From IMG/VR virus record IMGVR_UViG_2799112330_000002, positions 346,107 to 410,106 of that record: a stretch of 64,000 bases of DNA. The stretch is one strand, 5' to 3'. This document shows, one piece after another, positions 1 through 64,000 of the stretch. This DNA is from a virus (lineage: Duplodnaviria; Heunggongvirae; Uroviricota; Caudoviricetes). The notes beneath the pieces are model-generated. The model did not search any database, was not told the DNA's origin, and worked only from the letters and a program-made list of their open reading frames with translations. The position numbers were made by a program, and so were the translations under genes. Position 1 is the first letter of the stretch. Every line of letters begins with the position of its first letter.

Positions 1-1
1 T

Positions 2-577
2 AATCCTGATGGAGCATTGTATGTAAAAGGCGCAGAAAACATTGTCAAGCCTATTATTGATTATGTAAAGAAGAACAAGGCAACTATTGATCAGATCATT
101 TTTACAAGAGACTGGCATTTGAACAAAGATGAGTCATTCAAGAAAAATGGTGGTATCTGGCCTGTTCATTGTGTACAGAATACTGAAGGTGCTAACATCA
201 ATAAGGAATTGTATGACGCATTGATTCAGACAAGAATTCCTGTAAAGATTGTCAATAAGGGAACAACATTCAATCATGAAGAATATGGAGCGTTTGAACA
301 CTGTGGAACTTTCCATCATCTTTATCCTAATAGTACTCCAACTGTAAGCAATTGCTATTTTGCTAACTATGAGTCTTCTTCAGGAACAAGAATTGTCAAT
401 GAAGATGTAGTTGTATGTGGAGTTGCTGGTGACTATTGTGTAAAAGAGACAATTAAGAATCTTATTAAGCACTGGAAAAACTTCAAGATTGAGGTCTTTA
501 TGGATGGTATTGCTTCTATTGATGATGGTACTTCTTTGATGGAACTTATTGAAGATAAAAATTTGAAAGTGATCTAA
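2..577 (+). CDS. pncA: nicotinamidase / isochorismatase-family hydrolase (PncA-like), 5'-truncated at window edge
   Basis: Reading frame is open back to base 2 (NPDGALYVKGAE...). Nicotinamidase-like catalytic Cys motif VCGVAGDYCV and the ...DWH... pattern typical of the isochorismatase/PncA fold. The track start at 17 is a TTG. Confidence 0.65.
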   Translation, partial: NPDGALYVKGAENIVKPIIDYVKKNKATIDQIIFTRDWHLNKDESFKKNGGIWPVHCVQNTEGANINKELYDALIQTRIPVKIVNKGTTFNHEEYGAFEHCGTFHHLYPNSTPTVSNCYFANYESSSGTRIVNEDVVVCGVAGDYCVKETIKNLIKHWKNFKIEVFMDGIASIDDGTSLMELIEDKNLKVI

Positions 578-670
578 AGTATCATATAGTAAACTTTAAG
601 GCACTTTTTATATCATAAAGTATCATATAATAACTATTATTTAATAAGTTTAATATAAAAAATATTTACA

Positions 671-1861
671 ATGATTTATTCTATTCTTGACACAGATCTG
701 TATAAGTTCACTACAAGTTATGCTTATATGAAATTGTTTCCAAATGCTGAATGTACTTTCACTTTCAAAGACAGGAACAATGTAAAACGTACTCCACAGT
801 TTCTTAAAAGATTCAAAGCAAAGCTTAAAGAGTTCTGTGAGAATGCTTGTCTTACATCTACTGAATATTATTTGCTTAAAGAATCTCATCGTAGTGATTT
901 CATTCCAACATATTATTGGGAGTGGTTGTATTCATTCCGATTTGATTATGGCAAGATCAAAGTATATCTTAATGAAGATGATGTACTTTGTATGGAGGTA
1001 ACTGATAAATGCTATAAATGTACCTTATATGAGATTCCTTGTATGTTCCTTATTTCAGAGGTCAATAATGAAGACAAAGTTATTGATTGGGAACTAACAA
1101 TGAATAAACTCAGAGAAAAAATTGATTTAGCTAATGAAAATGGAATGCTGTTCTCTGAGTTTGGTACACGTCGTAGATTCAGTCAAGAAGTTCAAGATCA
1201 GGTTTGCTGTATTTTAAAACAATATGCAAAGACTTGTGTAGGAACATCAAACGTATATTTCGCTCTTAAGTATGGAATGAAGCCAATTGGTACACATCCA
1301 CATGAATGGTTTATGTTCCATGGAGCACAGTATGGATATAAGCAGGCTAATTATATTGCTCTTGAGAATTGGGTAAATGTGTATGATGGAGATCTTGGTA
1401 TTGCTCTTTCTGATACATATACATCAGATGTGTTCTTCAATAACTTCTCATTAAAACAGGCTAAGCTTTTTGATGGGGTTCGTCAAGATTCAGGAGATGA
1501 AATTGAATTTATCAAAAAGACTATTGAATTCTACAAGGGAAAGGGAATTGATTATAGTAACAAAACAATTGTATTCTCTAATGCTCTTGATTTTCCTAAA
1601 GCAGTAAAAATTAAGACATATTGTGATAATAGAAATATTAAATGTTCATTTGGAATCGGCACAAATCTTACATGCGATGTATATGATAAAAATGGTGAAA
1701 ATTATCCACATGAAAATATCGTAATGAAGATGTCTCAATGTAGAATGAATGAACATAGTTTATGGCATCCGGCAATTAAGATTTCTGATGATTTTGGAAA
1801 GCATATGGGAAATAATAAAGAATTTGAACATGCATGCTATGAATTGAACATTGTTATTTAA
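671..1861 (+). CDS. pncB: nicotinate phosphoribosyltransferase
   Basis: N-terminus SILDTDLYKFT resembles the PncB signature (LLDTDxYK). Length 396 aa and the GTHPHEW region are consistent with NAPRTase. Confidence 0.7.
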   Translation: MIYSILDTDLYKFTTSYAYMKLFPNAECTFTFKDRNNVKRTPQFLKRFKAKLKEFCENACLTSTEYYLLKESHRSDFIPTYYWEWLYSFRFDYGKIKVYLNEDDVLCMEVTDKCYKCTLYEIPCMFLISEVNNEDKVIDWELTMNKLREKIDLANENGMLFSEFGTRRRFSQEVQDQVCCILKQYAKTCVGTSNVYFALKYGMKPIGTHPHEWFMFHGAQYGYKQANYIALENWVNVYDGDLGIALSDTYTSDVFFNNFSLKQAKLFDGVRQDSGDEIEFIKKTIEFYKGKGIDYSNKTIVFSNALDFPKAVKIKTYCDNRNIKCSFGIGTNLTCDVYDKNGENYPHENIVMKMSQCRMNEHSLWHPAIKISDDFGKHMGNNKEFEHACYELNIVI

Positions 1862-1886
1862 ATTATAAATAATATATAAGTTTTAT

Positions 1887-1912
1887 CCCAGAAATATTGA
1901 ATTATTTCTGGG
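1887..1912 (+). terminator. stem-loop (cccagaaata/atttctggg) whose loop carries TTGAATT, followed by a T-rich run; overlaps the next promoter
   Basis: 9-bp inverted repeat read directly from sequence after the pncB stop. Confidence 0.5.
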
Positions 1913-1938
1913 ATTTACTATATTATAACTGTAATTAA
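1897..1938 (+). promoter_or_regulatory. conserved phage promoter motif TTGAAT-N16-CTATATTATAACTGTAATTAA
   Basis: Member of a >=12-copy intergenic motif family; sigma70-like -35 and -10 spacing. Confidence 0.5.
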
Positions 1939-1950
1939 AAATATAAGAAT

Positions 1951-2193
1951 ATGTTAAAGTATAAATCATCAGATGTTCAAAAGATGGTTGATATTTTTGC
2001 TAAAATTAGTGAAAATAAAGACAATCAGACAAAAGTAATGGATGAACTTAAGAAATTAGTTGACTATCCAGAAAACGTTATTCTAGAATTCTTGCATTGT
2101 ATAGAAATTCTTAATGATAAAGATGAAACTTATCTTAAGGAAAACTACTGGGGAATTATTGGTTATATTACAATGAGGTTGAATTTTTCTTAA
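1951..2193 (+). CDS. hypothetical protein
   Basis: ORF of 80 aa immediately downstream of the promoter motif. Confidence 0.4.
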   Translation: MLKYKSSDVQKMVDIFAKISENKDNQTKVMDELKKLVDYPENVILEFLHCIEILNDKDETYLKENYWGIIGYITMRLNFS

Positions 2194-2206
2194 ATTATAT
2201 ATTAAT

Positions 2207-2530
2207 ATGTTTGCATTAATTAGAGGTACTGGCATGCTAGTTGGAATCTTTTCCACTAAAGAGCATATGAAAGTTGTCATTGAAGAACTGATTGAAAATG
2301 AATATCAGACTTCAGGAGCACATGGTGATTATAATTTCAGATATATTGAATTTGAAATTAATGAACCTTGGTTTAGTGATGATGAATATAATAAAGAAGT
2401 TGGTCAAGCACTATTCAGTCTGTCAACAATGCATACTGAGTATTTTAAGCATTGTATAAAGACAGATTGGTCTACTGGACAAATTCTTGATATGGATTCA
2501 GACAATACTACAAATATAAATGAAAGATAA
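2207..2530 (+). CDS. hypothetical protein
   Basis: ORF of 107 aa, tightly packed. Confidence 0.4.
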   Translation: MFALIRGTGMLVGIFSTKEHMKVVIEELIENEYQTSGAHGDYNFRYIEFEINEPWFSDDEYNKEVGQALFSLSTMHTEYFKHCIKTDWSTGQILDMDSDNTTNINER

Positions 2531-2532
2531 TT

Positions 2533-2805
2533 ATGAAAGTTTATATTGTATCAACTCAGGTATTTTTCAAAGAGAATGGAATTGAATATGCAATGGCTGT
2601 AGATCTCGATGATGATCTAAAACTATTTAGTGACTATTCTAGAGCTGTTAATGAATATAATTCTGTCATTAATAATCTTAGAAATAATTTTATGGATCAT
2701 GAAGAGGAAATTGTTAGACCATCTGAAGACTTGGGAACAGTTCTATATAATAAGTATGAAACTGTCAGTTATGTTGTCAAACTAACATCTAAAGACGTCT
2801 ATTGA
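2533..2805 (+). CDS. hypothetical protein
   Basis: ORF of 90 aa, abuts neighbours. Confidence 0.4.
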   Translation: MKVYIVSTQVFFKENGIEYAMAVDLDDDLKLFSDYSRAVNEYNSVINNLRNNFMDHEEEIVRPSEDLGTVLYNKYETVSYVVKLTSKDVY

Positions 2806-2806
2806 T

Positions 2807-3217
2807 ATGAAAGAAAAACTGTTTTTTATTAGTTTAGCATGCATATTATCAGGTATAATAATTTATCTATTGGGTGGACTTATTTTCAGTTCTCGTCCAG
2901 TTGTTGTGAAAGAAACAAAAGACTACATTTATGTAAAGAAATATGCATTATATAATAGGGATTCTACAGTTTATAAATATCATCAGCCAATAAAGTATGA
3001 TGGTATTGTGACAAGAAAGTATAAATATGGATCTTGGACTGGATTACCCGGTAAGGGTGGTGTTTTTGTATATCATTATAATGTTGATGTTCAGTTCAAT
3101 AATACTACACATAGATTATATGGCAGAAATTATTATGATATGTTTAATGAAGGCAATAAAGTAATTGTAATAGAAAAGTTCTGGCCACGTAATGATTATG
3201 AATACATATTAAAATGA
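2807..3217 (+). CDS. membrane-anchored protein, paralog of 17599..18030
   Basis: N-terminal TM helix. Shares K(Y/F)H(Q/K)PI(K/Y)YDG...G(L/I)PGKGG...(E/K)(K/T)F(W/Y)PR with ORF 17599..18030. Confidence 0.5.
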   Translation: MKEKLFFISLACILSGIIIYLLGGLIFSSRPVVVKETKDYIYVKKYALYNRDSTVYKYHQPIKYDGIVTRKYKYGSWTGLPGKGGVFVYHYNVDVQFNNTTHRLYGRNYYDMFNEGNKVIVIEKFWPRNDYEYILK

Positions 3218-3240
3218 TAATATATAATTACTGTATTTTA

Positions 3241-3289
3241 TTGTGAATTTTTATGGGTTAATTACTATATTTATAACGTAATTAAAATT
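3241..3289 (+). promoter_or_regulatory. promoter motif variant (TTGTGAAT...CTATATTTATAACGTAATTAAAATTT)
   Basis: Matches the recurrent intergenic motif, more degenerate. Confidence 0.35.
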
Positions 3290-3298
3290 TATCAATAT

Positions 3299-4621
3299 AT
3301 GGGTACATATGTACATTTTTCAATCGGAGAAAATCTTGGCAAAGTTCTTCTTGATATTGCTCAAGAACATATTTTGAATGGAGAACCTCAAGAGGCTATT
3401 GAAACATACGTAAAAAGTTTTAATGGTATGAATGAATCCTATGCATTGCAAATTCTTAGGAACAATTTTGTCATTGAGACTTGTGAAGATGGTGTAAACA
3501 TCAATCTTACAAATGATAAAAACGTAAGATTCCAGAATGCTGAATACATCTATGATTGGCAAAAACTTATGAATGACAAGATCAAAGATTTACAAGGTTA
3601 TGTTGAAAGTTATCATGAAATTGTAAAACAGTTTAATAAGCATTCAAATTATGCTATCTATGATGCAAATATTACAGAAATTGTAAAGCGATATTATGGA
3701 GAGGAAAACATGTCTGATGTTGGTATTCATAATATTGCTGCAAAACTTATTGGAGGAGATGATTTTGCATGGAATCTTTATTCAAATGGTTCTAATGTCT
3801 GGTCTCATTTAGAAGGAGATGTTGAAAGTGGTGATGCTAAACCTTATCAATATGCACTGTATTTCATTGTAAAGTATGTCAATCTTATCAGATCAATGTA
3901 TAAGGATTATGTCAAGTTTGAAAAATCTTATATATGGCTTTTAGATAAGATGTTTATCAAGCGTATTCCATTAGTTGAATCAGATATTGAAAATGTATTA
4001 GACATCATTAAAGAATTTTGTAATCCAAATACAGGATATTATCATCCAATGTGCGACGAAAAGATTACAGATCTTAAAGAGACTATCTATGATGAAATTC
4101 TTAAGACATCTTGGGGAAAGGAATATCTACAGAATGGAATCATAAAGAAGAATATTATGGATGGTTATGATGCTGGTTGGCTGTCTCCAGATGGTGAATT
4201 CTATGGAGGTAATGGTCCAACTTCCGCTATGATTCATATGAATATTGCTGAACAGATCTTCAAGGGAAATAATATATATGCTAATAGAATGGCAAAAGAT
4301 GGTGTATCTATTTGGAGTGGAAGTAATTCACCTGACTATTGGCTCGAAAAGGATGGCTGGGTTAAGATCCATCATAATGATTGTTACGGAGCATTCATTG
4401 GTGAAAGAAATCCTGAAAACAGAACACCAGATTTTCCTTATGCATATAAGCCCACAGATATTCAGATCAAAATGATTTGCGACTATGCAGACAAATTTTA
4501 TGGAGGAAAGTTCTATACAGAAGCAAATACACTTAGTAGAGACACACATCCAGATCCCTTTACAACTTATAAGGTTAGACAAATGGATGAATTCAAATTA
4601 CATGAGATTTTTGGAAGATAA
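3299..4621 (+). CDS. hypothetical protein (440 aa)
   Basis: Long ORF with coding-like composition; no motif recognised. Confidence 0.55.
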   Translation: MGTYVHFSIGENLGKVLLDIAQEHILNGEPQEAIETYVKSFNGMNESYALQILRNNFVIETCEDGVNINLTNDKNVRFQNAEYIYDWQKLMNDKIKDLQGYVESYHEIVKQFNKHSNYAIYDANITEIVKRYYGEENMSDVGIHNIAAKLIGGDDFAWNLYSNGSNVWSHLEGDVESGDAKPYQYALYFIVKYVNLIRSMYKDYVKFEKSYIWLLDKMFIKRIPLVESDIENVLDIIKEFCNPNTGYYHPMCDEKITDLKETIYDEILKTSWGKEYLQNGIIKKNIMDGYDAGWLSPDGEFYGGNGPTSAMIHMNIAEQIFKGNNIYANRMAKDGVSIWSGSNSPDYWLEKDGWVKIHHNDCYGAFIGERNPENRTPDFPYAYKPTDIQIKMICDYADKFYGGKFYTEANTLSRDTHPDPFTTYKVRQMDEFKLHEIFGR

Positions 4622-4651
4622 CAATGTCTATTTTAATTATAAAGTAAAGTT

Positions 4652-4807
4652 ATGACACAAGAGGATAAAGAAAAAATAACAAAGTTTTTGAAGACTAATT
4701 TGCATACCCATACGGATTGGACTGGAACATATGTTGAAACTCAATATAAATGTGAGAGTGTTGAGAAGTTTATTGAAATATTTTTTAATTCAATTGAAGA
4801 AAAATAA
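4652..4807 (+). CDS. short member or N-terminal fragment of the MTQE(D/E)K tandem family
   Basis: Begins MTQEDKEK, preceded by the same gttATGacacaagaggataaa DNA start as 5040. Confidence 0.3.
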   Translation: MTQEDKEKITKFLKTNLHTHTDWTGTYVETQYKCESVEKFIEIFFNSIEEK

Positions 4808-4834
4808 AAATCTAAAATAATAAAATAAGAAATA

Positions 4835-5026
4835 ATGGAAAGCAAATTTAAACTTGGTGACATATTCACTAAAAAACATACACGAGATACAATACCTATA
4901 GAAATATATGAAATATCTTATGATGCAAATGAACCAATATATAAGCTAAAACCCATTAGATTATGTGGTGATGATGTTATATTAGGAGAAGAAGCATTAA
5001 TAGAATTATATAATAAAATCAACTAA
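4835..5026 (+). CDS. hypothetical protein
   Basis: ORF of 63 aa. Confidence 0.3.
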   Translation: MESKFKLGDIFTKKHTRDTIPIEIYEISYDANEPIYKLKPIRLCGDDVILGEEALIELYNKIN

Positions 5027-5039
5027 TATTTAATGAATT

Positions 5040-5504
5040 ATGACACAAGAGGATAAAAAACTATTATTGCAAGATCTTAGTGCAAGGCTGTCGTATGGTG
5101 TAATTGTAAGTACCCCTAAAGGTAATGGTCATCTTTGTACAATCAATCAAACCATATTTGGAAATGAATATGGGGTGAATATTGAAGCCACAAAAAGAGA
5201 CAACTTTAATGATAATGAATGCGACATCAAACCTTATCTTTGCCCAATATCAAGTATGACGAAGAAAGAAACTAAAGAATTATTTAAAGAGATTGGTTTT
5301 GAATTCACTTGTAATACTTGGAGAATTCCCGCACATTATAATTATGAGTTTGCCAAACAGATTAAAGGAATTCCAACTATCACTAATGTTGAATTCGTAA
5401 AGATGATTGATTGGCTTAATGCTCATCATTTTGATTATAGGGGACTTATTGAAAAGGGTCTTGCTATTGCTGTTACAGAAGAAAATAATCCTTATAAAGA
5501 ATAA
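5040..5504 (+). CDS. tandem paralog family A member (MTQEDKKLLLQDLSARL...DWLNAHHFDYRGLIEKGLAIAVTEENNPYKE)
   Basis: Shares N- and C-termini with the two following genes. Confidence 0.5.
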   Translation: MTQEDKKLLLQDLSARLSYGVIVSTPKGNGHLCTINQTIFGNEYGVNIEATKRDNFNDNECDIKPYLCPISSMTKKETKELFKEIGFEFTCNTWRIPAHYNYEFAKQIKGIPTITNVEFVKMIDWLNAHHFDYRGLIEKGLAIAVTEENNPYKE

Positions 5505-5508
5505 AGTT

Positions 5509-5889
5509 ATGATACAAGAAGAAAAACAATTACTGTTGAAGGACCTTAGTGCAAGGTTGATGTATGGAATAATCTGTAAATGCTTACATAGTAATAATGT
5601 TAAAGCAACAGCAATTGATACAGAAGATTCATCAGTATATTATTTTGATTGTGATGAATGGGAATCTATTGAATATTGCAAGCCATATCTCCGTCCAATG
5701 TCTTCAATGACTGATGAAGAGAAAAAAGAATTATTTGAGATTGGTTGTGAAGGAAATATTGAATATCCTTATGGTATGTACTTTAGATGTCAAGACTGGC
5801 TTAATGCTCATCATTTTGATTATCGTGGACTTATTGAAAAGGGTCTTGCTATTGCTGTTACTGAAGAAAATAATCCTTATAAAAAATAA
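5509..5889 (+). CDS. tandem paralog family A member
   Basis: ATG at 5509 gives MIQEEKQLLLKDLSARL...; the C-terminal 30 aa are almost identical to the previous gene. The track ORF extends upstream into the previous gene in a different frame. Confidence 0.5.
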   Translation: MIQEEKQLLLKDLSARLMYGIICKCLHSNNVKATAIDTEDSSVYYFDCDEWESIEYCKPYLRPMSSMTDEEKKELFEIGCEGNIEYPYGMYFRCQDWLNAHHFDYRGLIEKGLAIAVTEENNPYKK

Positions 5890-5893
5890 AGTT

Positions 5894-6304
5894 ATGACAC
5901 AAGAAGAAAAACAACTATTGATCCAAGACCTTTCAACAAGGTTGCCATACAAAACGTATGTTAAAACAACAAAAGGCATTGGCTATGTCTATGCTATAAA
6001 TACCTCTCAATTAGTTGAATTAAGCGTTGCTAATGATTCTGAATATTGGTCAGAAGTATTTAATATTGAGAAAATAAAACCATATCTCCGCTCAATGTCA
6101 AGTATGACTGAGGAAGAGACTATTGAATTTATAAATCTTACAGATAGTATTATAAAATTTGTAAATAAGCATTATGCGGTATTAAGTCTTCAACAAATTG
6201 ACTGGCTCAATGTACATCACTTTGACTATCAGGAATTAATTCCAAAAGGTCTTGCCATTGAGGTAACAAAAGATAATAATCCTTATGAAAAACAATACAG
6301 TTAA
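5894..6304 (+). CDS. tandem paralog family A member
   Basis: ATG at 5894 gives MTQEEKQLLIQDLSTRL...DWLNVHHFDYQELIPKGLAIEVTKDNNPYEK. Confidence 0.5.
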   Translation: MTQEEKQLLIQDLSTRLPYKTYVKTTKGIGYVYAINTSQLVELSVANDSEYWSEVFNIEKIKPYLRSMSSMTEEETIEFINLTDSIIKFVNKHYAVLSLQQIDWLNVHHFDYQELIPKGLAIEVTKDNNPYEKQYS

Positions 6305-6602
6305 GCAAATACGAGTATGTCTTGAAGAAGTTGCATCTTCAATTAATGAGTTTATTGACGAAATAATTGAAGATTTTAAATTAAAAGAAGCATATAAGAA
6401 TGGTGAAGAAGTAGAGATACAATATAGAGGAATTGGGCTTAACGGGGATTTTCATGAAGACATTCATCGTTCTGATGACGAGATAATCTATATACTTCAT
6501 AATGACAAAACTGTTGGAATAATAATTGAAAGACGTACATCTTTCAATAATGCTGAACTTACATTCATAAAAACATCAAAAAGAAAATTTAGAAAACTAT
6601 GA
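6285..6602 (+). CDS. hypothetical protein
   Basis: ORF of 105 aa. Confidence 0.4.
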   Translation: MKNNTVKQIRVCLEEVASSINEFIDEIIEDFKLKEAYKNGEEVEIQYRGIGLNGDFHEDIHRSDDEIIYILHNDKTVGIIIERRTSFNNAELTFIKTSKRKFRKL

Positions 6603-6994
6603 AAATTAATGAAAACATTAAGACTGAATTACCTTGTCCTCCTGATATGGATAAGCAATGTATAGAATTATATTATCTTTTGAATAGTCTGCCTGACACA
6701 CATACATTTGAATCTTGTTGTGGGCATGAAAGAGAAGTATATATGATGTTCTTCAGATGCTTTAATATTGGTGTATTATCAAGATTAGGAAGGGCTGTTT
6801 CAAGAAACTATTCTGACGGCAATTGGGAGATTGTCATTGATATAACAGACACAATGCCTTATGGGTGCTTCTGGCTTAGGACAACAAGTGTCCTTAAAAA
6901 GGATGAACTTGATGAAAGTCTTAAGGGGCTTATTGATAACATCCAATATTGGTTCAATGATGAGTTTGACAATTATTTCAGTATAGACAAATAA
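6599..6994 (+). CDS. hypothetical Cys/His-containing protein
   Basis: ORF of 131 aa; 4-nt overlap with the upstream gene. Confidence 0.45.
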   Translation: MKINENIKTELPCPPDMDKQCIELYYLLNSLPDTHTFESCCGHEREVYMMFFRCFNIGVLSRLGRAVSRNYSDGNWEIVIDITDTMPYGCFWLRTTSVLKKDELDESLKGLIDNIQYWFNDEFDNYFSIDK

Positions 6995-7007
6995 TCTATA
7001 AGAATCA

Positions 7008-7051
7008 ATTGAATTTTCTGAAGATTGTTCTATATTATAATTGTAATAATT
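7008..7051 (+). promoter_or_regulatory. conserved promoter motif TTGAAT-N16-CTATATTATAATTGTAATAATTAA
   Basis: Motif family. Confidence 0.5.
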
Positions 7052-7202
7052 AAAAATTGAATATATTATGTATACAAGAGCAGAATTGTTAGAAATGGGA
7101 ATGGATGAGCTTGAGCAGCTTTATGAAGAGTCTGCTGGAGACTATGATTCAGTAGAAGATCTTATGGAGTCTAATGGATTAATTTAGGTAATAATTAAAT
7201 TT

Positions 7203-7514
7203 TTGAATATGAAGTTTACAATTGGAATTAAGCCTACTATTCTAACGGGATATGGAACAACAAAGGCCGCAAAGGAAAGAGTTAGAAGTTCAGTAAATCA
7301 GTGTTTTAGTTATTCATCTATAGGAAATGGGTGGATGAATTCAAAATATGTTTATGGATATAATATTGAGGTTTATAAACGTGGAAAGCATCGTCACAAT
7401 AAGCATTATATTGTTTATAAATATACATTTCCCATTGAAATGTTTAAGCTTATGAATGTTGAAATTTCACAAGGTCCCAGAACATTTAAGATTACCAGAA
7501 AAAAAATAATATAA
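7203..7514 (+). CDS. hypothetical basic protein
   Basis: ORF of 103 aa. Confidence 0.35.
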   Translation: MNMKFTIGIKPTILTGYGTTKAAKERVRSSVNQCFSYSSIGNGWMNSKYVYGYNIEVYKRGKHRHNKHYIVYKYTFPIEMFKLMNVEISQGPRTFKITRKKII

Positions 7515-7641
7515 TGGAAATTGATTATCAAAAACTGTTTCAAGATGCTGCTATAGCATGGCAGGAAAATGATTATAAACCAATTCACATTAGTAATAGA
7601 TTTCTTAATATTATAAATAAACATTGTAAAAATAGATAGTT

Positions 7642-8532
7642 ATGGACTACGCAAAAGTTTTTGAAACAATGGTTAATGAGACACAGAAATATCTTGAGTC
7701 AAATAATCTTCAAGCAATGATTTTGGGTATTTCTGGCGGATTAGACTCAACAGTTACAGCTGCAATTTGTCATGAGGTTGAGAAACGAAATCCAGAGCTC
7801 AAGTTTATTGGTATTTCTCTTCCATGTTCCTCAAATTCTGAAGAAGAAAATGATTCCGCAAAAATTTGCATGAAGGCATTTTGTAAGTCAGGACAATGGT
7901 GGACAGAGAATCTTCAGAAGGAATATATGCTTATGCGAGCTACTTGTTCACAAAGACATCTTATGACAACAATTGGTCAGGGAAATATCAAGGCTCGTCT
8001 TCGTATGACATATCTTTATAATGAAGCTAATTATTTCAACGGTCTTGTAATGGACACTGACAATCTTACAGAGCATTATCTTGGATTCTTCACAATTCAT
8101 GGAGATGTTTGTGACTTCAATCCAATCGGTGGCCTTTGGAAGCATGAAGTATATTATCTTGCAGAGTATCTTTATACAGATTATTATGATGCTCCGTTTG
8201 GTCCTGATGGAGAAAGACATTTGGCTTTAGAACATGCTTTGAAGATCACTCCTACAGATGGAAACGGAGTAAATGATCTTGGAGACATGGGACAGATTGC
8301 TCCTGAATTTGCTTATTGTAAGAATATGGATGCTTATGAAAAGGTAGACAATATTATCAGGACATATCTTTATGGCATTCAGAGTCATCCTGAGGTATTT
8401 CAGGCAAGCATGCAGACATTATATGATACATATACACCAGAAACAGTAGATGGTATTATCAGAAGAATAAAATCTACAGAATACAAACGTAAGAAACTTC
8501 CTATTGTAGTTGGCAGAAAAAAATATGAATAA
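7642..8532 (+). CDS. nadE: NH3-dependent NAD+ synthetase
   Basis: PP-loop ISGGLDSTV (SGGxDS) near the N-terminus; 296 aa, typical NadE size. Confidence 0.7.
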   Translation: MDYAKVFETMVNETQKYLESNNLQAMILGISGGLDSTVTAAICHEVEKRNPELKFIGISLPCSSNSEEENDSAKICMKAFCKSGQWWTENLQKEYMLMRATCSQRHLMTTIGQGNIKARLRMTYLYNEANYFNGLVMDTDNLTEHYLGFFTIHGDVCDFNPIGGLWKHEVYYLAEYLYTDYYDAPFGPDGERHLALEHALKITPTDGNGVNDLGDMGQIAPEFAYCKNMDAYEKVDNIIRTYLYGIQSHPEVFQASMQTLYDTYTPETVDGIIRRIKSTEYKRKKLPIVVGRKKYE

Positions 8533-8701
8533 TATTTAAGAAGATAATTAAAATTTTTGAATTATGGCTTATGTGATTTCAGATGAAGAGTTAGATAGAA
8601 TTTGTGAAAGGTCAGAACAGACTTGTGGATGTGATTGCAAGAACTGTGAAGCATTCTGGGCAAATTATCGGTATAATAATCAATAAAAAAGAATAAGTAT
8701 T

Positions 8702-8923
8702 ATGAAAAAGAAATTTGGTATTATAACAATTATTATGGTTTTTGTTATTGGGTTTATGATTGGCGTATTTACAAATTCAGTAAAAGCAGTCAAATCTCCA
8801 GATCCAGTACCAGCAGTCAATAATGTACAAAGATATAGTGTAGATGTTCAAAGTGTCTATTACAATGGAAGAACATATGTAGTATTCACTTCATCAGCTC
8901 CAAGTATGTGTGTTAGACCATAA
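8702..8923 (+). CDS. small membrane/secreted protein
   Basis: N-terminal hydrophobic helix. Confidence 0.4.
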   Translation: MKKKFGIITIIMVFVIGFMIGVFTNSVKAVKSPDPVPAVNNVQRYSVDVQSVYYNGRTYVVFTSSAPSMCVRP

Positions 8924-8942
8924 ATCAATTAAAGTATAGAAT

Positions 8943-9218
8943 ATGGAGACAGTAAAAGTAGAAAATAGTCAGACAGATAAGATCAATGAGTTCAAGAAAC
9001 TGCTTCATTCAGGTATTGTGGAATTCAAATATACAAAGAAGAATGGAGAAGTTAGGGATGCTCGTGGTACATTGTCTATTGATGTAATGGGAAAAGAGAA
9101 TGAGCCTAAGGGAGGTGGAAAAGAATATCCGGAGAATGTTGTAAGATATTATGACTTGAATTCTGAAGGATGGCGTTCATTTGTCTTTGAAAACTTGATT
9201 GAATACAAAAAGACATAA
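8943..9218 (+). CDS. hypothetical protein
   Basis: ORF of 91 aa. Confidence 0.4.
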   Translation: METVKVENSQTDKINEFKKLLHSGIVEFKYTKKNGEVRDARGTLSIDVMGKENEPKGGGKEYPENVVRYYDLNSEGWRSFVFENLIEYKKT

Positions 9219-9241
9219 ATATATCAATTAAAGCATAAGTT

Positions 9242-9442
9242 ATGAATCGTCTTAAAGCATTATGGAGAGTACTTATATCTGATGAGTTCTTTGTTATGAC
9301 AACTCATCAGATAATTGAAAGTGACTATAATCATCACGAATTAGAATATAAATGTATCAAGAACACTCATAGAGAAGGTTTTAAATATTATCTATACAGG
9401 TGGTTGCATGATCATGAAGCCTCTTTCTATGATGATATGTAG
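9242..9442 (+). CDS. hypothetical protein
   Basis: ORF of 66 aa. Confidence 0.3.
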   Translation: MNRLKALWRVLISDEFFVMTTHQIIESDYNHHELEYKCIKNTHREGFKYYLYRWLHDHEASFYDDM

Positions 9443-9668
9443 TCAATGTTCTTTTATATATATTTATTTGTAATAAAAGAAAACTATTTATATGAAAATG
9501 TTTTATTATTTTATAACAAATATATATAATAAATAGACTTAATGAAACCAGTTGAGAAATTTCAAAGAATTAGAGACTATATAGATTCCCAGAATATTTG
9601 TGATTTTCTTATTGAATATATGAGTGATGATGAGCTTGAGAATCTATGTCATGAATTAGAAGAAGAAT

Positions 9669-9896
9669 TTGATGTACAATATGACGATGAATACGAAGAA
9701 TATGAATATTAAAGAACAATTAAACAAGCTTATACTTGATACAGCTGAAGCTAATGCAAAAGAAGCTATAAGTCAATTGAAGGAATCAAAGTTTGGAGAT
9801 CTTGAGAAATCACTTATGATTGTCTTAAAGAATCTTTACATCAAAGGTATAAATGACGGTGCTCAATTAACACTTCAGAGTAAACCTGAAAAGTAG
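9669..9896 (+). CDS. hypothetical protein
   Basis: ORF of 75 aa. Confidence 0.3.
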   Translation: MMYNMTMNTKNMNIKEQLNKLILDTAEANAKEAISQLKESKFGDLEKSLMIVLKNLYIKGINDGAQLTLQSKPEK

Positions 9897-10015
9897 AAGT
9901 CAAGTATACAGGAATAATTCACACAGATGGCCGCAGAATGACCCAGACTCATCTCAATATAAAGAGTAATAAAATTATATATCCTTAGAAAAACAGTTTA
10001 GTAGAGTTCATCAGA

Positions 10016-10363
10016 ATGTCTCAGAATGCAATTAATACTTTTAACATTTCTATCTATCAAGAGTTATTGAAAAGATATGATTATGGATTAAGACAAATGA
10101 AGAAGTATAATATGATCTATGATAAGATGAGAGGATATTATACTGCTAAAGACATAAAGTATATTATGGGAGTATATAAAGATGATCTCATAGACATAAT
10201 AAACAGTAATTTGTTCAGTCTTTTTGTTCCTGACAAAGTAAAGAAAGATATATTGAAATTTATTCCAATTATTGAATCAACATATTTACAGAAGCATTAT
10301 GATTCAGTAATTGACAAGTTTGAAAAGATTAAATCAATGTTTTTCATAACAATAAACCCTTGA
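10016..10363 (+). CDS. hypothetical protein
   Basis: ORF of 115 aa followed by a strong hairpin. Confidence 0.45.
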   Translation: MSQNAINTFNISIYQELLKRYDYGLRQMKKYNMIYDKMRGYYTAKDIKYIMGVYKDDLIDIINSNLFSLFVPDKVKKDILKFIPIIESTYLQKHYDSVIDKFEKIKSMFFITINP

Positions 10364-10388
10364 TAGTACGCTATCAAGGGTTTTTATT
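10354..10388. terminator. bidirectional intrinsic terminator (13-bp stem aaacccttgatag / ctatcaagggttt, loop tacg)
   Basis: Perfect inverted repeat flanked by A-run upstream and T-run downstream; lies between convergent genes. Confidence 0.7.
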
Positions 10389-10421
10389 AGTGTTTTCATA
10401 GTTTTCAAAAATACTTAGTTT

Positions 10422-10754
10422 CTATATAATAAATAGAAGCAATAATGCAAATACTACTGCAGCAACGCCACCATATAGAACATTCTTCCAATTGAAATTG
10501 AAGTCTATCATCAAGCATTTGAAGCCTTCAGCTGCTGCTGACATACAGATTCCTGCACATGCACCTAATCCAAATAGATTCCAGAATCCGACACCACTAT
10601 TGCCGTCCCATACTTCTTGCATGATACCGAAGAAAGCGGTCAATACTGCAATAAGAATGTTAAACCAATATGACTTAAATAATTCTATCATAATATTTAG
10701 TTTTATATATTTATTTTTTAATAATAAAACTTTCATATTGAATTCTACAAACAT
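10422..10754 (-). CDS. small integral membrane protein (real start possibly at an internal Met, MIELFKSYW...)
   Basis: Two or three hydrophobic helices; the only minus-strand gene in this block, ending at the bidirectional terminator. Confidence 0.4.
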   Translation of the reverse strand: MFVEFNMKVLLLKNKYIKLNIMIELFKSYWFNILIAVLTAFFGIMQEVWDGNSGVGFWNLFGLGACAGICMSAAAEGFKCLMIDFNFNWKNVLYGGVAAVVFALLLLFII

Positions 10755-10844
10755 ATTTACTATTTTTTATCATTATAATATATAAATAACAATATGAAGA
10801 AAACAATAATTAGAAATTAATAATTTATTAAAATTAAAAGAAAG

Positions 10845-11318
10845 ATGATTGGAACATTAACATTTAAGAAGTTTACTGGAGAGAAGCTAGAGAACGTAGA
10901 GGAATATGTAAAGAACTATTGTGAGGAGCATAAGAATGACAATATTGAGATTCTTGTTGGAACAGACTCACAGAACAAGAGAAGCTATACTACATATTCA
11001 ACAGTAATAGCAATGTATACACCAGGACATGGCGCTCATTGCATATTCAAGAGATGGAGAACTCCAAAAGAGAGAATCCGTAATACAAGACTTTTGAAAG
11101 AGGTAGAAGAAAGCTTAAACATTGCCGAAAGTCTTGTTAAATACGGATGTCCAAAGCCAAAGTATATTGATATAGACATAAACCCAAATCCAAAATATAA
11201 GTCAAATGAAGTATATCAGGCAGCAAGAGGCTGGATTGAGGGAATGGGCTATGAAGTGAGATACAAAACATTAGCACCATTGGTTACTACAGTAGCTGAC
11301 TGGCTAGTAAAATCATAA
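10845..11318 (+). CDS. hypothetical protein, possibly YkuK/DUF458-like RNase H-fold
   Basis: Motifs VGTDSQ...GHGAH...DINPNPKYKS, recalled from memory as resembling the YkuK family; unverified. Confidence 0.45.
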   Translation: MIGTLTFKKFTGEKLENVEEYVKNYCEEHKNDNIEILVGTDSQNKRSYTTYSTVIAMYTPGHGAHCIFKRWRTPKERIRNTRLLKEVEESLNIAESLVKYGCPKPKYIDIDINPNPKYKSNEVYQAARGWIEGMGYEVRYKTLAPLVTTVADWLVKS

Positions 11319-11350
11319 GGGAAATCTTAAAGACTTCCCTTTTTTGTTTT
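11317..11350 (+). terminator. intrinsic terminator (aagggaa...ttccctt plus T-run)
   Basis: 7-bp stem followed by ttttttgtttt directly after the stop codon. Confidence 0.55.
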
Positions 11351-11430
11351 AATATTTGATTGAATTTCAGAATTATTTTACTATATTAAATATATATAAT
11401 TTTTAATACATAACTTAAATAATATATAAT

Positions 11431-12405
11431 ATGATTAAAGAATTTAAAACTCGTACTGGGGCAATTTATTGTGATACTGATAAGACTATGGAGTATCTTT
11501 ATGTTGGAGATTATGGTCAGGAAAATAATATTAAGGCTGATTTTCTTGGATTCAAGAAGGAAATCAACTCTGTTCCCCATCATAAAGTAGACCTAAAAGA
11601 TAAGATGGTTGTCACAATCTCAACACAGAAAGGCTGTCCAATGAAATGTATGTTCTGTGACTGTCCCAAAGTAAAATTTGGAGGTAATATCTCTAGAGTA
11701 GAACTTGCAGAAGAGGTTACTCAGGCTATTGCTTTTAGTGGTTGTAAGTACACAAGAAGATTTAATCTTCATTTAGCAAGAATGGGAGAGCCTTCTTTTA
11801 ATGCTAGAAATGTTCTTGATTTCTTAAAGTATGACCTTCGTGGTTTAGTAAATAATATGATGAAGGCAGACACTATTCATCCAGTATTTACGACAATGTG
11901 TCCAAAAGGAATCGGAAAAGAAAAGTTGGCAAGTATTCTTCAAGAATTCTGTTCTATTAAGAATGATGATTATAATGGAGAAGCTGGACTGCAGTTATCT
12001 ATTAATTCAACCGATGAAGCTCAAAGAAATCAGTTATTCAGGGGTTGTTCATTAACACTTCAAGAAATTTCCGATATTGCTAAAGAGCTTCCAATGCCAA
12101 AAGGTAGAAAATATACATTAAACTTCCCAGTTACAGATACAATAATATTAGATCCTAAGGAGTTAAGCAGATTGTTTGATAAAGACAAGTTCATTGTAAA
12201 GATTACTCCAATTCATGAGACTAATGAAGCTAATGAAAATGGAATCGGAACTCCAGAAGGATATTATAAGTATGATGTATATAGACAATTTGAGCAGCCA
12301 CTTTTGGCAGAAGGTTGGCAAGTAATTGTATTCATACCATCTAAGGAAGAAGATGAAGATCGCATTACTTGTGGAAATGCATTATTATCAATGGAAGAAA
12401 AATGA
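11431..12405 (+). CDS. radical SAM enzyme, RlmN/Cfr-like RNA adenine methyltransferase family
   Basis: STQKGCPMKCMFCDC (CxxxCxxC cluster; compare RlmN SSQVGCAMGCSFCAT). MGEPSFN matches the MGMGEPL SAM motif. C-terminal ITCGNAL matches the RlmN/Cfr catalytic AaCGQL cysteine. Confidence 0.6.
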   Translation: MIKEFKTRTGAIYCDTDKTMEYLYVGDYGQENNIKADFLGFKKEINSVPHHKVDLKDKMVVTISTQKGCPMKCMFCDCPKVKFGGNISRVELAEEVTQAIAFSGCKYTRRFNLHLARMGEPSFNARNVLDFLKYDLRGLVNNMMKADTIHPVFTTMCPKGIGKEKLASILQEFCSIKNDDYNGEAGLQLSINSTDEAQRNQLFRGCSLTLQEISDIAKELPMPKGRKYTLNFPVTDTIILDPKELSRLFDKDKFIVKITPIHETNEANENGIGTPEGYYKYDVYRQFEQPLLAEGWQVIVFIPSKEEDEDRITCGNALLSMEEK

Positions 12406-13085
12406 AATTCATATTTGTAAATAGCTCTCCAAAGAATGAAGATTCCTGTGTTGAACGAGCATTTGATGAAATAAAGAATGTTCTTAAGTCAAATGGGCAT
12501 ACAGTGACAAGTTTCTATATTCATGTATTTGAAGATTGTAGAAACTGTAGAAACTGTAAGAATGGATTGCCATGCCCACTGAAAGACGCAAATATAATTG
12601 ACAATTTTATGGAAGAATCTGAAACTGCTGATGGGATAATATTTGGGTCACCTGTCTATTATGGAGGAATAACAAGTCAGATGAAAGCATTTCTGACCAG
12701 ACTGTTCTTTTCAAATCCAAAAGCATTAATGCTCAAGCCAATAGCAACTGTTGTTTCATCAAGACGTGCAGGTAGTACAACAGCTTTATCAGAATTCAAT
12801 CTTCCATTCTTAATGCATTCATGTATTCTTGTTGGATCTCAATATTGGAATGAAGTTCATGGTGACACCCAAGAAGATGTTGAATTGGATTATGAGGGTC
12901 TTCAATGTATGCGAACATTAGCACAAAATATGATGTTTGTTGCAGATGCATTAAAAAACAAAGAACACCCACAACATGAAGTCAAAAAGCATTTGAATTA
13001 TATATCACGTGAATATAAAGCATATATTAATAATGATAAAGAAATGAAAGAGCTTTATGATATGATTTCATCTTCATATGAATAA
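12402..13085 (+). CDS. flavodoxin-like NAD(P)H-dependent FMN reductase / iron-sulfur flavoprotein
   Basis: MKFIFVNSSPK...IFGSPVYYGGITSQMKAFLTRL is typical of the FMN_red/Isf family. Cys cluster CRNCRNCKNGLPC. ATG at 12402 overlaps the upstream stop (ATGA), implying translational coupling. Confidence 0.6.
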   Translation: MKFIFVNSSPKNEDSCVERAFDEIKNVLKSNGHTVTSFYIHVFEDCRNCRNCKNGLPCPLKDANIIDNFMEESETADGIIFGSPVYYGGITSQMKAFLTRLFFSNPKALMLKPIATVVSSRRAGSTTALSEFNLPFLMHSCILVGSQYWNEVHGDTQEDVELDYEGLQCMRTLAQNMMFVADALKNKEHPQHEVKKHLNYISREYKAYINNDKEMKELYDMISSSYE

Positions 13086-13103
13086 AAATATTTACTTTAT
13101 ATA

Positions 13104-13976
13104 ATGTTCGGTAAATTAAGATATAATGTAAACCCTTGTGATCATGGATTTAGTGAGTTTATTGTGCATTTGACAAAATCATGTGAAAACAAATGCCCAT
13201 TTTGTATTGCTGCTAAATATGATGACAAAGGATATATAAAGCCAAATATAAAAGCTATATGTGAAACGCTTAAAAAATATGAAGGAAAATCTCCGTATGT
13301 AACAATTGGTGGTGGTGAACCTTTGCTATTTCTTGATGAAGTCATTGAACTTATTGATTGGATAAGAGCAAACATGCAACTTGAAATATATATTGTAACT
13401 TCAATTCCATACACCTGTTACAAGAATCCTGATAAGTTCATGTATATTGTAAATCATGTTGACAACTTTCAGATAACTACTCAGCATTATGATGAAAAAA
13501 TAGCAGATGAAATAAGAGGTAGCAAATCTAAGTTTAGTCATAATGAATTTCTAAGATCAATTCCAAACAAAGACAAGATCATATTGAATGTGAATGCATG
13601 TGCCCCATATATAAAGACTAAACAAGACATCATAGATAATATCAAGTTCTTTTATTATATGGGATATAAGAACTATAGATTGGTTGAAATCAAAGATCAC
13701 CCAGATATGTTTGTTGATATCCCAAAGACTCTTGGTGTAAAGATTAAGCCATTATTTGGGTGGGGCTGCAAGCAAGAAGTTGATTTTTCACAATTCATTC
13801 CAGGATTTGATGGCAAAGTCATAATGAATATGTCATGTTTCCTGAGGGATAAGCATCGTAAAGCAAATATATGGGATATGATTAAGTCTATGACACGTCC
13901 ATTATTTAGTAAGAAACATTTCTTTGGTGTCATATATGAAGATGGTTCAATATATCCATATTGGTTATCTAAATAG
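13104..13976 (+). CDS. radical SAM enzyme (second), function unknown
   Basis: CENKCPFC (CxxxCxxC) near the N-terminus; TIGGGEPLLF glycine-rich SAM motif. Confidence 0.6.
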   Translation: MFGKLRYNVNPCDHGFSEFIVHLTKSCENKCPFCIAAKYDDKGYIKPNIKAICETLKKYEGKSPYVTIGGGEPLLFLDEVIELIDWIRANMQLEIYIVTSIPYTCYKNPDKFMYIVNHVDNFQITTQHYDEKIADEIRGSKSKFSHNEFLRSIPNKDKIILNVNACAPYIKTKQDIIDNIKFFYYMGYKNYRLVEIKDHPDMFVDIPKTLGVKIKPLFGWGCKQEVDFSQFIPGFDGKVIMNMSCFLRDKHRKANIWDMIKSMTRPLFSKKHFFGVIYEDGSIYPYWLSK

Positions 13977-14026
13977 TTTTTTATTTTTATATATAAGAAA
14001 TAGAAAAAAATATATTTGAACATATA

Positions 14027-14380
14027 ATGAAAGACTTAATTACAAAATTATCTGAGCATTTTTCTTCTAAATATGCATATGTAACTAATGATAATGAAAT
14101 ATATGAAATAAATGAGGAAGAACTTGAGGATCTTCGTGATAAAAGAATTGCTGAACTTGAAGCAACAATCAAATCAATGCAAGATGAATTGAAATTATTA
14201 AAGGATGATAATAAATCATTAAAAGAAGTTACCACTAAGCAGAAAAAAAGTGAAGCTGCAAAGAAAGCAGCAAAAGCAAGATCAGAACGAAGAGCTGCGG
14301 CAGATAATGCTAGATGGACTCCACCAGTATGGGGATATGGAGGATGTGGCTATTCTAGAAATAATTATGGAGGATGCTAA
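14027..14380 (+). CDS. coiled-coil protein with Lys/Ala-rich C-terminus
   Basis: ORF of 117 aa with heptad-like EELEDLRDKRIAELEATIKSMQDELKLLK. Confidence 0.4.
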   Translation: MKDLITKLSEHFSSKYAYVTNDNEIYEINEEELEDLRDKRIAELEATIKSMQDELKLLKDDNKSLKEVTTKQKKSEAAKKAAKARSERRAAADNARWTPPVWGYGGCGYSRNNYGGC

Positions 14381-14406
14381 CTCAAAATTCACATATAAAA
14401 TATATA

Positions 14407-14438
14407 AATCTGGAAATGCAAGTTTCCAGATTTTTTTG
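14407..14438 (+). terminator. intrinsic terminator (aatctggaaa / tttccagatt plus T7)
   Basis: 10-bp stem followed by ttttttt. Confidence 0.65.
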
Positions 14439-14467
14439 TCTTTATATTCAATTAAATTAAACAATAA

Positions 14468-14510
14468 TTGAATTTTTCAAAAATGTAACTATATTATTAA
14501 TGTAATAATA
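14468..14510 (+). promoter_or_regulatory. conserved promoter motif
   Basis: TTGAAT-N16-ACTATATTATTAATGTAATAATA. Confidence 0.5.
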
Positions 14511-14540
14511 TTGATTGTTTAACTTAATTATATTAAAGAT

Positions 14541-14864
14541 ATGAACAAGAATTTTGCAGAAGTAGATTTTAACAATGTTATTGGTACTTCATTCCATTAT
14601 GGCGTCATCTATAATACTGCCGAAGAGATCTCAAATGTCTTGGGAACATATTTTACTGGAGATAAAGACAAGGTATGGAGAGAGTGGATGAGGGTTACTG
14701 ATGATGGTACAGTCTTCACAGTATATGACTGGAAAGATGGTTATGTCTCAGAAACTAAGCCTCTCTACTATCATATCGGAACACATACAGCAGAAGAGAC
14801 TAAAAAGATTGTAGAAATTCTTAAGGAGGCAGGTCTTAATGCTTCTATTGACAAACTTTTCTAA
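14541..14864 (+). CDS. hypothetical protein
   Basis: ORF of 107 aa. Confidence 0.45.
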   Translation: MNKNFAEVDFNNVIGTSFHYGVIYNTAEEISNVLGTYFTGDKDKVWREWMRVTDDGTVFTVYDWKDGYVSETKPLYYHIGTHTAEETKKIVEILKEAGLNASIDKLF

Positions 14865-14879
14865 TTTATATATATTAAT

Positions 14880-16769
14880 ATGACTCAAAAGGAAAAACTG
14901 GAGCTTTACAATAAAGCAAAAGAGGCTTATTACAATGGTCAGGAGATTATGACTGACTATGAGTTTGACCAATTGGAGAAGGAGCTTGGTCTTGAGAACA
15001 AATCAAATGTCGGTTCTAAGCATAATCCTTCTTATACCGTCAAGCATCCATTCATTATGGGTTCTCTTTCAAAAGTACAGATCCATAAAGACAAGGATGG
15101 CAACATTGACTGGAAAAAATACAATGAGCAGGTTGCTAACTATATTGATATGGAGAATTCTTTTCATGTTATCATTACTCCTAAATTTGATGGTTGCTCA
15201 TTTGAATGTGAAATCAACAATGACAAGATCCAGTCAATTTCTTCAAGAGGAGATGGCAAATGGGGTAAAGACTTAATGAATCATCTAATCAATTTCATTC
15301 CAAGTGAATATGTACATTTAGAGGGCCATTATGTACTTCGTGGAGAGGTATTGGTGAAGAAGTCAATATTTGAACAGAAATATGCAGAGAAGTTTACTAA
15401 TCCCCGTTCGTTTGTTTCTGGTGTTTTGAACCGAGATTATAGTGGATTAGATAAAGAATTTCTTGAAATGCTTAATGATCTTTCAATTGTTATTTATGAC
15501 TATAGATCTGAGCGTTATGGGACTTGGATTGATCATGAGTTTACTGAGCTTCCTTATAATAATGTTCTTCCTTCTTATTATAATAGAGATGCTTCAATTT
15601 ATGAATCTGATGCTCTTGAGAAAGTATATAATGCATATGCTGATTATCGAAAGACCTGTGAATATGCTTTGGATGGAATTGTAATCAAACCTATTGTTAA
15701 GAATCGTAGAAATAATCTTACTGAACATCGTCCTAAGGATTGTGTAGCAATTAAATTCATTCCCATGCTTCAGGAAACAGAAGTCGTGAATATCACCTGG
15801 AACCTCGGTAAGACTCATGAATTCATTCCTATTATTTGGGTAAAACCTGTAGAGATGGATGGCCGAATGGTACAGAAGTGTTCAGGTCATAATCTTGGTT
15901 ATCTTCGTCAAAAAGGAATTACTGTTGGTGCAAAGATTATTATGAGTTTGGCTGGTGACATTATTCCATTTATGTACAAGGTGACTCAAGAAAATCCTGA
16001 TGGAGAAATCCCAATGCCAACTACTTATGGTTATTATGAGGATGACATCCACCTGATGGCACTTATGGAGATGAAAGACAGAATCAGAATGCAATTCTTG
16101 TCTTCAGTAACATCACTTAATATCCCAACAATTGGTAATCAAACTGCAAAAGAAATATGGGAATATTTAGACAATACTGATGAACAAACTATGGAGTTTT
16201 TTGAAGTGGAGAAAAAAGAAATGCCATTCAATATTCTGCTTTGCTCACCTGAGGAAGTTTATTTTGGCGCTGGTTGTGGAAAACTTGGAGAAAATGCCAA
16301 GAAAGCATTTAAGAACATTCTTGATAATCTCACTCTTAATGACATTGTCAAATCATGTAATTTTCCATTCTGTGGTCCAAAAGTTGCAGAACAGGTTGTA
16401 AATCATCTTCTTGGTGAAATTCCTAATTGGGCTCATCTTGCAACAGAAGGATATCTTTGGGTATATGATACTAATTCATGGCAATATCAAAATGTTATGA
16501 AGATTCTGAATCATCTTGGAAAGAATTTTGATGACTTCAAGTTCCAACATCAAGAAGCTGTCAAAGAATCATCCAATCAGATTCCAGTCATTCTTACTGG
16601 TGAACCTGTCAACTATAAGTCAAAGGGAGAGTTCTTGAAGCTTAACCCACAATATAGAAATACAGGATCATGGAAAGAGGTACAGATTGTATTTACCAAT
16701 TCTATGGATAGTAATACAGGCAAGATGAAGAAAGCAAGAGAGAAGAACATTGAAATTAGATTATATTAA
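14880..16769 (+). CDS. ligA: NAD+-dependent DNA ligase (LigA-type)
   Basis: N-terminal Ia-like AYYNGQEIMTDYEFDQLEKEL. Adenylation motif ITPKFDGCS (KxDG). 629 aa, LigA size. Confidence 0.65.
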   Translation: MTQKEKLELYNKAKEAYYNGQEIMTDYEFDQLEKELGLENKSNVGSKHNPSYTVKHPFIMGSLSKVQIHKDKDGNIDWKKYNEQVANYIDMENSFHVIITPKFDGCSFECEINNDKIQSISSRGDGKWGKDLMNHLINFIPSEYVHLEGHYVLRGEVLVKKSIFEQKYAEKFTNPRSFVSGVLNRDYSGLDKEFLEMLNDLSIVIYDYRSERYGTWIDHEFTELPYNNVLPSYYNRDASIYESDALEKVYNAYADYRKTCEYALDGIVIKPIVKNRRNNLTEHRPKDCVAIKFIPMLQETEVVNITWNLGKTHEFIPIIWVKPVEMDGRMVQKCSGHNLGYLRQKGITVGAKIIMSLAGDIIPFMYKVTQENPDGEIPMPTTYGYYEDDIHLMALMEMKDRIRMQFLSSVTSLNIPTIGNQTAKEIWEYLDNTDEQTMEFFEVEKKEMPFNILLCSPEEVYFGAGCGKLGENAKKAFKNILDNLTLNDIVKSCNFPFCGPKVAEQVVNHLLGEIPNWAHLATEGYLWVYDTNSWQYQNVMKILNHLGKNFDDFKFQHQEAVKESSNQIPVILTGEPVNYKSKGEFLKLNPQYRNTGSWKEVQIVFTNSMDSNTGKMKKAREKNIEIRLY

Positions 16770-16781
16770 TATTAAAAAATT

Positions 16782-17141
16782 ATGATTATGACAATTCCTT
16801 TACATTTTATTATTTGTGGTGCCTTTGTTATCTTGGTAATTGGCCTTTTACTTGGTAATAAGATTGGACAGATGGGTATGACTAAATTCAATATCAATGC
16901 TGATTTAATTGTAAAACCTGATGGTTTTCTAGGACCCGAATTTAAGGTAGTAAAAGTTGAAGAAGCATGTGAGAAACATAAAATAGATAGGTTGAAGACT
17001 AATGAACATGGATATACTACAAAGATTGCAAAATATACAATCCAGAATTCTTTCTATTCATGGAAAAAAGACATATATATTTTCTATGATAAACTCGGAC
17101 AATATAATGTCGGTGATATACTTTATTTAACAAAATATTAA
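16782..17141 (+). CDS. membrane-anchored hypothetical protein
   Basis: N-terminal TM helix. Confidence 0.4.
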   Translation: MIMTIPLHFIICGAFVILVIGLLLGNKIGQMGMTKFNINADLIVKPDGFLGPEFKVVKVEEACEKHKIDRLKTNEHGYTTKIAKYTIQNSFYSWKKDIYIFYDKLGQYNVGDILYLTKY

Positions 17142-17145
17142 ACAT

Positions 17146-17544
17146 ATGAAATACAAAGATGATTTGAAAATTGAATTCAGGGCCGTTCCTTATGCATCTG
17201 AGCATGTATTAGAATATAGGATTAGTCCAGACCAAGACTTGACATATTATAATGAATATTCTTTTCTTAAGTTCTTCACATTTAGAATAAAGAAGAAATA
17301 TGATACTAATTGGAATAAAGCATGGCGATTTTTAAATTATGCAACAGCTTATCGCTATCCTGAATCTGAAGTTGATCCTCATCCAATATTCATATATAAA
17401 CAATTAGATCTTGAATCATTCAAAATTAATTTTCCAACAATTGGACAATTTTTTAAGTATCTTGATGATATTAGCGATAAAGAAAGAGAAGAATATAAAA
17501 AAGCAAGAGAAAAGTATTTAAAGGATCATACTGTCTGGTATTAA
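17146..17544 (+). CDS. hypothetical protein
   Basis: ORF of 132 aa. Confidence 0.4.
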   Translation: MKYKDDLKIEFRAVPYASEHVLEYRISPDQDLTYYNEYSFLKFFTFRIKKKYDTNWNKAWRFLNYATAYRYPESEVDPHPIFIYKQLDLESFKINFPTIGQFFKYLDDISDKEREEYKKAREKYLKDHTVWY

Positions 17545-17547
17545 TAA

Positions 17548-17590
17548 TTGAATTTTTTGCAAACATAACTATATTAATATTGTAATTAAA
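17548..17590 (+). promoter_or_regulatory. conserved promoter motif
   Basis: TTGAAT-N16-ACTATATTAATATTGTAATTAAA. Confidence 0.5.
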
Positions 17591-17598
17591 ATAAAATT

Positions 17599-18030
17599 AT
17601 GAGCAAGTTTGAAAAAATTTTATGCAGTATTGGTCTATTAGTTATCTTAGGTTTTGGAAGTTATGCTATTATGACGCCATCTGATAAGCTTATCAGAGAA
17701 GACGGAAACTATTTGTATTATATGCAGTACACTACATGGGGATTTGATTCTGCTATTCATAAGTTTCATAAGCCAATTTATTATGATGGATATGTCGCAG
17801 ACATAGATATTAATGAACATATAATTGGCATTCCTGGAAAAGGTGGTCACTGGGAAACAGATATTAAAGTTATTATTTCATATGACAACAGAACATATAC
17901 ATATGAAGATGATAAATTTGGTTATGGTAGAACTTCAACTTATCATAATGGTGATATAATTAATAAAGGAGATAAAGTGAAGGTTATTGAAACATTTTAT
18001 CCAAGATATGAAGTTACATTTTTCAAATAA
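17599..18030 (+). CDS. membrane-anchored protein, paralog of 2807..3217
   Basis: See 2807..3217. Confidence 0.5.
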   Translation: MSKFEKILCSIGLLVILGFGSYAIMTPSDKLIREDGNYLYYMQYTTWGFDSAIHKFHKPIYYDGYVADIDINEHIIGIPGKGGHWETDIKVIISYDNRTYTYEDDKFGYGRTSTYHNGDIINKGDKVKVIETFYPRYEVTFFK

Positions 18031-18032
18031 TA

Positions 18033-18075
18033 TTGAATTTTTCTTATAAATAACTATATTATAATTGTAATTATT
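18033..18075 (+). promoter_or_regulatory. conserved promoter motif
   Basis: TTGAAT-N16-ACTATATTATAATTGTAATTATTG. Confidence 0.5.
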
Positions 18076-18278
18076 GCAAATTAAATTTATAAATTTATAA
18101 TAAAATATTTATATATGAGACATTGGAAAGTACAGATTAAAGAACGTGGAAATAATCATATTTTGACTCCTGAATTGGTTGGCAATTATGATGAAAAGGA
18201 CTGCATTAAGTTTTTTGGGCTTGATGAGCCTGATGTAGAGTGGTATAAGTTAGAGGAAGTCACAAAATAATTTCTATT

Positions 18279-19043
18279 ATGGCAGCAATTGACAAGATTT
18301 ATGTAAAAACCAGAGACCAGTATCTTCAGTTTAAAGAATGGTGTGAGAAACAGCCAACATTTACTGATAAGTATGGAAAGACTACAAGGCTTATTGATTA
18401 TGTCTATAAGCATAATGAAGATTGGGATGGTGGTGTTGCCTTTATGGGCCCTTATTATCTTGATGCTTATCTAATCAAGAATTGTCCATTTGATTTTATT
18501 CAGAAAGAGCTAATGGTCAATTATGGGCATTGGTCTCAGGAAAAAATTGATGATGCTTATAATTGTGTAATGCATCGTACGGAAGAAAATAAAGATTTCT
18601 ATAGTTGGCTTACTCCTGATGATTTTGTCATTGTTGATGGTGTTATTACTATGCCTAATCTTGAAGTTTCCGACTATCAATTAATCAAAGAAGGCAAGCT
18701 ATATAATAAGCCAACAACTAATAAAGAATATGTTGTTGGTAAGCATTTCAAATGTATTAGGCATCCATATATCAAATATAATACTCCGTTTGGTATTAAG
18801 AACTGGTGGATTGATATTGATCCTCCTAAAGATTTGGGTTATATGTGGTATCATTCTGAGTATAATTCATGGGATTTCTGTGATGAGTTTGTTATTGCTG
18901 ATTGGTCTAGTTCAACTGCGCATTGTCATACCGTTAAAGCATTGAAAAGATTGATGCTTAAATGGAAACTTCCTGTTGGAACTATTGTAAGAGCAACTGG
19001 AAGATATATTCCAGAAACTTATGAGTTTAGAATTACAAAATAA
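18279..19043 (+). CDS. hypothetical protein (254 aa)
   Basis: Long ORF. Confidence 0.5.
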   Translation: MAAIDKIYVKTRDQYLQFKEWCEKQPTFTDKYGKTTRLIDYVYKHNEDWDGGVAFMGPYYLDAYLIKNCPFDFIQKELMVNYGHWSQEKIDDAYNCVMHRTEENKDFYSWLTPDDFVIVDGVITMPNLEVSDYQLIKEGKLYNKPTTNKEYVVGKHFKCIRHPYIKYNTPFGIKNWWIDIDPPKDLGYMWYHSEYNSWDFCDEFVIADWSSSTAHCHTVKALKRLMLKWKLPVGTIVRATGRYIPETYEFRITK

Positions 19044-19212
19044 TTATTTATAAGTGATTTATACTGATATGAAAAGTTATATCAATATGAAAGAAATTAT
19101 AAGAAATTTAGGTGAGCATATTAATAATTATCCTCATACTAAAGCGCAAGAAAACATTTATTATCTCCTTTGTAAAATTGTTTATGGAAAATAAAAATTA
19201 AACTATAAGATT

Positions 19213-20691
19213 ATGAACTACGAAGAATTTAACAAAGGTTGTTTTGAAGAAGCAAAAAGACTTTATAAAACAGCTAATGCAGATCAAAGATATGTACTTG
19301 AAAAACTTTTCCCAGAACTCAAAGAGTCCGAGGATGAGAGGGTAAAGAAAACATTAATTGAATATTTTAATGCTTATCCTAAAGATTATTATGGGGAACT
19401 TAAAAAGAGTCATATTCTTGCTTGGCTTGAAAAGCAAGCTGAGAATAATAAATGGAAACCATCTAAAGATGAAATGGATGCTTTATATGGATTGGCATAT
19501 ATAACCAATAAAATGGATGACAAAAAAGATGAAGCGATTACAAAATTATATCAAGACTTAAAAAGGGAATTCTTTAATGGAGTTAGTTATGAGAATATGT
19601 TTCCTTCAAGTCCGGTAGATGCTCCAATAATAAATGGAAACCAAGATGAACAGAATCCCCCTGATAATGTTGAACTAAAGTTTAAGGTTCATGATTGGGT
19701 AGTGTTTAATAATAAACATCAATCTACTTATCAAGTAGAAAAAATAGAAGATGGGTATTATATTCTTAGACATACACATGGTGGAACATTTAGAGTATGT
19801 GTACTACATGATGAAAGTCTTAGACTTTGGGATATTACCAAAGATGCAAAGGATGGTGATGTGCTTTCATTTAAGAATGATATATGTGGTATAATTATTT
19901 GTAAATCTCCTACTGATTATGATACAGGAAGTTATTGCAGACTTGTAAATGATAATTTTATAAATATAGAAGAAAGTGGATGGGATTCTACATTACTTGT
20001 TCCAACTACCAGAGAACAGTGTGTTCTTTTATTTGAAAAAATGCATGAAGCAGGATATGAATGGGATGATATGAATAAAAAGTTGAAAAAAATTGAGCAG
20101 GCGTCTGTTGATAAAGTTAAACCTATATTTAATGTTGGTGATAAAATACAACACTTAAAAGATTGTGGGACTATTATGACTATTGAAAAAATAGAAAATG
20201 ATGAATATATATTTGCCAACAACATGGGCCATACTACTATTGAAAACGGAAATAAATGGTATCTTGTAGAGCAGAATCCTATTTGGGGTGAAGAGGATGA
20301 ACATAGGATTAAAGATATTGTTTATTTCCTTGAAACAGCTAAGAAACATTATGCAAGTACGGAAGAATTAGATGCTTGTATTAATTGGCTCAAATCCCTC
20401 AAATATATTAATAAACATTCATATACATTTGATGAAATAGATAAAGAAATATTGAATGCCGCTATTTTATTTGCTATGAATAGTACTGATGAATTTGCTT
20501 GCAATGGTGTAAATAAAGAAGATGTTATTGATTGGCTCAAATCCCTCAGACCTCAGAACCATTGGAAGCCAAGTGATGAGCAGATGAGAATACTTGACCT
20601 TGCAATAAGAGGTGGAATAAACCACGGAACGAGAGAAGAAACTACTCTTGTATCATTACTTAATGATTTAAAGAAACTAAAGGAGGAGTAA
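19213..20691 (+). CDS. family B repeat protein (FPEL(K/T)ESEDE ... LWDI.KDAKDGDVL ... PxT(K/R)EQ..L(F/M).KM.EAGYEWD ... NWLKS(L/I)K)
   Basis: Shares N-terminal, internal and C-terminal blocks with 31029, 32600 and 37220. Confidence 0.55.
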   Translation: MNYEEFNKGCFEEAKRLYKTANADQRYVLEKLFPELKESEDERVKKTLIEYFNAYPKDYYGELKKSHILAWLEKQAENNKWKPSKDEMDALYGLAYITNKMDDKKDEAITKLYQDLKREFFNGVSYENMFPSSPVDAPIINGNQDEQNPPDNVELKFKVHDWVVFNNKHQSTYQVEKIEDGYYILRHTHGGTFRVCVLHDESLRLWDITKDAKDGDVLSFKNDICGIIICKSPTDYDTGSYCRLVNDNFINIEESGWDSTLLVPTTREQCVLLFEKMHEAGYEWDDMNKKLKKIEQASVDKVKPIFNVGDKIQHLKDCGTIMTIEKIENDEYIFANNMGHTTIENGNKWYLVEQNPIWGEEDEHRIKDIVYFLETAKKHYASTEELDACINWLKSLKYINKHSYTFDEIDKEILNAAILFAMNSTDEFACNGVNKEDVIDWLKSLRPQNHWKPSDEQMRILDLAIRGGINHGTREETTLVSLLNDLKKLKEE

Positions 20692-20892
20692 CTATGAAGA
20701 AATACATATCACCAAATACAGAAATAGTAGTATGTGGGCATTCAACAATTCTTACTGCAAGTATCATAGCAAGATGTAATACTTGGTGTAAGATGTGGCA
20801 TATATGTCGTGATAGAGAAAATGGTAAACCTTGTGAAGACTTTATATTAAAATAACTTAAACAATTAAAGAAACTAAAGGAGGAAGAAAATT

Positions 20893-21246
20893 ATGATTAC
20901 CGAAGATTATGTATCTGTTGATGTAGCTAAGCTACTCAAAGAAAAGGGGATGGATAAATCTTATTTCAAACATTATGTACAAAAAAACAATAATGATGGA
21001 ACAAGTGAAGCAGTAATTGTTTGTACTCATCAGGCTGCTATGAAGTGGTTGAGAGAAAAGCACAACATCTGCATCTCCATATATCCTGATAAAGGAAACA
21101 GATATGAAGCGGTTCTTTACAACATTAAAGATGATGTAGAAATTATACTACAATCTTTTGGGATTTATGGTAGTCATATCTTTGAAGATTCTTATGAAGA
21201 AGCTGTTGAAGCTGCATTGAAATATTGTCTTGAAAATTTGATTTAA
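20893..21246 (+). CDS. family C paralog (constant MI(T/K)EDYVS(F/V)(E/D)VAKLLKEKG N-terminus, AMKWLRE core, E(E/Q)A(V/I)EAALKY.LENLI C-terminus)
   Basis: One of four copies. Confidence 0.5.
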   Translation: MITEDYVSVDVAKLLKEKGMDKSYFKHYVQKNNNDGTSEAVIVCTHQAAMKWLREKHNICISIYPDKGNRYEAVLYNIKDDVEIILQSFGIYGSHIFEDSYEEAVEAALKYCLENLI

Positions 21247-21484
21247 TTTTTCTGTATTTGTTTCTATTTTATATTTATAATATAAATAACAAGTTATGGT
21301 TTGTAAGAATATTTCAACACAAATAGAATATAGGTATACATTTGTTGAGAATGGAAATGTAAGACTTGTAGATAAAGATTCAAATGAAATTATTGAGTCT
21401 TATGAGAATTGGTGTGCAGATTATTATATAACAGATAAATGGAGAAATACACCCCGATAATAAAAATACATAAAAATTACATTA

Positions 21485-21916
21485 ATGGAGGTTAAAGACT
21501 TTAGTTTAAAAGATAATGAAATATTGACTGCCAAAGATTTAGAATTGGGAGATTGGGTATATAATGAAAAGAATGAGATATGTAAAGTACATTCAATATC
21601 TCAGATATTTGATTCTAATATTCATCTTGATAATTATTCAAAACCTAATGATGGAACATTTGAGTTTGCTTTTGAAGTCTATCCGATTCCACTTACTGAA
21701 GATATCTTTAATAAGAATTTTAGTGATGATATAATATCTTGGCGTTCTGTAGATTATCCAACAAAATTATTTGTTATTATATATACAGAAGAAGGAACTG
21801 ATGCAAATGATGTAATAATAACAATAGAATACGTTCATGAACTTCAACATTTATTAAGGCTTCTTAAGATTGAAAAGAAAATTGTATTAGATTTTTTAAT
21901 AGACAATAATAATTAA
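21485..21916 (+). CDS. hypothetical protein
   Basis: ORF of 143 aa. Confidence 0.4.
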   Translation: MEVKDFSLKDNEILTAKDLELGDWVYNEKNEICKVHSISQIFDSNIHLDNYSKPNDGTFEFAFEVYPIPLTEDIFNKNFSDDIISWRSVDYPTKLFVIIYTEEGTDANDVIITIEYVHELQHLLRLLKIEKKIVLDFLIDNNN

Positions 21917-21923
21917 TATATAT

Positions 21924-22406
21924 ATGAGTACCAAGAACAAACTACACAAAATTTCAGTAGATTATGATATGAATAAAGATCTATTAGAAGGTGTGCATAA
22001 CTGGTGTTATAATAACATTTCATATACAGACTTAGTAAAAATACTTCGTAAAATTAATACAAATCGTCACAAAATAGTTCATGAGTTCACATTAGAAAAG
22101 AACTATTTGGTCAATGACACTATTGATAATATTATTGAATATCTAAAAGATTTGAAAGAAAAAGGATATGATTCAATTGGAGAAGAATGGTCTGGTTATG
22201 AAGATAATTATTTTGTTGCATATAAGCATGATGATGAAGAAACCGATGAAGAGTATTACAAGAGACTTGCACATGAAGCAGATCATCTATATATAGAATT
22301 GAGAAATAATCTAAAGAAAAAAGAAGAAAAAATCAATGAATTGAATAAGTTAAAAGAACAGATCAAAAATATAGAAAATGAATTATTGAATTATGAGGAA
22401 ATATAA
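21924..22406 (+). CDS. hypothetical protein with coiled-coil C-terminus
   Basis: ORF of 160 aa. Confidence 0.4.
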   Translation: MSTKNKLHKISVDYDMNKDLLEGVHNWCYNNISYTDLVKILRKINTNRHKIVHEFTLEKNYLVNDTIDNIIEYLKDLKEKGYDSIGEEWSGYEDNYFVAYKHDDEETDEEYYKRLAHEADHLYIELRNNLKKKEEKINELNKLKEQIKNIENELLNYEEI

Positions 22407-22552
22407 GACATTTTGTTACCCAGAAAGTGTTATTAGATTTTTGGATGAATTAGAAAACAAGGGAGTTTTACCACAAAATATTCATATTACTGAATCTGAT
22501 AGAATCTTCACCGTTTTCTATAAAGACAAACCAACAAGAACAAATTTATAGA

Positions 22553-22828
22553 ATGATTGATATGAAAGAGAAAATACTTAAAGAAATTGATAGTTTTGTC
22601 AACATATGCTATACAATGCTCAGGATCGGCGCAGGTAATTTTGCTAAAGAGAATTTTCCAAGACTAGTAGAGAATTTCTATGATGAAAACAGATCTGATG
22701 AAGAAAACTATAAAGCAATAAAAGATATGTTTGAATTGAATATTGTATTTAATCAGGAAACCAATGAAGAAGTTGCAAAAACTATTCAAATATTCTTAGA
22801 AGGTTGGTATGACAAAATTAAGATATAA
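22553..22828 (+). CDS. hypothetical protein
   Basis: ORF of 91 aa. Confidence 0.4.
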   Translation: MIDMKEKILKEIDSFVNICYTMLRIGAGNFAKENFPRLVENFYDENRSDEENYKAIKDMFELNIVFNQETNEEVAKTIQIFLEGWYDKIKI

Positions 22829-22833
22829 TTAAT

Positions 22834-22860
22834 CCAGAAATTGAATTTTCTGGATTTTTT
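22834..22860 (+). terminator. hairpin ccagaaa-TTGAATT-ttctgg plus T7; the loop is the -35 box of the next promoter
   Basis: Read from sequence; an identical element occurs at 34521. Confidence 0.5.
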
Positions 22861-22882
22861 TCTATATTATAATATGTAATAT
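22841..22882 (+). promoter_or_regulatory. conserved promoter motif
   Basis: TTGAAT-N16-TCTATATTATAATATGTAAT. Confidence 0.5.
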
Positions 22883-22896
22883 TAACATATTTAATT

Positions 22897-23295
22897 ATGA
22901 TTAAAGAAGACTATGTATCATTTGAAGTAGCCAAATTACTTAAAGAGAAAGGGTTTGATGAATATTGCTTGAAAAATTATTGGAGTTCTGATAAAGAACT
23001 TCATGATTGGAAATGGGAATTAAGCTATAAACGAAATAGTGATGGAAATCGTAATACAAAAGATTGTGCAGCACCAACACTTCAAATGGCAATGAAGTGG
23101 TTGAGGAAGGAACATAACATATTATTATTTCCCCTTCCAGCACAAGAAAATGGAAAACTTGTATATCTTGTAGAAGTTTGGACTTGGAATGAAGAAGAAG
23201 GTATATATGAATGTGCTTATGCTCCTATGCCAAGAAAAGAACCAGAGCAAGCTATTGAAGCTGCTATTAAATATTCACTTGAAAATTTGATTTAA
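22897..23295 (+). CDS. family C paralog
   Basis: MIKEDYVSFEVAKLLKEKGF...AMKWLRKEHNI...EQAIEAAIKYSLENLI. Confidence 0.5.
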   Translation: MIKEDYVSFEVAKLLKEKGFDEYCLKNYWSSDKELHDWKWELSYKRNSDGNRNTKDCAAPTLQMAMKWLRKEHNILLFPLPAQENGKLVYLVEVWTWNEEEGIYECAYAPMPRKEPEQAIEAAIKYSLENLI

Positions 23296-23313
23296 AAAAT
23301 AGGAGAATAGATT

Positions 23314-23502
23314 ATGGCACAAGAAGATAAAGATCTGTGTAAGACATGTGAACATTATTGGAAAGATTTTCCATACCCATTGGAATATGTTGTATCTCAT
23401 TGTGAAATTCTTGATAAAAGGGATGGCTTATCTGCAAATATGAATGAAAAGGTGCCTTATCCTTGTTTGAAATGCCCATTTAATAGTTATAAGAAAAAAT
23501 AA
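23314..23502 (+). CDS. small Cys-rich (CxxC...CxxC) protein
   Basis: CKTCEHYW ... CLKCPF. Confidence 0.35.
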   Translation: MAQEDKDLCKTCEHYWKDFPYPLEYVVSHCEILDKRDGLSANMNEKVPYPCLKCPFNSYKKK

Positions 23503-23506
23503 TTAT

Positions 23507-23902
23507 ATGATTACTGAAGATTATGTATCTTTTGAAGTGGCTAAGCTGCTCAAAGAGAAAGGGTTTTTTAAAGATGTAGATTTGAGAATGATTCAAAATT
23601 TGTCATTTTACGATAATATTGGTTTATCTCATAATCTTAACAAATGGTATGATAGTTTAATTCAAGATAAAATAGATTTTGTAGTTGCTCCAACTCATCA
23701 AATGGCAATGAAATGGCTGAGAGAAGAAAAAAGAACATCAATCATTATTGAATTTGACGTTACAAAAAGAGGATATTGCCCTTATGTTCATCAACTTGAT
23801 TATGATATGGATTGGGTGGTTAAATGGAGAATTAATATTCCGATGAAATATGAAGAAGCTGTTGAAGTTGCACTTAAATATACACTTGAAAATTTGATTT
23901 GA
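23507..23902 (+). CDS. family C paralog
   Basis: MITEDYVSFEVAKLLKEKGF...AMKWLREEK...EEAVEVALKYTLENLI. Confidence 0.5.
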   Translation: MITEDYVSFEVAKLLKEKGFFKDVDLRMIQNLSFYDNIGLSHNLNKWYDSLIQDKIDFVVAPTHQMAMKWLREEKRTSIIIEFDVTKRGYCPYVHQLDYDMDWVVKWRINIPMKYEEAVEVALKYTLENLI

Positions 23903-23908
23903 ATAACT

Positions 23909-24133
23909 ATGGCAACAGGTAGAAGACTATTAGAGGAATCAATGCCTCACAATTATAAGCAAGGATGTCTATATCCTACACACTATTTAGAGACTGAAGA
24001 GAAGCCTTATGGAGGAACAAAGAAACGTAATGTCAGACATGTTCGTAAGATGGGCCAATCAAAAGTCAGAAAACAGTTAAAGAAGGATTTAGAAAAGGAA
24101 TTAGAAAATATTGAAGAGGAGACAAAATTATGA
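23909..24133 (+). CDS. small basic protein
   Basis: Lys/Arg-rich ORF of 74 aa. Confidence 0.35.
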   Translation: MATGRRLLEESMPHNYKQGCLYPTHYLETEEKPYGGTKKRNVRHVRKMGQSKVRKQLKKDLEKELENIEEETKL

Positions 24134-24486
24134 TTAAAGAAGATTTTGTATCTTTCGAAGTGGCTCAGTTGCTAAAAGAGAAAGGACTTAATATGCCACT
24201 TAATAGTAAAGATTGGATATGTTGTATGTATGATGAAAATGGAAATATTCATTGGGGTATGTATGCTGAAAACTGGTATTTTAGAATAACTCATCAAGTA
24301 GCAATGAAATGGTTGAGAGAAGTGCATAATATTAACATTGAAATTAGGTGCTATAAAAACATTGTAGAAGCATTCATTATGACAATTGAAGATCTTCCTA
24401 AATGCTTGGTTAGGGGTATATCATCAAATAAATATGAAGAAACCGTTGAAGCAGCACTAAAACATTGTCTTAAAAATTTGATTTAA
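24130..24486 (+). CDS. family C paralog
   Basis: MIKEDFVSFEVAQLLKEKGL...AMKWLREVHNI...EETVEAALKHCLKNLI. Confidence 0.5.
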   Translation: MIKEDFVSFEVAQLLKEKGLNMPLNSKDWICCMYDENGNIHWGMYAENWYFRITHQVAMKWLREVHNINIEIRCYKNIVEAFIMTIEDLPKCLVRGISSNKYEETVEAALKHCLKNLI

Positions 24487-24503
24487 AAATATAAGGATAA
24501 GTT

Positions 24504-24578
24504 ATGGCAACAATTAAAAGTTATATAGATATAGAACATAGCAAGAAGTTGACAAAGTTTTTTCAAAATTTGATTTGA
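24504..24578 (+). pseudogene. 24-aa remnant carrying the family C C-terminal tail (...KLTKFFQNLI*)
   Basis: DNA ...caaaatttgatttga repeats the 3' end of the family C genes. Confidence 0.3.
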
Positions 24579-24838
24579 ATATGGGAAAGAAAATAATTTT
24601 GTTTGTATTTATACTCTTAGCATTTACCGGGTGTGATGTAACAATGGGACGATTAAATGTGACAAATGGGACTAAATACATAGTTACATCAAAGAAGAAA
24701 AAGGTAGATGATTATTACTATACTTATCATCTTATTAAAGAAGGAGAAGATACACTGTATAATTATCATTATATAGACACTGCTAATTTTAACATTGGGG
24801 ATACGTTAGTTTTAACCATCAAAGTAAAAGGAGAATAA
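24575..24838 (+). CDS. small lipoprotein
   Basis: Signal peptide plus LAFTGC lipobox. Confidence 0.4.
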   Translation: MNMGKKIILFVFILLAFTGCDVTMGRLNVTNGTKYIVTSKKKKVDDYYYTYHLIKEGEDTLYNYHYIDTANFNIGDTLVLTIKVKGE

Positions 24839-24841
24839 GTT

Positions 24842-25273
24842 ATGAAAAGTTATACTGATTTAGATCAAAGTAAGAAGTTGGCAGAGATACTGGCGATTGA
24901 AAGCGCAGATTATCATTATATTGCACAAGGAGAAACAGCATATGTCTATCCATATACTTTGTCAAGTGATGCTATAGAACAATATAAAAATATTAAGTAT
25001 ATTCCTTGTTGGAGTCTTGCTGCATTAATGAATCTATTGCCAAGTGAATTTACAGAAAAAGGTGAATATTCTGAAACTACATATAAAATAGACATTCGTA
25101 AATATGCATTAACCGATGATGTAGATATTTATCAGATTGCGTATGGTAATTATCGTTGGTTTAAAGATGGGAGTAATATATGGGTCGATATGGTTAATAG
25201 TGGTGAAAGAGAAGAGTTAATTGATGCTGTATTCCAAATGATTTGTTGGTTAAAAGAAAATGATAAGTTATGA
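24842..25273 (+). CDS. family D paralog (MK(G/S)YT(N/D)L(E/D)QSKKLAEIL ... WSLAAL(L/M)N ... DA(C/V)..MI.KLKE)
   Basis: One of three tandem copies. Confidence 0.5.
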   Translation: MKSYTDLDQSKKLAEILAIESADYHYIAQGETAYVYPYTLSSDAIEQYKNIKYIPCWSLAALMNLLPSEFTEKGEYSETTYKIDIRKYALTDDVDIYQIAYGNYRWFKDGSNIWVDMVNSGEREELIDAVFQMICWLKENDKL

Positions 25274-25488
25274 TTGATACAGAAGAACTACTAAATAGAT
25301 TATACAAAAGAGCAGAAGAAGGATATTATGATGATAAGCCCGCGTATCAGTTTTCTAAAGATGAACTGAACTTGATGCATTATCTTGGATGGATGGATGA
25401 AGCAAGTTACAATATTAAGAAACAAAAATTAGAACAGAGAATTGATGAGTATTATTGTCTTGAACAACATTATTTATTAGTAATATGA
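25270..25488 (+). CDS. hypothetical protein
   Basis: ORF of 72 aa; overlaps neighbours by 4 nt. Confidence 0.35.
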   Translation: MIDTEELLNRLYKRAEEGYYDDKPAYQFSKDELNLMHYLGWMDEASYNIKKQKLEQRIDEYYCLEQHYLLVI

Positions 25489-25859
25489 AAGGTTATACAA
25501 ATTTAGAACAAAGTAAGAAGTTGGCAGAGATTCTGCCGTTTGAAAGTGCGGATATGCATTGGCAATATATTGAAGAAGATAATGGACAACTACAATGGTT
25601 TTGTTTTCCAAAAGATTTTTCAATTAATCAACATGATACAATTTCAGCTTGGAGTCTTGCAGCATTGCTTAATGTCATTCCTAAGAAAATAAAAGATTTT
25701 AATGTATTGAGAATTGATATAGGTGAAAGTACTTTTGCTATATGGTATGATGAAATTGGGTATGGAGTCAATAGGGAATTACCTGATATAGAAATGAAGG
25801 AACCGGTTGATGCATGTGTTGAAATGATATTGAAATTAAAAGAAAAAAATCAGATATGA
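25485..25859 (+). CDS. family D paralog
   Basis: MKGYTNLEQSKKLAEILPFESADM... Confidence 0.5.
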   Translation: MKGYTNLEQSKKLAEILPFESADMHWQYIEEDNGQLQWFCFPKDFSINQHDTISAWSLAALLNVIPKKIKDFNVLRIDIGESTFAIWYDEIGYGVNRELPDIEMKEPVDACVEMILKLKEKNQI

Positions 25860-26278
25860 AAGGTTATACAAATTTAGAACAAAGCAAAAAGTTGGCAGAG
25901 TTTTTGTCACTTAAAAGTGCAGATATGTGTCTGACTTTTGTAAATAAGGTATGGAATCCTGTATGGGGTAAAGCGGATGATATTTATCAACTTCAAAAAA
26001 AATGTTATGAACCTGATTATACTAAAGATAACTATGTTGATATTGATGAATTTGAACCAAAAGTGGTTCCTTGTTGGAGTCTTGCAGCACTGCTTGGTGT
26101 TTTGCCTGATACTATAACAAGTAATGACGGAATTGCTTTCAAGTTAAATATCAAAAAGAACATTATTGAATATTCCAATCCTCCTTTATATCTTATATAT
26201 AAATCTGTTAAATCAGATAATATTGTTGATGCTTGCTATGAAATGATATTTAAATTACATGAATTAAATTTATTGTAA
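25856..26278 (+). CDS. family D paralog
   Basis: MKGYTNLEQSKKLAEFLSLKSADM... Confidence 0.5.
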   Translation: MKGYTNLEQSKKLAEFLSLKSADMCLTFVNKVWNPVWGKADDIYQLQKKCYEPDYTKDNYVDIDEFEPKVVPCWSLAALLGVLPDTITSNDGIAFKLNIKKNIIEYSNPPLYLIYKSVKSDNIVDACYEMIFKLHELNLL

Positions 26279-26280
26279 CT

Positions 26281-26619
26281 ATGGATAAGAAAGAAATATA
26301 TTTTTGTGTTGATTATTTTAGCAAATATTATTTTCCTTTAGAAGGTATTTGGGATGCTACTAATTATGAAGATACTGAATATGCTATTAAGAATAATATG
26401 CCAATAATTGTAACATATTCTATGGCTCATTTATCTTTTGATCTCATTAATCTTGGATATGACATATATCTTTGCTATAGAGATAAAAAAGTAAAAATTG
26501 AACCTCACATGGATTTATCAGGAATTGGTGAACCCTGTAAAGATCTGAAATTTGGTCATAACATATTCAAATTGTTCAGAGCTGGTGTTTTTAATGAACT
26601 TTTAGGAATTAATGACTAA
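26281..26619 (+). CDS. hypothetical protein
   Basis: ORF of 112 aa. Confidence 0.4.
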   Translation: MDKKEIYFCVDYFSKYYFPLEGIWDATNYEDTEYAIKNNMPIIVTYSMAHLSFDLINLGYDIYLCYRDKKVKIEPHMDLSGIGEPCKDLKFGHNIFKLFRAGVFNELLGIND

Positions 26620-26648
26620 TTATAATAAACTATTGACAGGTAGAGAGT

Positions 26649-26900
26649 ATGAATAAAAAGAAATTTGAAACAAAAGAAGAATATCTTGAATATTGTAAGA
26701 AATATGAGATATTGAACATTCCATCAAACTATGGATCCCAATACACTTATATAAATGAAGGAATAAAAAGAGATACTTATTTTGGTGAACGATATATTTC
26801 TTATGAGCCAAAGTCTTATCCTTGTATTATGATTTGGGAAGATAATGGAGCATCAATTAATGGTGTGTTTGTCTATGAATCTGATTTCAATAATAACTAA
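26649..26900 (+). CDS. hypothetical protein
   Basis: ORF of 83 aa. Confidence 0.4.
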   Translation: MNKKKFETKEEYLEYCKKYEILNIPSNYGSQYTYINEGIKRDTYFGERYISYEPKSYPCIMIWEDNGASINGVFVYESDFNNN

Positions 26901-26930
26901 TATTAATATATATAATTAAAACAAATAATT

Positions 26931-27584
26931 ATGAGTACTTGGACATGGACATTTATTAAGCCTGAATATTTATCAAAGACGGCTATTGAAAACTTATTGA
27001 ATGATGCTATCAAACATTGTGGTGGTATTTATTATGAAAACTATAAAAAGTATGGGTGGGATTATGAATTGAAAGATTGGCTTGATATGCATAAAGAGGA
27101 ATATGATTATTTTGTTAATATATGTGGTGTTCCTGAAGAAAAAATGACTGAAGAATACCTTACTGAAGAGTTGAAGAAAAGAATTGAAAAATGCGAGGAA
27201 TATGTAAAATATTATCAAATGGTTCTTGATGGTAAGATGACATTCAGAGAGATGCTTGAAAAAACAAAAGACAAAAAACAACCATCAAAACCACATTTGA
27301 TGAACTATGGATATAGTCGTGATTTTTATGTTATTGAACGTCATGGGGATATATATGTTAATATAAAATTTGAATGGTGGAGAAACCAAAGAGATTCAGA
27401 AAATGAGTTTTATACTGTAGATAGTCTTATTGAAGAAGTAAAGAAATCAAGATATCTAAGTTATTATGATTATGAACTTGGTGAATATGTTAGTGAAAAT
27501 GAATTGACACCAAAGCTTGAAAAGAAATTACGAGAATATTATGGGGCAATTGGAGACAATAATTTTTACGTTCATTTCGGATAA
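26931..27584 (+). CDS. hypothetical protein (217 aa)
   Basis: ORF. Confidence 0.45.
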   Translation: MSTWTWTFIKPEYLSKTAIENLLNDAIKHCGGIYYENYKKYGWDYELKDWLDMHKEEYDYFVNICGVPEEKMTEEYLTEELKKRIEKCEEYVKYYQMVLDGKMTFREMLEKTKDKKQPSKPHLMNYGYSRDFYVIERHGDIYVNIKFEWWRNQRDSENEFYTVDSLIEEVKKSRYLSYYDYELGEYVSENELTPKLEKKLREYYGAIGDNNFYVHFG

Positions 27585-27631
27585 TATAATATTAAATAAG
27601 TGAATGTCAAATAATTTAATAACTAATTAAT

Positions 27632-27862
27632 ATGGAAACAATCAATTTTTCTTGGAAACCGATAACTGAGATTCCGACAAAACATTGGGCAAATAATTAT
27701 GCAATAAGCCCTTTATATTTAGTACGTTGTGGAGAAAAGGATGGTGTATCTATTCTTGGATATTCTCACTATAGTTTTGCTACAAAAACTTGGATAGATT
27801 GTTTTAACGCAACAGCTGCAGGAGTACATAAAGTTACGGAATGGACAGATATTAAAATATAA
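27632..27862 (+). CDS. hypothetical protein
   Basis: ORF of 76 aa. Confidence 0.35.
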   Translation: METINFSWKPITEIPTKHWANNYAISPLYLVRCGEKDGVSILGYSHYSFATKTWIDCFNATAAGVHKVTEWTDIKI

Positions 27863-28131
27863 TGCCTATGTCACATAAAGATCTATTAATAAGATGTCAT
27901 CATCAAATAGGAAGTTTCAAATATATTATAGTAAAAAGAAAACAAGATAATAAGTTGGTTCCATTACGAGTATATTTGAATGAGGTACAAGCAAATGCAA
28001 CATCTTATGATAAAGATTCTATAGTAGTTTCAGTAAAGTATAAGATTCGCTATTGTGGAAAAACAAAATGGATAAATGAAGATAATATCTATGACACAAA
28101 AGAAGAAGCATATAAAATAATATTAAAATAA
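27862..28131 (+). CDS. hypothetical protein
   Basis: ORF of 89 aa. Confidence 0.35.
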   Translation: MPMSHKDLLIRCHHQIGSFKYIIVKRKQDNKLVPLRVYLNEVQANATSYDKDSIVVSVKYKIRYCGKTKWINEDNIYDTKEEAYKIILK

Positions 28132-28315
28132 TAAATTATGACTGAAGAAGATGTAAGAAAACAAATGCAAGAAGGATTTGCAAAGGTACAACCCAAAGTT
28201 GTGGAAATGACAAATATTATTATGGATGCTTATCAAGAAGGATTCAAAACATGTTTTAAGTTATTAACTGGGCAAGAATTTAATTAAATATAATAAATAT
28301 AATTTTTAATACATT

Positions 28316-28642
28316 ATGATTTATAAAGGAAAAACATATAATACATTTGGCGAAGTATTTAATTTGGGGTTGAAACTCGCTAAGGAAAATAATGAGGAAG
28401 CACAAGAATTCTTCAAAGAGTATATTAAGTATATTGTTACATGTAATAATTGTTCAATAGATGAAGCTACAGAAATTGCTCAGAGAAACTTTGGGTATTT
28501 TGCAGGATATTATAATCAAGATGTATGCGATATTATTTATAAAACTTATGGTACTTCACATCCAATATTTGGAGACAAACCATTTGAAGTGAGTCCTGAG
28601 AAAGCATATCAAACTGGATTAGAAATTGGAAAAAGCCTATGA
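28316..28642 (+). CDS. hypothetical protein
   Basis: ORF of 108 aa. Confidence 0.4.
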   Translation: MIYKGKTYNTFGEVFNLGLKLAKENNEEAQEFFKEYIKYIVTCNNCSIDEATEIAQRNFGYFAGYYNQDVCDIIYKTYGTSHPIFGDKPFEVSPEKAYQTGLEIGKSL

Positions 28643-29058
28643 TTTATATATTATTAAGTATATTTATATTATATACAATTTGTTGTTGTCTTGATGGACC
28701 AGATCTTAAGCCTAAGTGGCAAGATTGGTTAGGTGGCAAATTACATCAATATGGGAATCAATTTGTAAAATACATTCCATATTATCCATTAGATTTTTCT
28801 CCTATGAATGTTAAGATATATGAACAACATATAGAACCTATACAACTAAAAAATAGAAGTTATGTTTCTGAATTTGATTTGTTGCATAATGGTTATAATA
28901 AAGATATATATATGGATCATCTTGTAAAGTCTAGTCATAGGCAATTATTTGATGAAATTGAAAAGAATAATCTTATTACAACAGAAATTATTCAGAATCC
29001 TTATAATCATTCAATAGAAATCGAAAGTAGATTAGAAGTATGTAAAAACGTCATTTAA
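28639..29058 (+). CDS. membrane-anchored hypothetical protein
   Basis: N-terminal hydrophobic segment. Confidence 0.4.
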   Translation: MIYILLSIFILYTICCCLDGPDLKPKWQDWLGGKLHQYGNQFVKYIPYYPLDFSPMNVKIYEQHIEPIQLKNRSYVSEFDLLHNGYNKDIYMDHLVKSSHRQLFDEIEKNNLITTEIIQNPYNHSIEIESRLEVCKNVI

Positions 29059-29208
29059 ACAAAATATTATTATGAAAAGTTGGACAGCATCAGATCATGG
29101 AAAGGTTGAAGAAATTAAGATTGCTCTTCTACAACTTGAAAAAGAACATCTTATTTCATATAGTGAGGAAATGGAATGGTTAGATAATCTTAAATACAGA
29201 GAATAATT

Positions 29209-29676
29209 ATGAATATATTTAATTTTATAAAACAGATATTTTGCTCTCATAATTATGTTTTTAGACAAAATATTTATGGGGATGAAATTAATGAACATAA
29301 TGGAAATCGTTCTATATGGCAATGCACAAAATGCGGAAAGATAATCTATAAAAAGGATCAAAAGTTAGATATAGATAATACATTATCATTAGATACTGAA
29401 TTATCTAATTTAACTGATATTTATTATAGAAACATTGAAAAGGAATGGGAAAAATCTCATGCTAAACTTATAAACTACACAATAGCTGGTTTAAAATGTA
29501 ATGCTAAAAAAGGTTTAAATAGTTGGGAAGGATATGTTATATTAAAAAATGATGATGTTAAATATTTTAGAGACTTTTTTCAAAAACAATATTTAGAAAT
29601 TGAGATGAAAACGAACACTAAAAGTGATGTTGACACAAAGGAATATTATGTAAAAATTTATTGGGGTAAACTTTAG
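29209..29676 (+). CDS. hypothetical protein
   Basis: ORF of 155 aa with a CxxC pair. Confidence 0.4.
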   Translation: MNIFNFIKQIFCSHNYVFRQNIYGDEINEHNGNRSIWQCTKCGKIIYKKDQKLDIDNTLSLDTELSNLTDIYYRNIEKEWEKSHAKLINYTIAGLKCNAKKGLNSWEGYVILKNDDVKYFRDFFQKQYLEIEMKTNTKSDVDTKEYYVKIYWGKL

Positions 29677-29681
29677 ATATT

Positions 29682-29879
29682 ATGATTAAGAAATTTGAGT
29701 TGAATGATACTGAATATCAAAGGGCAGTAGAATTTGAAAAGAAACATAGACATTATTCTGGTGCAATAGGTGGACATATATCTGTTGAGTTTTCATTAAC
29801 AGGTCTTGGTTGTGCTAAAACGGTAAAATGCTTTATTTGTGATGAATCTGAAAATATAACTGATTATTCTCACTGGTAA
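29682..29879 (+). CDS. hypothetical protein
   Basis: ORF of 65 aa. Confidence 0.3.
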   Translation: MIKKFELNDTEYQRAVEFEKKHRHYSGAIGGHISVEFSLTGLGCAKTVKCFICDESENITDYSHW

Positions 29880-29882
29880 ATT

Positions 29883-30689
29883 ATGGATAACATACATACA
29901 ATAGTAATTCCTGATGTTCATGGTAGAACATTTTGGAAAACAGTTTTTGAAAAATATACTAAGGAAGACTATCCAGATATTGTTATAGTCTTTCTTGGTG
30001 ATTATGTTGATCCTTATTCATTTGAAGGGATTGATAAAGAATCAGCAATTGACAATTTCAAAGAAATCATAGATGTAGCCAAAGCTGACAATAGAGTGCA
30101 TCTTCTTTTTGGAAATCATGATATGCATTATTGGTATGATGCTCCTTATAAATGTAGGGTAGATAATAAGAACTATGATATTATCAAAAAGATATTCTTG
30201 GATAATTTTGATATGTTCAATGTTGCATATGAAGAAATAATTGATGATGAAAAGTTCTTATATACTCATGCTGGTGTCACACAATATTGGTTGAATCATC
30301 TTCAGTTTCATGGTAAGATGGGCTTAGAAACTAATTTTGGAAAGATGAAAGAGTCTCAAATTCCTTTTTGTGAAATGCTTAGAGACATGACACCTGATGC
30401 AGACAAGTTGAACAAACTAAAAGGTAATTTCCAAGGTGAAGCAAATCTTTGGATGGCATCTTATTCACGTGGTGGTGATTATTCAGATGGAAGTTGTATA
30501 TGGGCAGACTTATCAGAATGGTTTTATAATGGAGCTGAAATTTCAGGAATATGGCAAGTATTCGGTCATTCACGTTGGTCTAAAAATGATCCAGATAACT
30601 TATATATTGACTATGATAGAAAGTTTGCTTGTGTAGATACAGGTAGTTCTTGGATAATTACTAATGGCAAACAATTTATTAAAGTCTAA
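29883..30689 (+). CDS. calcineurin-like metallophosphoesterase (Ser/Thr phosphatase or ApnA hydrolase-like)
   Basis: DVHG ... GDYVD ... GNHD motif series. Confidence 0.6.
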   Translation: MDNIHTIVIPDVHGRTFWKTVFEKYTKEDYPDIVIVFLGDYVDPYSFEGIDKESAIDNFKEIIDVAKADNRVHLLFGNHDMHYWYDAPYKCRVDNKNYDIIKKIFLDNFDMFNVAYEEIIDDEKFLYTHAGVTQYWLNHLQFHGKMGLETNFGKMKESQIPFCEMLRDMTPDADKLNKLKGNFQGEANLWMASYSRGGDYSDGSCIWADLSEWFYNGAEISGIWQVFGHSRWSKNDPDNLYIDYDRKFACVDTGSSWIITNGKQFIKV

Positions 30690-30707
30690 TATTTTAACAT
30701 ATTATTA

Positions 30708-30750
30708 TTGAATTTTTTCATATCTTTACTATATTATTATTGTAATTAAT
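30708..30750 (+). promoter_or_regulatory. conserved promoter motif
   Basis: TTGAAT-N17-ACTATATTATTATTGTAATTAAT. Confidence 0.5.
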
Positions 30751-30767
30751 ATTAAAATTTTAAAGAT

Positions 30768-30998
30768 ATGAAGTCATTAGTATTTTCTTTCGGTTTCTAT
30801 TTTTTGTTGGTAATGAATCTTATTGCTATCAGTAATCCTCTTTCATTGTGGATGCTGACAGCAATTTTCTTTGATCTGGTTGCGCTTTATTTCTCAAAGA
30901 ACATCTCAAGTAAAATGATTTACAAGATTTCCGGAATCAGCTATCTTCAGAAGATGTTCAAAAATAATCCGGTAATTATGGAAATGACTAATGAGTAA
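30768..30998 (+). CDS. small membrane protein
   Basis: Two hydrophobic helices. Confidence 0.35.
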   Translation: MKSLVFSFGFYFLLVMNLIAISNPLSLWMLTAIFFDLVALYFSKNISSKMIYKISGISYLQKMFKNNPVIMEMTNE

Positions 30999-31028
30999 AC
31001 TTATTTAAATAATTAAAAGATAAGTGAT

Positions 31029-32261
31029 ATGAACTACGAAAAGAAATACAACGAGGCTCTTGACAGAGCAAAAATGGAAATGTCTAAAGATGGCATGAAG
31101 AATGATGTAATAGCCATACATTTAGCAGAGACTATATTTCCTGAGCTTAAAAAAGATGAGAATGAGATGATAAAGGAAGAACTTATTAAACACCTAAAGG
31201 AAGGTGCTGAAGGTTATGAACCAGCGGGCAGCAACAGTGATTATAAACGATGGCTTACTTGGTTTGAAAAGCAAGATGAATTAGTTAATTCTTTATCAAA
31301 AGGATTAGATAATGCACATGAACGGATTGATAAACTTATACAGAAAAATAATGAATTATGTGTCAAACTTGAAAAGCAAAGTGAGAAGAAACATAAATTC
31401 AATATAGGAGATATTATCTCAGATGGCCAGGCAGTATTCCGTGTTGATAATATTACAAAGAATTGTATTGGACAAGATTGTTATTTTCTTGTTAATGTAG
31501 AATCCGAGAAAAAAGGAATTCGATACCTTCAACTTACTGATTCACAAGGAAACCGTCATAATTTTGGAGAAATAACTTGGTTATGTGAACAAGTTGATGC
31601 AAAATTTGAAAAGCAAGACAAGCAGAAATCTGTTGATACAGTTAAACCTAAGTTTGAGATTGGTGATTGGGTTATCAATAGAACCAACGCTATTATCATG
31701 CAGATTATAAATAATAAAGATTTTTATGAATCTGTTGAAATAAATGGACAAAGAAGAACAGATAGCTATGATTATGCAGACCGGGATTTTAGACTTTGGA
31801 CTATTCAGGATGTAAATGATGGTGATGTTCTTGTTGGGAGTTATGGAACTTTCATTTTTATGAGTAAAAGTTATGGTTATTGTGGCATATTAAGTGATAA
31901 CACATTTATAAGAAGTACAGGAAATAATGAGTGGACAGAAGATCTGCATCCAGCCACCAAAGAACAGCGTGATCTTTTATTTAAAAAGATGAAGGAAGCA
32001 GGATATGAGTGGGATGGTGAAAAGAAGGAGTTGAAGAAGTTTCATGTTATTGATGAAGGCAAACCTGAAATGGACTATTGTTTCACTAAAATGATGAATG
32101 ATGAAAAAGTAAGTTCTGCGTGGAGTGAAGAAGATACATTTAAGGTACAAAGAATATGTAAGTATTTGGATGAAGGCAAGAAGTATTATGCTGATATTAC
32201 TGAAGTTAGAGAATGTATGAATTGGCTCAAATCCATTAAAGAAAGATTAGGAGGAAAATAA
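31029..32261 (+). CDS. family B repeat protein
   Basis: FPELKKDENEMIKEEL ... LWTIQDVNDGDVLV ... PATKEQRDLLFKKMKEAGYEWDGEKKELKKF ... MNWLKSIKERLGGK. Confidence 0.55.
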   Translation: MNYEKKYNEALDRAKMEMSKDGMKNDVIAIHLAETIFPELKKDENEMIKEELIKHLKEGAEGYEPAGSNSDYKRWLTWFEKQDELVNSLSKGLDNAHERIDKLIQKNNELCVKLEKQSEKKHKFNIGDIISDGQAVFRVDNITKNCIGQDCYFLVNVESEKKGIRYLQLTDSQGNRHNFGEITWLCEQVDAKFEKQDKQKSVDTVKPKFEIGDWVINRTNAIIMQIINNKDFYESVEINGQRRTDSYDYADRDFRLWTIQDVNDGDVLVGSYGTFIFMSKSYGYCGILSDNTFIRSTGNNEWTEDLHPATKEQRDLLFKKMKEAGYEWDGEKKELKKFHVIDEGKPEMDYCFTKMMNDEKVSSAWSEEDTFKVQRICKYLDEGKKYYADITEVRECMNWLKSIKERLGGK

Positions 32262-32263
32262 TT

Positions 32264-32446
32264 ATGGTATTGATATTTAGTATTATATTTATTTTATGTA
32301 TTATTTGGATATATTGGTTAGAACGTGATATCTATTGTCCAAAATGTGGTAATAAACTTAGAAAAGTAGGTAATCATAGGTGTTGTGATTGGTGTAATTC
32401 TTGGTATTTTGTGAATGCTTTAGGAATTATTAAAAAATGGAAATAA
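32264..32446 (+). CDS. small TM plus zinc-ribbon protein
   Basis: CPKCGN...CCDWCNSW; AGGAGG ribosome-binding site upstream. Confidence 0.3.
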   Translation: MVLIFSIIFILCIIWIYWLERDIYCPKCGNKLRKVGNHRCCDWCNSWYFVNALGIIKKWK

Positions 32447-32599
32447 TAAAGTTATGACAAGAGAAGAATGGAAAATTGTATTTAGCAAAGCATCTGTTAA
32501 TATGACTCAAGAAATTTGTGACGGAATTGGGCATAATGTTTTGCCATCACAAGAAAAATTAATAGCACAAGAAATTATAAACCAAATATTTAAAGCTTT

Positions 32600-33958
32600 A
32601 TGAAAACATTGGAAAAAAAGGCAAGAGCCTATGATGAGGCTATTAGAAAAGCAGCAGCATTATACAAAGCATCAGAGCCTATGAGCGGCTGTAATGTTAT
32701 AATTGAAACTCTTTTCCCAGAACTCAAAGAGTCAGAGGATGAGATGATAAGGAAAGAGCTTTTGGAACATTGTAAGATTCTAGCTAAACCATATATTCAA
32801 ACAGGAAATAAATGTCCTCAAATTCAATCTTGGATTGCTTGGCTTGAAAGGCAAGGTGAGTTGCCCATTTATAATATTCCTTCAAAGGAAATTATTCTTG
32901 CTATATGGGATTTAGGCAATGAATGGAAAGAACTTACAGGTAGTTCTATATCAACAGAATATGATACCCAGCTTAATTATATTCAAAATCATTGGCATGA
33001 AAGCGAATACTATTTAAGAGCAATGCAAAACGAGCAGAAACTTATTGATAAGGATGAACTAAAGTCAAAGTTTAAGGTTGGTGATTGGGTAGTAGATAAG
33101 AATGGAACCATTCAACAAATCTTATCCTACAAGGATGGTATATATAAGCATACAAATGGCTATTCTTCAAAAATGTTTGAAGATGAGTGGAGGTTATGGG
33201 ACATTATCAAAGATGCAAAGGATGGTGATGTACTTGCTACAGATGATGGTAATATTTGTATTTTTGATGGTACAGTTAAAGATGGTAAATATCCTTTTGC
33301 TTATTGTGGATTTACAAAACATAGATTTGAATTTTATGATAGAAGACTGCCATTTACCAATAATAATATTTATCCCGCAACCAAAGAGCAATATGATACT
33401 CTAATGAAGGCAATGTCTAATACTGGATATACTTTTGACTTTGAGAAGAAAGAATTAGTAAATTATGGAAAAGATGATATTGATAAACCAAATTTCAATA
33501 TTGGAGATTGGATTACTAATGGGATTGATGTTGACAAAATAATTGGAATAGATTTAGAAGATGAAAACTATTTGTTTGAAAATGGTAGAAAATCAGATAT
33601 TTCATTAGTTGATAGTAATAGTCATAACTGGACTATTCAAGATGCAAAGGATGGTGATATACTTGCGGTTGAAGATAAAAACTTTATAACTCCATTTGTT
33701 GCTATTTACAAAGAGCGTGGTTTAGACTTCTTTAATTCACGTTGTTTTATCGGATTTGATGGAAATTTCTATAAAAGTGAACAAGGACATGATATAGAAA
33801 ATATTCATCCAGCTACTAAAGAACAATGTATTTTCTTGTTCCAAAAAATGCATGAAGCAGGATATGAATGGGATGATGAGAAGAAAGAATTAAAGAAGAT
33901 TAAAGTAAATGAAGCAATGTATGATGATGATAAATTAAGAGAAGCAATATGTGAATAA
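32600..33958 (+). CDS. family B repeat protein (two internal repeat units)
   Basis: FPELKESEDEMIRKEL; LWDIIKDAKDGDVLA and WTIQDAKDGDILAV; PATKEQ...GYTFD and PATKEQCIFLFQKMHEAGYEWDDEKKELKKI. Confidence 0.55.
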   Translation: MKTLEKKARAYDEAIRKAAALYKASEPMSGCNVIIETLFPELKESEDEMIRKELLEHCKILAKPYIQTGNKCPQIQSWIAWLERQGELPIYNIPSKEIILAIWDLGNEWKELTGSSISTEYDTQLNYIQNHWHESEYYLRAMQNEQKLIDKDELKSKFKVGDWVVDKNGTIQQILSYKDGIYKHTNGYSSKMFEDEWRLWDIIKDAKDGDVLATDDGNICIFDGTVKDGKYPFAYCGFTKHRFEFYDRRLPFTNNNIYPATKEQYDTLMKAMSNTGYTFDFEKKELVNYGKDDIDKPNFNIGDWITNGIDVDKIIGIDLEDENYLFENGRKSDISLVDSNSHNWTIQDAKDGDILAVEDKNFITPFVAIYKERGLDFFNSRCFIGFDGNFYKSEQGHDIENIHPATKEQCIFLFQKMHEAGYEWDDEKKELKKIKVNEAMYDDDKLREAICE

Positions 33959-34114
33959 AAACATAATAATTATAAATAATGTGTACAATAAAAGAATTCA
34001 TAGAGAATTATGTAAAGATAAAGAATAAAGAAACAGGAAAAGAAGAATCAATTAAATTATTACCATATCAACTACAGTTTATAAATCAGTGGAAATTAAC
34101 AAGAAAAAATAAGC

Positions 34115-34519
34115 ATGAAGAAAATGATTAAGATTGTTCCAGATTATCCAGATGTTGTCATAGGTTCAAGAACTGTTACTGAATCAAAGTTTCAGGTTTT
34201 GAATTTTATGAATTTGATTTATGATTGCATTGTAAATGAAAAGGATCATAATTCAACTGGTTATTCAAATCTTAGACCGCGGTCAGATAACTTGACATAT
34301 GAAATTGCAAGACTTGTAAAAAATGAAGAAATTTCAAAGATCTATTATTATGACATCAATAAACATATATATAATTTGATTGAAGCAATAAGAGTAAATC
34401 TTGAAACATCTTCTTCTAATGAAACAAGAAAACTATGCATAGAAATTTGGAAGAATCTTCTTAAGGAGCTCACAAAATTATTTGATCTTAAATATACATT
34501 GAAATATGAAAATAAGTAA
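34115..34519 (+). CDS. hypothetical protein
   Basis: ORF of 134 aa. Confidence 0.4.
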   Translation: MKKMIKIVPDYPDVVIGSRTVTESKFQVLNFMNLIYDCIVNEKDHNSTGYSNLRPRSDNLTYEIARLVKNEEISKIYYYDINKHIYNLIEAIRVNLETSSSNETRKLCIEIWKNLLKELTKLFDLKYTLKYENK

Positions 34520-34520
34520 T

Positions 34521-34550
34521 CCAGAAATTGAATTTTCTGGATTTTTTTCT
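34521..34550 (+). terminator. hairpin ccagaaa-TTGAATT-ttctgg plus T7 (duplicate of the 22834 element)
   Basis: About 40 nt identical to 22831-22870. Confidence 0.5.
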
Positions 34551-34572
34551 ATATTATATATGTAATTAATAA
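34527..34572 (+). promoter_or_regulatory. conserved promoter motif
   Basis: TTGAAT-N16-TCTATATTATATATGTAATTAATAATTAA. Confidence 0.5.
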
Positions 34573-34588
34573 TTAAAACTTAAAGATT

Positions 34589-34870
34589 ATGAATGAGCGT
34601 AAAGAAGTTTTGAGTTTCATGATTTACATGTGGAACCGGTGGTCAATGACCGAAGCAGCAATCGTATTCAATGGGTATGATAACACCAATACCGATAAAT
34701 GGGAGTACTCTCTTGGTCATCATATGTGGGAGAAATGGTTATATAACTGTAAGAATTATGGAACTATGGGGTCCGCCGAAAGAATGGTTGCAGAACTTGA
34801 CATGGAGAATCTTAATAAGCTTGTAGAGCGAGCATGCTCATTGTATTGCGGAAGAGAATCTAAAAAATAA
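34589..34870 (+). CDS. hypothetical protein
   Basis: ORF of 93 aa. Confidence 0.4.
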   Translation: MNERKEVLSFMIYMWNRWSMTEAAIVFNGYDNTNTDKWEYSLGHHMWEKWLYNCKNYGTMGSAERMVAELDMENLNKLVERACSLYCGRESKK

Positions 34871-34887
34871 ATAATTATATAAAAACT

Positions 34888-35160
34888 ATGACAACATTAA
34901 TTTATATTTTGGCTGTTCTGTTATTGATTGTAATGATTGTACATGTATCAATAGAGATCTATGCTTATATTATCAATAGAAAATCAGATGCGGCTTTCAT
35001 AAAGCTTCAAGAAACATTTAATAATGTCCAGCAAGATTTTGCTAATGAGAAAGCAAATTTTAGAAAAATTATTGAATCTAAGAATGAAGAGATTAAAATT
35101 TTAGCTACTGAAATCCACAGATTAAAACTTGAGCTTTTAAAATCCGGAAAACAATCATAA
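34888..35160 (+). CDS. membrane-anchored coiled-coil protein
   Basis: N-terminal TM helix followed by a heptad-like region. Confidence 0.4.
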   Translation: MTTLIYILAVLLLIVMIVHVSIEIYAYIINRKSDAAFIKLQETFNNVQQDFANEKANFRKIIESKNEEIKILATEIHRLKLELLKSGKQS

Positions 35161-35177
35161 CATAAATCTTAGAAACA

Positions 35178-35837
35178 ATGCAAAAAGAATTAATTAACAA
35201 ACGAATTGATCTTCTATTATCTATAACCGAAAGAGCCGGAAAATATAGAAACAATAGACCATATAAAGCATGGCTTCCAGAAAATGTAACAGATGCAACT
35301 GCTTCTCAAAATGATTATGTAAAATATCTCTGTAAAGGAACTCCAAAGACTATTTATGATGGAAGATTTGTTGCAGTATCAGGATTCATTTTTGCAGTTG
35401 TAGATGGTAAATATTCTATCTTAGCTAATCTTCGTGGTCAAGGTACTCCAGACTATCAAGGCTATTGGAATGCCCCTTGTGGTTATCTTGAACGATTTGA
35501 AAATTCTAAACAAGGTATTCAACGAGAGATCTTTGAGGAATGTGGCTTTATTATTGATACAAAAGACCTGAAGATCAAACATGTAGAGACAGAACCTGAG
35601 GAATGCAATAATGGAAATGTAACAATCAGACATACCGCATTCCTTGGAAAGATCAAACCAGAATATGTCAATAAGACAGGTGGAGAAGAAAATGAAGTTG
35701 ATTCTGTAAAATGGATTCCTATTGATGAATTAGACAATTATAAATGGGCATTCAACCATCGTAAGACAATTGAGAAATATGCTCCTAAAAAATGGAAACG
35801 TAAGTTGGTTGAATTCTATTATGCATCATTATTTTAA
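35178..35837 (+). CDS. Nudix hydrolase
   Basis: Perfect Nudix box GYLERFENSKQGIQREIFEECGF (Gx5Ex7REUxEExGU). Confidence 0.65.
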   Translation: MQKELINKRIDLLLSITERAGKYRNNRPYKAWLPENVTDATASQNDYVKYLCKGTPKTIYDGRFVAVSGFIFAVVDGKYSILANLRGQGTPDYQGYWNAPCGYLERFENSKQGIQREIFEECGFIIDTKDLKIKHVETEPEECNNGNVTIRHTAFLGKIKPEYVNKTGGEENEVDSVKWIPIDELDNYKWAFNHRKTIEKYAPKKWKRKLVEFYYASLF

Positions 35838-36035
35838 TATATATAATAACTATGAAGCCAACATATATGACCGCTGAAAAAATCATATCAAGAATCAGAG
35901 AAGAGATTGATAAGATCTATGAGAAATATGAAGGTCACCCATTAATTGAAGAAGATGATCTATTAGAAGGTTTTGAAGATATTATTAATGATTATTATGA
36001 AGATATAAGTCCAATGTAATAAAAATAATTTGAAA

Positions 36036-36080
36036 ATTGAATTTTCAAGATTTTTTACTATATTATATATGTAATAATTA
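36036..36080 (+). promoter_or_regulatory. conserved promoter motif, preceded by an all-AT inverted repeat ttgaaaa/ttttcaa
   Basis: TTGAAT-N16-ACTATATTATATATGTAATAATTA. Confidence 0.45.
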
Positions 36081-36094
36081 TAATAATTAGAAAT

Positions 36095-36505
36095 ATGAAA
36101 AAGATTTTGAAGAATTGGATTAAGAAGTATTTGAAAAAGCATCTGAACGTTCATCCGAAGAACTATTATTTTTTGCGTTGGCTAGCAGATATAGGGAAGA
36201 ATGAGAAACAGATGGATGATGTTTGTGCTGGTGTGGCTCGATGGATGTATGACACAGATGAGACTAATTTATTGGGTCATTTGAATGATTTGTTTGTGGT
36301 TGATAATAATATCTACATTGTAACATTCCGTCCTGGTCTTTGGATTGGTAAAGGTGGCCAGACAGTTGAAAGTCTTAAGCATTCACTGAACTACAATATT
36401 GATGGTGAGAAGATAAATGATTATGACATACGATTTATTGAGGTACATAAGCAACCATATTCAGAAGTTTTGTCCTATGCTTATATGTATGCTAACAATT
36501 GGTAA
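36095..36505 (+). CDS. hypothetical protein with KH-like GxxG segment
   Basis: WIGKGGQTVESLKHSL resembles the KH-domain IGxxGxxI loop; weak. Confidence 0.4.
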   Translation: MKKILKNWIKKYLKKHLNVHPKNYYFLRWLADIGKNEKQMDDVCAGVARWMYDTDETNLLGHLNDLFVVDNNIYIVTFRPGLWIGKGGQTVESLKHSLNYNIDGEKINDYDIRFIEVHKQPYSEVLSYAYMYANNW

Positions 36506-36532
36506 ATATCATTTAGAAATTAATATATAAAT

Positions 36533-36796
36533 ATGAAAAAGATTTTATTTTGTTTATTTGCAGTATTTTGTTTAGCTTCATGTGAGCAGTATGTCAGTCG
36601 CGTAGCTGGTGGAAATGTAACTATTAAGCTACAGCCTGGCGAAAAACTTGTAGAAGCTACATGGAAAGATGATGCTAACTTATGGTATCTTGTTGAACCT
36701 ATGGATTCTGATTATGTTCCTAAGACAAAGAAATTCAAAGAAAGCTCTTTGTTCGGTGTAATGCAAGGATCTGTAACATTTGTTGAGTCTAAGTAA
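36533..36796 (+). CDS. small lipoprotein
   Basis: Signal peptide plus LASC lipobox. Confidence 0.45.
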   Translation: MKKILFCLFAVFCLASCEQYVSRVAGGNVTIKLQPGEKLVEATWKDDANLWYLVEPMDSDYVPKTKKFKESSLFGVMQGSVTFVESK

Positions 36797-36817
36797 TCAA
36801 ATAATAATTAATGCAAT

Positions 36818-37201
36818 ATGAAATTCTTTAAGTATTTTTCTTATTCTGAATTGAAGCTTATTTGCAAGTTGCTTGATAAAGAGAGTTGTTATTTTCGTAA
36901 TACTCAGAAGCATTTTATTAAGTGCTTAGGTGAGACAATTGTCAATCTTCTACTATGGGGAGGATGTCTTAAAGAAAGTCCATCTACTGGAATGCCTTGG
37001 GATTATAAAGAAGATTGTTATGAATTTACAAAGAAATTCCGTAGAGTTTTTAATTTTATGACTTGCCCATTTTGGCTATGGGTTAAAATCTATGTATTGA
37101 ATTTCTATTGGTTCAAACATCAATGGGAAAAACTGAGAATTGCATGTGGTCATCATTATGATTGGCAAGATTATCTGGGATATGATATTGAAACAGATTA
37201 A
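36818..37201 (+). CDS. hypothetical Trp/Cys-rich protein
   Basis: ORF of 127 aa. Confidence 0.4.
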   Translation: MKFFKYFSYSELKLICKLLDKESCYFRNTQKHFIKCLGETIVNLLLWGGCLKESPSTGMPWDYKEDCYEFTKKFRRVFNFMTCPFWLWVKIYVLNFYWFKHQWEKLRIACGHHYDWQDYLGYDIETD

Positions 37202-37219
37202 AATAAAAAATAGAAAATT

Positions 37220-37744
37220 ATGGACACATATGAAAATAAATATAAAGAAGCTCTTGAAATAGCAATGGTTGCTTATAAAGATGAAGACCGACATCTTAAA
37301 GCAACATTGGAAAGAATCTTCCCTGAACTCACAGAATCTGAGGATGAGAAGATAAGGAAAAAAATAATAGATTACTTTAGAGGTAGTGTTGGATTAGGAG
37401 TTGCAATTGGCGGAGTTTCAGTAAAAGATATGGTATCTTGGCTTGAAAAACAAGGTGAGAAGAAAGCCAAATGGACTGATAATGATAGAACAATGGCTTT
37501 TACTTTAATGCGGGATGTAGACCAAATGTCTTATATTAGTAAAGAAGGAAAGGATGAACGAATTGGGTGGCTTAATTCTCTTGATGAAAAGTTTACTTCA
37601 ACAGAACCTGCTTGGAGTGAAGAGGATTCATTCAGAACGAAAACTTTAATATCGGTAATCAAGTCAGGTGGTAATATAAGATCCGAATTGAGAAATGAAT
37701 TTGTAAATTGGCTCAAATCCATTAAAGAAAGAATCATAAAATAA
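37220..37744 (+). CDS. family B short member (N- and C-terminal blocks only)
   Basis: FPELTESEDEKIRKKI ... FVNWLKSIKERIIK. Confidence 0.5.
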   Translation: MDTYENKYKEALEIAMVAYKDEDRHLKATLERIFPELTESEDEKIRKKIIDYFRGSVGLGVAIGGVSVKDMVSWLEKQGEKKAKWTDNDRTMAFTLMRDVDQMSYISKEGKDERIGWLNSLDEKFTSTEPAWSEEDSFRTKTLISVIKSGGNIRSELRNEFVNWLKSIKERIIK

Positions 37745-37757
37745 ATTATATATAAAT

Positions 37758-37943
37758 ATGAGTAAAAAATTAACATTAGGAGATGACAAGGTATTTGGCG
37801 GAGTATGTTCTGGGCTTGCAGAATACTTCAATATGGATATCGTATTAGTCAGGATTATATATCTAGTTTTGACTTGTGCAACAACATTTCCTGGGCTATT
37901 GGTTTATTTGATAATGTGGATATGTATGCCACATAAATATTGA
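37758..37943 (+). CDS. PspC-domain small membrane protein
   Basis: LTLGDDKVFGGVCSGLAEYFNMDIVLVRIIYLVL matches the PspC N-terminal domain plus TM pattern. Confidence 0.55.
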   Translation: MSKKLTLGDDKVFGGVCSGLAEYFNMDIVLVRIIYLVLTCATTFPGLLVYLIMWICMPHKY

Positions 37944-37947
37944 TTTT

Positions 37948-38439
37948 ATGAAGACTATAAAAGTATTATCTCAGAAGCTATTTGATATTTATTGTGCATA
38001 TATTGGTCTTAATGATTCAAATATTGAAGACAACAAAGACTATGCATATATATCAATTATAGGTACTTCTGAGTGTCTTAACTACTATCTTGATGAAGGT
38101 GATACTTGTCATTATTTCTCAAGTGACCATGAAAATGTAATCAATCTTGAGTTTGATGATATATCCACAGATGAGATGGAGTATAATGGACATATTTTTA
38201 CAGGATTGACAATGAATCAGGCTGAGAAGCTTTTCAAGTTCATTGAGAAAAACATTGACAAAAACTTCATCATTCATTGTAGAGCAGGTAAGAGCAGAAG
38301 TCAAGCTGTAGGATCATTTATTATGAATTTCTATCCTGACTTTACTTCAGATACAATACTTCCTTATTGTAATAAAGATGTCTATCGGAAACTAAGTAGA
38401 TGCTATTATAAGAAATATAACCCAGAATATGAAACATAA
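37948..38439 (+). CDS. dual-specificity / protein-tyrosine phosphatase family protein
   Basis: IIHCRAGKSRSQAVG contains the HCx5R(S/T) P-loop. Confidence 0.6.
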   Translation: MKTIKVLSQKLFDIYCAYIGLNDSNIEDNKDYAYISIIGTSECLNYYLDEGDTCHYFSSDHENVINLEFDDISTDEMEYNGHIFTGLTMNQAEKLFKFIEKNIDKNFIIHCRAGKSRSQAVGSFIMNFYPDFTSDTILPYCNKDVYRKLSRCYYKKYNPEYET

Positions 38440-38444
38440 AAAGT

Positions 38445-38630
38445 ATGAAATACATTGAGAAATATTTAGAGGAGGTTGTAAAAGTCAAGCCTCTTGGTAA
38501 AGTCACTGTTAAAGATGAATATTTTGGAGATTTGTCTGGAAATATGGTTTATATTGATGATCATTGTTCAGATATTTTTGTCTCACATGCGGATTATGCA
38601 AATTGGTTGGAAAATAAAATAAAATTATGA
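38445..38630 (+). CDS. hypothetical protein
   Basis: ORF of 61 aa. Confidence 0.3.
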   Translation: MKYIEKYLEEVVKVKPLGKVTVKDEYFGDLSGNMVYIDDHCSDIFVSHADYANWLENKIKL

Positions 38631-38633
38631 AAT

Positions 38634-38894
38634 ATGAATAATCTAACATCTTTATTGAATATACTTGCTGTTATATTGGTATGTTTATTTAGCTATTTAG
38701 TCATAGGATATTATATATTTATAATATTTAATGGAGAATTTGAAAATTTTCGTAAACGTCTAAGTAAACGTCAAAGAGTGACAATAAATACTTTAGCATG
38801 TATATTATGGCCAATAGCTTTAGTAATATTACTATTTAAAACTATTGTGGAAATAATGATATACTTATATAAAGACATAAAGGAATTATCATAA
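38634..38894 (+). CDS. small two-helix membrane protein
   Basis: Hydrophobic helices. Confidence 0.4.
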   Translation: MNNLTSLLNILAVILVCLFSYLVIGYYIFIIFNGEFENFRKRLSKRQRVTINTLACILWPIALVILLFKTIVEIMIYLYKDIKELS

Positions 38895-38934
38895 AAGAAT
38901 TATAATAAAGTTTAATCTAAAAAAATATTAAGTT

Positions 38935-39756
38935 ATGAAGAAGATTTTTAGTTTTTTGATTTTGTGTATGTTTGTTATGAGTATGACTTCTTGTAGGAAG
39001 GTTGCTCCCAATGTTGGTGAGGAATGCGTATTAACGTATAAGCCATGGTTCTTTGGGCATGGTGGTATTGATATGACTCCTGTAGAATCTGGTCTTACTT
39101 GGTGTGCAATCACAACTTATGCCGATACCTTTAAGATCATCCCAGTAAAATGGCAAGTGAATATGGAGGATCTTGTTAGTGATGATAATACTCCTTTGGA
39201 TTTTCATACTGTTATTATCACTCAGATTGAAGCAGGAAAGTCACCTGTTCTTTTGAAAAACTATGGTAAGCAATGGTTTATGACAAACTTGTATAATTAT
39301 TACTGTAATATTGTGCGAGATCATATTTCACAACATAGCCCATTTGATTTGATGAGCAATAGACAGATCTTGAATGATATTGATGCAAAGGTATTGAAAC
39401 AGATGCAGGATTTTGTTGCTGAGTTGTCAAAGAATAAAAAATTCCCTGTAGTGATCAAACAGGTAACAATTGGTAAAGCTTTGCCTAATACGGAACAGTT
39501 AGCAGAAATGAACAGAACGGCAAAAGCAGTACAAGCAAAACAAACACAGGAGCGAGAAGCAGAAGTACAGATGGCAAGAGAGAAAGCTGAACGTCAGAGA
39601 GCAAAAGCAGATAAAGCATATATGCAGGAAATGAATCTTAATCCTCAGGACTTCATTCAACTTAAATGGATTGAAACAATCAACAACAAGTCTGGAGCTA
39701 ATATTGATGTCATGGTAGGTTCTCCTTCTACATCAATGTGGAATATTCGAAGATAA
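38935..39756 (+). CDS. lipoprotein with C-terminal charged coiled-coil, possibly SPFH/band-7-like
   Basis: Signal peptide plus MTSC lipobox; EREAEVQMAREKAERQRAKADKA tail. Confidence 0.45.
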   Translation: MKKIFSFLILCMFVMSMTSCRKVAPNVGEECVLTYKPWFFGHGGIDMTPVESGLTWCAITTYADTFKIIPVKWQVNMEDLVSDDNTPLDFHTVIITQIEAGKSPVLLKNYGKQWFMTNLYNYYCNIVRDHISQHSPFDLMSNRQILNDIDAKVLKQMQDFVAELSKNKKFPVVIKQVTIGKALPNTEQLAEMNRTAKAVQAKQTQEREAEVQMAREKAERQRAKADKAYMQEMNLNPQDFIQLKWIETINNKSGANIDVMVGSPSTSMWNIRR

Positions 39757-39772
39757 ATGATATAACAAATAA

Positions 39773-39801
39773 AAGGAAGAACTTAAGTTCTTCCTTTTTT
39801 G
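39773..39801. terminator. bidirectional intrinsic terminator (aaggaagaac ttaa gttcttcctt plus T-run) between convergent genes
   Basis: Perfect 10-bp stem flanked by A-run and T-run. Confidence 0.7.
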
Positions 39802-39802
39802 A

Positions 39803-42478
39803 TTATATGATTTTCTTGAATGTGAATGTACATGATGTATTTGATATACTATTAGTTTCACATGCAATTTGTAATTTATTTCCGATTGTTCTTAAATATA
39901 ATCTATTTGTACCATTACCACCATGCAACATTATTTCATCTGTATAATTACCAGATAGATTTGGATTTATTGTCATTGTTCCAGAATAATAACCACAAGT
40001 TGTAGAATATAATAGAGCAGAATATAATCCTGTTGTAAATGTATTATTAAATGTGTATGCATCTTTCCAATTAGTTTCTATTGTTAATGTTGTAGTAACA
40101 GTAATTTTTTCATAGTTTTCATCTGTAGAAATTTCAATATTGTTATTTGATTTTGATATAGAAATACCATTACCTGATTTTATATAAGCATATGTGCCAT
40201 CCGTTGTTAATAAATAACTTGAATTGTTAGCAGATAGAATTCTTACACCATCTTGGACTTCCAAAATACCTGATACTGTATCATATTGTAATTTATTTTG
40301 AAGGATATAACCATAAGATAGATCATTTGGATTAGAACCTGTAAGCATTAAATATGCTGTAGCATTAGATCCACCATTGAATGATTTGATTTCAACCTTA
40401 TGATCACCATTAAATGTATCTATAGCTTTTGTAGTTCCATTATCAAGAAGAACATTATTTCCAGTTCCTCCTTTCTTTATAAATGAATTAGCATATGCAT
40501 ATCCAGTAGCTACAATATTTTCACTAACATAACTTGATCCTTCAACATATGATTTTCCTGTTACCTTTAATCTATAATTTGTTTGATTATTACCATTTAT
40601 TGTAAGATAATTAATATTAGCAAGATAATTACCATCAGTTGAAATTGATGTATTTGTAATTGTATCTTTAGATGTATAAAATGATAATCGGCTAGCTTGT
40701 CCTGTATTAACATTAGATTTAAGTTCATATGTCATTATAGTTGGAACACCATTATTAAAATATATACCTTTAGTAGCAGATCCAGCTGAACCAGTATATG
40801 TACCTATAATATTATCATTTGTATAGAAAGCAAAATGATCAGTTTGTCCTGTATTAACATGAGATTTAAGTTCATATGTCATTACAGTTGGAACACCGGC
40901 ATTAAGATACATTCCCTTTGTTGTTGATCCAATTGTTGTTTCATATGCTGCTATAGTATTGTTTTCTTTATAGTAAGTTAAATGATATTTAGTACCAGCA
41001 TAAGTATAAGCATATGTAGCATATTGACATGCAGCAAATGATGACCCATTCCAATAAGCACCTTGATATTTAGATCCAATAGCAGTAGATGGTGTATGTA
41101 GGAAATCATTAAATGTGATACCACCATCAGCATTCAATAAATAAGTAGATCTATTATTATCTATAGATAGAATTCTTACACCATCTTGGACTTCTAAAAT
41201 ACCTGCTTGTGTATCATATTGTAATTTATTTTGAAGGATATAACCATAAGATAGATCATTTGGATTAGAGCCCGTAAGCATTAAATATGCTGTAGCATTA
41301 GATCCACTATTGAATGATTTGATTTCAACCTTATGATCATCATTATTTATAGAAGAAAGTAATACATATGTTCCATCTGCTTTCAATATATAGTTTTCAC
41401 TATTTGCTAAATTAGCAATTTGAAGACCACCATTTGTTGAAATAAATTTTTGTGATGTTGTAACTGATCCATTTGCATTAATAGCATTTACATCTAAATT
41501 ATTAGCAACTGTCAGTTTTCCATTCAAATATGATGTTCCATTTACTTTTAAGGTATATGAATCACTATCCATCGCACAGTTTAATGAAACACTTCTAAAT
41601 TGGGGTGTTGCACTAGTATTGGCAGTTTCTGATAGACGCATATTAGCCCAATATGCTGTTGCATATTCAACAAGATTAGATCTATCAAATACCTCACCAT
41701 TTGCTAATAATATTTGAATGTTTGTACCTCCATGTTTAATGAATTTATTTGCATGTGATGATTGAATAGTGTATGTTGTTTGAGCATAAGAAGTTCCATT
41801 TATATAACTATTTCCATTTACATAAGTATTTCCATCTGCATATAATATTGGAATATAAGTATTAAGTGTATTTAGGCCTATACTATTAGATGAGCGAGAC
41901 AATAAAATGACATTATTAGAGTCAGATGTTCCTAAATTTGTTATCTTAAACTCTGGACAATAACATAGTTTTCCATTAGGTAACCCAAATATCATATACA
42001 TTTTATTTTTGTCATTCTGGGTTAATGGTTGTAGAAATGAATTTGACTTGAAATTAGTCAATATGACATTATACGTATATCCTTTAAGATATGTTATATA
42101 GCCTTCAGCAAAATAATTAAGACTATTTCCAATATTATAGTTATTAGATGTTTTTGGTATTATATTGTAGACATTTGATATATTACCTTGAACATCAATA
42201 TTACCCTGTATGTCATTAAACTTGCCAGTTAGACTGTCATAAGAAAATTGTTGTCCCCAAATATGAGTACTTGTCAATAGATTAGGTATATTATTGATAC
42301 TATCAGCAACACTATTAAATCTTGATAACCCAATCCCAACATATGAATTTGTCAATGGCTGCCAAATTTGTTGTTCTTTTCCAACTATAATTAATGAATT
42401 TTCAAATTCATCTCCAATAGGATTTGTTGGTGGATTATATGAATATGCAAATATTTTATCAGTTACTTTTGTAGACAT
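39803..42478 (-). CDS. putative tail fibre / receptor-binding protein with internal duplications
   Basis: 891 aa, Asn/Thr/Gly/Tyr-rich. A block of about 60 aa, DHKVEIKSFN(S/G)GSNATAYLMLTGSNPNDLSYGYILQNKLQYDT..GILEVQDGVRILS, occurs twice, as does GVPT(V/I)MTYELKS(H/N)VNTGQ. Located in the late/structural minus-strand block. Confidence 0.5.
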   Translation of the reverse strand: MSTKVTDKIFAYSYNPPTNPIGDEFENSLIIVGKEQQIWQPLTNSYVGIGLSRFNSVADSINNIPNLLTSTHIWGQQFSYDSLTGKFNDIQGNIDVQGNISNVYNIIPKTSNNYNIGNSLNYFAEGYITYLKGYTYNVILTNFKSNSFLQPLTQNDKNKMYMIFGLPNGKLCYCPEFKITNLGTSDSNNVILLSRSSNSIGLNTLNTYIPILYADGNTYVNGNSYINGTSYAQTTYTIQSSHANKFIKHGGTNIQILLANGEVFDRSNLVEYATAYWANMRLSETANTSATPQFRSVSLNCAMDSDSYTLKVNGTSYLNGKLTVANNLDVNAINANGSVTTSQKFISTNGGLQIANLANSENYILKADGTYVLLSSINNDDHKVEIKSFNSGSNATAYLMLTGSNPNDLSYGYILQNKLQYDTQAGILEVQDGVRILSIDNNRSTYLLNADGGITFNDFLHTPSTAIGSKYQGAYWNGSSFAACQYATYAYTYAGTKYHLTYYKENNTIAAYETTIGSTTKGMYLNAGVPTVMTYELKSHVNTGQTDHFAFYTNDNIIGTYTGSAGSATKGIYFNNGVPTIMTYELKSNVNTGQASRLSFYTSKDTITNTSISTDGNYLANINYLTINGNNQTNYRLKVTGKSYVEGSSYVSENIVATGYAYANSFIKKGGTGNNVLLDNGTTKAIDTFNGDHKVEIKSFNGGSNATAYLMLTGSNPNDLSYGYILQNKLQYDTVSGILEVQDGVRILSANNSSYLLTTDGTYAYIKSGNGISISKSNNNIEISTDENYEKITVTTTLTIETNWKDAYTFNNTFTTGLYSALLYSTTCGYYSGTMTINPNLSGNYTDEIMLHGGNGTNRLYLRTIGNKLQIACETNSISNTSCTFTFKKII

Positions 42479-42561
42479 ATAAAAATGTACAAATTATATT
42501 TAATATATAATTAAAAATAAAGAGAAATACTCATATAATAAGTACTTCTCTTATATTTTAT

Positions 42562-42861
42562 TTATAGCTTTGGAATAGATACCTTAGGTAATGAGCTTTG
42601 AGCATTCTTATACATACTATTGAAGTTTGTATTCATTTTTGATTTACTCATCATATTATCATATTGCTCTCTTTCTTCCTTACTCTTCTTTTCTTGTTCT
42701 TTATTGAACTCATTGATATCTTCCAGCATTTGTTCATATTCAAAATAAACCAGTCTATCTATTTCTGATGGCGCTATATGCCAATCTCTAGATATGTATA
42801 GTTTATTTTTTACCAAATTTCTTAAATTTACTCTCCATAGCAAATAAAGAGCTTGGTCCAT
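42562..42861 (-). CDS. hypothetical protein
   Basis: ORF of 99 aa; 59-nt overlap with the upstream gene. Confidence 0.35.
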   Translation of the reverse strand: MDQALYLLWRVNLRNLVKNKLYISRDWHIAPSEIDRLVYFEYEQMLEDINEFNKEQEKKSKEEREQYDNMMSKSKMNTNFNSMYKNAQSSLPKVSIPKL

Positions 42862-43894
42862 CTGGAAATCGGATAAGTGAAGTTACTTCCTCACCACAAG
42901 TTGGACATTTTTGTATAAGCTTTGTATCAGGTGTTACAATAATATTTGTAATGACATCATCCATAAATTTAAATGTATCAATATCCCATGAATCAAATTT
43001 ACGTTTGAATTCTCTTATTTGTCTTTGAGCTATTGTATCATCCTTAGATATCTTTGGTAAGAACCATGGCAAGAATCTTATCAATACTGGATCAAAATTA
43101 CGATCTGGTTTTTCTTGATATCTAGTTGCTAACCATTGTCTAATATTGATATCCTTTTCAAGTGTTGGTAACCATAGAGTAATTACGCCTTGCATTGGTA
43201 ATCCATACTCTTCAGGATCAATTTCCCATATACGTTTGCTTCTATTATACATAGGCATTACATCAGGATCAGGCATATCAAACAACAGATTACCAGAAGT
43301 CAATGTAAATGTTACTGGATTATCACAGTTAGGACAATCTTCACTATATTCAATCTTACTATCACCATTGATAAATGTATATTCTCTAATCAATAAGATA
43401 AAGAAGAATCTATCCCAAGCATTAATATTGTACCATGGGAGTGGTCCTGTACTTGTTTGTATAGCAAAACAGCTCTTTAAGATCTCATTAAATACTCTAT
43501 CAACAGAATTTGCGTTCTCATCATCAATTGTAGACCAATTACGTATAGCTTCTACAGTTGCAGGACGAATCTTAAACTGCCAGTCCTCAGGATAGAATAC
43601 ATCTCTTTCACCTAAGTATTGTCTATCTACATCCATCCAGCCGTCACGAATTTCTGCATTCTTGAATATTGACTCACCAAGTCTTGATATATGATGTTCT
43701 TGATTGAACTTGTCTTCGGCATCCTTATCAATCCGTGGGCCCATACTTGGCAAATGAATATCATCAACATGTATTTTCTTTGGTTTTTGTTCTTCAGCTG
43801 GCTTAGGAGCTTCTGGAGCTTCTGGAGCTTCTTCAACATATTCAGGAATTTGTCCTTGTAGTTGTTGTTCTAAATTATTTTCATTCTCTATCAT
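42803..43894 (-). CDS. hypothetical protein with acidic EAPEAPEAP N-terminus and two CxxC pairs
   Basis: 363 aa; CPNCDNP and CPTCGEE. Confidence 0.5.
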   Translation of the reverse strand: MIENENNLEQQLQGQIPEYVEEAPEAPEAPKPAEEQKPKKIHVDDIHLPSMGPRIDKDAEDKFNQEHHISRLGESIFKNAEIRDGWMDVDRQYLGERDVFYPEDWQFKIRPATVEAIRNWSTIDDENANSVDRVFNEILKSCFAIQTSTGPLPWYNINAWDRFFFILLIREYTFINGDSKIEYSEDCPNCDNPVTFTLTSGNLLFDMPDPDVMPMYNRSKRIWEIDPEEYGLPMQGVITLWLPTLEKDINIRQWLATRYQEKPDRNFDPVLIRFLPWFLPKISKDDTIAQRQIREFKRKFDSWDIDTFKFMDDVITNIIVTPDTKLIQKCPTCGEEVTSLIRFPDGPSSLFAMESKFKKFGKK

Positions 43895-43987
43895 AATTAA
43901 AATTTAATATATAATTATTATGTGTTTTTCTAATTAACATCTTTATTTATTTAATAATATTATTTTATTGTGATTTTTGAGTAATTT

Positions 43988-45694
43988 CTAAAAGATTTTT
44001 TCATATTTTGATGAATAAATAATGATAGGTTCATCTTTTTGTGTAAGTTTCTTAGTTTCAAGTTTGACTCTTATCTTATGATCAAAGAAATCATCTGACA
44101 TTTCTGCATGATTTACTACAAAAATAGTACGATTATCTTTAAGATTATTCTTCAATAGATCAAGCATTATATTACGGCTTTCACTATCCATATTAGAAAA
44201 CAATTCATCTAAGAAGAATATATTGAATTCGACATTTGATATGACATTAGCAATAATTCCAAAGATAATTCCGATATCCAATGATTTCTTTTGTCCTGTA
44301 GAAAGATCTGAATAACTTATTTCTTTAGGATTACCATCAAAATAGATATGAGGTTTAAACTCCTGATCATATTCAACATTATATAGCTGATTAAGTTTGT
44401 TCATATAATATTTGATTGATTTGTTGATGTGTGGTATCAATGTGTCTAATAATGAATATCTCAAAGTCTTGCTAAACAATTCATTCATATCATTCCATTC
44501 CCCAATATCTTTGTCCGATACTCTAATCTTATCTTGTAATACGATATTTTTCTCTTCATATTCTTTTATTAGTTCATCATAGTTGTCTTGCAATAACTGT
44601 ACAGAATCATTATATGACTTTATACTTGCATCAATATTAGATATTTCTTTTCTAAGACTGTCCATTTGTTCATCATAATGTTCTATTTGAGTATTGGATT
44701 CATTAAGAAAAGTTGATTTCTGGGATTCTATTTCCTTTTTGTCTGCTTCATATTTTCTATAGTCATCTGCCAATTGGTTCATAGTATCTTTATAAGTATT
44801 GATCTGGTTAGGATCTATGTCATGACCGCATGTAGGGCATTTACCAAATTTGAATGTATTGAAATTGTCTTTTGCTTGTTTACCAAGTGTAGCAACTTCA
44901 ATCATCTTCTTTTGTAAGTTCTTTATATTAGTATCAAATTCTTTTACTTTCTCATCTCTTTTCTGAATATCATTATTCTTCTGGTTCTTTAGATTTACTC
45001 CTTCTTCTATCAATTTCTCTCTTTTGTTTTTTATTCCATTGATGTCTATTGATGTTTCCAATTGTAATGTTTGTGTGAGTTTCTTAGACTTAAGATTTTC
45101 TATTTGATTAAGATTTTCATTTAATATAGCATTCAATTGGGCATTTTCATTTATTTGATTTTTTCTTTCAATAACAATTTGATTATTATATTCCGTGAAA
45201 GTCTTAAATCCAAAAATATCATCTAAGAATTGTCGAGTCTCTCCCGGATTCATTGCTGCTAAACTGTTTTTGAATGCATTAAATGATATGATACACATTT
45301 TCTCTACAGCCAATCTTGGTACATCATAGAATTCTTCTTCCAATATTTCTTGAGTATCTCTTTTGTTAGATGCTGCAATTTGTTTTCCATTTACTGTAAC
45401 TTCTAATGGAGCTGTCATTGATCTATTTATATGGATTTCTTTGTTTTTAGATATGAGATTAAGCTCAACACCACAAGTATTAGACTTTGTATGCCAAGCA
45501 ACTAAATCCCCATTACGATGCTCTTTTACTTTGCCATATAGACCCCATAAGATTGCTTCACCAACAGTTGTCTTACCACTACCTATAATACCAGATAGTT
45601 TAATAAGTCCTTCTAGATCCTCAAAATTAAAAAACTGTTCTCCGTATATACTTCTAAAATTATTTATTTTGATATTCTTTATTCTCATACCCAT
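43988..45694 (-). CDS. SbcC/Rad50-like ATPase (T4 gp46-like recombination nuclease subunit)
   Basis: Walker A SGIIGSGKTT; central coiled-coil with CPTCGH zinc hook-like motif; ABC signature LSTGQKK; Walker B FFLDELFSNMD. Confidence 0.65.
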   Translation of the reverse strand: MGMRIKNIKINNFRSIYGEQFFNFEDLEGLIKLSGIIGSGKTTVGEAILWGLYGKVKEHRNGDLVAWHTKSNTCGVELNLISKNKEIHINRSMTAPLEVTVNGKQIAASNKRDTQEILEEEFYDVPRLAVEKMCIISFNAFKNSLAAMNPGETRQFLDDIFGFKTFTEYNNQIVIERKNQINENAQLNAILNENLNQIENLKSKKLTQTLQLETSIDINGIKNKREKLIEEGVNLKNQKNNDIQKRDEKVKEFDTNIKNLQKKMIEVATLGKQAKDNFNTFKFGKCPTCGHDIDPNQINTYKDTMNQLADDYRKYEADKKEIESQKSTFLNESNTQIEHYDEQMDSLRKEISNIDASIKSYNDSVQLLQDNYDELIKEYEEKNIVLQDKIRVSDKDIGEWNDMNELFSKTLRYSLLDTLIPHINKSIKYYMNKLNQLYNVEYDQEFKPHIYFDGNPKEISYSDLSTGQKKSLDIGIIFGIIANVISNVEFNIFFLDELFSNMDSESRNIMLDLLKNNLKDNRTIFVVNHAEMSDDFFDHKIRVKLETKKLTQKDEPIIIYSSKYEKIF

Positions 45695-45750
45695 TAATAC
45701 AATAAATTTTATTTACCATTAATGGGCAATTCATATTACAACTACTGTTT

Positions 45751-46776
45751 CTATTCATCTTTTATTTCCTTTATATTTATTTTGTCTTTTATGATTGTAT
45801 ATTTATTTGTCAAATATTCAGGTACATTCTCTTCAATATACTTATCAATATTAGCATTGAAATAACTAAGCTCCAATGTCTCTCCCTGTGAATTATCAAT
45901 GATTTGTATTCTTATATTATATTCTGCATATTTAGATTTGATCTCTTTTATTCTTTCAATATATTTTGCTTTGTTTATATTAGTATTGAATATGCATAAC
46001 TGAACATAAGCATTCTTGAAATCTTCCTCACCCAAATCAAATATAGATTCATTGAAATATCTTTTGAATTTGGGAGTAGTTATGTTTTCAATTTTTTCTA
46101 CCACATTATTGTCATCTAATATATAGACATATCGTTTTGAATTTACATCATTGAAATTGAACGCAAATGCTGCCCCAAGATTATAAAGATTCTTATTAGG
46201 TTGAGCATTAATGAAATGAATATGTCCTGACCACACCTTTGTATCTTTAAGCATCACTTGTCTAGAATAATCCCATTTACTGAGATCATCATGACAAAAA
46301 ATATTTTTTATTGGATCATCTATTTGGTAGAATATATCCGAAAAATTCTGAAAATTCTCAGTATAATACCATGGAAGATATAAGTCACCATTTTCAAAAT
46401 ATGGCTCATTATTAATGAATCTTACATTTGGATGACATTTTACAAATTCTTCTCCAAAAATAAGTTCATAAGAATTATAGGTATGAAACTCTTCCAATGG
46501 ACTATAATAATCATGATTACCTGCTAAAAAGAAAAATTGAATATTATTGAATTGATCAGATAGCTTTCGTATTAGATTCTTAAGTTCAATTCCAACTTGT
46601 TGATTAACTGAGTATCTTATGTCTGTCAAATCTCCAAGAAACACAACTCTATCAATATCTTTAGTTTCCAATACTTCTACAATTTGTGTATTGAAAAATC
46701 TTAATTGATTTTCTAACCATGTTACAGAATTTGAACCTGTACCAAAATGACAATCACCAATTAAAAGTTGTCTCAT
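45751..46776 (-). CDS. SbcD/Mre11-like nuclease (T4 gp47-like)
   Basis: Phosphoesterase motifs GDCHFG, FLGDLTD, GNHD, GHIH. Confidence 0.7.
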   Translation of the reverse strand: MRQLLIGDCHFGTGSNSVTWLENQLRFFNTQIVEVLETKDIDRVVFLGDLTDIRYSVNQQVGIELKNLIRKLSDQFNNIQFFFLAGNHDYYSPLEEFHTYNSYELIFGEEFVKCHPNVRFINNEPYFENGDLYLPWYYTENFQNFSDIFYQIDDPIKNIFCHDDLSKWDYSRQVMLKDTKVWSGHIHFINAQPNKNLYNLGAAFAFNFNDVNSKRYVYILDDNNVVEKIENITTPKFKRYFNESIFDLGEEDFKNAYVQLCIFNTNINKAKYIERIKEIKSKYAEYNIRIQIIDNSQGETLELSYFNANIDKYIEENVPEYLTNKYTIIKDKINIKEIKDE

Positions 46777-46874
46777 TAAGTGTCTTTTTTAGTATATTTT
46801 TTTGATAATTATAAAATAGTTAAAGAATGTTTAAAAATTCAATGATTTTATTAACATATTTTACTTAGTTTATA

Positions 46875-46915
46875 TTGAATTTTTCTGATATTTTACTATA
46901 TTATTATTGTATATT
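46875..46915 (+). promoter_or_regulatory. conserved promoter motif (the track ORF begins at this TTG; probably not coding here)
   Basis: TTGAAT-N16-ACTATATTATTATTGTATATTAATAA. Confidence 0.5.
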
Positions 46916-46937
46916 AATAACAACAAATACATATAAT

Positions 46938-47282
46938 ATGAATATTTTACACAATCCTTCAGATTTCAAGGTTTTGGATTTCTACCACTATCCAACTGCT
47001 GTAGTAAATAGAATTGTAGAATGGGATGAAGGATTCCACGAGGGTGCTCCAGGTCTTAATGAAGACGTCAAAGATCTTTTTGATGCACTCATTGATGATT
47101 TGGAGACATTATTGGGGAAGAGATTAAGAGACAATAAGATTGCCATGAAAGTCTTGCATGTTCCCACAAACACTATTTTCTATCTTGGATATAAAGACTG
47201 GAATTGGTGCTTAGGTCTTTCACTTAATCCCTATATGACAGGTAAAAGAATGATTGGAAAGAACTTTGATATGAATAGTTAA
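46938..47282 (+). CDS. hypothetical protein (start moved to ATG at 46938, MNILHNPSDFK...)
   Basis: The track start is a TTG inside the promoter motif; the first ATG lies downstream. Confidence 0.4.
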   Translation: MNILHNPSDFKVLDFYHYPTAVVNRIVEWDEGFHEGAPGLNEDVKDLFDALIDDLETLLGKRLRDNKIAMKVLHVPTNTIFYLGYKDWNWCLGLSLNPYMTGKRMIGKNFDMNS

Positions 47283-47492
47283 CAAAATTTTATTTTATAT
47301 TAAATAATTATGAAAATGAACTACAAGGAGGCTGAGACAAAGAAGAATCGTAAGCCCAAGCATTCAACAGCAAAAACAGAGTATTCACGTAAAGGAAAGC
47401 ATAAGTTCAATCCAGATAATACTGAAGACTATTGAAATGTTTTAAGTAAGATACTATTTTAATTATAGAAAAATATGTAATAAAGAATATTC

Positions 47493-48062
47493 ATGGAAAA
47501 TGATTCTTTAGTAGCAATAAATATATATAATAAAGACACCAAAGAACTTTATAATAATAAAGAAACACCAATACTTTACTATTGGAATGGTGATGGAGAT
47601 CTTTTACAATGCATATTAAATGACAAGCAATTCAAAGACAACTATATTAGTAAGATAAATAATATTGATATTTATTGCAATATGAAGATGTCTTATTTCT
47701 ATTTTTGTTATGATGAAGACAATAATGAACAATATGTTGATAATTCTGTCTTGTTAAGTGATTACATTTCATTAAACAGTTTTGAATCATATTCAATTGT
47801 TTTGAAAATAATTATCAATCATTTGTATGATCTTTATTCAAAAGCATTCAATGGTAAGTCTTATGAGAAATTAAATGTATTCAATGAAGACATCATTATT
47901 GATATCTATGATGAAATCAAAAATAAATATAAAGAAAGACTGTTGAAAAATACATTAATCAATTGGGTAAGATCTGAAATAAGTAAGAAAGAAAAATTGA
48001 ATGAAGAAAATGAAAACTATATAATAGATACATTAACAAACATTTTAAAAAATAAAGAATAA
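47493..48062 (+). CDS. hypothetical protein
   Basis: ORF of 189 aa. Confidence 0.45.
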   Translation: MENDSLVAINIYNKDTKELYNNKETPILYYWNGDGDLLQCILNDKQFKDNYISKINNIDIYCNMKMSYFYFCYDEDNNEQYVDNSVLLSDYISLNSFESYSIVLKIIINHLYDLYSKAFNGKSYEKLNVFNEDIIIDIYDEIKNKYKERLLKNTLINWVRSEISKKEKLNEENENYIIDTLTNILKNKE

Positions 48063-48064
48063 TT

Positions 48065-48475
48065 ATGGAATATACAGATTTTAAGTTTGCTATCCCTTAT
48101 ATCAATTGTTCAAATTTCAAAGAAAAAGATACCGTTGTTCTGCGAAATATCATTAAGGGAGCAAGAATTGGAGACATGCTTAAGTTCTCAGGCTATGGAA
48201 ACATTAATTTTAGTGAAGATGATGTACCGCATTGGCATCCTGTTATTACGGAATTAGATTCATTTACAAGATCTAAGACTAACTGTATGATCTTTGATAT
48301 TGATAGTAATTGTCAATATAATAAGATGTTTTTATATCATACAATTTTGCCTCAACATGGGTTTTATGGTTTATTATTATATAACTCAAATATAAATAAG
48401 TTCTTACACATATACAATATTGGTTATGATGTAAATAATCTTGTAATTAAAATGTTCAAGATAATCAACAAATAA
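48065..48475 (+). CDS. hypothetical protein
   Basis: ORF of 136 aa. Confidence 0.45.
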   Translation: MEYTDFKFAIPYINCSNFKEKDTVVLRNIIKGARIGDMLKFSGYGNINFSEDDVPHWHPVITELDSFTRSKTNCMIFDIDSNCQYNKMFLYHTILPQHGFYGLLLYNSNINKFLHIYNIGYDVNNLVIKMFKIINK

Positions 48476-48499
48476 CAAATATATTTATAAAGAGCAAAT

Positions 48500-48757
48500 A
48501 TGCCAGATACAGATATTGTACCTCAACAACAAAGTTCATTTGATGGCGTAATAAAACAATGGCCTGGTGAAGGTGGTGATGTTGCCTTAGGTACCACAAT
48601 TGCAAAAGACCGAATTGCATTTATAAGACAAGCAGCATTAACGTTATTTGCAGCACAATATATTGAAAATGATAAGAAGGCTAAAGAAATATGTCGTAAG
48701 GCAGTAAAATATGCCACTATAATAGCAAGTGAATTAGAAAGTAGAGGTTACTTATAA
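48500..48757 (+). CDS. hypothetical protein
   Basis: ORF of 85 aa. Confidence 0.4.
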   Translation: MPDTDIVPQQQSSFDGVIKQWPGEGGDVALGTTIAKDRIAFIRQAALTLFAAQYIENDKKAKEICRKAVKYATIIASELESRGYL

Positions 48758-48775
48758 ATATATATATGAAGTGAA

Positions 48776-49420
48776 ATGAAAAAGATCTTAATGTTTTTTA
48801 TTGGAATGATGCTTATGTTTTCTTTCCAATCATGTGTAGTAGGAACATATGCAACAACTCAAGATGATATTTATGTTGAAGCTGAAGCAGATGTTGTATA
48901 CACAAATGTAGATTTTGGTGTAGTTATAAGATATGGTACTCCATATTACTATAACGGTGATCTTTTATATTATATCTATAATGGACTTTATTATTACCCA
49001 TTTTACTATGATAACTATTGGTATGTAAGAGTATATAGACGTCCATTTAATCATCTTTATCATAGACCTTATTTCAGACCTAATCGTCATGATCATAGAT
49101 TTGCTCCTGGTGTTCATCGTGGTTTTGATAGACCTGTAGGAGGACATAGACCAGACAATAGAGTAGGTGGTAGACAACATTCTACTAATCATAGACCAGA
49201 CGTAAGGCCAAATGATAGAACACGTCGTCCTGATAACAGAGTTTCTAGACCTGTTGAGAACAGACCAGTAGCAAGGCCAAATACACAAACAAGACCTCAG
49301 CCACAAGCTAGACCAAACACTCAGTCTAGAATGGGATCTGTTGGTGTTCGACCTTCTGCTCCTGCTTCAAGACCAAGTTCCGGAAATTCAGGTGGCGGCC
49401 GCTTCGGAGGAAGAAGATAA
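48776..49420 (+). CDS. secreted or lipoprotein with Tyr-rich then Arg/Pro/Asn low-complexity tail
   Basis: Signal peptide plus FQSC; YYYNGDLLYYIYNGLYYYPFYY; RPDNRV-type repeats; locally elevated GC over 49060-49420. Confidence 0.45.
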   Translation: MKKILMFFIGMMLMFSFQSCVVGTYATTQDDIYVEAEADVVYTNVDFGVVIRYGTPYYYNGDLLYYIYNGLYYYPFYYDNYWYVRVYRRPFNHLYHRPYFRPNRHDHRFAPGVHRGFDRPVGGHRPDNRVGGRQHSTNHRPDVRPNDRTRRPDNRVSRPVENRPVARPNTQTRPQPQARPNTQSRMGSVGVRPSAPASRPSSGNSGGGRFGGRR

Positions 49421-49452
49421 ATTAAACAAATATATTTAACTTAAAAGAACAA

Positions 49453-49632
49453 ATGAAAAAGACAATTTTTAGTATTATGTTCGCAATGATCCTTGGTAGC
49501 TTTATTGCTTCATGTGATTCTAAAGTAGCTACTACAGGTGCTGAAGTTGATAGTACTTTAGTTGATTCAATTGAGCTTGTTGACACTGTTAGTGTTGATT
49601 CGGTTGCTATTGATTCAGTTTGCGCAGAATAA
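49453..49632 (+). CDS. small lipoprotein with VDS repeats
   Basis: MKKTIFSIMFAMILGSFIASC...; about 59 aa, below the track threshold. Confidence 0.3.
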   Translation: MKKTIFSIMFAMILGSFIASCDSKVATTGAEVDSTLVDSIELVDTVSVDSVAIDSVCAE

Positions 49633-49664
49633 TCGTTTAGTATTAAGACTTTAATGTGAGTGTA

Positions 49665-49700
49665 ATGCTAGAAATCTTAAGATTTCTAGCATATTTTTTG
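49665..49700 (+). terminator. intrinsic terminator (14-bp palindromic stem atgctagaaatctt/aagatttctagcat plus T6)
   Basis: Read from sequence. Confidence 0.7.
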
Positions 49701-49782
49701 ATGTCATTTTTATCGTTATTTTTTATCATTTTGTCAAAATTTAACTATATTATTATATATAAATATATAGTAGATTATTAAT

Positions 49783-50868
49783 ATGATGAAGCAATCAAAG
49801 CTCACATTAATAATTGATGGAAATTGGCTTTTAATGTCACGTTTCGCAGTATTATCAAATCAATATAAAGATGATAAAGAATTATGTGAACAAATTCAGT
49901 TATTAATGTTGAAATCAATTAGTCTGGTATTAAGAACATTTCCAGATATAGATAATATAATATTCATATCAGATGGAGGTTCTTGGCGATCAAATGTTGA
50001 TATACCACAATTCATATATGATGAGCTTGAAGAAGGCCAACCAGCTACTTACAAAGGACAAAGACATCTATCAGATGAATTCAACTGGAAAATGATATTC
50101 CAATATTATGAAGAACTGATGGAAAAACTTAATGAAAATGGTATAACAACATGCAGATTACCAAACATAGAAGGTGATGACTGGTGCTGGTATTGGTCAA
50201 ACAAACTTAATCAAGAAGGTACAAACTGTATTATCTGGTCAATGGACAAAGATCTTACACAATTAGTAAATATCAATAGTCAAGATTCAGTATTTACAGT
50301 ATGTTGGGAATCTAAGATGGGATTGACTTGCCCAGTACTAAATAAAGAGGAAGAGGATCCTTTACAATTTTTCTTTAATGATATAACAAAAGAATATAAT
50401 AACAGGATTTTTAGAAACATCTATGACAAATGTAAGAAGGTCAATGAAATCAATCCACAGGAGATTCTTATAGACAAGATCATTAGGGGAGATGCTGGTG
50501 ATAATATTTTTCCAATTATATTAAAGAATGCAAGTAATCCAGAATCAAAGAAAAAGTTTAGGGTTGCTATGAAAGATATTGATTTCAATCTTAATATAAA
50601 AGATGATCATGATATACGAGAATATATTCATAATGTTATGTCATCAAAGAAATATGCAGATAAAGTAAAGAAAAGTGAAGAGAATATCTTTGAGCATTTT
50701 AAGTATAACTATAAACTAGTAGTATTAGATAAGAACAACTATCCTGATGATGTATTGAATAGCATGAACAGTTATACAGATTACTATGTAAACAATAACA
50801 TTCAACCAGTATTGTCTTATTATACTGCAAAAACTACAAATATTGATAACATACTAGAAAGTATATAG
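49783..50868 (+). CDS. 5'-3' exonuclease / flap endonuclease (T4 RNase H / T5 D15-like, PIN-FEN fold)
   Basis: LTLIIDGNWLLMSRFA (compare LLLIDGxxLAxR); acidic EGDDWCWYW; SMDKDLTQL (DKDxxQL). Confidence 0.6.
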   Translation: MMKQSKLTLIIDGNWLLMSRFAVLSNQYKDDKELCEQIQLLMLKSISLVLRTFPDIDNIIFISDGGSWRSNVDIPQFIYDELEEGQPATYKGQRHLSDEFNWKMIFQYYEELMEKLNENGITTCRLPNIEGDDWCWYWSNKLNQEGTNCIIWSMDKDLTQLVNINSQDSVFTVCWESKMGLTCPVLNKEEEDPLQFFFNDITKEYNNRIFRNIYDKCKKVNEINPQEILIDKIIRGDAGDNIFPIILKNASNPESKKKFRVAMKDIDFNLNIKDDHDIREYIHNVMSSKKYADKVKKSEENIFEHFKYNYKLVVLDKNNYPDDVLNSMNSYTDYYVNNNIQPVLSYYTAKTTNIDNILESI

Positions 50869-50875
50869 AATAAAA

Positions 50876-50902
50876 AAGGAAGATCTTAGATCTTCCTTTT
50901 TG
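50876..50902. terminator. bidirectional intrinsic terminator (aaggaagatc tta gatcttcctt plus T-run) between convergent genes
   Basis: Perfect 10-bp stem with A-run and T-run flanks. Confidence 0.7.
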
Positions 50903-50921
50903 TTTGTTATATATTTATATA

Positions 50922-53744
50922 TTATAGATTAGTTACCCATAGATGCTTCTTATTAATTAACTTTGAATAATATTTGTAATTCAAGTCAACTGCTTTAATA
51001 AGAATATGCCAATCATAATTATATATATTATTGAAAGTATACTTGTTGATCATTGGGGCTGAATATTTTGCAACATTATCTTCTGTAATTGTTCTATTCA
51101 TTTCAATAACAGCTATTTTACAACCATCAAAAGCATTGTCTGTTATTCTTAATTCTTTACTTCCAAATGTATTGTCAATTGTGAATCTTGAAATGTTTTT
51201 AGCTACATAAACAATAATATCATATTCTTCATTACCAGTATATACAATACAATTATCATTTACTGATTTGAAATCATTACCTTCTGTTAATATAATATTA
51301 CTTAATTTAGGACAGTTATTGAATGCAGATAGATTGAATTCATAGTTTTCATTTTCATCAACAGTAAATTCTATATTTATTGGTTTTGTAAATTCTATTG
51401 ATTGAAGAGATGTACAATTACTGAAGAGTTTATCAGGAATCTTTTCTGTAAATGCTGTATTGATTTTTATTTGCGTTAATGATGAACAATTACTGAATGC
51501 GCCTTCATCTATTGTACAATCTTCTGGTAAAGCATAATGACCATTAGTTGTATTACTTATTTTGAATTCTGATATTGATGCACAATTATTGAAAGCATAT
51601 TTACCGATTTTCTTGAAATTAGCTGCATTAATTACTTCAGGTAAGTTCTTACAACCAACAAAACTATAGTTACCAATTTCTTCCAATAAATTAATTTTGT
51701 TATATTCAAGTTTTGAACAATTATAGAACATGTAATCACCAACCTTTGTTAATGCAATGTCTGTATCTACTATATTATTAGCTGATGATATTCTTCCTAA
51801 TGTTCTAAGATTTTCACAATTCATAAATATACCTGTTCTATTTGAAAGATCAGTTATACTACTTGGTAGATTTACAGAAACTAACTTAAAGCAATTTTCA
51901 AATGAATAAGAACCAATATTTGTACAATTTGAAAGATTAATAGATGTTATCTTTTCACAATTCTTGAATCCAAACTTAAGAACAGAAGTAAGATTTTCTG
52001 GTACATCAGTTAATGCAGTACAATTACAGAATGATCCAACACTTACCTGAGATATGTTATTCATAAATGAAACATCTGTAAGATTATAACATCCATTGAA
52101 TAAATTATTAGGCATTATATAGTTTGCACTACCAGCACCAAACAACATATTTCCTTTCTTTGATGATTTTGTATTCTTTGCTCCAAATGTTTCTTGCGGT
52201 TTAACATAGAATTTCAATGTATTGTCTGCTATAGATTTACATTTATACCATCTACTTTGAAGACTAGTTACATCCGCTTCTGAAGCTGTATTTTTCCAAG
52301 TATGATCTCCAGTATCTTCATAACCAACAACAGAAAAATCAATATTGTATACAGTATAATACATTGTTCCTCCAGTGTTTTCATTTACAAAGTCATTATC
52401 AATAATGAACTTAATATTATCTGAATTACTTAAATCAAAATCATTAAGCGATACTTCTGTTCCATCTAACAACTCAATAGAAAGATTTCTTTTTGTATTT
52501 TCAGGATCACTATTATTTGTTTTTATTGTTTCAAGGACTGATGGCTCTAGATAATATAATATTTTATTGTTATTTTGACTATTTGCTCTAACAAGATAAT
52601 AGTTTAGCTCTGTTATTATCTTAATAGCATCAGTATCTTCACCTTCTATTCTTTCAAAAGTATATTCTTCAGAGCATGGGTTCTCAATATCATATACAGC
52701 AACAATTTCATTTTGATTTGCTTGAATGTCATTATTCATATAACCACGATTTTTTTCAAATGCATTAAATGTTGTATAAGACTTATATTGCTCATTAGTA
52801 TTTTTAAAGTTGATAACAACCTGTAGATCCTCTTTTAGTATATAGCATATTTGCCATTCATTTTCCTCATAAGATTCAGAAAGTCTATCATCATTTATAA
52901 TGTTTTCTAATGAGAATTCACCTTCTTCATTATAAAATAGAGTTACCTCTGAAATATCATTATTTGAGTAATTATTCTCTAACAAAACATTTTGTTTTAT
53001 AATTGGTTCTTCTTCACCACCACCACTTGGTACATCATCATCAATACCATCATTTATCTTATAATTTGATGGAGAATTTGATAATGATGGAGATACTTTT
53101 ACTTTTCTTAATGATGAACAACCAGCAAACGTTTCATCAGACAAATATGTGATGTTTTCATTTACAAATTCATATAAATTCTTACAATTACTAAATAGTC
53201 CCTTTGGTAATCCAATCAATGAATTATTTAATGAAACTGCTTTTATTCCACAATTTGCTAATGCATACTCTGAGAAATTTAATATATTACTAAGACTAAT
53301 CCCTGTTAATTTATGACAACCATCAAATACATAAGATCCTAATTTTGTAACTGATGGGAAATAGATACTTGATAGTTCAGAACAATTATTGAAAGCACTA
53401 TTACCAATTTCTTTAATGTTAGCTGGTAATTTAATACTATTTAATGTTACAGCATTCGCAAAAGCTTGTTCTGGTAAAACTGACAAATTTGTTATAAGTT
53501 CATATAATACCATAAAACTCATATCAGTATTCAAGTTTTCTAATTTATATAGACTAATATTATCAGCATTATTGTATACAATACTATTTATATATTGTTT
53601 CAATATATTGTCTATAAGTACATTCTTTTTGCTATTAACATATTTACAAAAAATTCCATTAATGTCTCCCATTAATAATGAAGTAGGTTCATCACCAATT
53701 TTAGAGATATTAATGACTAAGTTTTTTGATAAAGAATTATCCAT
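50922..53744 (-). CDS. BspA-type leucine-rich-repeat protein (940 aa), probable virion surface / host-adhesion protein
   Basis: Repeated units of the type IGNSAFNNCSELSSIYFPSVTKLGSYVFDGCHKLTGISL at both ends (LRR_5/BspA pattern); central Asn/Asp-rich beta-rich region. Confidence 0.55.
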   Translation of the reverse strand: MDNSLSKNLVINISKIGDEPTSLLMGDINGIFCKYVNSKKNVLIDNILKQYINSIVYNNADNISLYKLENLNTDMSFMVLYELITNLSVLPEQAFANAVTLNSIKLPANIKEIGNSAFNNCSELSSIYFPSVTKLGSYVFDGCHKLTGISLSNILNFSEYALANCGIKAVSLNNSLIGLPKGLFSNCKNLYEFVNENITYLSDETFAGCSSLRKVKVSPSLSNSPSNYKINDGIDDDVPSGGGEEEPIIKQNVLLENNYSNNDISEVTLFYNEEGEFSLENIINDDRLSESYEENEWQICYILKEDLQVVINFKNTNEQYKSYTTFNAFEKNRGYMNNDIQANQNEIVAVYDIENPCSEEYTFERIEGEDTDAIKIITELNYYLVRANSQNNNKILYYLEPSVLETIKTNNSDPENTKRNLSIELLDGTEVSLNDFDLSNSDNIKFIIDNDFVNENTGGTMYYTVYNIDFSVVGYEDTGDHTWKNTASEADVTSLQSRWYKCKSIADNTLKFYVKPQETFGAKNTKSSKKGNMLFGAGSANYIMPNNLFNGCYNLTDVSFMNNISQVSVGSFCNCTALTDVPENLTSVLKFGFKNCEKITSINLSNCTNIGSYSFENCFKLVSVNLPSSITDLSNRTGIFMNCENLRTLGRISSANNIVDTDIALTKVGDYMFYNCSKLEYNKINLLEEIGNYSFVGCKNLPEVINAANFKKIGKYAFNNCASISEFKISNTTNGHYALPEDCTIDEGAFSNCSSLTQIKINTAFTEKIPDKLFSNCTSLQSIEFTKPINIEFTVDENENYEFNLSAFNNCPKLSNIILTEGNDFKSVNDNCIVYTGNEEYDIIVYVAKNISRFTIDNTFGSKELRITDNAFDGCKIAVIEMNRTITEDNVAKYSAPMINKYTFNNIYNYDWHILIKAVDLNYKYYSKLINKKHLWVTNL

Positions 53745-53801
53745 GTTAAGTTATATATATAATATTTTATTAAAAATAAAAAAGAGTAACATAAGTTACT
53801 C

Positions 53802-54032
53802 TTATATATTTGTTGATATGTAATCTAAATCAAAGGTATTTTCTATATACTTTTTTACTTCTGATAACTGTTCATTTTCATTGATGTTTTCAACTAATAG
53901 ATTTAATTGTCCATTGTCTTCATCATATTCCGATATTATACCAAAGTTATCTTTAATATAAAACATTGCTTCAGTTATCTTCTTATCTAAATCAACAATA
54001 TTCTTTGCAAATTTATATTCATAGGTATTCAT
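53802..54032 (-). CDS. hypothetical protein
   Basis: ORF of 76 aa. Confidence 0.35.
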   Translation of the reverse strand: MNTYEYKFAKNIVDLDKKITEAMFYIKDNFGIISEYDEDNGQLNLLVENINENEQLSEVKKYIENTFDLDYISTNI

Positions 54033-54070
54033 AAATTAAAGGTTAGACATAATATATTTAAACACTAAAT

Positions 54071-54706
54071 TTAAGATATATGGACTTTTAAGTATTCTAC
54101 TAATTTATTAGATAATGATTCTTTGTCTAAATAATTATCAATAATATAGTCACATATATCTTTAATCGGCACGTCTAATATATTGACTAACATATTAAAC
54201 TCTTTGAATGGCCATTCTTCTTCAACTATTTCAAAATTAATTGTTCTGTCAATTGGATATTTATCAAATACTTTCTTTATTAAACTATAGTTTTTATTTT
54301 CTTCTGGTTTTTCTTCTGTGTTGTCTGTAACAATTTTTATTGATGAATTGTTTCCAAGCCCTCTAGTCAATATAACATTCTTATCATCAGAAATAGTATT
54401 TTTATTATTACTAGATGTATCAATCTTGATTTGGTCTTCTTTGTCAATGCCCTGATTGATCATGCTTATAAGACTTGGATTAGGACCACCATTATTTCCG
54501 TATAATTGAGATATATCAGGTACTCCTTCAAATTCTTCTGCCTGTATATATTGGGAAAATTCTTTCATATCTAGTTGACCTTTATCAGTCAATACTAACA
54601 TTCGATCACCATCTATGACAGAATCTCTAACAAATACTTCTTCTCCTGTATTCTTATTAAACCATTTTCCTGGTTGTATCATGGTTCCACCACCAGTATT
54701 ATTCAT
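54071..54706 (-). CDS. hypothetical protein
   Basis: ORF of 211 aa. Confidence 0.45.
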   Translation of the reverse strand: MNNTGGGTMIQPGKWFNKNTGEEVFVRDSVIDGDRMLVLTDKGQLDMKEFSQYIQAEEFEGVPDISQLYGNNGGPNPSLISMINQGIDKEDQIKIDTSSNNKNTISDDKNVILTRGLGNNSSIKIVTDNTEEKPEENKNYSLIKKVFDKYPIDRTINFEIVEEEWPFKEFNMLVNILDVPIKDICDYIIDNYLDKESLSNKLVEYLKVHIS

Positions 54707-54751
54707 AATATAAAATATTAAAAAATGTTTTTATATTAAAAAATAGTTTAA

Positions 54752-55291
54752 TTAAGAATAAATTTCAATTAGTTCACCTCTTTTTTCACTATTTATCAAA
54801 TATTCTACAATAACATCCATTATTTCAATTGGAGATTTGTCTAGAAAATATAAGTATTTTAGTTTTTCTGATTCAAGTTTTTCAACAAAGTAATTTGTCT
54901 CTTTTATTTCTTTATTGATATTTGGATTGTTTTTATGGTTTTTAGTATCAACCCATATTATAATAAGATCATCATTGTTTTGATTAAATACTTTATTAGA
55001 TATGTTATTGAAATTTTCTGTATTCATAAACATAACATTATTATTATAGAAAGATTCTAATGTAATTCCTTCACTAATATAGTCATCAGTATTTACATAT
55101 AATAAAGCATTGTTCTTATAGCAAATATTCAATTCTTCATTTGACAGGAAATAATGATAGTCATCATATACAGTTTCCTTTTTTGTAGTGAATATCTTTG
55201 CTATTGTAAATAAGTCTTTATTGACTAATAATGTATTTACTATTTCATATTTATCAATGTTTGATGCTCCAACAATTAAAAACTTTATCAT
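54752..55291 (-). CDS. hypothetical protein
   Basis: ORF of 179 aa. Confidence 0.45.
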   Translation of the reverse strand: MIKFLIVGASNIDKYEIVNTLLVNKDLFTIAKIFTTKKETVYDDYHYFLSNEELNICYKNNALLYVNTDDYISEGITLESFYNNNVMFMNTENFNNISNKVFNQNNDDLIIIWVDTKNHKNNPNINKEIKETNYFVEKLESEKLKYLYFLDKSPIEIMDVIVEYLINSEKRGELIEIYS

Positions 55292-55323
55292 TTACTTATA
55301 TATTCTAATATTTTTTATATATA

Positions 55324-57876
55324 TTATATTATTGTGATATTTGTAGGTAATTTCCAAATTGATCTGAGTGTATCTGCACAACATTCATTAATTGTAATTG
55401 TCAATTTATCTGAAGATGATGCTAAATCACCAGCTATATTAATGTCAAGTTTATTGCCCATAAATAATTTTAATTTTGTTTCTACTCGTATACCTGTTTC
55501 AGTTTCTGATGTACTTGCAATTGTTATAAATTTTGATAATGCATTTCCGTTTGAAACAAGAAACATTGGTGTATCATTAACAGTAATAATATCATTAGTA
55601 TTTGAATAAATTTCAACATTTCTAGATGATGATATTCCTAAATATTTCAATAGCTTACTAAGTATAATTAAATCATTGTATTTATAATAATATACAACAT
55701 TATCAAATCTTGTTGATAATATAATATTACAATACATATTTAATCCATCAATATTGGTAGAACTCTCATTTGTTATACTACGAACTAATTTACGCATATC
55801 TTGTTCAATAGTTTCAAGATTAATAACTGAAAATAATGCACTAGTATTATTATTATTTGCTGTTACTTCAAAATATTTGAATTGAGGATTGAATGAAGTT
55901 GAATAATATATATTTCCATCACTTAAAGTTCTAATATCCCATTTAAGATTATGGAAATATGACATGCCAGATACATTTAGTTCTTGTTTAGCATTTAATC
56001 TACCAACAACATCTGTTACATTAAAATCAAGACTTAGTTTATCATGACGTTTAAGTTGTGTCTTGCCTTTAGCATTTGTTAATGAATATTCTCCTAAGTT
56101 AATATTATGAGTGCCAGTTCCTATATGAAATGTAGATTTATCAAAATTATCAAATGATGTTCCAATATAACCATAATATGTTACTCCATAATTATCAAAA
56201 GAAAGAATATTTTGTCTGTTTATAATATTTGAATCTCTCTGGAGGAATTCACTCATATCAAAAACAGGAACATTATAATTAGGAATATATTCATTATAAT
56301 AGTTTGTTCTGTTGTTTTCTACATATTTATAAATAGAATTAGTTATAGTATTAATTCCGTTTGATTCATTATTATTTATTTGTAGAAATTGTGAAGATGA
56401 AGTATTATGTACTTGTTTAATTTCTTTACCAGCAGTTCCAGTAAAACTATTTACATATCTTAAAGAGAAATTAAGATTGTTGATATATCTATTATCATAA
56501 TCAGAACCACTTATGTTTTGTAATACTGGATATAGGTGTTGAGAATTCTCATCATGCTTATTTCCTTTTAAGATCTGATCAAATATCAAATAAGTGAACA
56601 AGAAGTTATCAGGTTCTATTTGATTGATTAATGATAATTGGTATTGAATAATATCATTTAATGTTGAGAGATTATTAAATACTAATGCATATGTGTCATC
56701 AATCATTAATGGATCATAAGGTTTATCGGTATTTGATCCATTCCATTTCCATAATGTTATAATTTGACCATTTGATAATGTATTAAGTAATATATTGTCA
56801 GGTAATCCGATTTGAGTAACATTACTAATAAGCATTATCAATGAATTCTTAAGTAATGCTGCTTCATCTATTGCAATATTATTTGGTGATATATAAGGTA
56901 ACTTAAATTGACAGCTATACCCATTATTGTCTATCCATTTAATGAAAGCAGTATGAGTTGAACTTGTAACTTCTTTATTAGTATAATCATTAAGACCAGA
57001 TAGTATTTTAACTTGTTGACTATCATTAGTTTGTAATGCAACAACAATATTAAGATTAATGGCATTCTTCGCTTCTGCACTTATACCACTATCTATATCA
57101 TTAATCCACCATACTTTATTTTCCGTATTATTACTGCTATTTGTAATATAAGGTAAAGAATACTTTGTAAAGCTAATCTCATCATTATTATCAATTTCAA
57201 AACTATAGGCAGAAAACTTTACATAATTATTATGTTGCCATACTACATTAACACAATTTTCATCATATGATGGAATTTCACCAGAATTTGTCATTAACTG
57301 ATAATAGACAAATATTGGATCATTAGAACCATATATTAGAGTATCATTAATACCGTTTTGAATAAAAGATATTCTAAAATCAAGATAAATATAAGAATCA
57401 AATATTGTTTCATTATCATTAACATTTTTAGCTATTTGACTAAATTCATTATTATATATCTCTTTTAATAAGTTTTCTACTATTGCTATTTTTTTCTTTA
57501 ATATGACAGAAGCATTATCTATTTTATTGTTCAAAATTGAACTTGCAAACAACGGAGCATTATCATTATAGTTATCTTCATTAATGACAAACTTAATACC
57601 ATTAGAAATTGACTTACATCTTATATTTACCATCCTATTATCAGTGATTTCATTTAATATATTATTGTAAGCAACAAATTCTGGTTCAATATAAGCTGCT
57701 AGTTCTGTAAAAATTTCTCTTAATGTAAATGATGAAAACTTTACTAATTCTTCTCTTGTATTTCTTTGTCCAAGATTAGCTAAAGCTTCATTATAGTATT
57801 TTGTAATATAATTTGAATTTTCTAGATAAGATAAAACTTCTTGATCTGTCAATCCATTGATATTCTTTATAGCCAT
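55324..57876 (-). CDS. large Asn/Ile/Tyr-rich hypothetical protein (850 aa), probable virion component
   Basis: Uninterrupted long ORF in the late block; no catalytic motif recognised. Confidence 0.55.
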   Translation of the reverse strand: MAIKNINGLTDQEVLSYLENSNYITKYYNEALANLGQRNTREELVKFSSFTLREIFTELAAYIEPEFVAYNNILNEITDNRMVNIRCKSISNGIKFVINEDNYNDNAPLFASSILNNKIDNASVILKKKIAIVENLLKEIYNNEFSQIAKNVNDNETIFDSYIYLDFRISFIQNGINDTLIYGSNDPIFVYYQLMTNSGEIPSYDENCVNVVWQHNNYVKFSAYSFEIDNNDEISFTKYSLPYITNSSNNTENKVWWINDIDSGISAEAKNAINLNIVVALQTNDSQQVKILSGLNDYTNKEVTSSTHTAFIKWIDNNGYSCQFKLPYISPNNIAIDEAALLKNSLIMLISNVTQIGLPDNILLNTLSNGQIITLWKWNGSNTDKPYDPLMIDDTYALVFNNLSTLNDIIQYQLSLINQIEPDNFLFTYLIFDQILKGNKHDENSQHLYPVLQNISGSDYDNRYINNLNFSLRYVNSFTGTAGKEIKQVHNTSSSQFLQINNNESNGINTITNSIYKYVENNRTNYYNEYIPNYNVPVFDMSEFLQRDSNIINRQNILSFDNYGVTYYGYIGTSFDNFDKSTFHIGTGTHNINLGEYSLTNAKGKTQLKRHDKLSLDFNVTDVVGRLNAKQELNVSGMSYFHNLKWDIRTLSDGNIYYSTSFNPQFKYFEVTANNNNTSALFSVINLETIEQDMRKLVRSITNESSTNIDGLNMYCNIILSTRFDNVVYYYKYNDLIILSKLLKYLGISSSRNVEIYSNTNDIITVNDTPMFLVSNGNALSKFITIASTSETETGIRVETKLKLFMGNKLDINIAGDLASSSDKLTITINECCADTLRSIWKLPTNITII

Positions 57877-57881
57877 AATAG

Positions 57882-60800
57882 TTATAATAATTTATATTTG
57901 ATTCTTAATGTATAAGTATGTAGTTTCAATTCCCTTTGGGAGTAATATTCTATTTTGTATTTATTATATAAAAATAATATTTTATTATTTCTTTCATTTT
58001 CAGAATAATCATTAAGATTACTATTTCTTAAATAAATGTAGTTAAAGAATATATTGAAGACATTCTTTTCATTATTTTGCCATTCGGCTAACTCCTTTTC
58101 AGAATGGAATGTTTGAGAGCATCTTACTTCAATTTCATTTGGTATGTTATAATATATATTATCATTAAGATATTTATATTCTGTAGGAATAAATTTATGT
58201 GTATTATGATTAATGTCAAAATATGATATTCCATTAAATATTGACAAATACATCATACTTGGATTATCTGGAATAATATATGATATATTCTTTTGAGATA
58301 ATTCTGGTTCAATGATTCTTTCCGTATTCTTAAAGTATAAATTATATGTTATAAGATAATTTGTCTTGTATAAATAAGGAGTAATATTATCAAAGTATCT
58401 TATTAATTCAATATTATTTGTATCATTAAGATAATATAATGTATAAGTGCTATTTGTCTCATATTGTCTATGATGATTGGTCATCTTATAATTGTTTGGT
58501 TGTATAATCACCTCAATATTGTCTAAAGCTGTCTTTACTATATTACTTGTCTTAAGATAAGGAATGATATGAGGATAGACTTTATTGAGAAGCTCATAAC
58601 TAGTATCATTATAGATATCTTCAACAGGAATACTATCTATATAATCAACACAATTTATATTTTGATATAAATCATTCTTAATGTTTAATGTATGTTTAGT
58701 ATTGTCAAATGATGATTTAATTATATAGAATCCATAGTTTGTCCCATTATAAGTATAACAAAGCATATTTGTATTAGACTGATATAGCTTGTTTTTATCA
58801 GTAACAATATCATCTACATTATCATAGTTAAGAATAATATCTGTATTTATATTAGATGCAATTTTTACATCATCATTATTAATGAAAAAGTCTATATTAT
58901 GATTATTATATCTGTAGACATGACTTATATGACTAATATCACTATCACTTGTTTGTATCTCTGTAATATTATTCAAGAAATAGTCAGAATATATTCTTGT
59001 ATTGATTTGTTCTTCTTCCCAAACATCATTAAAATAAGGTTCAAGAGGAAGTTCTAGATGTCTATCATTTAATAATGCTGTAATAGATCTTGTTACCTCA
59101 GCCTCGTCTTCATATATTGGAATCCAAGCAGATGATTCATCTTCAAAATAGATAGTATTATAATATAGTTCATGATTTACTGAATCATAGTTAGACAAAT
59201 GATATAGATAAAGATCTTTATAATTATACTTGTTTATTGCTAGTATTAATCCATATAGTTCTTTATTCAATCTCATCATTTTTTTCTTGAAACATAGATC
59301 AAAATCTAAGATTGTATCAACATCTATAGTATTAGTTATTTGTATTTTCTTACCAGTTGGTTTTAATAACTCACTATCTGTATATAAATTATACTTTATA
59401 TAATTATAATTGTTTTCATCATCTTTTATCTTTACTCCTATTTCTATGTTTGGAGTAATATAATAGACTTCATTATTGTTTTTATTTATTAATTTTATAT
59501 ATGAATCTGTTATTGTTGCATTATATTTTACATTTTCTGAATAACCAGCTTGATTATATACAATTGTATCATATATTGGAATCATGTCAATAAAATATTT
59601 CTTTGATAATGAGAAATAACCATTGTCATTATATTCTATATAATTGATAAGATCATTAAATGATATTATTCCAAGATCTGTTATATTTATATATTTGTTC
59701 AATACTATTAGTGAATTATTGAAGTTAGTGTTATTTGATCTGTCTACAACAATATTATGTGCTGTCAATATATTTATATAGATAGTATTCAGAATTTGTC
59801 TTTCATTTTCGAGACTAATTGTTGTGTTTATATTAGTCTTATATAGTTTTTTGAAATATAAATAGAGATGAGTAAGATTCAAGAACTTACAATAGAATTC
59901 TTTAGATTTACTACTAATTATACTAATGTCATCATCGGTCAACTGTTGCCCATAATATTTTCTATATACATATTTGATATTATATGGATCTACCCAAATT
60001 ATATTGTCATCTCCATCATAGTTGTCTCCATAATTGCATGTTAAGTCATTTATTTCATTGAATACTGGAATAGTATAGATGATATTGTCTTCAGTATTAT
60101 ATAGACCACTACTATAATAATATTTATGGAATTCAAAGGATGGGCTTTCTTCATTAGAATTTGCAAAGAACAATTTGATGAAATCACTTAGAGCAACATC
60201 CGCATTTGATTGGGGATTATCTAATGATTGTTTTGTTTTTCTCAAGAAATCTAAGAAATCTTTTCCTTGAACAAATTTTGATTTGAGATAAACATTTACT
60301 TTTAATTGTGTTGTATTATATAATAGATTATAGTTGTCTATTAGATTATATAATGTTTTGTTTGGATATATTGAAAAGAACAATAGATCCTTTGCCCAAT
60401 ATAATGATTCAATTGACATTACTCTTCTTTCTCTAAAGAACATGCCAGAATCATTAGATTTGTCTGTCAAATAATATAATTCTGCTAAGTCTTTATAGAC
60501 TTCATTCAATATGTTGTCTTTATTATATATATTTAATACTCTATATCCATCAATGATCTCTTTGTCATACTGGTCATACAGACTATTTGAGACATTATAT
60601 AGATGTGACAATACATAGATATCATTAAAGTCATAATATTCATTTGATAAGTATTGCTTAACATTAGGATATTTCTGATCTGTCAATTGTATTGTCTCAT
60701 TATTTGTTATGAATTCAGAATTGTCATTATAGAATTTATAGAAATCTATATTCCTGATGTTTGTATCATTAAAGCTTAATTGTTCATTTTTATCAATATC

Positions 60801-62354
60801 TTTATTATATACATATTTGCATGTCTTGAAAGTACTAAGATAATCAGCTGAAGATATATAACTAAATTCTGGAAGTACAAACAATGAGAACTTATCTATT
60901 CTTGGATAGTCCTTTTCATTATTATATATCTTATTGAAATCATATAGAATGCCTTTATAGTATAACTTGTTGTCTTCATTTACATCTGCCCAGTATTCAT
61001 CATGAGCAAATATGTCTTCATTTTTGTTTAATATATTGAAGAATGAAGATATATGATTGTTACTATAAAGCTTCTTGTATTTTTCTGTTTGACTTATCAG
61101 AACATTTATATTATTATATCTTTCAACAAAGTCAAATTTTAGATCATATCCGTTAGAAAGATTATTATTGTTTACATTTTCACATATATTGTATATTGGA
61201 GTATACATTAATGGAAAGTCTTTATACATATAGAGAGAATTCTGATTCTTAGAGAATGCAAAATTAGCATTTATGATATATGGATTGTCATCATCAGAAT
61301 ACTTTAGTTTCCATCTGTTATAGTTCTTGTTGACAGTATTTATGAATTTGAAATTAGTGAGTTGTGATTCATTGAACGCTGGAAAACCGACATTCATAAT
61401 GTTTATGTCAGTATCATAATAGTCAATATTTCCGAATATATTCATTCTATATATTTTTTCATAATAAGAATTATAGTTGTCTGAAAAACTATAGAAAGGT
61501 AGTTCTTCACCATTCATGAACCATTTTCCAGATATCATGATTGATCCTACACTATATGCTTGCAACTCATAACTATTCAACAATTCATATGGGTTAAACA
61601 TAAAACTTAATGCAAGAATCTGCTTCATCATAATTCTGTTTCTTTTGAACCCATTATTCAATAAAGCATCAAAGTCATTTATTGGGAGATACTTATTATA
61701 TATTAACGCACTAATATTGTCTTCTATCTTTAAAAATCCTCCTCTAAGTAAATTGATTCCATAATATATGTTTTTATATGAACTTGAAAGATAGATCACT
61801 TTATCATCAATCTTATTGACATATCTATAGACATAATCATGAAGATAGTTTTCTTTTATTGTATCATCTAAATATATCTTAAGCTTCTTCTCTTTTATAA
61901 GATTGTTTTTCTTGAATATACATGTTATTTCAAAATACAAATCATTCAGATCTTTTGCATCATCAATATAGATAGGCGCAAAGAACTCTACTTGCTTACC
62001 ATATCGGATATAAGATATTCTTTTACAACCATAGAGAAAATCATTGTTTGTGTCATTTATAGGATTTGCATAATCAAGAATAGGGATATTTACCTTGGAA
62101 TAGTTGAAACATGTATTATAGAATGTATCTGAATAATATCTATAAAAATTCTTTACATCATATTCAAAAGCATTATTTTTAAGATTCACATCAATATTAT
62201 TGTCATATAGAGAATCTGTCAAACTTATCAATTTTGCTCTTTGTATACTACAATTATATATGTTGTTGCTTTCCATCTTGTAGTCATCACAAAAACAAGA
62301 TAACTTCATGTTTCCTGATAGACTTGGTATAACCCTTAATAGTGGTTTTAACAT
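57882..62354 (-). CDS. giant Asn/Tyr/Ile-rich hypothetical protein (1490 aa), probable virion component
   Basis: Uninterrupted 4.4-kb ORF; heads the minus-strand late operon. Confidence 0.55.
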   Translation of the reverse strand: MLKPLLRVIPSLSGNMKLSCFCDDYKMESNNIYNCSIQRAKLISLTDSLYDNNIDVNLKNNAFEYDVKNFYRYYSDTFYNTCFNYSKVNIPILDYANPINDTNNDFLYGCKRISYIRYGKQVEFFAPIYIDDAKDLNDLYFEITCIFKKNNLIKEKKLKIYLDDTIKENYLHDYVYRYVNKIDDKVIYLSSSYKNIYYGINLLRGGFLKIEDNISALIYNKYLPINDFDALLNNGFKRNRIMMKQILALSFMFNPYELLNSYELQAYSVGSIMISGKWFMNGEELPFYSFSDNYNSYYEKIYRMNIFGNIDYYDTDINIMNVGFPAFNESQLTNFKFINTVNKNYNRWKLKYSDDDNPYIINANFAFSKNQNSLYMYKDFPLMYTPIYNICENVNNNNLSNGYDLKFDFVERYNNINVLISQTEKYKKLYSNNHISSFFNILNKNEDIFAHDEYWADVNEDNKLYYKGILYDFNKIYNNEKDYPRIDKFSLFVLPEFSYISSADYLSTFKTCKYVYNKDIDKNEQLSFNDTNIRNIDFYKFYNDNSEFITNNETIQLTDQKYPNVKQYLSNEYYDFNDIYVLSHLYNVSNSLYDQYDKEIIDGYRVLNIYNKDNILNEVYKDLAELYYLTDKSNDSGMFFRERRVMSIESLYWAKDLLFFSIYPNKTLYNLIDNYNLLYNTTQLKVNVYLKSKFVQGKDFLDFLRKTKQSLDNPQSNADVALSDFIKLFFANSNEESPSFEFHKYYYSSGLYNTEDNIIYTIPVFNEINDLTCNYGDNYDGDDNIIWVDPYNIKYVYRKYYGQQLTDDDISIISSKSKEFYCKFLNLTHLYLYFKKLYKTNINTTISLENERQILNTIYINILTAHNIVVDRSNNTNFNNSLIVLNKYINITDLGIISFNDLINYIEYNDNGYFSLSKKYFIDMIPIYDTIVYNQAGYSENVKYNATITDSYIKLINKNNNEVYYITPNIEIGVKIKDDENNYNYIKYNLYTDSELLKPTGKKIQITNTIDVDTILDFDLCFKKKMMRLNKELYGLILAINKYNYKDLYLYHLSNYDSVNHELYYNTIYFEDESSAWIPIYEDEAEVTRSITALLNDRHLELPLEPYFNDVWEEEQINTRIYSDYFLNNITEIQTSDSDISHISHVYRYNNHNIDFFINNDDVKIASNINTDIILNYDNVDDIVTDKNKLYQSNTNMLCYTYNGTNYGFYIIKSSFDNTKHTLNIKNDLYQNINCVDYIDSIPVEDIYNDTSYELLNKVYPHIIPYLKTSNIVKTALDNIEVIIQPNNYKMTNHHRQYETNSTYTLYYLNDTNNIELIRYFDNITPYLYKTNYLITYNLYFKNTERIIEPELSQKNISYIIPDNPSMMYLSIFNGISYFDINHNTHKFIPTEYKYLNDNIYYNIPNEIEVRCSQTFHSEKELAEWQNNEKNVFNIFFNYIYLRNSNLNDYSENERNNKILFLYNKYKIEYYSQRELKLHTYTLRIKYKLL

Positions 62355-62519
62355 CTTATTAAACTTTTTCTATATATATTATATAATTAAAAATAATTTT
62401 TCAAATTCACTATCAAAAGAAAATTTACTATTAATGTGAAAAAATATGAAAGAATTGTGAATTTTTAATAGCCAAATTACTAATTTATAATTATTATTAA
62501 TCAAATATAAAACAAATAT

Positions 62520-62603
62520 CGCGGTCTAGTCTAATGGTAAGATGCAAGGCTCATAACCTTGAGACAGAAAATGCAAGTCCTGGTTCGATTCCAGGGGCCG
62601 CAA
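62520..62603 (+). tRNA. tRNA-like gene, anticodon CAT (Met/fMet or Ile2), atypical: C1.A72 mismatch and a 17-nt unpaired extra region
   Basis: Hand-folded. Acceptor cgcggtc/ggccgca, U8, D-arm with GG, anticodon arm caagg-ctCATaa-ccttg, T-arm cctgg-ttcgatt-ccagg. An extra agacagaaaatgcaagt lies between the anticodon and T arms with no stem. No CCA encoded. Confidence 0.45.
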
Positions 62604-62916
62604 CTAAAAAATTAAGTAGTCATAATAAGAGTTACATCGTAAATAACAATTGTATAGTATTAATAGATCCAGTATTTTTGTCTCTTATTAGTAATTCTCT
62701 TAATTAAAAATATTTATTATTATATAGAAAAAGAAAACATAAAAATCAAAAGAATATGAAGAATCTATTTTCACATAACAGCCAAATTAGTTTTTCAGAA
62801 CGACCAAGTTTTGAAGGATGCGGCATGTGGTCTATTAGATGCTTGAATATATATTCTGGAGATATGGAAGTATAAGTTATATATAATAATACAAAAACTA
62901 AACTATATATAGAATG

Positions 62917-62956
62917 AATCTCCAGAGCTTAATAAAAAGTTTTGGAGATTTTTTTA
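62917..62956 (+). terminator. weak terminator (aatctcca...tggagatt plus T6) after a 39-aa ORF
   Basis: 8-bp stem with a long loop. Confidence 0.35.
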
Positions 62957-62965
62957 TATAAAAGA

Positions 62966-63002
62966 TTGAATTTTTCTAAAATGAAACTATATTAATAATA
63001 CA
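62966..63002 (+). promoter_or_regulatory. conserved promoter motif upstream of tRNA
   Basis: TTGAAT-N16-ACTATATTAATAATACAT. Confidence 0.45.
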
Positions 63003-63034
63003 TAAAACAATAAATAATAGTTCTTTGAAATAAT

Positions 63035-63124
63035 GCTGCGTTCGACTAGTGGCTTAGGTCACCACACTTTCAATGTGGTAGCTGGTGTGAAGCCGGCACA
63101 GGGGTTCGAATCCCCTACGCAGTA
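63035..63124 (+). tRNA. type-II-architecture tRNA (long variable arm) with anticodon TTC as folded; isotype uncertain
   Basis: Acceptor gctgcgt/acgcagt (G1.U72), D-arm gact-agtggctta-ggtc, anticodon arm ccaca-ctTTCaa-tgtgg, 21-nt variable arm with a 5-bp stem, T-arm agggg-ttcgaat-cccct. Confidence 0.55.
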
Positions 63125-63223
63125 CTTTACAAGATTGAGAATCAAGTATTCAGAAATGAATCAAAACATTGATCTTTGACATATTCAATTCAAAAGAATT
63201 GAGGTTATCAAAGAATTGATCTT

Positions 63224-63252
63224 TGACATATTGGTACAACAAAAAATATATA
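63224..63252 (+). promoter_or_regulatory. consensus-like sigma70 promoter TTGACA-N17-TATATA (second copy of an 18-nt direct repeat)
   Basis: attgatctttgacatatt occurs at 63168 and 63215; the second copy has a TATATAAAT -10 element at the correct spacing. Confidence 0.45.
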
Positions 63253-63257
63253 AATTA

Positions 63258-63905
63258 CCTGTACTGGTCAACGATTCTAAGGTACAGAGGGGTACAGGTT
63301 GTAAGTCATAAACTCTCAGAACGCTGTTGAAACATAACAGATGCGTCAAGTGCCAGCTACTGAGCAGTCGTAACGGGTTTATGAGATTTATTTTCAAATA
63401 TAACTTCCGAGGGCGAAGATTAATTCTTCAATGGGCATACTGAATTGACAGTTGGAAGACCTTGTAGTGGCAAACACGTGATTGAGGTCAGCGCGATTGG
63501 TAAAGCAACCAAATGGAGACTGTGAAAGGGAAAAGCAGTGAGAATCTGCACCGTATTTTTGAATTTAATGTTCAAGGAGTTTGGTTAATTGCTCTATGAC
63601 AGATGTAGGAAGTTATTTTAATAAAATGATATGTCGAATCAAGTTTAAGAAAAAATTTCGTAAGACTAAGGTTCGGGATGTATAGAAAGGCATAGTAAAA
63701 GCATCATGGGTATTGACATCCTATGCGAGAAATGAGTCGGGAAATCCGAATGATACTCAGAAAGTCCTATAAGCATATGATATTCTAATAAATGATTATA
63801 TGTTGTTAACAGGTTTGAAGGGACCCCAAGGTGAAGGTAACGACTTCAGGACGCTTCAGTAATCGACTGTGAAACTCAGTTAAGCTTTTGCATATCATTT
63901 TAATT
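63258..63905 (+). ncRNA. candidate large structured non-coding RNA (about 650 nt, GC-elevated, ORF-free) between two tRNAs
   Basis: GC about 40-45% against about 27% for the window. No ORF on the + strand. Multiple local helices visible (acctgtac/gtacaggt, gaagaTTAAttcttc, gcagTGAGAATctgc). Lies downstream of a strong promoter and directly upstream of tRNA-Ser. Confidence 0.4.
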
Positions 63906-63907
63906 TT

Positions 63908-63994
63908 GGAGGTATGTGATAATTGGTAGTCGGGCGGTCTTGAAAATCGTTGGTCGTGATGAGCGGCTTGGGGGTTCGAGTCCCTCTGCCTCCG
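63908..63994 (+). tRNA. tRNA-Ser (anticodon TGA), type II
   Basis: Acceptor ggaggta/tgcctcc, U8, anticodon arm gcggt-ctTGAaa-atcgt, variable arm with a 5-bp stem, T-arm ggggg-ttcgagt-ccctc, discriminator G. Confidence 0.65.
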
Positions 63995-64000
63995 CAAAAA

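What the first reader, a model, noticed from the sequence alone, without database searches (positions are those of the whole stretch)
63258..63905. ORF-free, GC-elevated ~650-nt segment between two tRNAs: candidate large structured ncRNA (GOLLD/ROOL-like?)
In a genome that is otherwise about 27% GC and almost gap-free in coding, this stretch has no credible ORF, has markedly higher GC and shows many short inverted repeats. It sits directly after a TTGACA-N17-TATATA promoter and directly before tRNA-Ser. Large ornate ncRNAs such as GOLLD and ROOL are known to occur in phage genomes next to tRNA clusters. This could be one of them or a new class. No family can be assigned by eye.
Basis: partly seen in the sequence, partly recalled or inferred. 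Interest (0 to 1): 0.8.

Follow-up and report, generated by a model that had tools for sequence, protein, structure and literature searches.

The report
Three structured RNAs in phage tRNA operon
The 650-base gene-free stretch is three separate, conserved, folded non-coding RNAs packed between tRNA genes of an uncultivated large phage: two belong to no catalogued RNA family and the third is a divergent, full-length relative of the obscure RAGATH-33 motif, and the function of all three is unknown.

Summary
Window 63257-63900 has no credible ORF and 38.6% GC, against 29% for the window. It lies between a tRNA(UUC) and tRNA-Ser(UGA), behind a conserved TTGACA-N18-TATATA promoter.

It is not GOLLD, ROOL, HEARO, RNase P, tmRNA or a group I intron. 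It is three independently closed modules joined by A/U-rich linkers.
- A0 (63257-63391) is found in five other contigs, once alone. Its structure has only weak support.
- A (63401-63615) is a roughly 210-nt RNA with nine helices. It occurs in about 20 contigs of 20-435 kb. 17 of 43 pairs show compensatory changes, and no Rfam family matches.
- B (63624-63900) is a divergent member of a roughly 250-nt family. Rfam's 113-nt RAGATH-33 model covers only its 5' part. 28 of 35 pairs show compensatory changes.

The modules occur apart, in either order, and as alternative inserts at one locus. They are always on the same strand as neighbouring tRNAs. B is often only 3-10 nt from the tRNAs on both sides. 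The same islands carry ROOL and tmRNA.

I infer that tRNA-processing enzymes release the modules as stable trans-acting RNAs. Their function is unknown.

The parts
63221..63252 (+). Dedicated sigma-70-like promoter: -35 TTGACA at 63223-63228, an 18-nt spacer, and -10 TATATA at 63247-63252. The predicted start is around 63257-63260.
   Evidence: Sequence. The 19-mer at 63221-63239 is conserved upstream of A0 or A in L015, L016, L024, L027, L028/L031 and L032 and occurs once in the window. Promoter activity is inferred, not shown.
63168..63185 (+). Upstream copy of the 18-nt -35 region ATTGATCTTTGACATATT (second copy at 63215-63232). It has no obvious -10 element.
   Evidence: Read directly from the sequence. 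Its function is unknown.
63257..63391 (+). Module A0: a hairpin at 63257-63299 with a 27-nt invariant loop, plus a multibranch domain at 63301-63391 closed by UCAUAAACUC/GGGUUUAUGA.
   Evidence: Found by nhmmer in L015, L027 and L028/L031 directly 5' of A, and alone in L109. RNAalifold on four sequences gives 44 pairs, 4 with compensatory changes. Structural support is weak.
63392..63400 (+). A/U-rich linker between A0 and A.
   Evidence: GC is 0.125 for 63395-63402. The stretch lies outside both closing helices.
63401..63615 (+). Module A: a roughly 210-nt RNA with nine helices, from a family not present in Rfam 15. It is closed by P1 (63401-63408 with 63608-63615). The core is 85-90% identical across phages whose neighbouring protein is only 38% identical.
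   Evidence: Alignment A2 of 18 sequences. RNAalifold gives 43 pairs, 17 with compensatory changes. 99.6% of cells are paired, against 35-43% when the partner is slid, and 0 of 500 shuffles reach the observed values. CM R1 scores 228.7 bits here. No Rfam family other than tRNA was found in any locus carrying A.
63624..63900 (+). Module B: a divergent full-length relative of the RAGATH-33 RNA. It is closed by a 10-bp P1 (63624-63633 with 63891-63900).
   Evidence: Sub-threshold Rfam RF03102 match at 63654-63757: 39.3 bits against a gathering score of 120.4, E = 4.4e-6. An HMM built only from classical full-length members finds 63724-63882 at E = 8.4e-17. CM R2 scores 183 bits. Alignment A4 of 25 sequences gives 35 pairs, 28 with compensatory changes, and 97.5% of cells paired against 27-48% when slid.
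63729..63756 (+). Invariant core of B, GAAAUGAGUCGGGAAAUCCGAAUGAUAC: a hairpin UCGG-GAAAU-CCGA flanked by a conserved asymmetric internal loop with UGA on both strands.
   Evidence: Exact 28-nt match in eight IMG/VR contigs. These columns are invariant in A4. Reading the loop as a tandem-G.A or k-turn-like motif is my inference from the sequence.
63035..63125 (+). Upstream tRNA with anticodon UUC and a long variable arm (91 nt).
   Evidence: ARAGORN and Rfam. The same unusual tRNA lies just upstream of A0, A or B in L016, L035, L091 and L015.
63908..63995 (+). Downstream tRNA-Ser(UGA), starting 8 nt after B. In the 80%-identical relative L015 it is the first tRNA of an array.
62916..62951 (+). 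Terminator-like hairpin followed by a T-run, ending the preceding transcription unit.
   Evidence: No terminator-like site lies on the + strand within 63257-63905.

Best explanation
The segment is the promoter-proximal part of a phage tRNA operon. It encodes three independently folding, conserved, structured non-coding RNA modules in tandem: A0 (about 135 nt), A (about 215 nt) and B (about 277 nt). A0 and A belong to families not catalogued in Rfam. B is a divergent member of a roughly 250-nt RNA family of which Rfam's RAGATH-33 model captures only the 5' 113 nt.

The modules are transcribed from a dedicated, conserved sigma-70-like promoter together with the downstream tRNAs. I infer that they are released by 'tRNA punctuation': RNase P cuts at the 5' end of the next tRNA, 3'-end processing of the preceding tRNA defines the other end, and endonucleases cut the A/U-rich linkers.

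They then act in trans as stable RNAs during infection. They form part of an 'RNA island' that in related phages also holds tRNAs, tmRNA and ROOL. Given that company, and the near-invariant loops of A and B, the most likely target is a conserved host component of translation or tRNA metabolism.

Shown: homology, covarying structure, modularity, and strand and spacing relative to tRNAs. Inferred: promoter use, processing, trans action and target.
For: - Modularity. Each module has its own closing helix.
  - A occurs without B in about 15 contigs, and B without A in about 45.
  - The order is A then B in the window, L015 and L065, and B then A in L091. They are 3.4 kb apart in L035.
  - A0 occurs alone in L109.
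  - L033 and L109 share both flanks but carry A and A0 respectively.
- Structure. A has 17 of 43 pairs and B has 28 of 35 pairs with compensatory changes. Both far exceed the shuffled and slid controls.
- Strand. Many G.U pairs would be A.C mismatches on the other strand. Every neighbouring tRNA in every locus is on the same strand as A or B.
- Processing. B sits 3-6 nt after tRNA-Leu and 7-10 nt before tRNA-Thr in more than 12 contigs, and 8 nt before tRNA-Ser here.
- Own promoter. The conserved 19-mer lies upstream of A0 or A in seven contigs. In L024 and L032 it abuts A directly.
- Island context. ROOL is present in L004, L061 and L093, and tmRNA in L035 and L061.
- Selection. The core of A is 80-90% identical in L016, where the adjacent 1512-aa protein is only 38% identical.
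Against: - No expression data exist. Transcript ends, stability and separation of the modules are all inferred.
- There is no tRNA, terminator or second promoter between A0, A and B, so a single roughly 640-nt RNA is not excluded in this lineage.
- A0 rests on five sequences.
- Covariation counts come from related sequences, on structures predicted from the same alignments. The shuffle control is therefore not a probability.
- Nothing in the data identifies a target, partner or activity. The translation link is guilt by association.
Confidence: 0.6

Rival explanations
1. A0, A and B together form one roughly 640-nt ornate RNA in this phage lineage. It would work as a unit, like GOLLD, which has a variable 5' region and a conserved 3' region, and might assemble into an RNA-only complex.
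For: One promoter, and no terminator or tRNA between the modules. A0 is directly followed by A in five contigs. A then B then tRNA-Ser is conserved in the window, L015 and L065. The window-type subfamily of B co-occurs with A in 5 of 6 loci. GOLLD is described as modular and tRNA-linked (PMC12286853).
Against: Each module is closed by its own covarying helix, and the linkers are A/U-rich and unconserved. The order is reversed in L091, and the modules are 3.4 kb apart in L035. A, B and A0 each occur alone. No covarying pairs between modules were predicted, but I did not search for them systematically.
Confidence: 0.17
2. The segment is a cis-acting leader of the tRNA operon. It would be a structured spacer controlling transcription, folding or ordered RNase P/RNase Z processing of the downstream tRNAs, with no trans function.
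For: It lies between the promoter and the first tRNA of an array. All copies are co-oriented with tRNAs and tightly spaced from them.
Against: A, B and A0 also occur in the middle of arrays, after arrays, next to ROOL, or upstream of protein genes (L018-L022, L033, L093, L109). The neighbouring tRNA identities differ (Leu/Thr, Glu/Ser, Arg, Gly). Near-invariant long loops over 200-280 nt are more than a spacer would need. No terminator or antiterminator alternative was found.
Confidence: 0.1
3. One module is a highly diverged or reduced version of a housekeeping or catalytic RNA, such as RNase P RNA, tmRNA, a group I intron, SRP RNA or 6S RNA.
For: The setting (tRNAs, tmRNA) would suit a phage RNase P RNA. 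By eye, A has GUGAAAGGG followed by a hairpin with a purine-rich loop, and B has a GGUAACGAC hairpin. Both are reminiscent of bacterial RNase P.
Against: No Rfam match to any such family at E <= 10 in 1.5 kb. ARAGORN finds no tmRNA. Local alignment of A, B and A0 to E. coli rnpB scores no better than shuffled sequences: 17-18 against a shuffled mean of about 17, with more than 100 of 300 shuffles as good. No P4-type pseudoknot or tRNA-like domain is evident.
Confidence: 0.04
4. The GC shift reflects a decayed protein-coding gene or a remnant of a mobile element, not a functional RNA.
For: Short ORFs of up to 70 aa exist on both strands. Homing-endonuclease (HNH) ORFs lie near B in L004, L006 and L009.
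Against: Substitutions are compensatory in helices and are not codon-periodic. The ORFs are not conserved: there are stops in L018 and frame-shifting variable hairpins. The sequence is 80-90% conserved where flanking proteins are 38% identical.
Confidence: 0.02

Closest known systems
RAGATH-33 RNA (Rfam RF03102; from the Weinberg et al. 2017 candidate set, PMC5737381)
   Same: Module B shares the invariant 28-nt core, the hairpin with an AUAGAAAGG loop, and the location in phage tRNA arrays. Bona fide RF03102 members (138-140 bits) in L001-L006 align with B along their full length.
   Different: The window copy scores 39 bits against a gathering score of 120, so it lies outside the curated family. 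Its subfamily (window, L015, L035, L065, L091, L096) is 39-49% identical to the classical and intermediate members of A4. The Rfam model covers only 113 nt. The real RNA is about 250-285 nt, with two long-range helices joining the modelled 5' part to a conserved 3' half. No function is known, and I found no paper that discusses RAGATH-33.
ROOL RNA (RF03087)
   Same: A structured RNA of unknown function encoded in phages and prophages near tRNA islands, first found in rumen data (PMC5737381, PMC12286853). It occurs in the same RNA islands as B (L004, L061, L093).
   Different: There is no sequence or structure match. ROOL is a single roughly 580-nt fold with few invariant nucleotides. Here there are three smaller modules, and A is very strongly conserved in sequence.
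GOLLD RNA (RF01998)
   Same: Associated with phages and tRNA arrays, with a modular build (variable 5' region, conserved 3' region) and sometimes with embedded tRNAs (PMC12286853).
   Different: No Rfam match. The modules here occur separately and in either order.
Phage T4 stable RNAs 'species 1 and 2' (rnaC/rnaD) in the T4 tRNA cluster (from my own knowledge)
   Same: Small stable RNAs of unknown function, encoded among phage tRNA genes and matured from the same precursor transcripts. This is the closest analogue for the proposed biogenesis.
   Different: There is no detectable sequence similarity to any GenBank phage in the collection searched. A and B are larger and more elaborately folded.
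Phage-encoded tmRNA
   Same: A large structured RNA carried in the same islands (L035, L061), flanked by tRNAs and linked to translation.
   Different: No tRNA-like domain, tag ORF or model match is present in the window segment.

Membership tests
RAGATH-33 (RF03102) | Score at or above Rfam's gathering threshold (120.4 bits) | tested here: not met
   39.3 bits, E = 4.4e-6, at 63654-63757. The window-type relatives L015, L035, L065, L091 and L096 also fail the threshold.
RAGATH-33 (RF03102) | Conserved core GAAAUGAGUCGGGAAAnCCGAAUGAUAC and hairpin with AUAGAAAGG loop | tested here: met
   28 of 28 identical at 63729-63756. The AUAGAAAGG loop columns are invariant or nearly so in A4.
RAGATH-33 (RF03102) | Homology detectable with a profile built without the window or its close relatives | tested here: met
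   An HMM of classical full-length members only gives E = 8.4e-17 over 63724-63882. With intermediate members added it gives E = 2.1e-27 over 63671-63894.
RAGATH-33 (RF03102) | Shared secondary structure kept through compensatory changes | tested here: met
   The 7 helices and 35 pairs are 97.5% paired across 25 sequences that include the window. 28 pairs have changes on both sides.
ROOL (RF03087) | Match to the ROOL covariance model (a roughly 580-nt fold with multistem junctions and pseudoknots) | tested here: not met
   No match at E <= 10. Positive controls score 308-320 bits in L004, L061 and L093.
ROOL / GOLLD (as a kind) | Phage-borne, next to tRNA islands, no associated protein gene | tested here: met
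ROOL / GOLLD (as a kind) | Homo-oligomeric RNA-only assembly | not testable with these tools
   This needs SEC-MALS, native gels or cryo-EM.
GOLLD (RF01998) | Match to the GOLLD covariance model (conserved 3' domain) | tested here: not met
   No match at E <= 10 in 62500-64000, and none at the gathering threshold in the window.
tmRNA | tRNA-like domain plus tag reading frame | tested here: not met
   ARAGORN finds none and there is no RF00023 match. tmRNA is detected in L035 and L061 by the same scan.
Bacterial RNase P RNA | Model match, or conserved CR-I to CR-V regions with the P4 core | tested here: not met
   No Rfam match. Local alignment to E. coli rnpB is no better than shuffled sequences.
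Group I intron / HEARO | Model match, with an interrupted host gene or an associated nuclease ORF | tested here: not met
   No Rfam match. The flanking tRNAs are intact and there is no ORF.

The most novel reading that the evidence does not exclude
Modules A and A0 found new classes of phage structured RNA. Together with the full-length RAGATH-33-type RNA, ROOL and tmRNA, they would form an exchangeable 'RNA toolkit' carried in the tRNA islands of huge gut and rumen phages. Module A has nine helices and near-invariant loops conserved far beyond the surrounding proteins. That points to a sophisticated trans activity on a conserved host target such as the ribosome, tRNAs or tRNA-processing and tRNA-targeting enzymes, or to an RNA-only assembly. 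It does not look like a passive spacer.
Probability: 0.3. Interest if true: 0.85.

Novelty: new variant of a known kind. Interest (0 to 1): 0.6.

Why it matters
- Large, elaborately folded bacterial and phage RNAs with strong sequence conservation are rare. Historically they have turned out to be ribozymes, ribonucleoprotein cores or, recently, RNA-only nanocages (ROOL, GOLLD).
- This locus adds a roughly 210-nt, nine-helix RNA (A) with no catalogued relative.
- It shows that the RAGATH-33 motif is a fragment of a roughly 250-nt RNA embedded like a bead between tRNAs.
- It shows that such RNAs behave as swappable cassettes in the tRNA, tmRNA and ROOL islands of uncultivated large phages from gut and rumen.
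- This gives defined boundaries, alignments and covariance models for experiments on what phage 'RNA islands' do beyond supplying tRNAs.
- The value is limited by the absence of any functional or expression evidence, and by the fact that many orphan RNA motifs of this kind already exist.

Tried and rejected
- Rfam at the gathering threshold on the whole window found only three tRNAs.
- blastn against GenBank phages found nothing, whether with the segment, with two classical B sequences, or by tblastn with the neighbouring 1490-aa protein. There is no cultured or deposited relative.
- The search for related loci with the 1490-aa protein in IMG/VR confirmed no relative. Relatives came instead from the protein database and contig look-ups.
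- The genome-contig scan with the module A pattern gave six hits, all chance. None matches the A profile or CM.
- L010, L012-L014, L034, L044, L055, L078 and L084 are chance or coding matches to the B core pattern.
- The RNase P idea arose from a by-eye resemblance of A and B to rnpB. It was rejected because the alignment score equals that of shuffled sequences.
- Single-sequence folding energy is uninformative on both strands (z of -0.9 and -1.45).
- Literature: no paper mentions RAGATH-33. The supplements of the discovery paper are not held. I found no paper on A-like RNAs. Module A could be among the 8,495 unnamed IMG/VR candidates of PMC10690425, which I could not check.
- I considered and left untested a k-turn reading of the B core, T-loop readings of the 7-nt loops UGAGAAU (A) and UGAAACU (B), and an L3/J9-7 pseudoknot in A (AAUUGA with UUAAUU).

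Full report
**1. Observation**

Window 63258-63905 lies between a tRNA with anticodon UUC (63035-63125) and tRNA-Ser(UGA) (63908-63995). No ORF exceeds 38 aa on the + strand or 70 aa on the - strand.

GC is 0.386 for 63257-63898, against 0.29 for the window (z of about 2.9). Some coding stretches reach similar values. Every other ORF-free gap of 300 nt or more has GC of 0.24-0.29.

TTGACA (63223-63228) and TATATA (63247-63252) are separated by 18 nt.

**2. Known families**

At the gathering threshold, Rfam finds only the three tRNAs. At E <= 10 over 62500-64000 there is no match to ROOL, GOLLD, HEARO, group I intron, RNase P or tmRNA.

There is one suggestive sub-threshold match to RAGATH-33 (RF03102) at 63654-63757. 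It scores 39.3 bits against a gathering score of 120.4, with E = 4.4e-6, and is strongest over GAAAUGAGUCGGGAAAUCCGAAUGAUAC. The segment has no blastn match in 50,697 GenBank phage records.

**3. Module B (63624-63900)**

- *First relatives.* The 28-nt core occurs in eight IMG/VR contigs of 67-201 kb, inside tRNA arrays. Five of the eight carry bona fide RAGATH-33 at 138-140 bits, and one also carries ROOL.
- *The RNA is longer than the Rfam model.* Aligning the surroundings shows that conservation continues about 140 nt beyond the 3' end of the Rfam model. The 5' and 3' ends pair.
- *More members.* A degenerate core pattern recovered 68 metagenome loci, from human gut and other samples. About 58 are full length by nhmmer.
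- *Structure.* On 25 representatives (A4), RNAalifold predicts 35 pairs, 28 with compensatory changes. These include a 10-bp closing helix and a second long-range helix, both joining the Rfam-modelled part to the 3' extension.
  - 97.5% of cells are paired, against 27-48% when the partner is slid.
  - The covariation score is 0.717, against 0.243 when shuffled.
- *Placement of the window copy.* It belongs to a divergent subfamily with L015, L035, L065, L091 and L096. No member of this subfamily reaches Rfam's threshold.
  - A profile built only from classical members still finds it at E = 8.4e-17, across positions beyond the Rfam model.
  - CM R2 scores it at 183 bits and unites 43 members, including more distant ones.

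**4. Module A (63401-63615)**

- *First relatives.* The neighbouring 1490-aa protein has many homologues in contigs of up to 474 kb.
  - The 80%-identical relative L015 is collinear across the whole tRNA and RNA region.
  - In L016 the protein is only 38% identical, yet 63424-63622 is 80% identical over 199 nt. There it is followed directly by tRNA-Asp, with no module B.
- *More members.* Pattern scans added 16 IMG/VR contigs of 22-435 kb.
- *Structure.* The 18-sequence alignment A2 gives nine helices and 43 pairs, 17 with compensatory changes. Seven of these are in the 8-bp closing helix. Variable hairpins sit at two positions.
  - 99.6% of cells are paired, against 35-43% when slid.
  - 0 of 500 shuffles reach any of the five measures.
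- *Not catalogued.* No locus carrying A has any Rfam match other than tRNA. CM R1 finds no more distant relatives, and none in the six genome contigs pattern hits.
- *Not coding.* The 28-aa ORF in A is not conserved.

**5. Module A0 (63257-63391)**

A0 is nearly invariant in L015 and L027. In L028/L031 it is diverged, with compensatory changes in two hairpins. In each of these loci it lies directly 5' of A.

In L109, A0 occurs without A. L109 and L033 share both flanks but carry A0 and A respectively, which is a cassette swap. Structural support for A0 is weak, resting on four sequences.

**6. Arrangement**

- The order is A then B in the window, L015 and L065, and B then A in L091. The two are 3.4 kb apart in L035. 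A or B occurs alone elsewhere.
- Every tRNA next to A or B is on the same strand as the module.
- B is typically 3-6 nt after tRNA-Leu and 7-10 nt before tRNA-Thr. Here it is 8 nt before tRNA-Ser.
- The 19-mer CTTTGACATRTTGRTACAA precedes A0 or A in seven contigs. In L024 and L032 it abuts A.
- A terminator-like hairpin lies upstream at 62916-62951. There is none inside the segment.
- The same islands contain ROOL and tmRNA.
- Many G.U pairs fix the + strand as the RNA strand.

**7. Interpretation**

The data show three independently folding, selectively maintained RNA genes that travel as cassettes in phage RNA islands.

I infer co-transcription with the tRNAs and release by the tRNA-processing machinery. 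This is tRNA punctuation, as for the stable RNAs of the T4 tRNA cluster (my own knowledge). I also infer a trans function.

The partner is unknown. Company with tRNAs and tmRNA, together with long invariant loops, points to translation or tRNA metabolism. RNA-only assembly, as reported for ROOL and GOLLD (PMC12286853), is an alternative.

The rivals are a single 640-nt RNA, a cis-acting leader, a diverged housekeeping RNA and a decayed gene. They are weighed in their own sections. The RNase P lead was tested and rejected.

**8. Novelty and limits**

B is a new, sub-threshold variant of a known but uncharacterised Rfam motif, and it redefines that motif's extent. A and A0 are unreported as far as Rfam 15 and the searchable literature show. 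They could, however, be among unnamed bulk predictions (PMC10690425).

No expression, processing or functional evidence is available. The lineage has no cultured representative.

Noticed in passing
window 63035-63125 and 62520-62604; also L016:2167-2255, L035:5481-5572, L091:968-1056, L015:869-953: The tRNA with anticodon UUC (Glu) carries a long, class-II-like variable arm (85-92 nt in total). This is unusual, because bacterial class II tRNAs are Leu, Ser and Tyr. It is conserved in several related contigs, usually just upstream of A0, A or B. The tRNA-Met(CAU) at 62520-62604 also has a 14-nt variable-region insertion. Which synthetase charges them is unknown.
   Followed up: partly
L033:8320-8720 and L109:120-480: Two related IMG/VR contigs from one sample share both flanks but carry module A in one and module A0 in the other. 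The RNAs therefore behave as exchangeable cassettes at a fixed site upstream of a protein gene.
   Followed up: yes
L093:5666-6496; L004:6109-8844; L061:5867-8527; L035:4849-5337: The related RNA islands also hold ROOL (308-320 bits) and tmRNA. In L093 a B-like RNA (5666-5925) abuts ROOL (5920-6496) with no spacer.
   Followed up: partly
L004 around 6360-6900, L006, and L009:1390-2212: An HNH-type endonuclease ORF is followed by a conserved sequence (CCAGACTACAAC...GAGTAGTAAGAAAATCC). In L004 and L006 that sequence runs into what looks like the 3' half of a tRNA. This may be an intron-interrupted tRNA gene next to B. Rfam reported no group I intron at the gathering threshold.
   Followed up: no
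L004, L069, L074 and L081 (upstream of B): ARAGORN calls 'tRNA-Pyl' (anticodon CUA) 465-930 nt upstream of B. This points to amber-suppressor tRNAs and possible stop-codon recoding in those phages.
   Followed up: no
L027:6120-6330, and the regions just 3' of A in L030 and L032: A further conserved stretch of about 100 nt (CAGTCACTGGTTGTCGAGAAGACAATTAGAATCAGATATCC...) follows module A in three contigs. It may be yet another RNA module.
   Followed up: no
window 63168-63185 and 63215-63232: An 18-nt direct repeat, ATTGATCTTTGACATATT, contains the -35 hexamer. Only the second copy has a plausible -10 element.
   Followed up: no
window 1-62354: The genome looks like a large uncultivated phage. 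It encodes an NAD-dependent ligase, SbcCD-like proteins, an exonuclease and a BspA-type LRR protein. Most large ORFs have no Pfam or PHROG match. Relatives of the 1490-aa protein sit on contigs of up to 474 kb, and none is in GenBank phages.
   Followed up: partly
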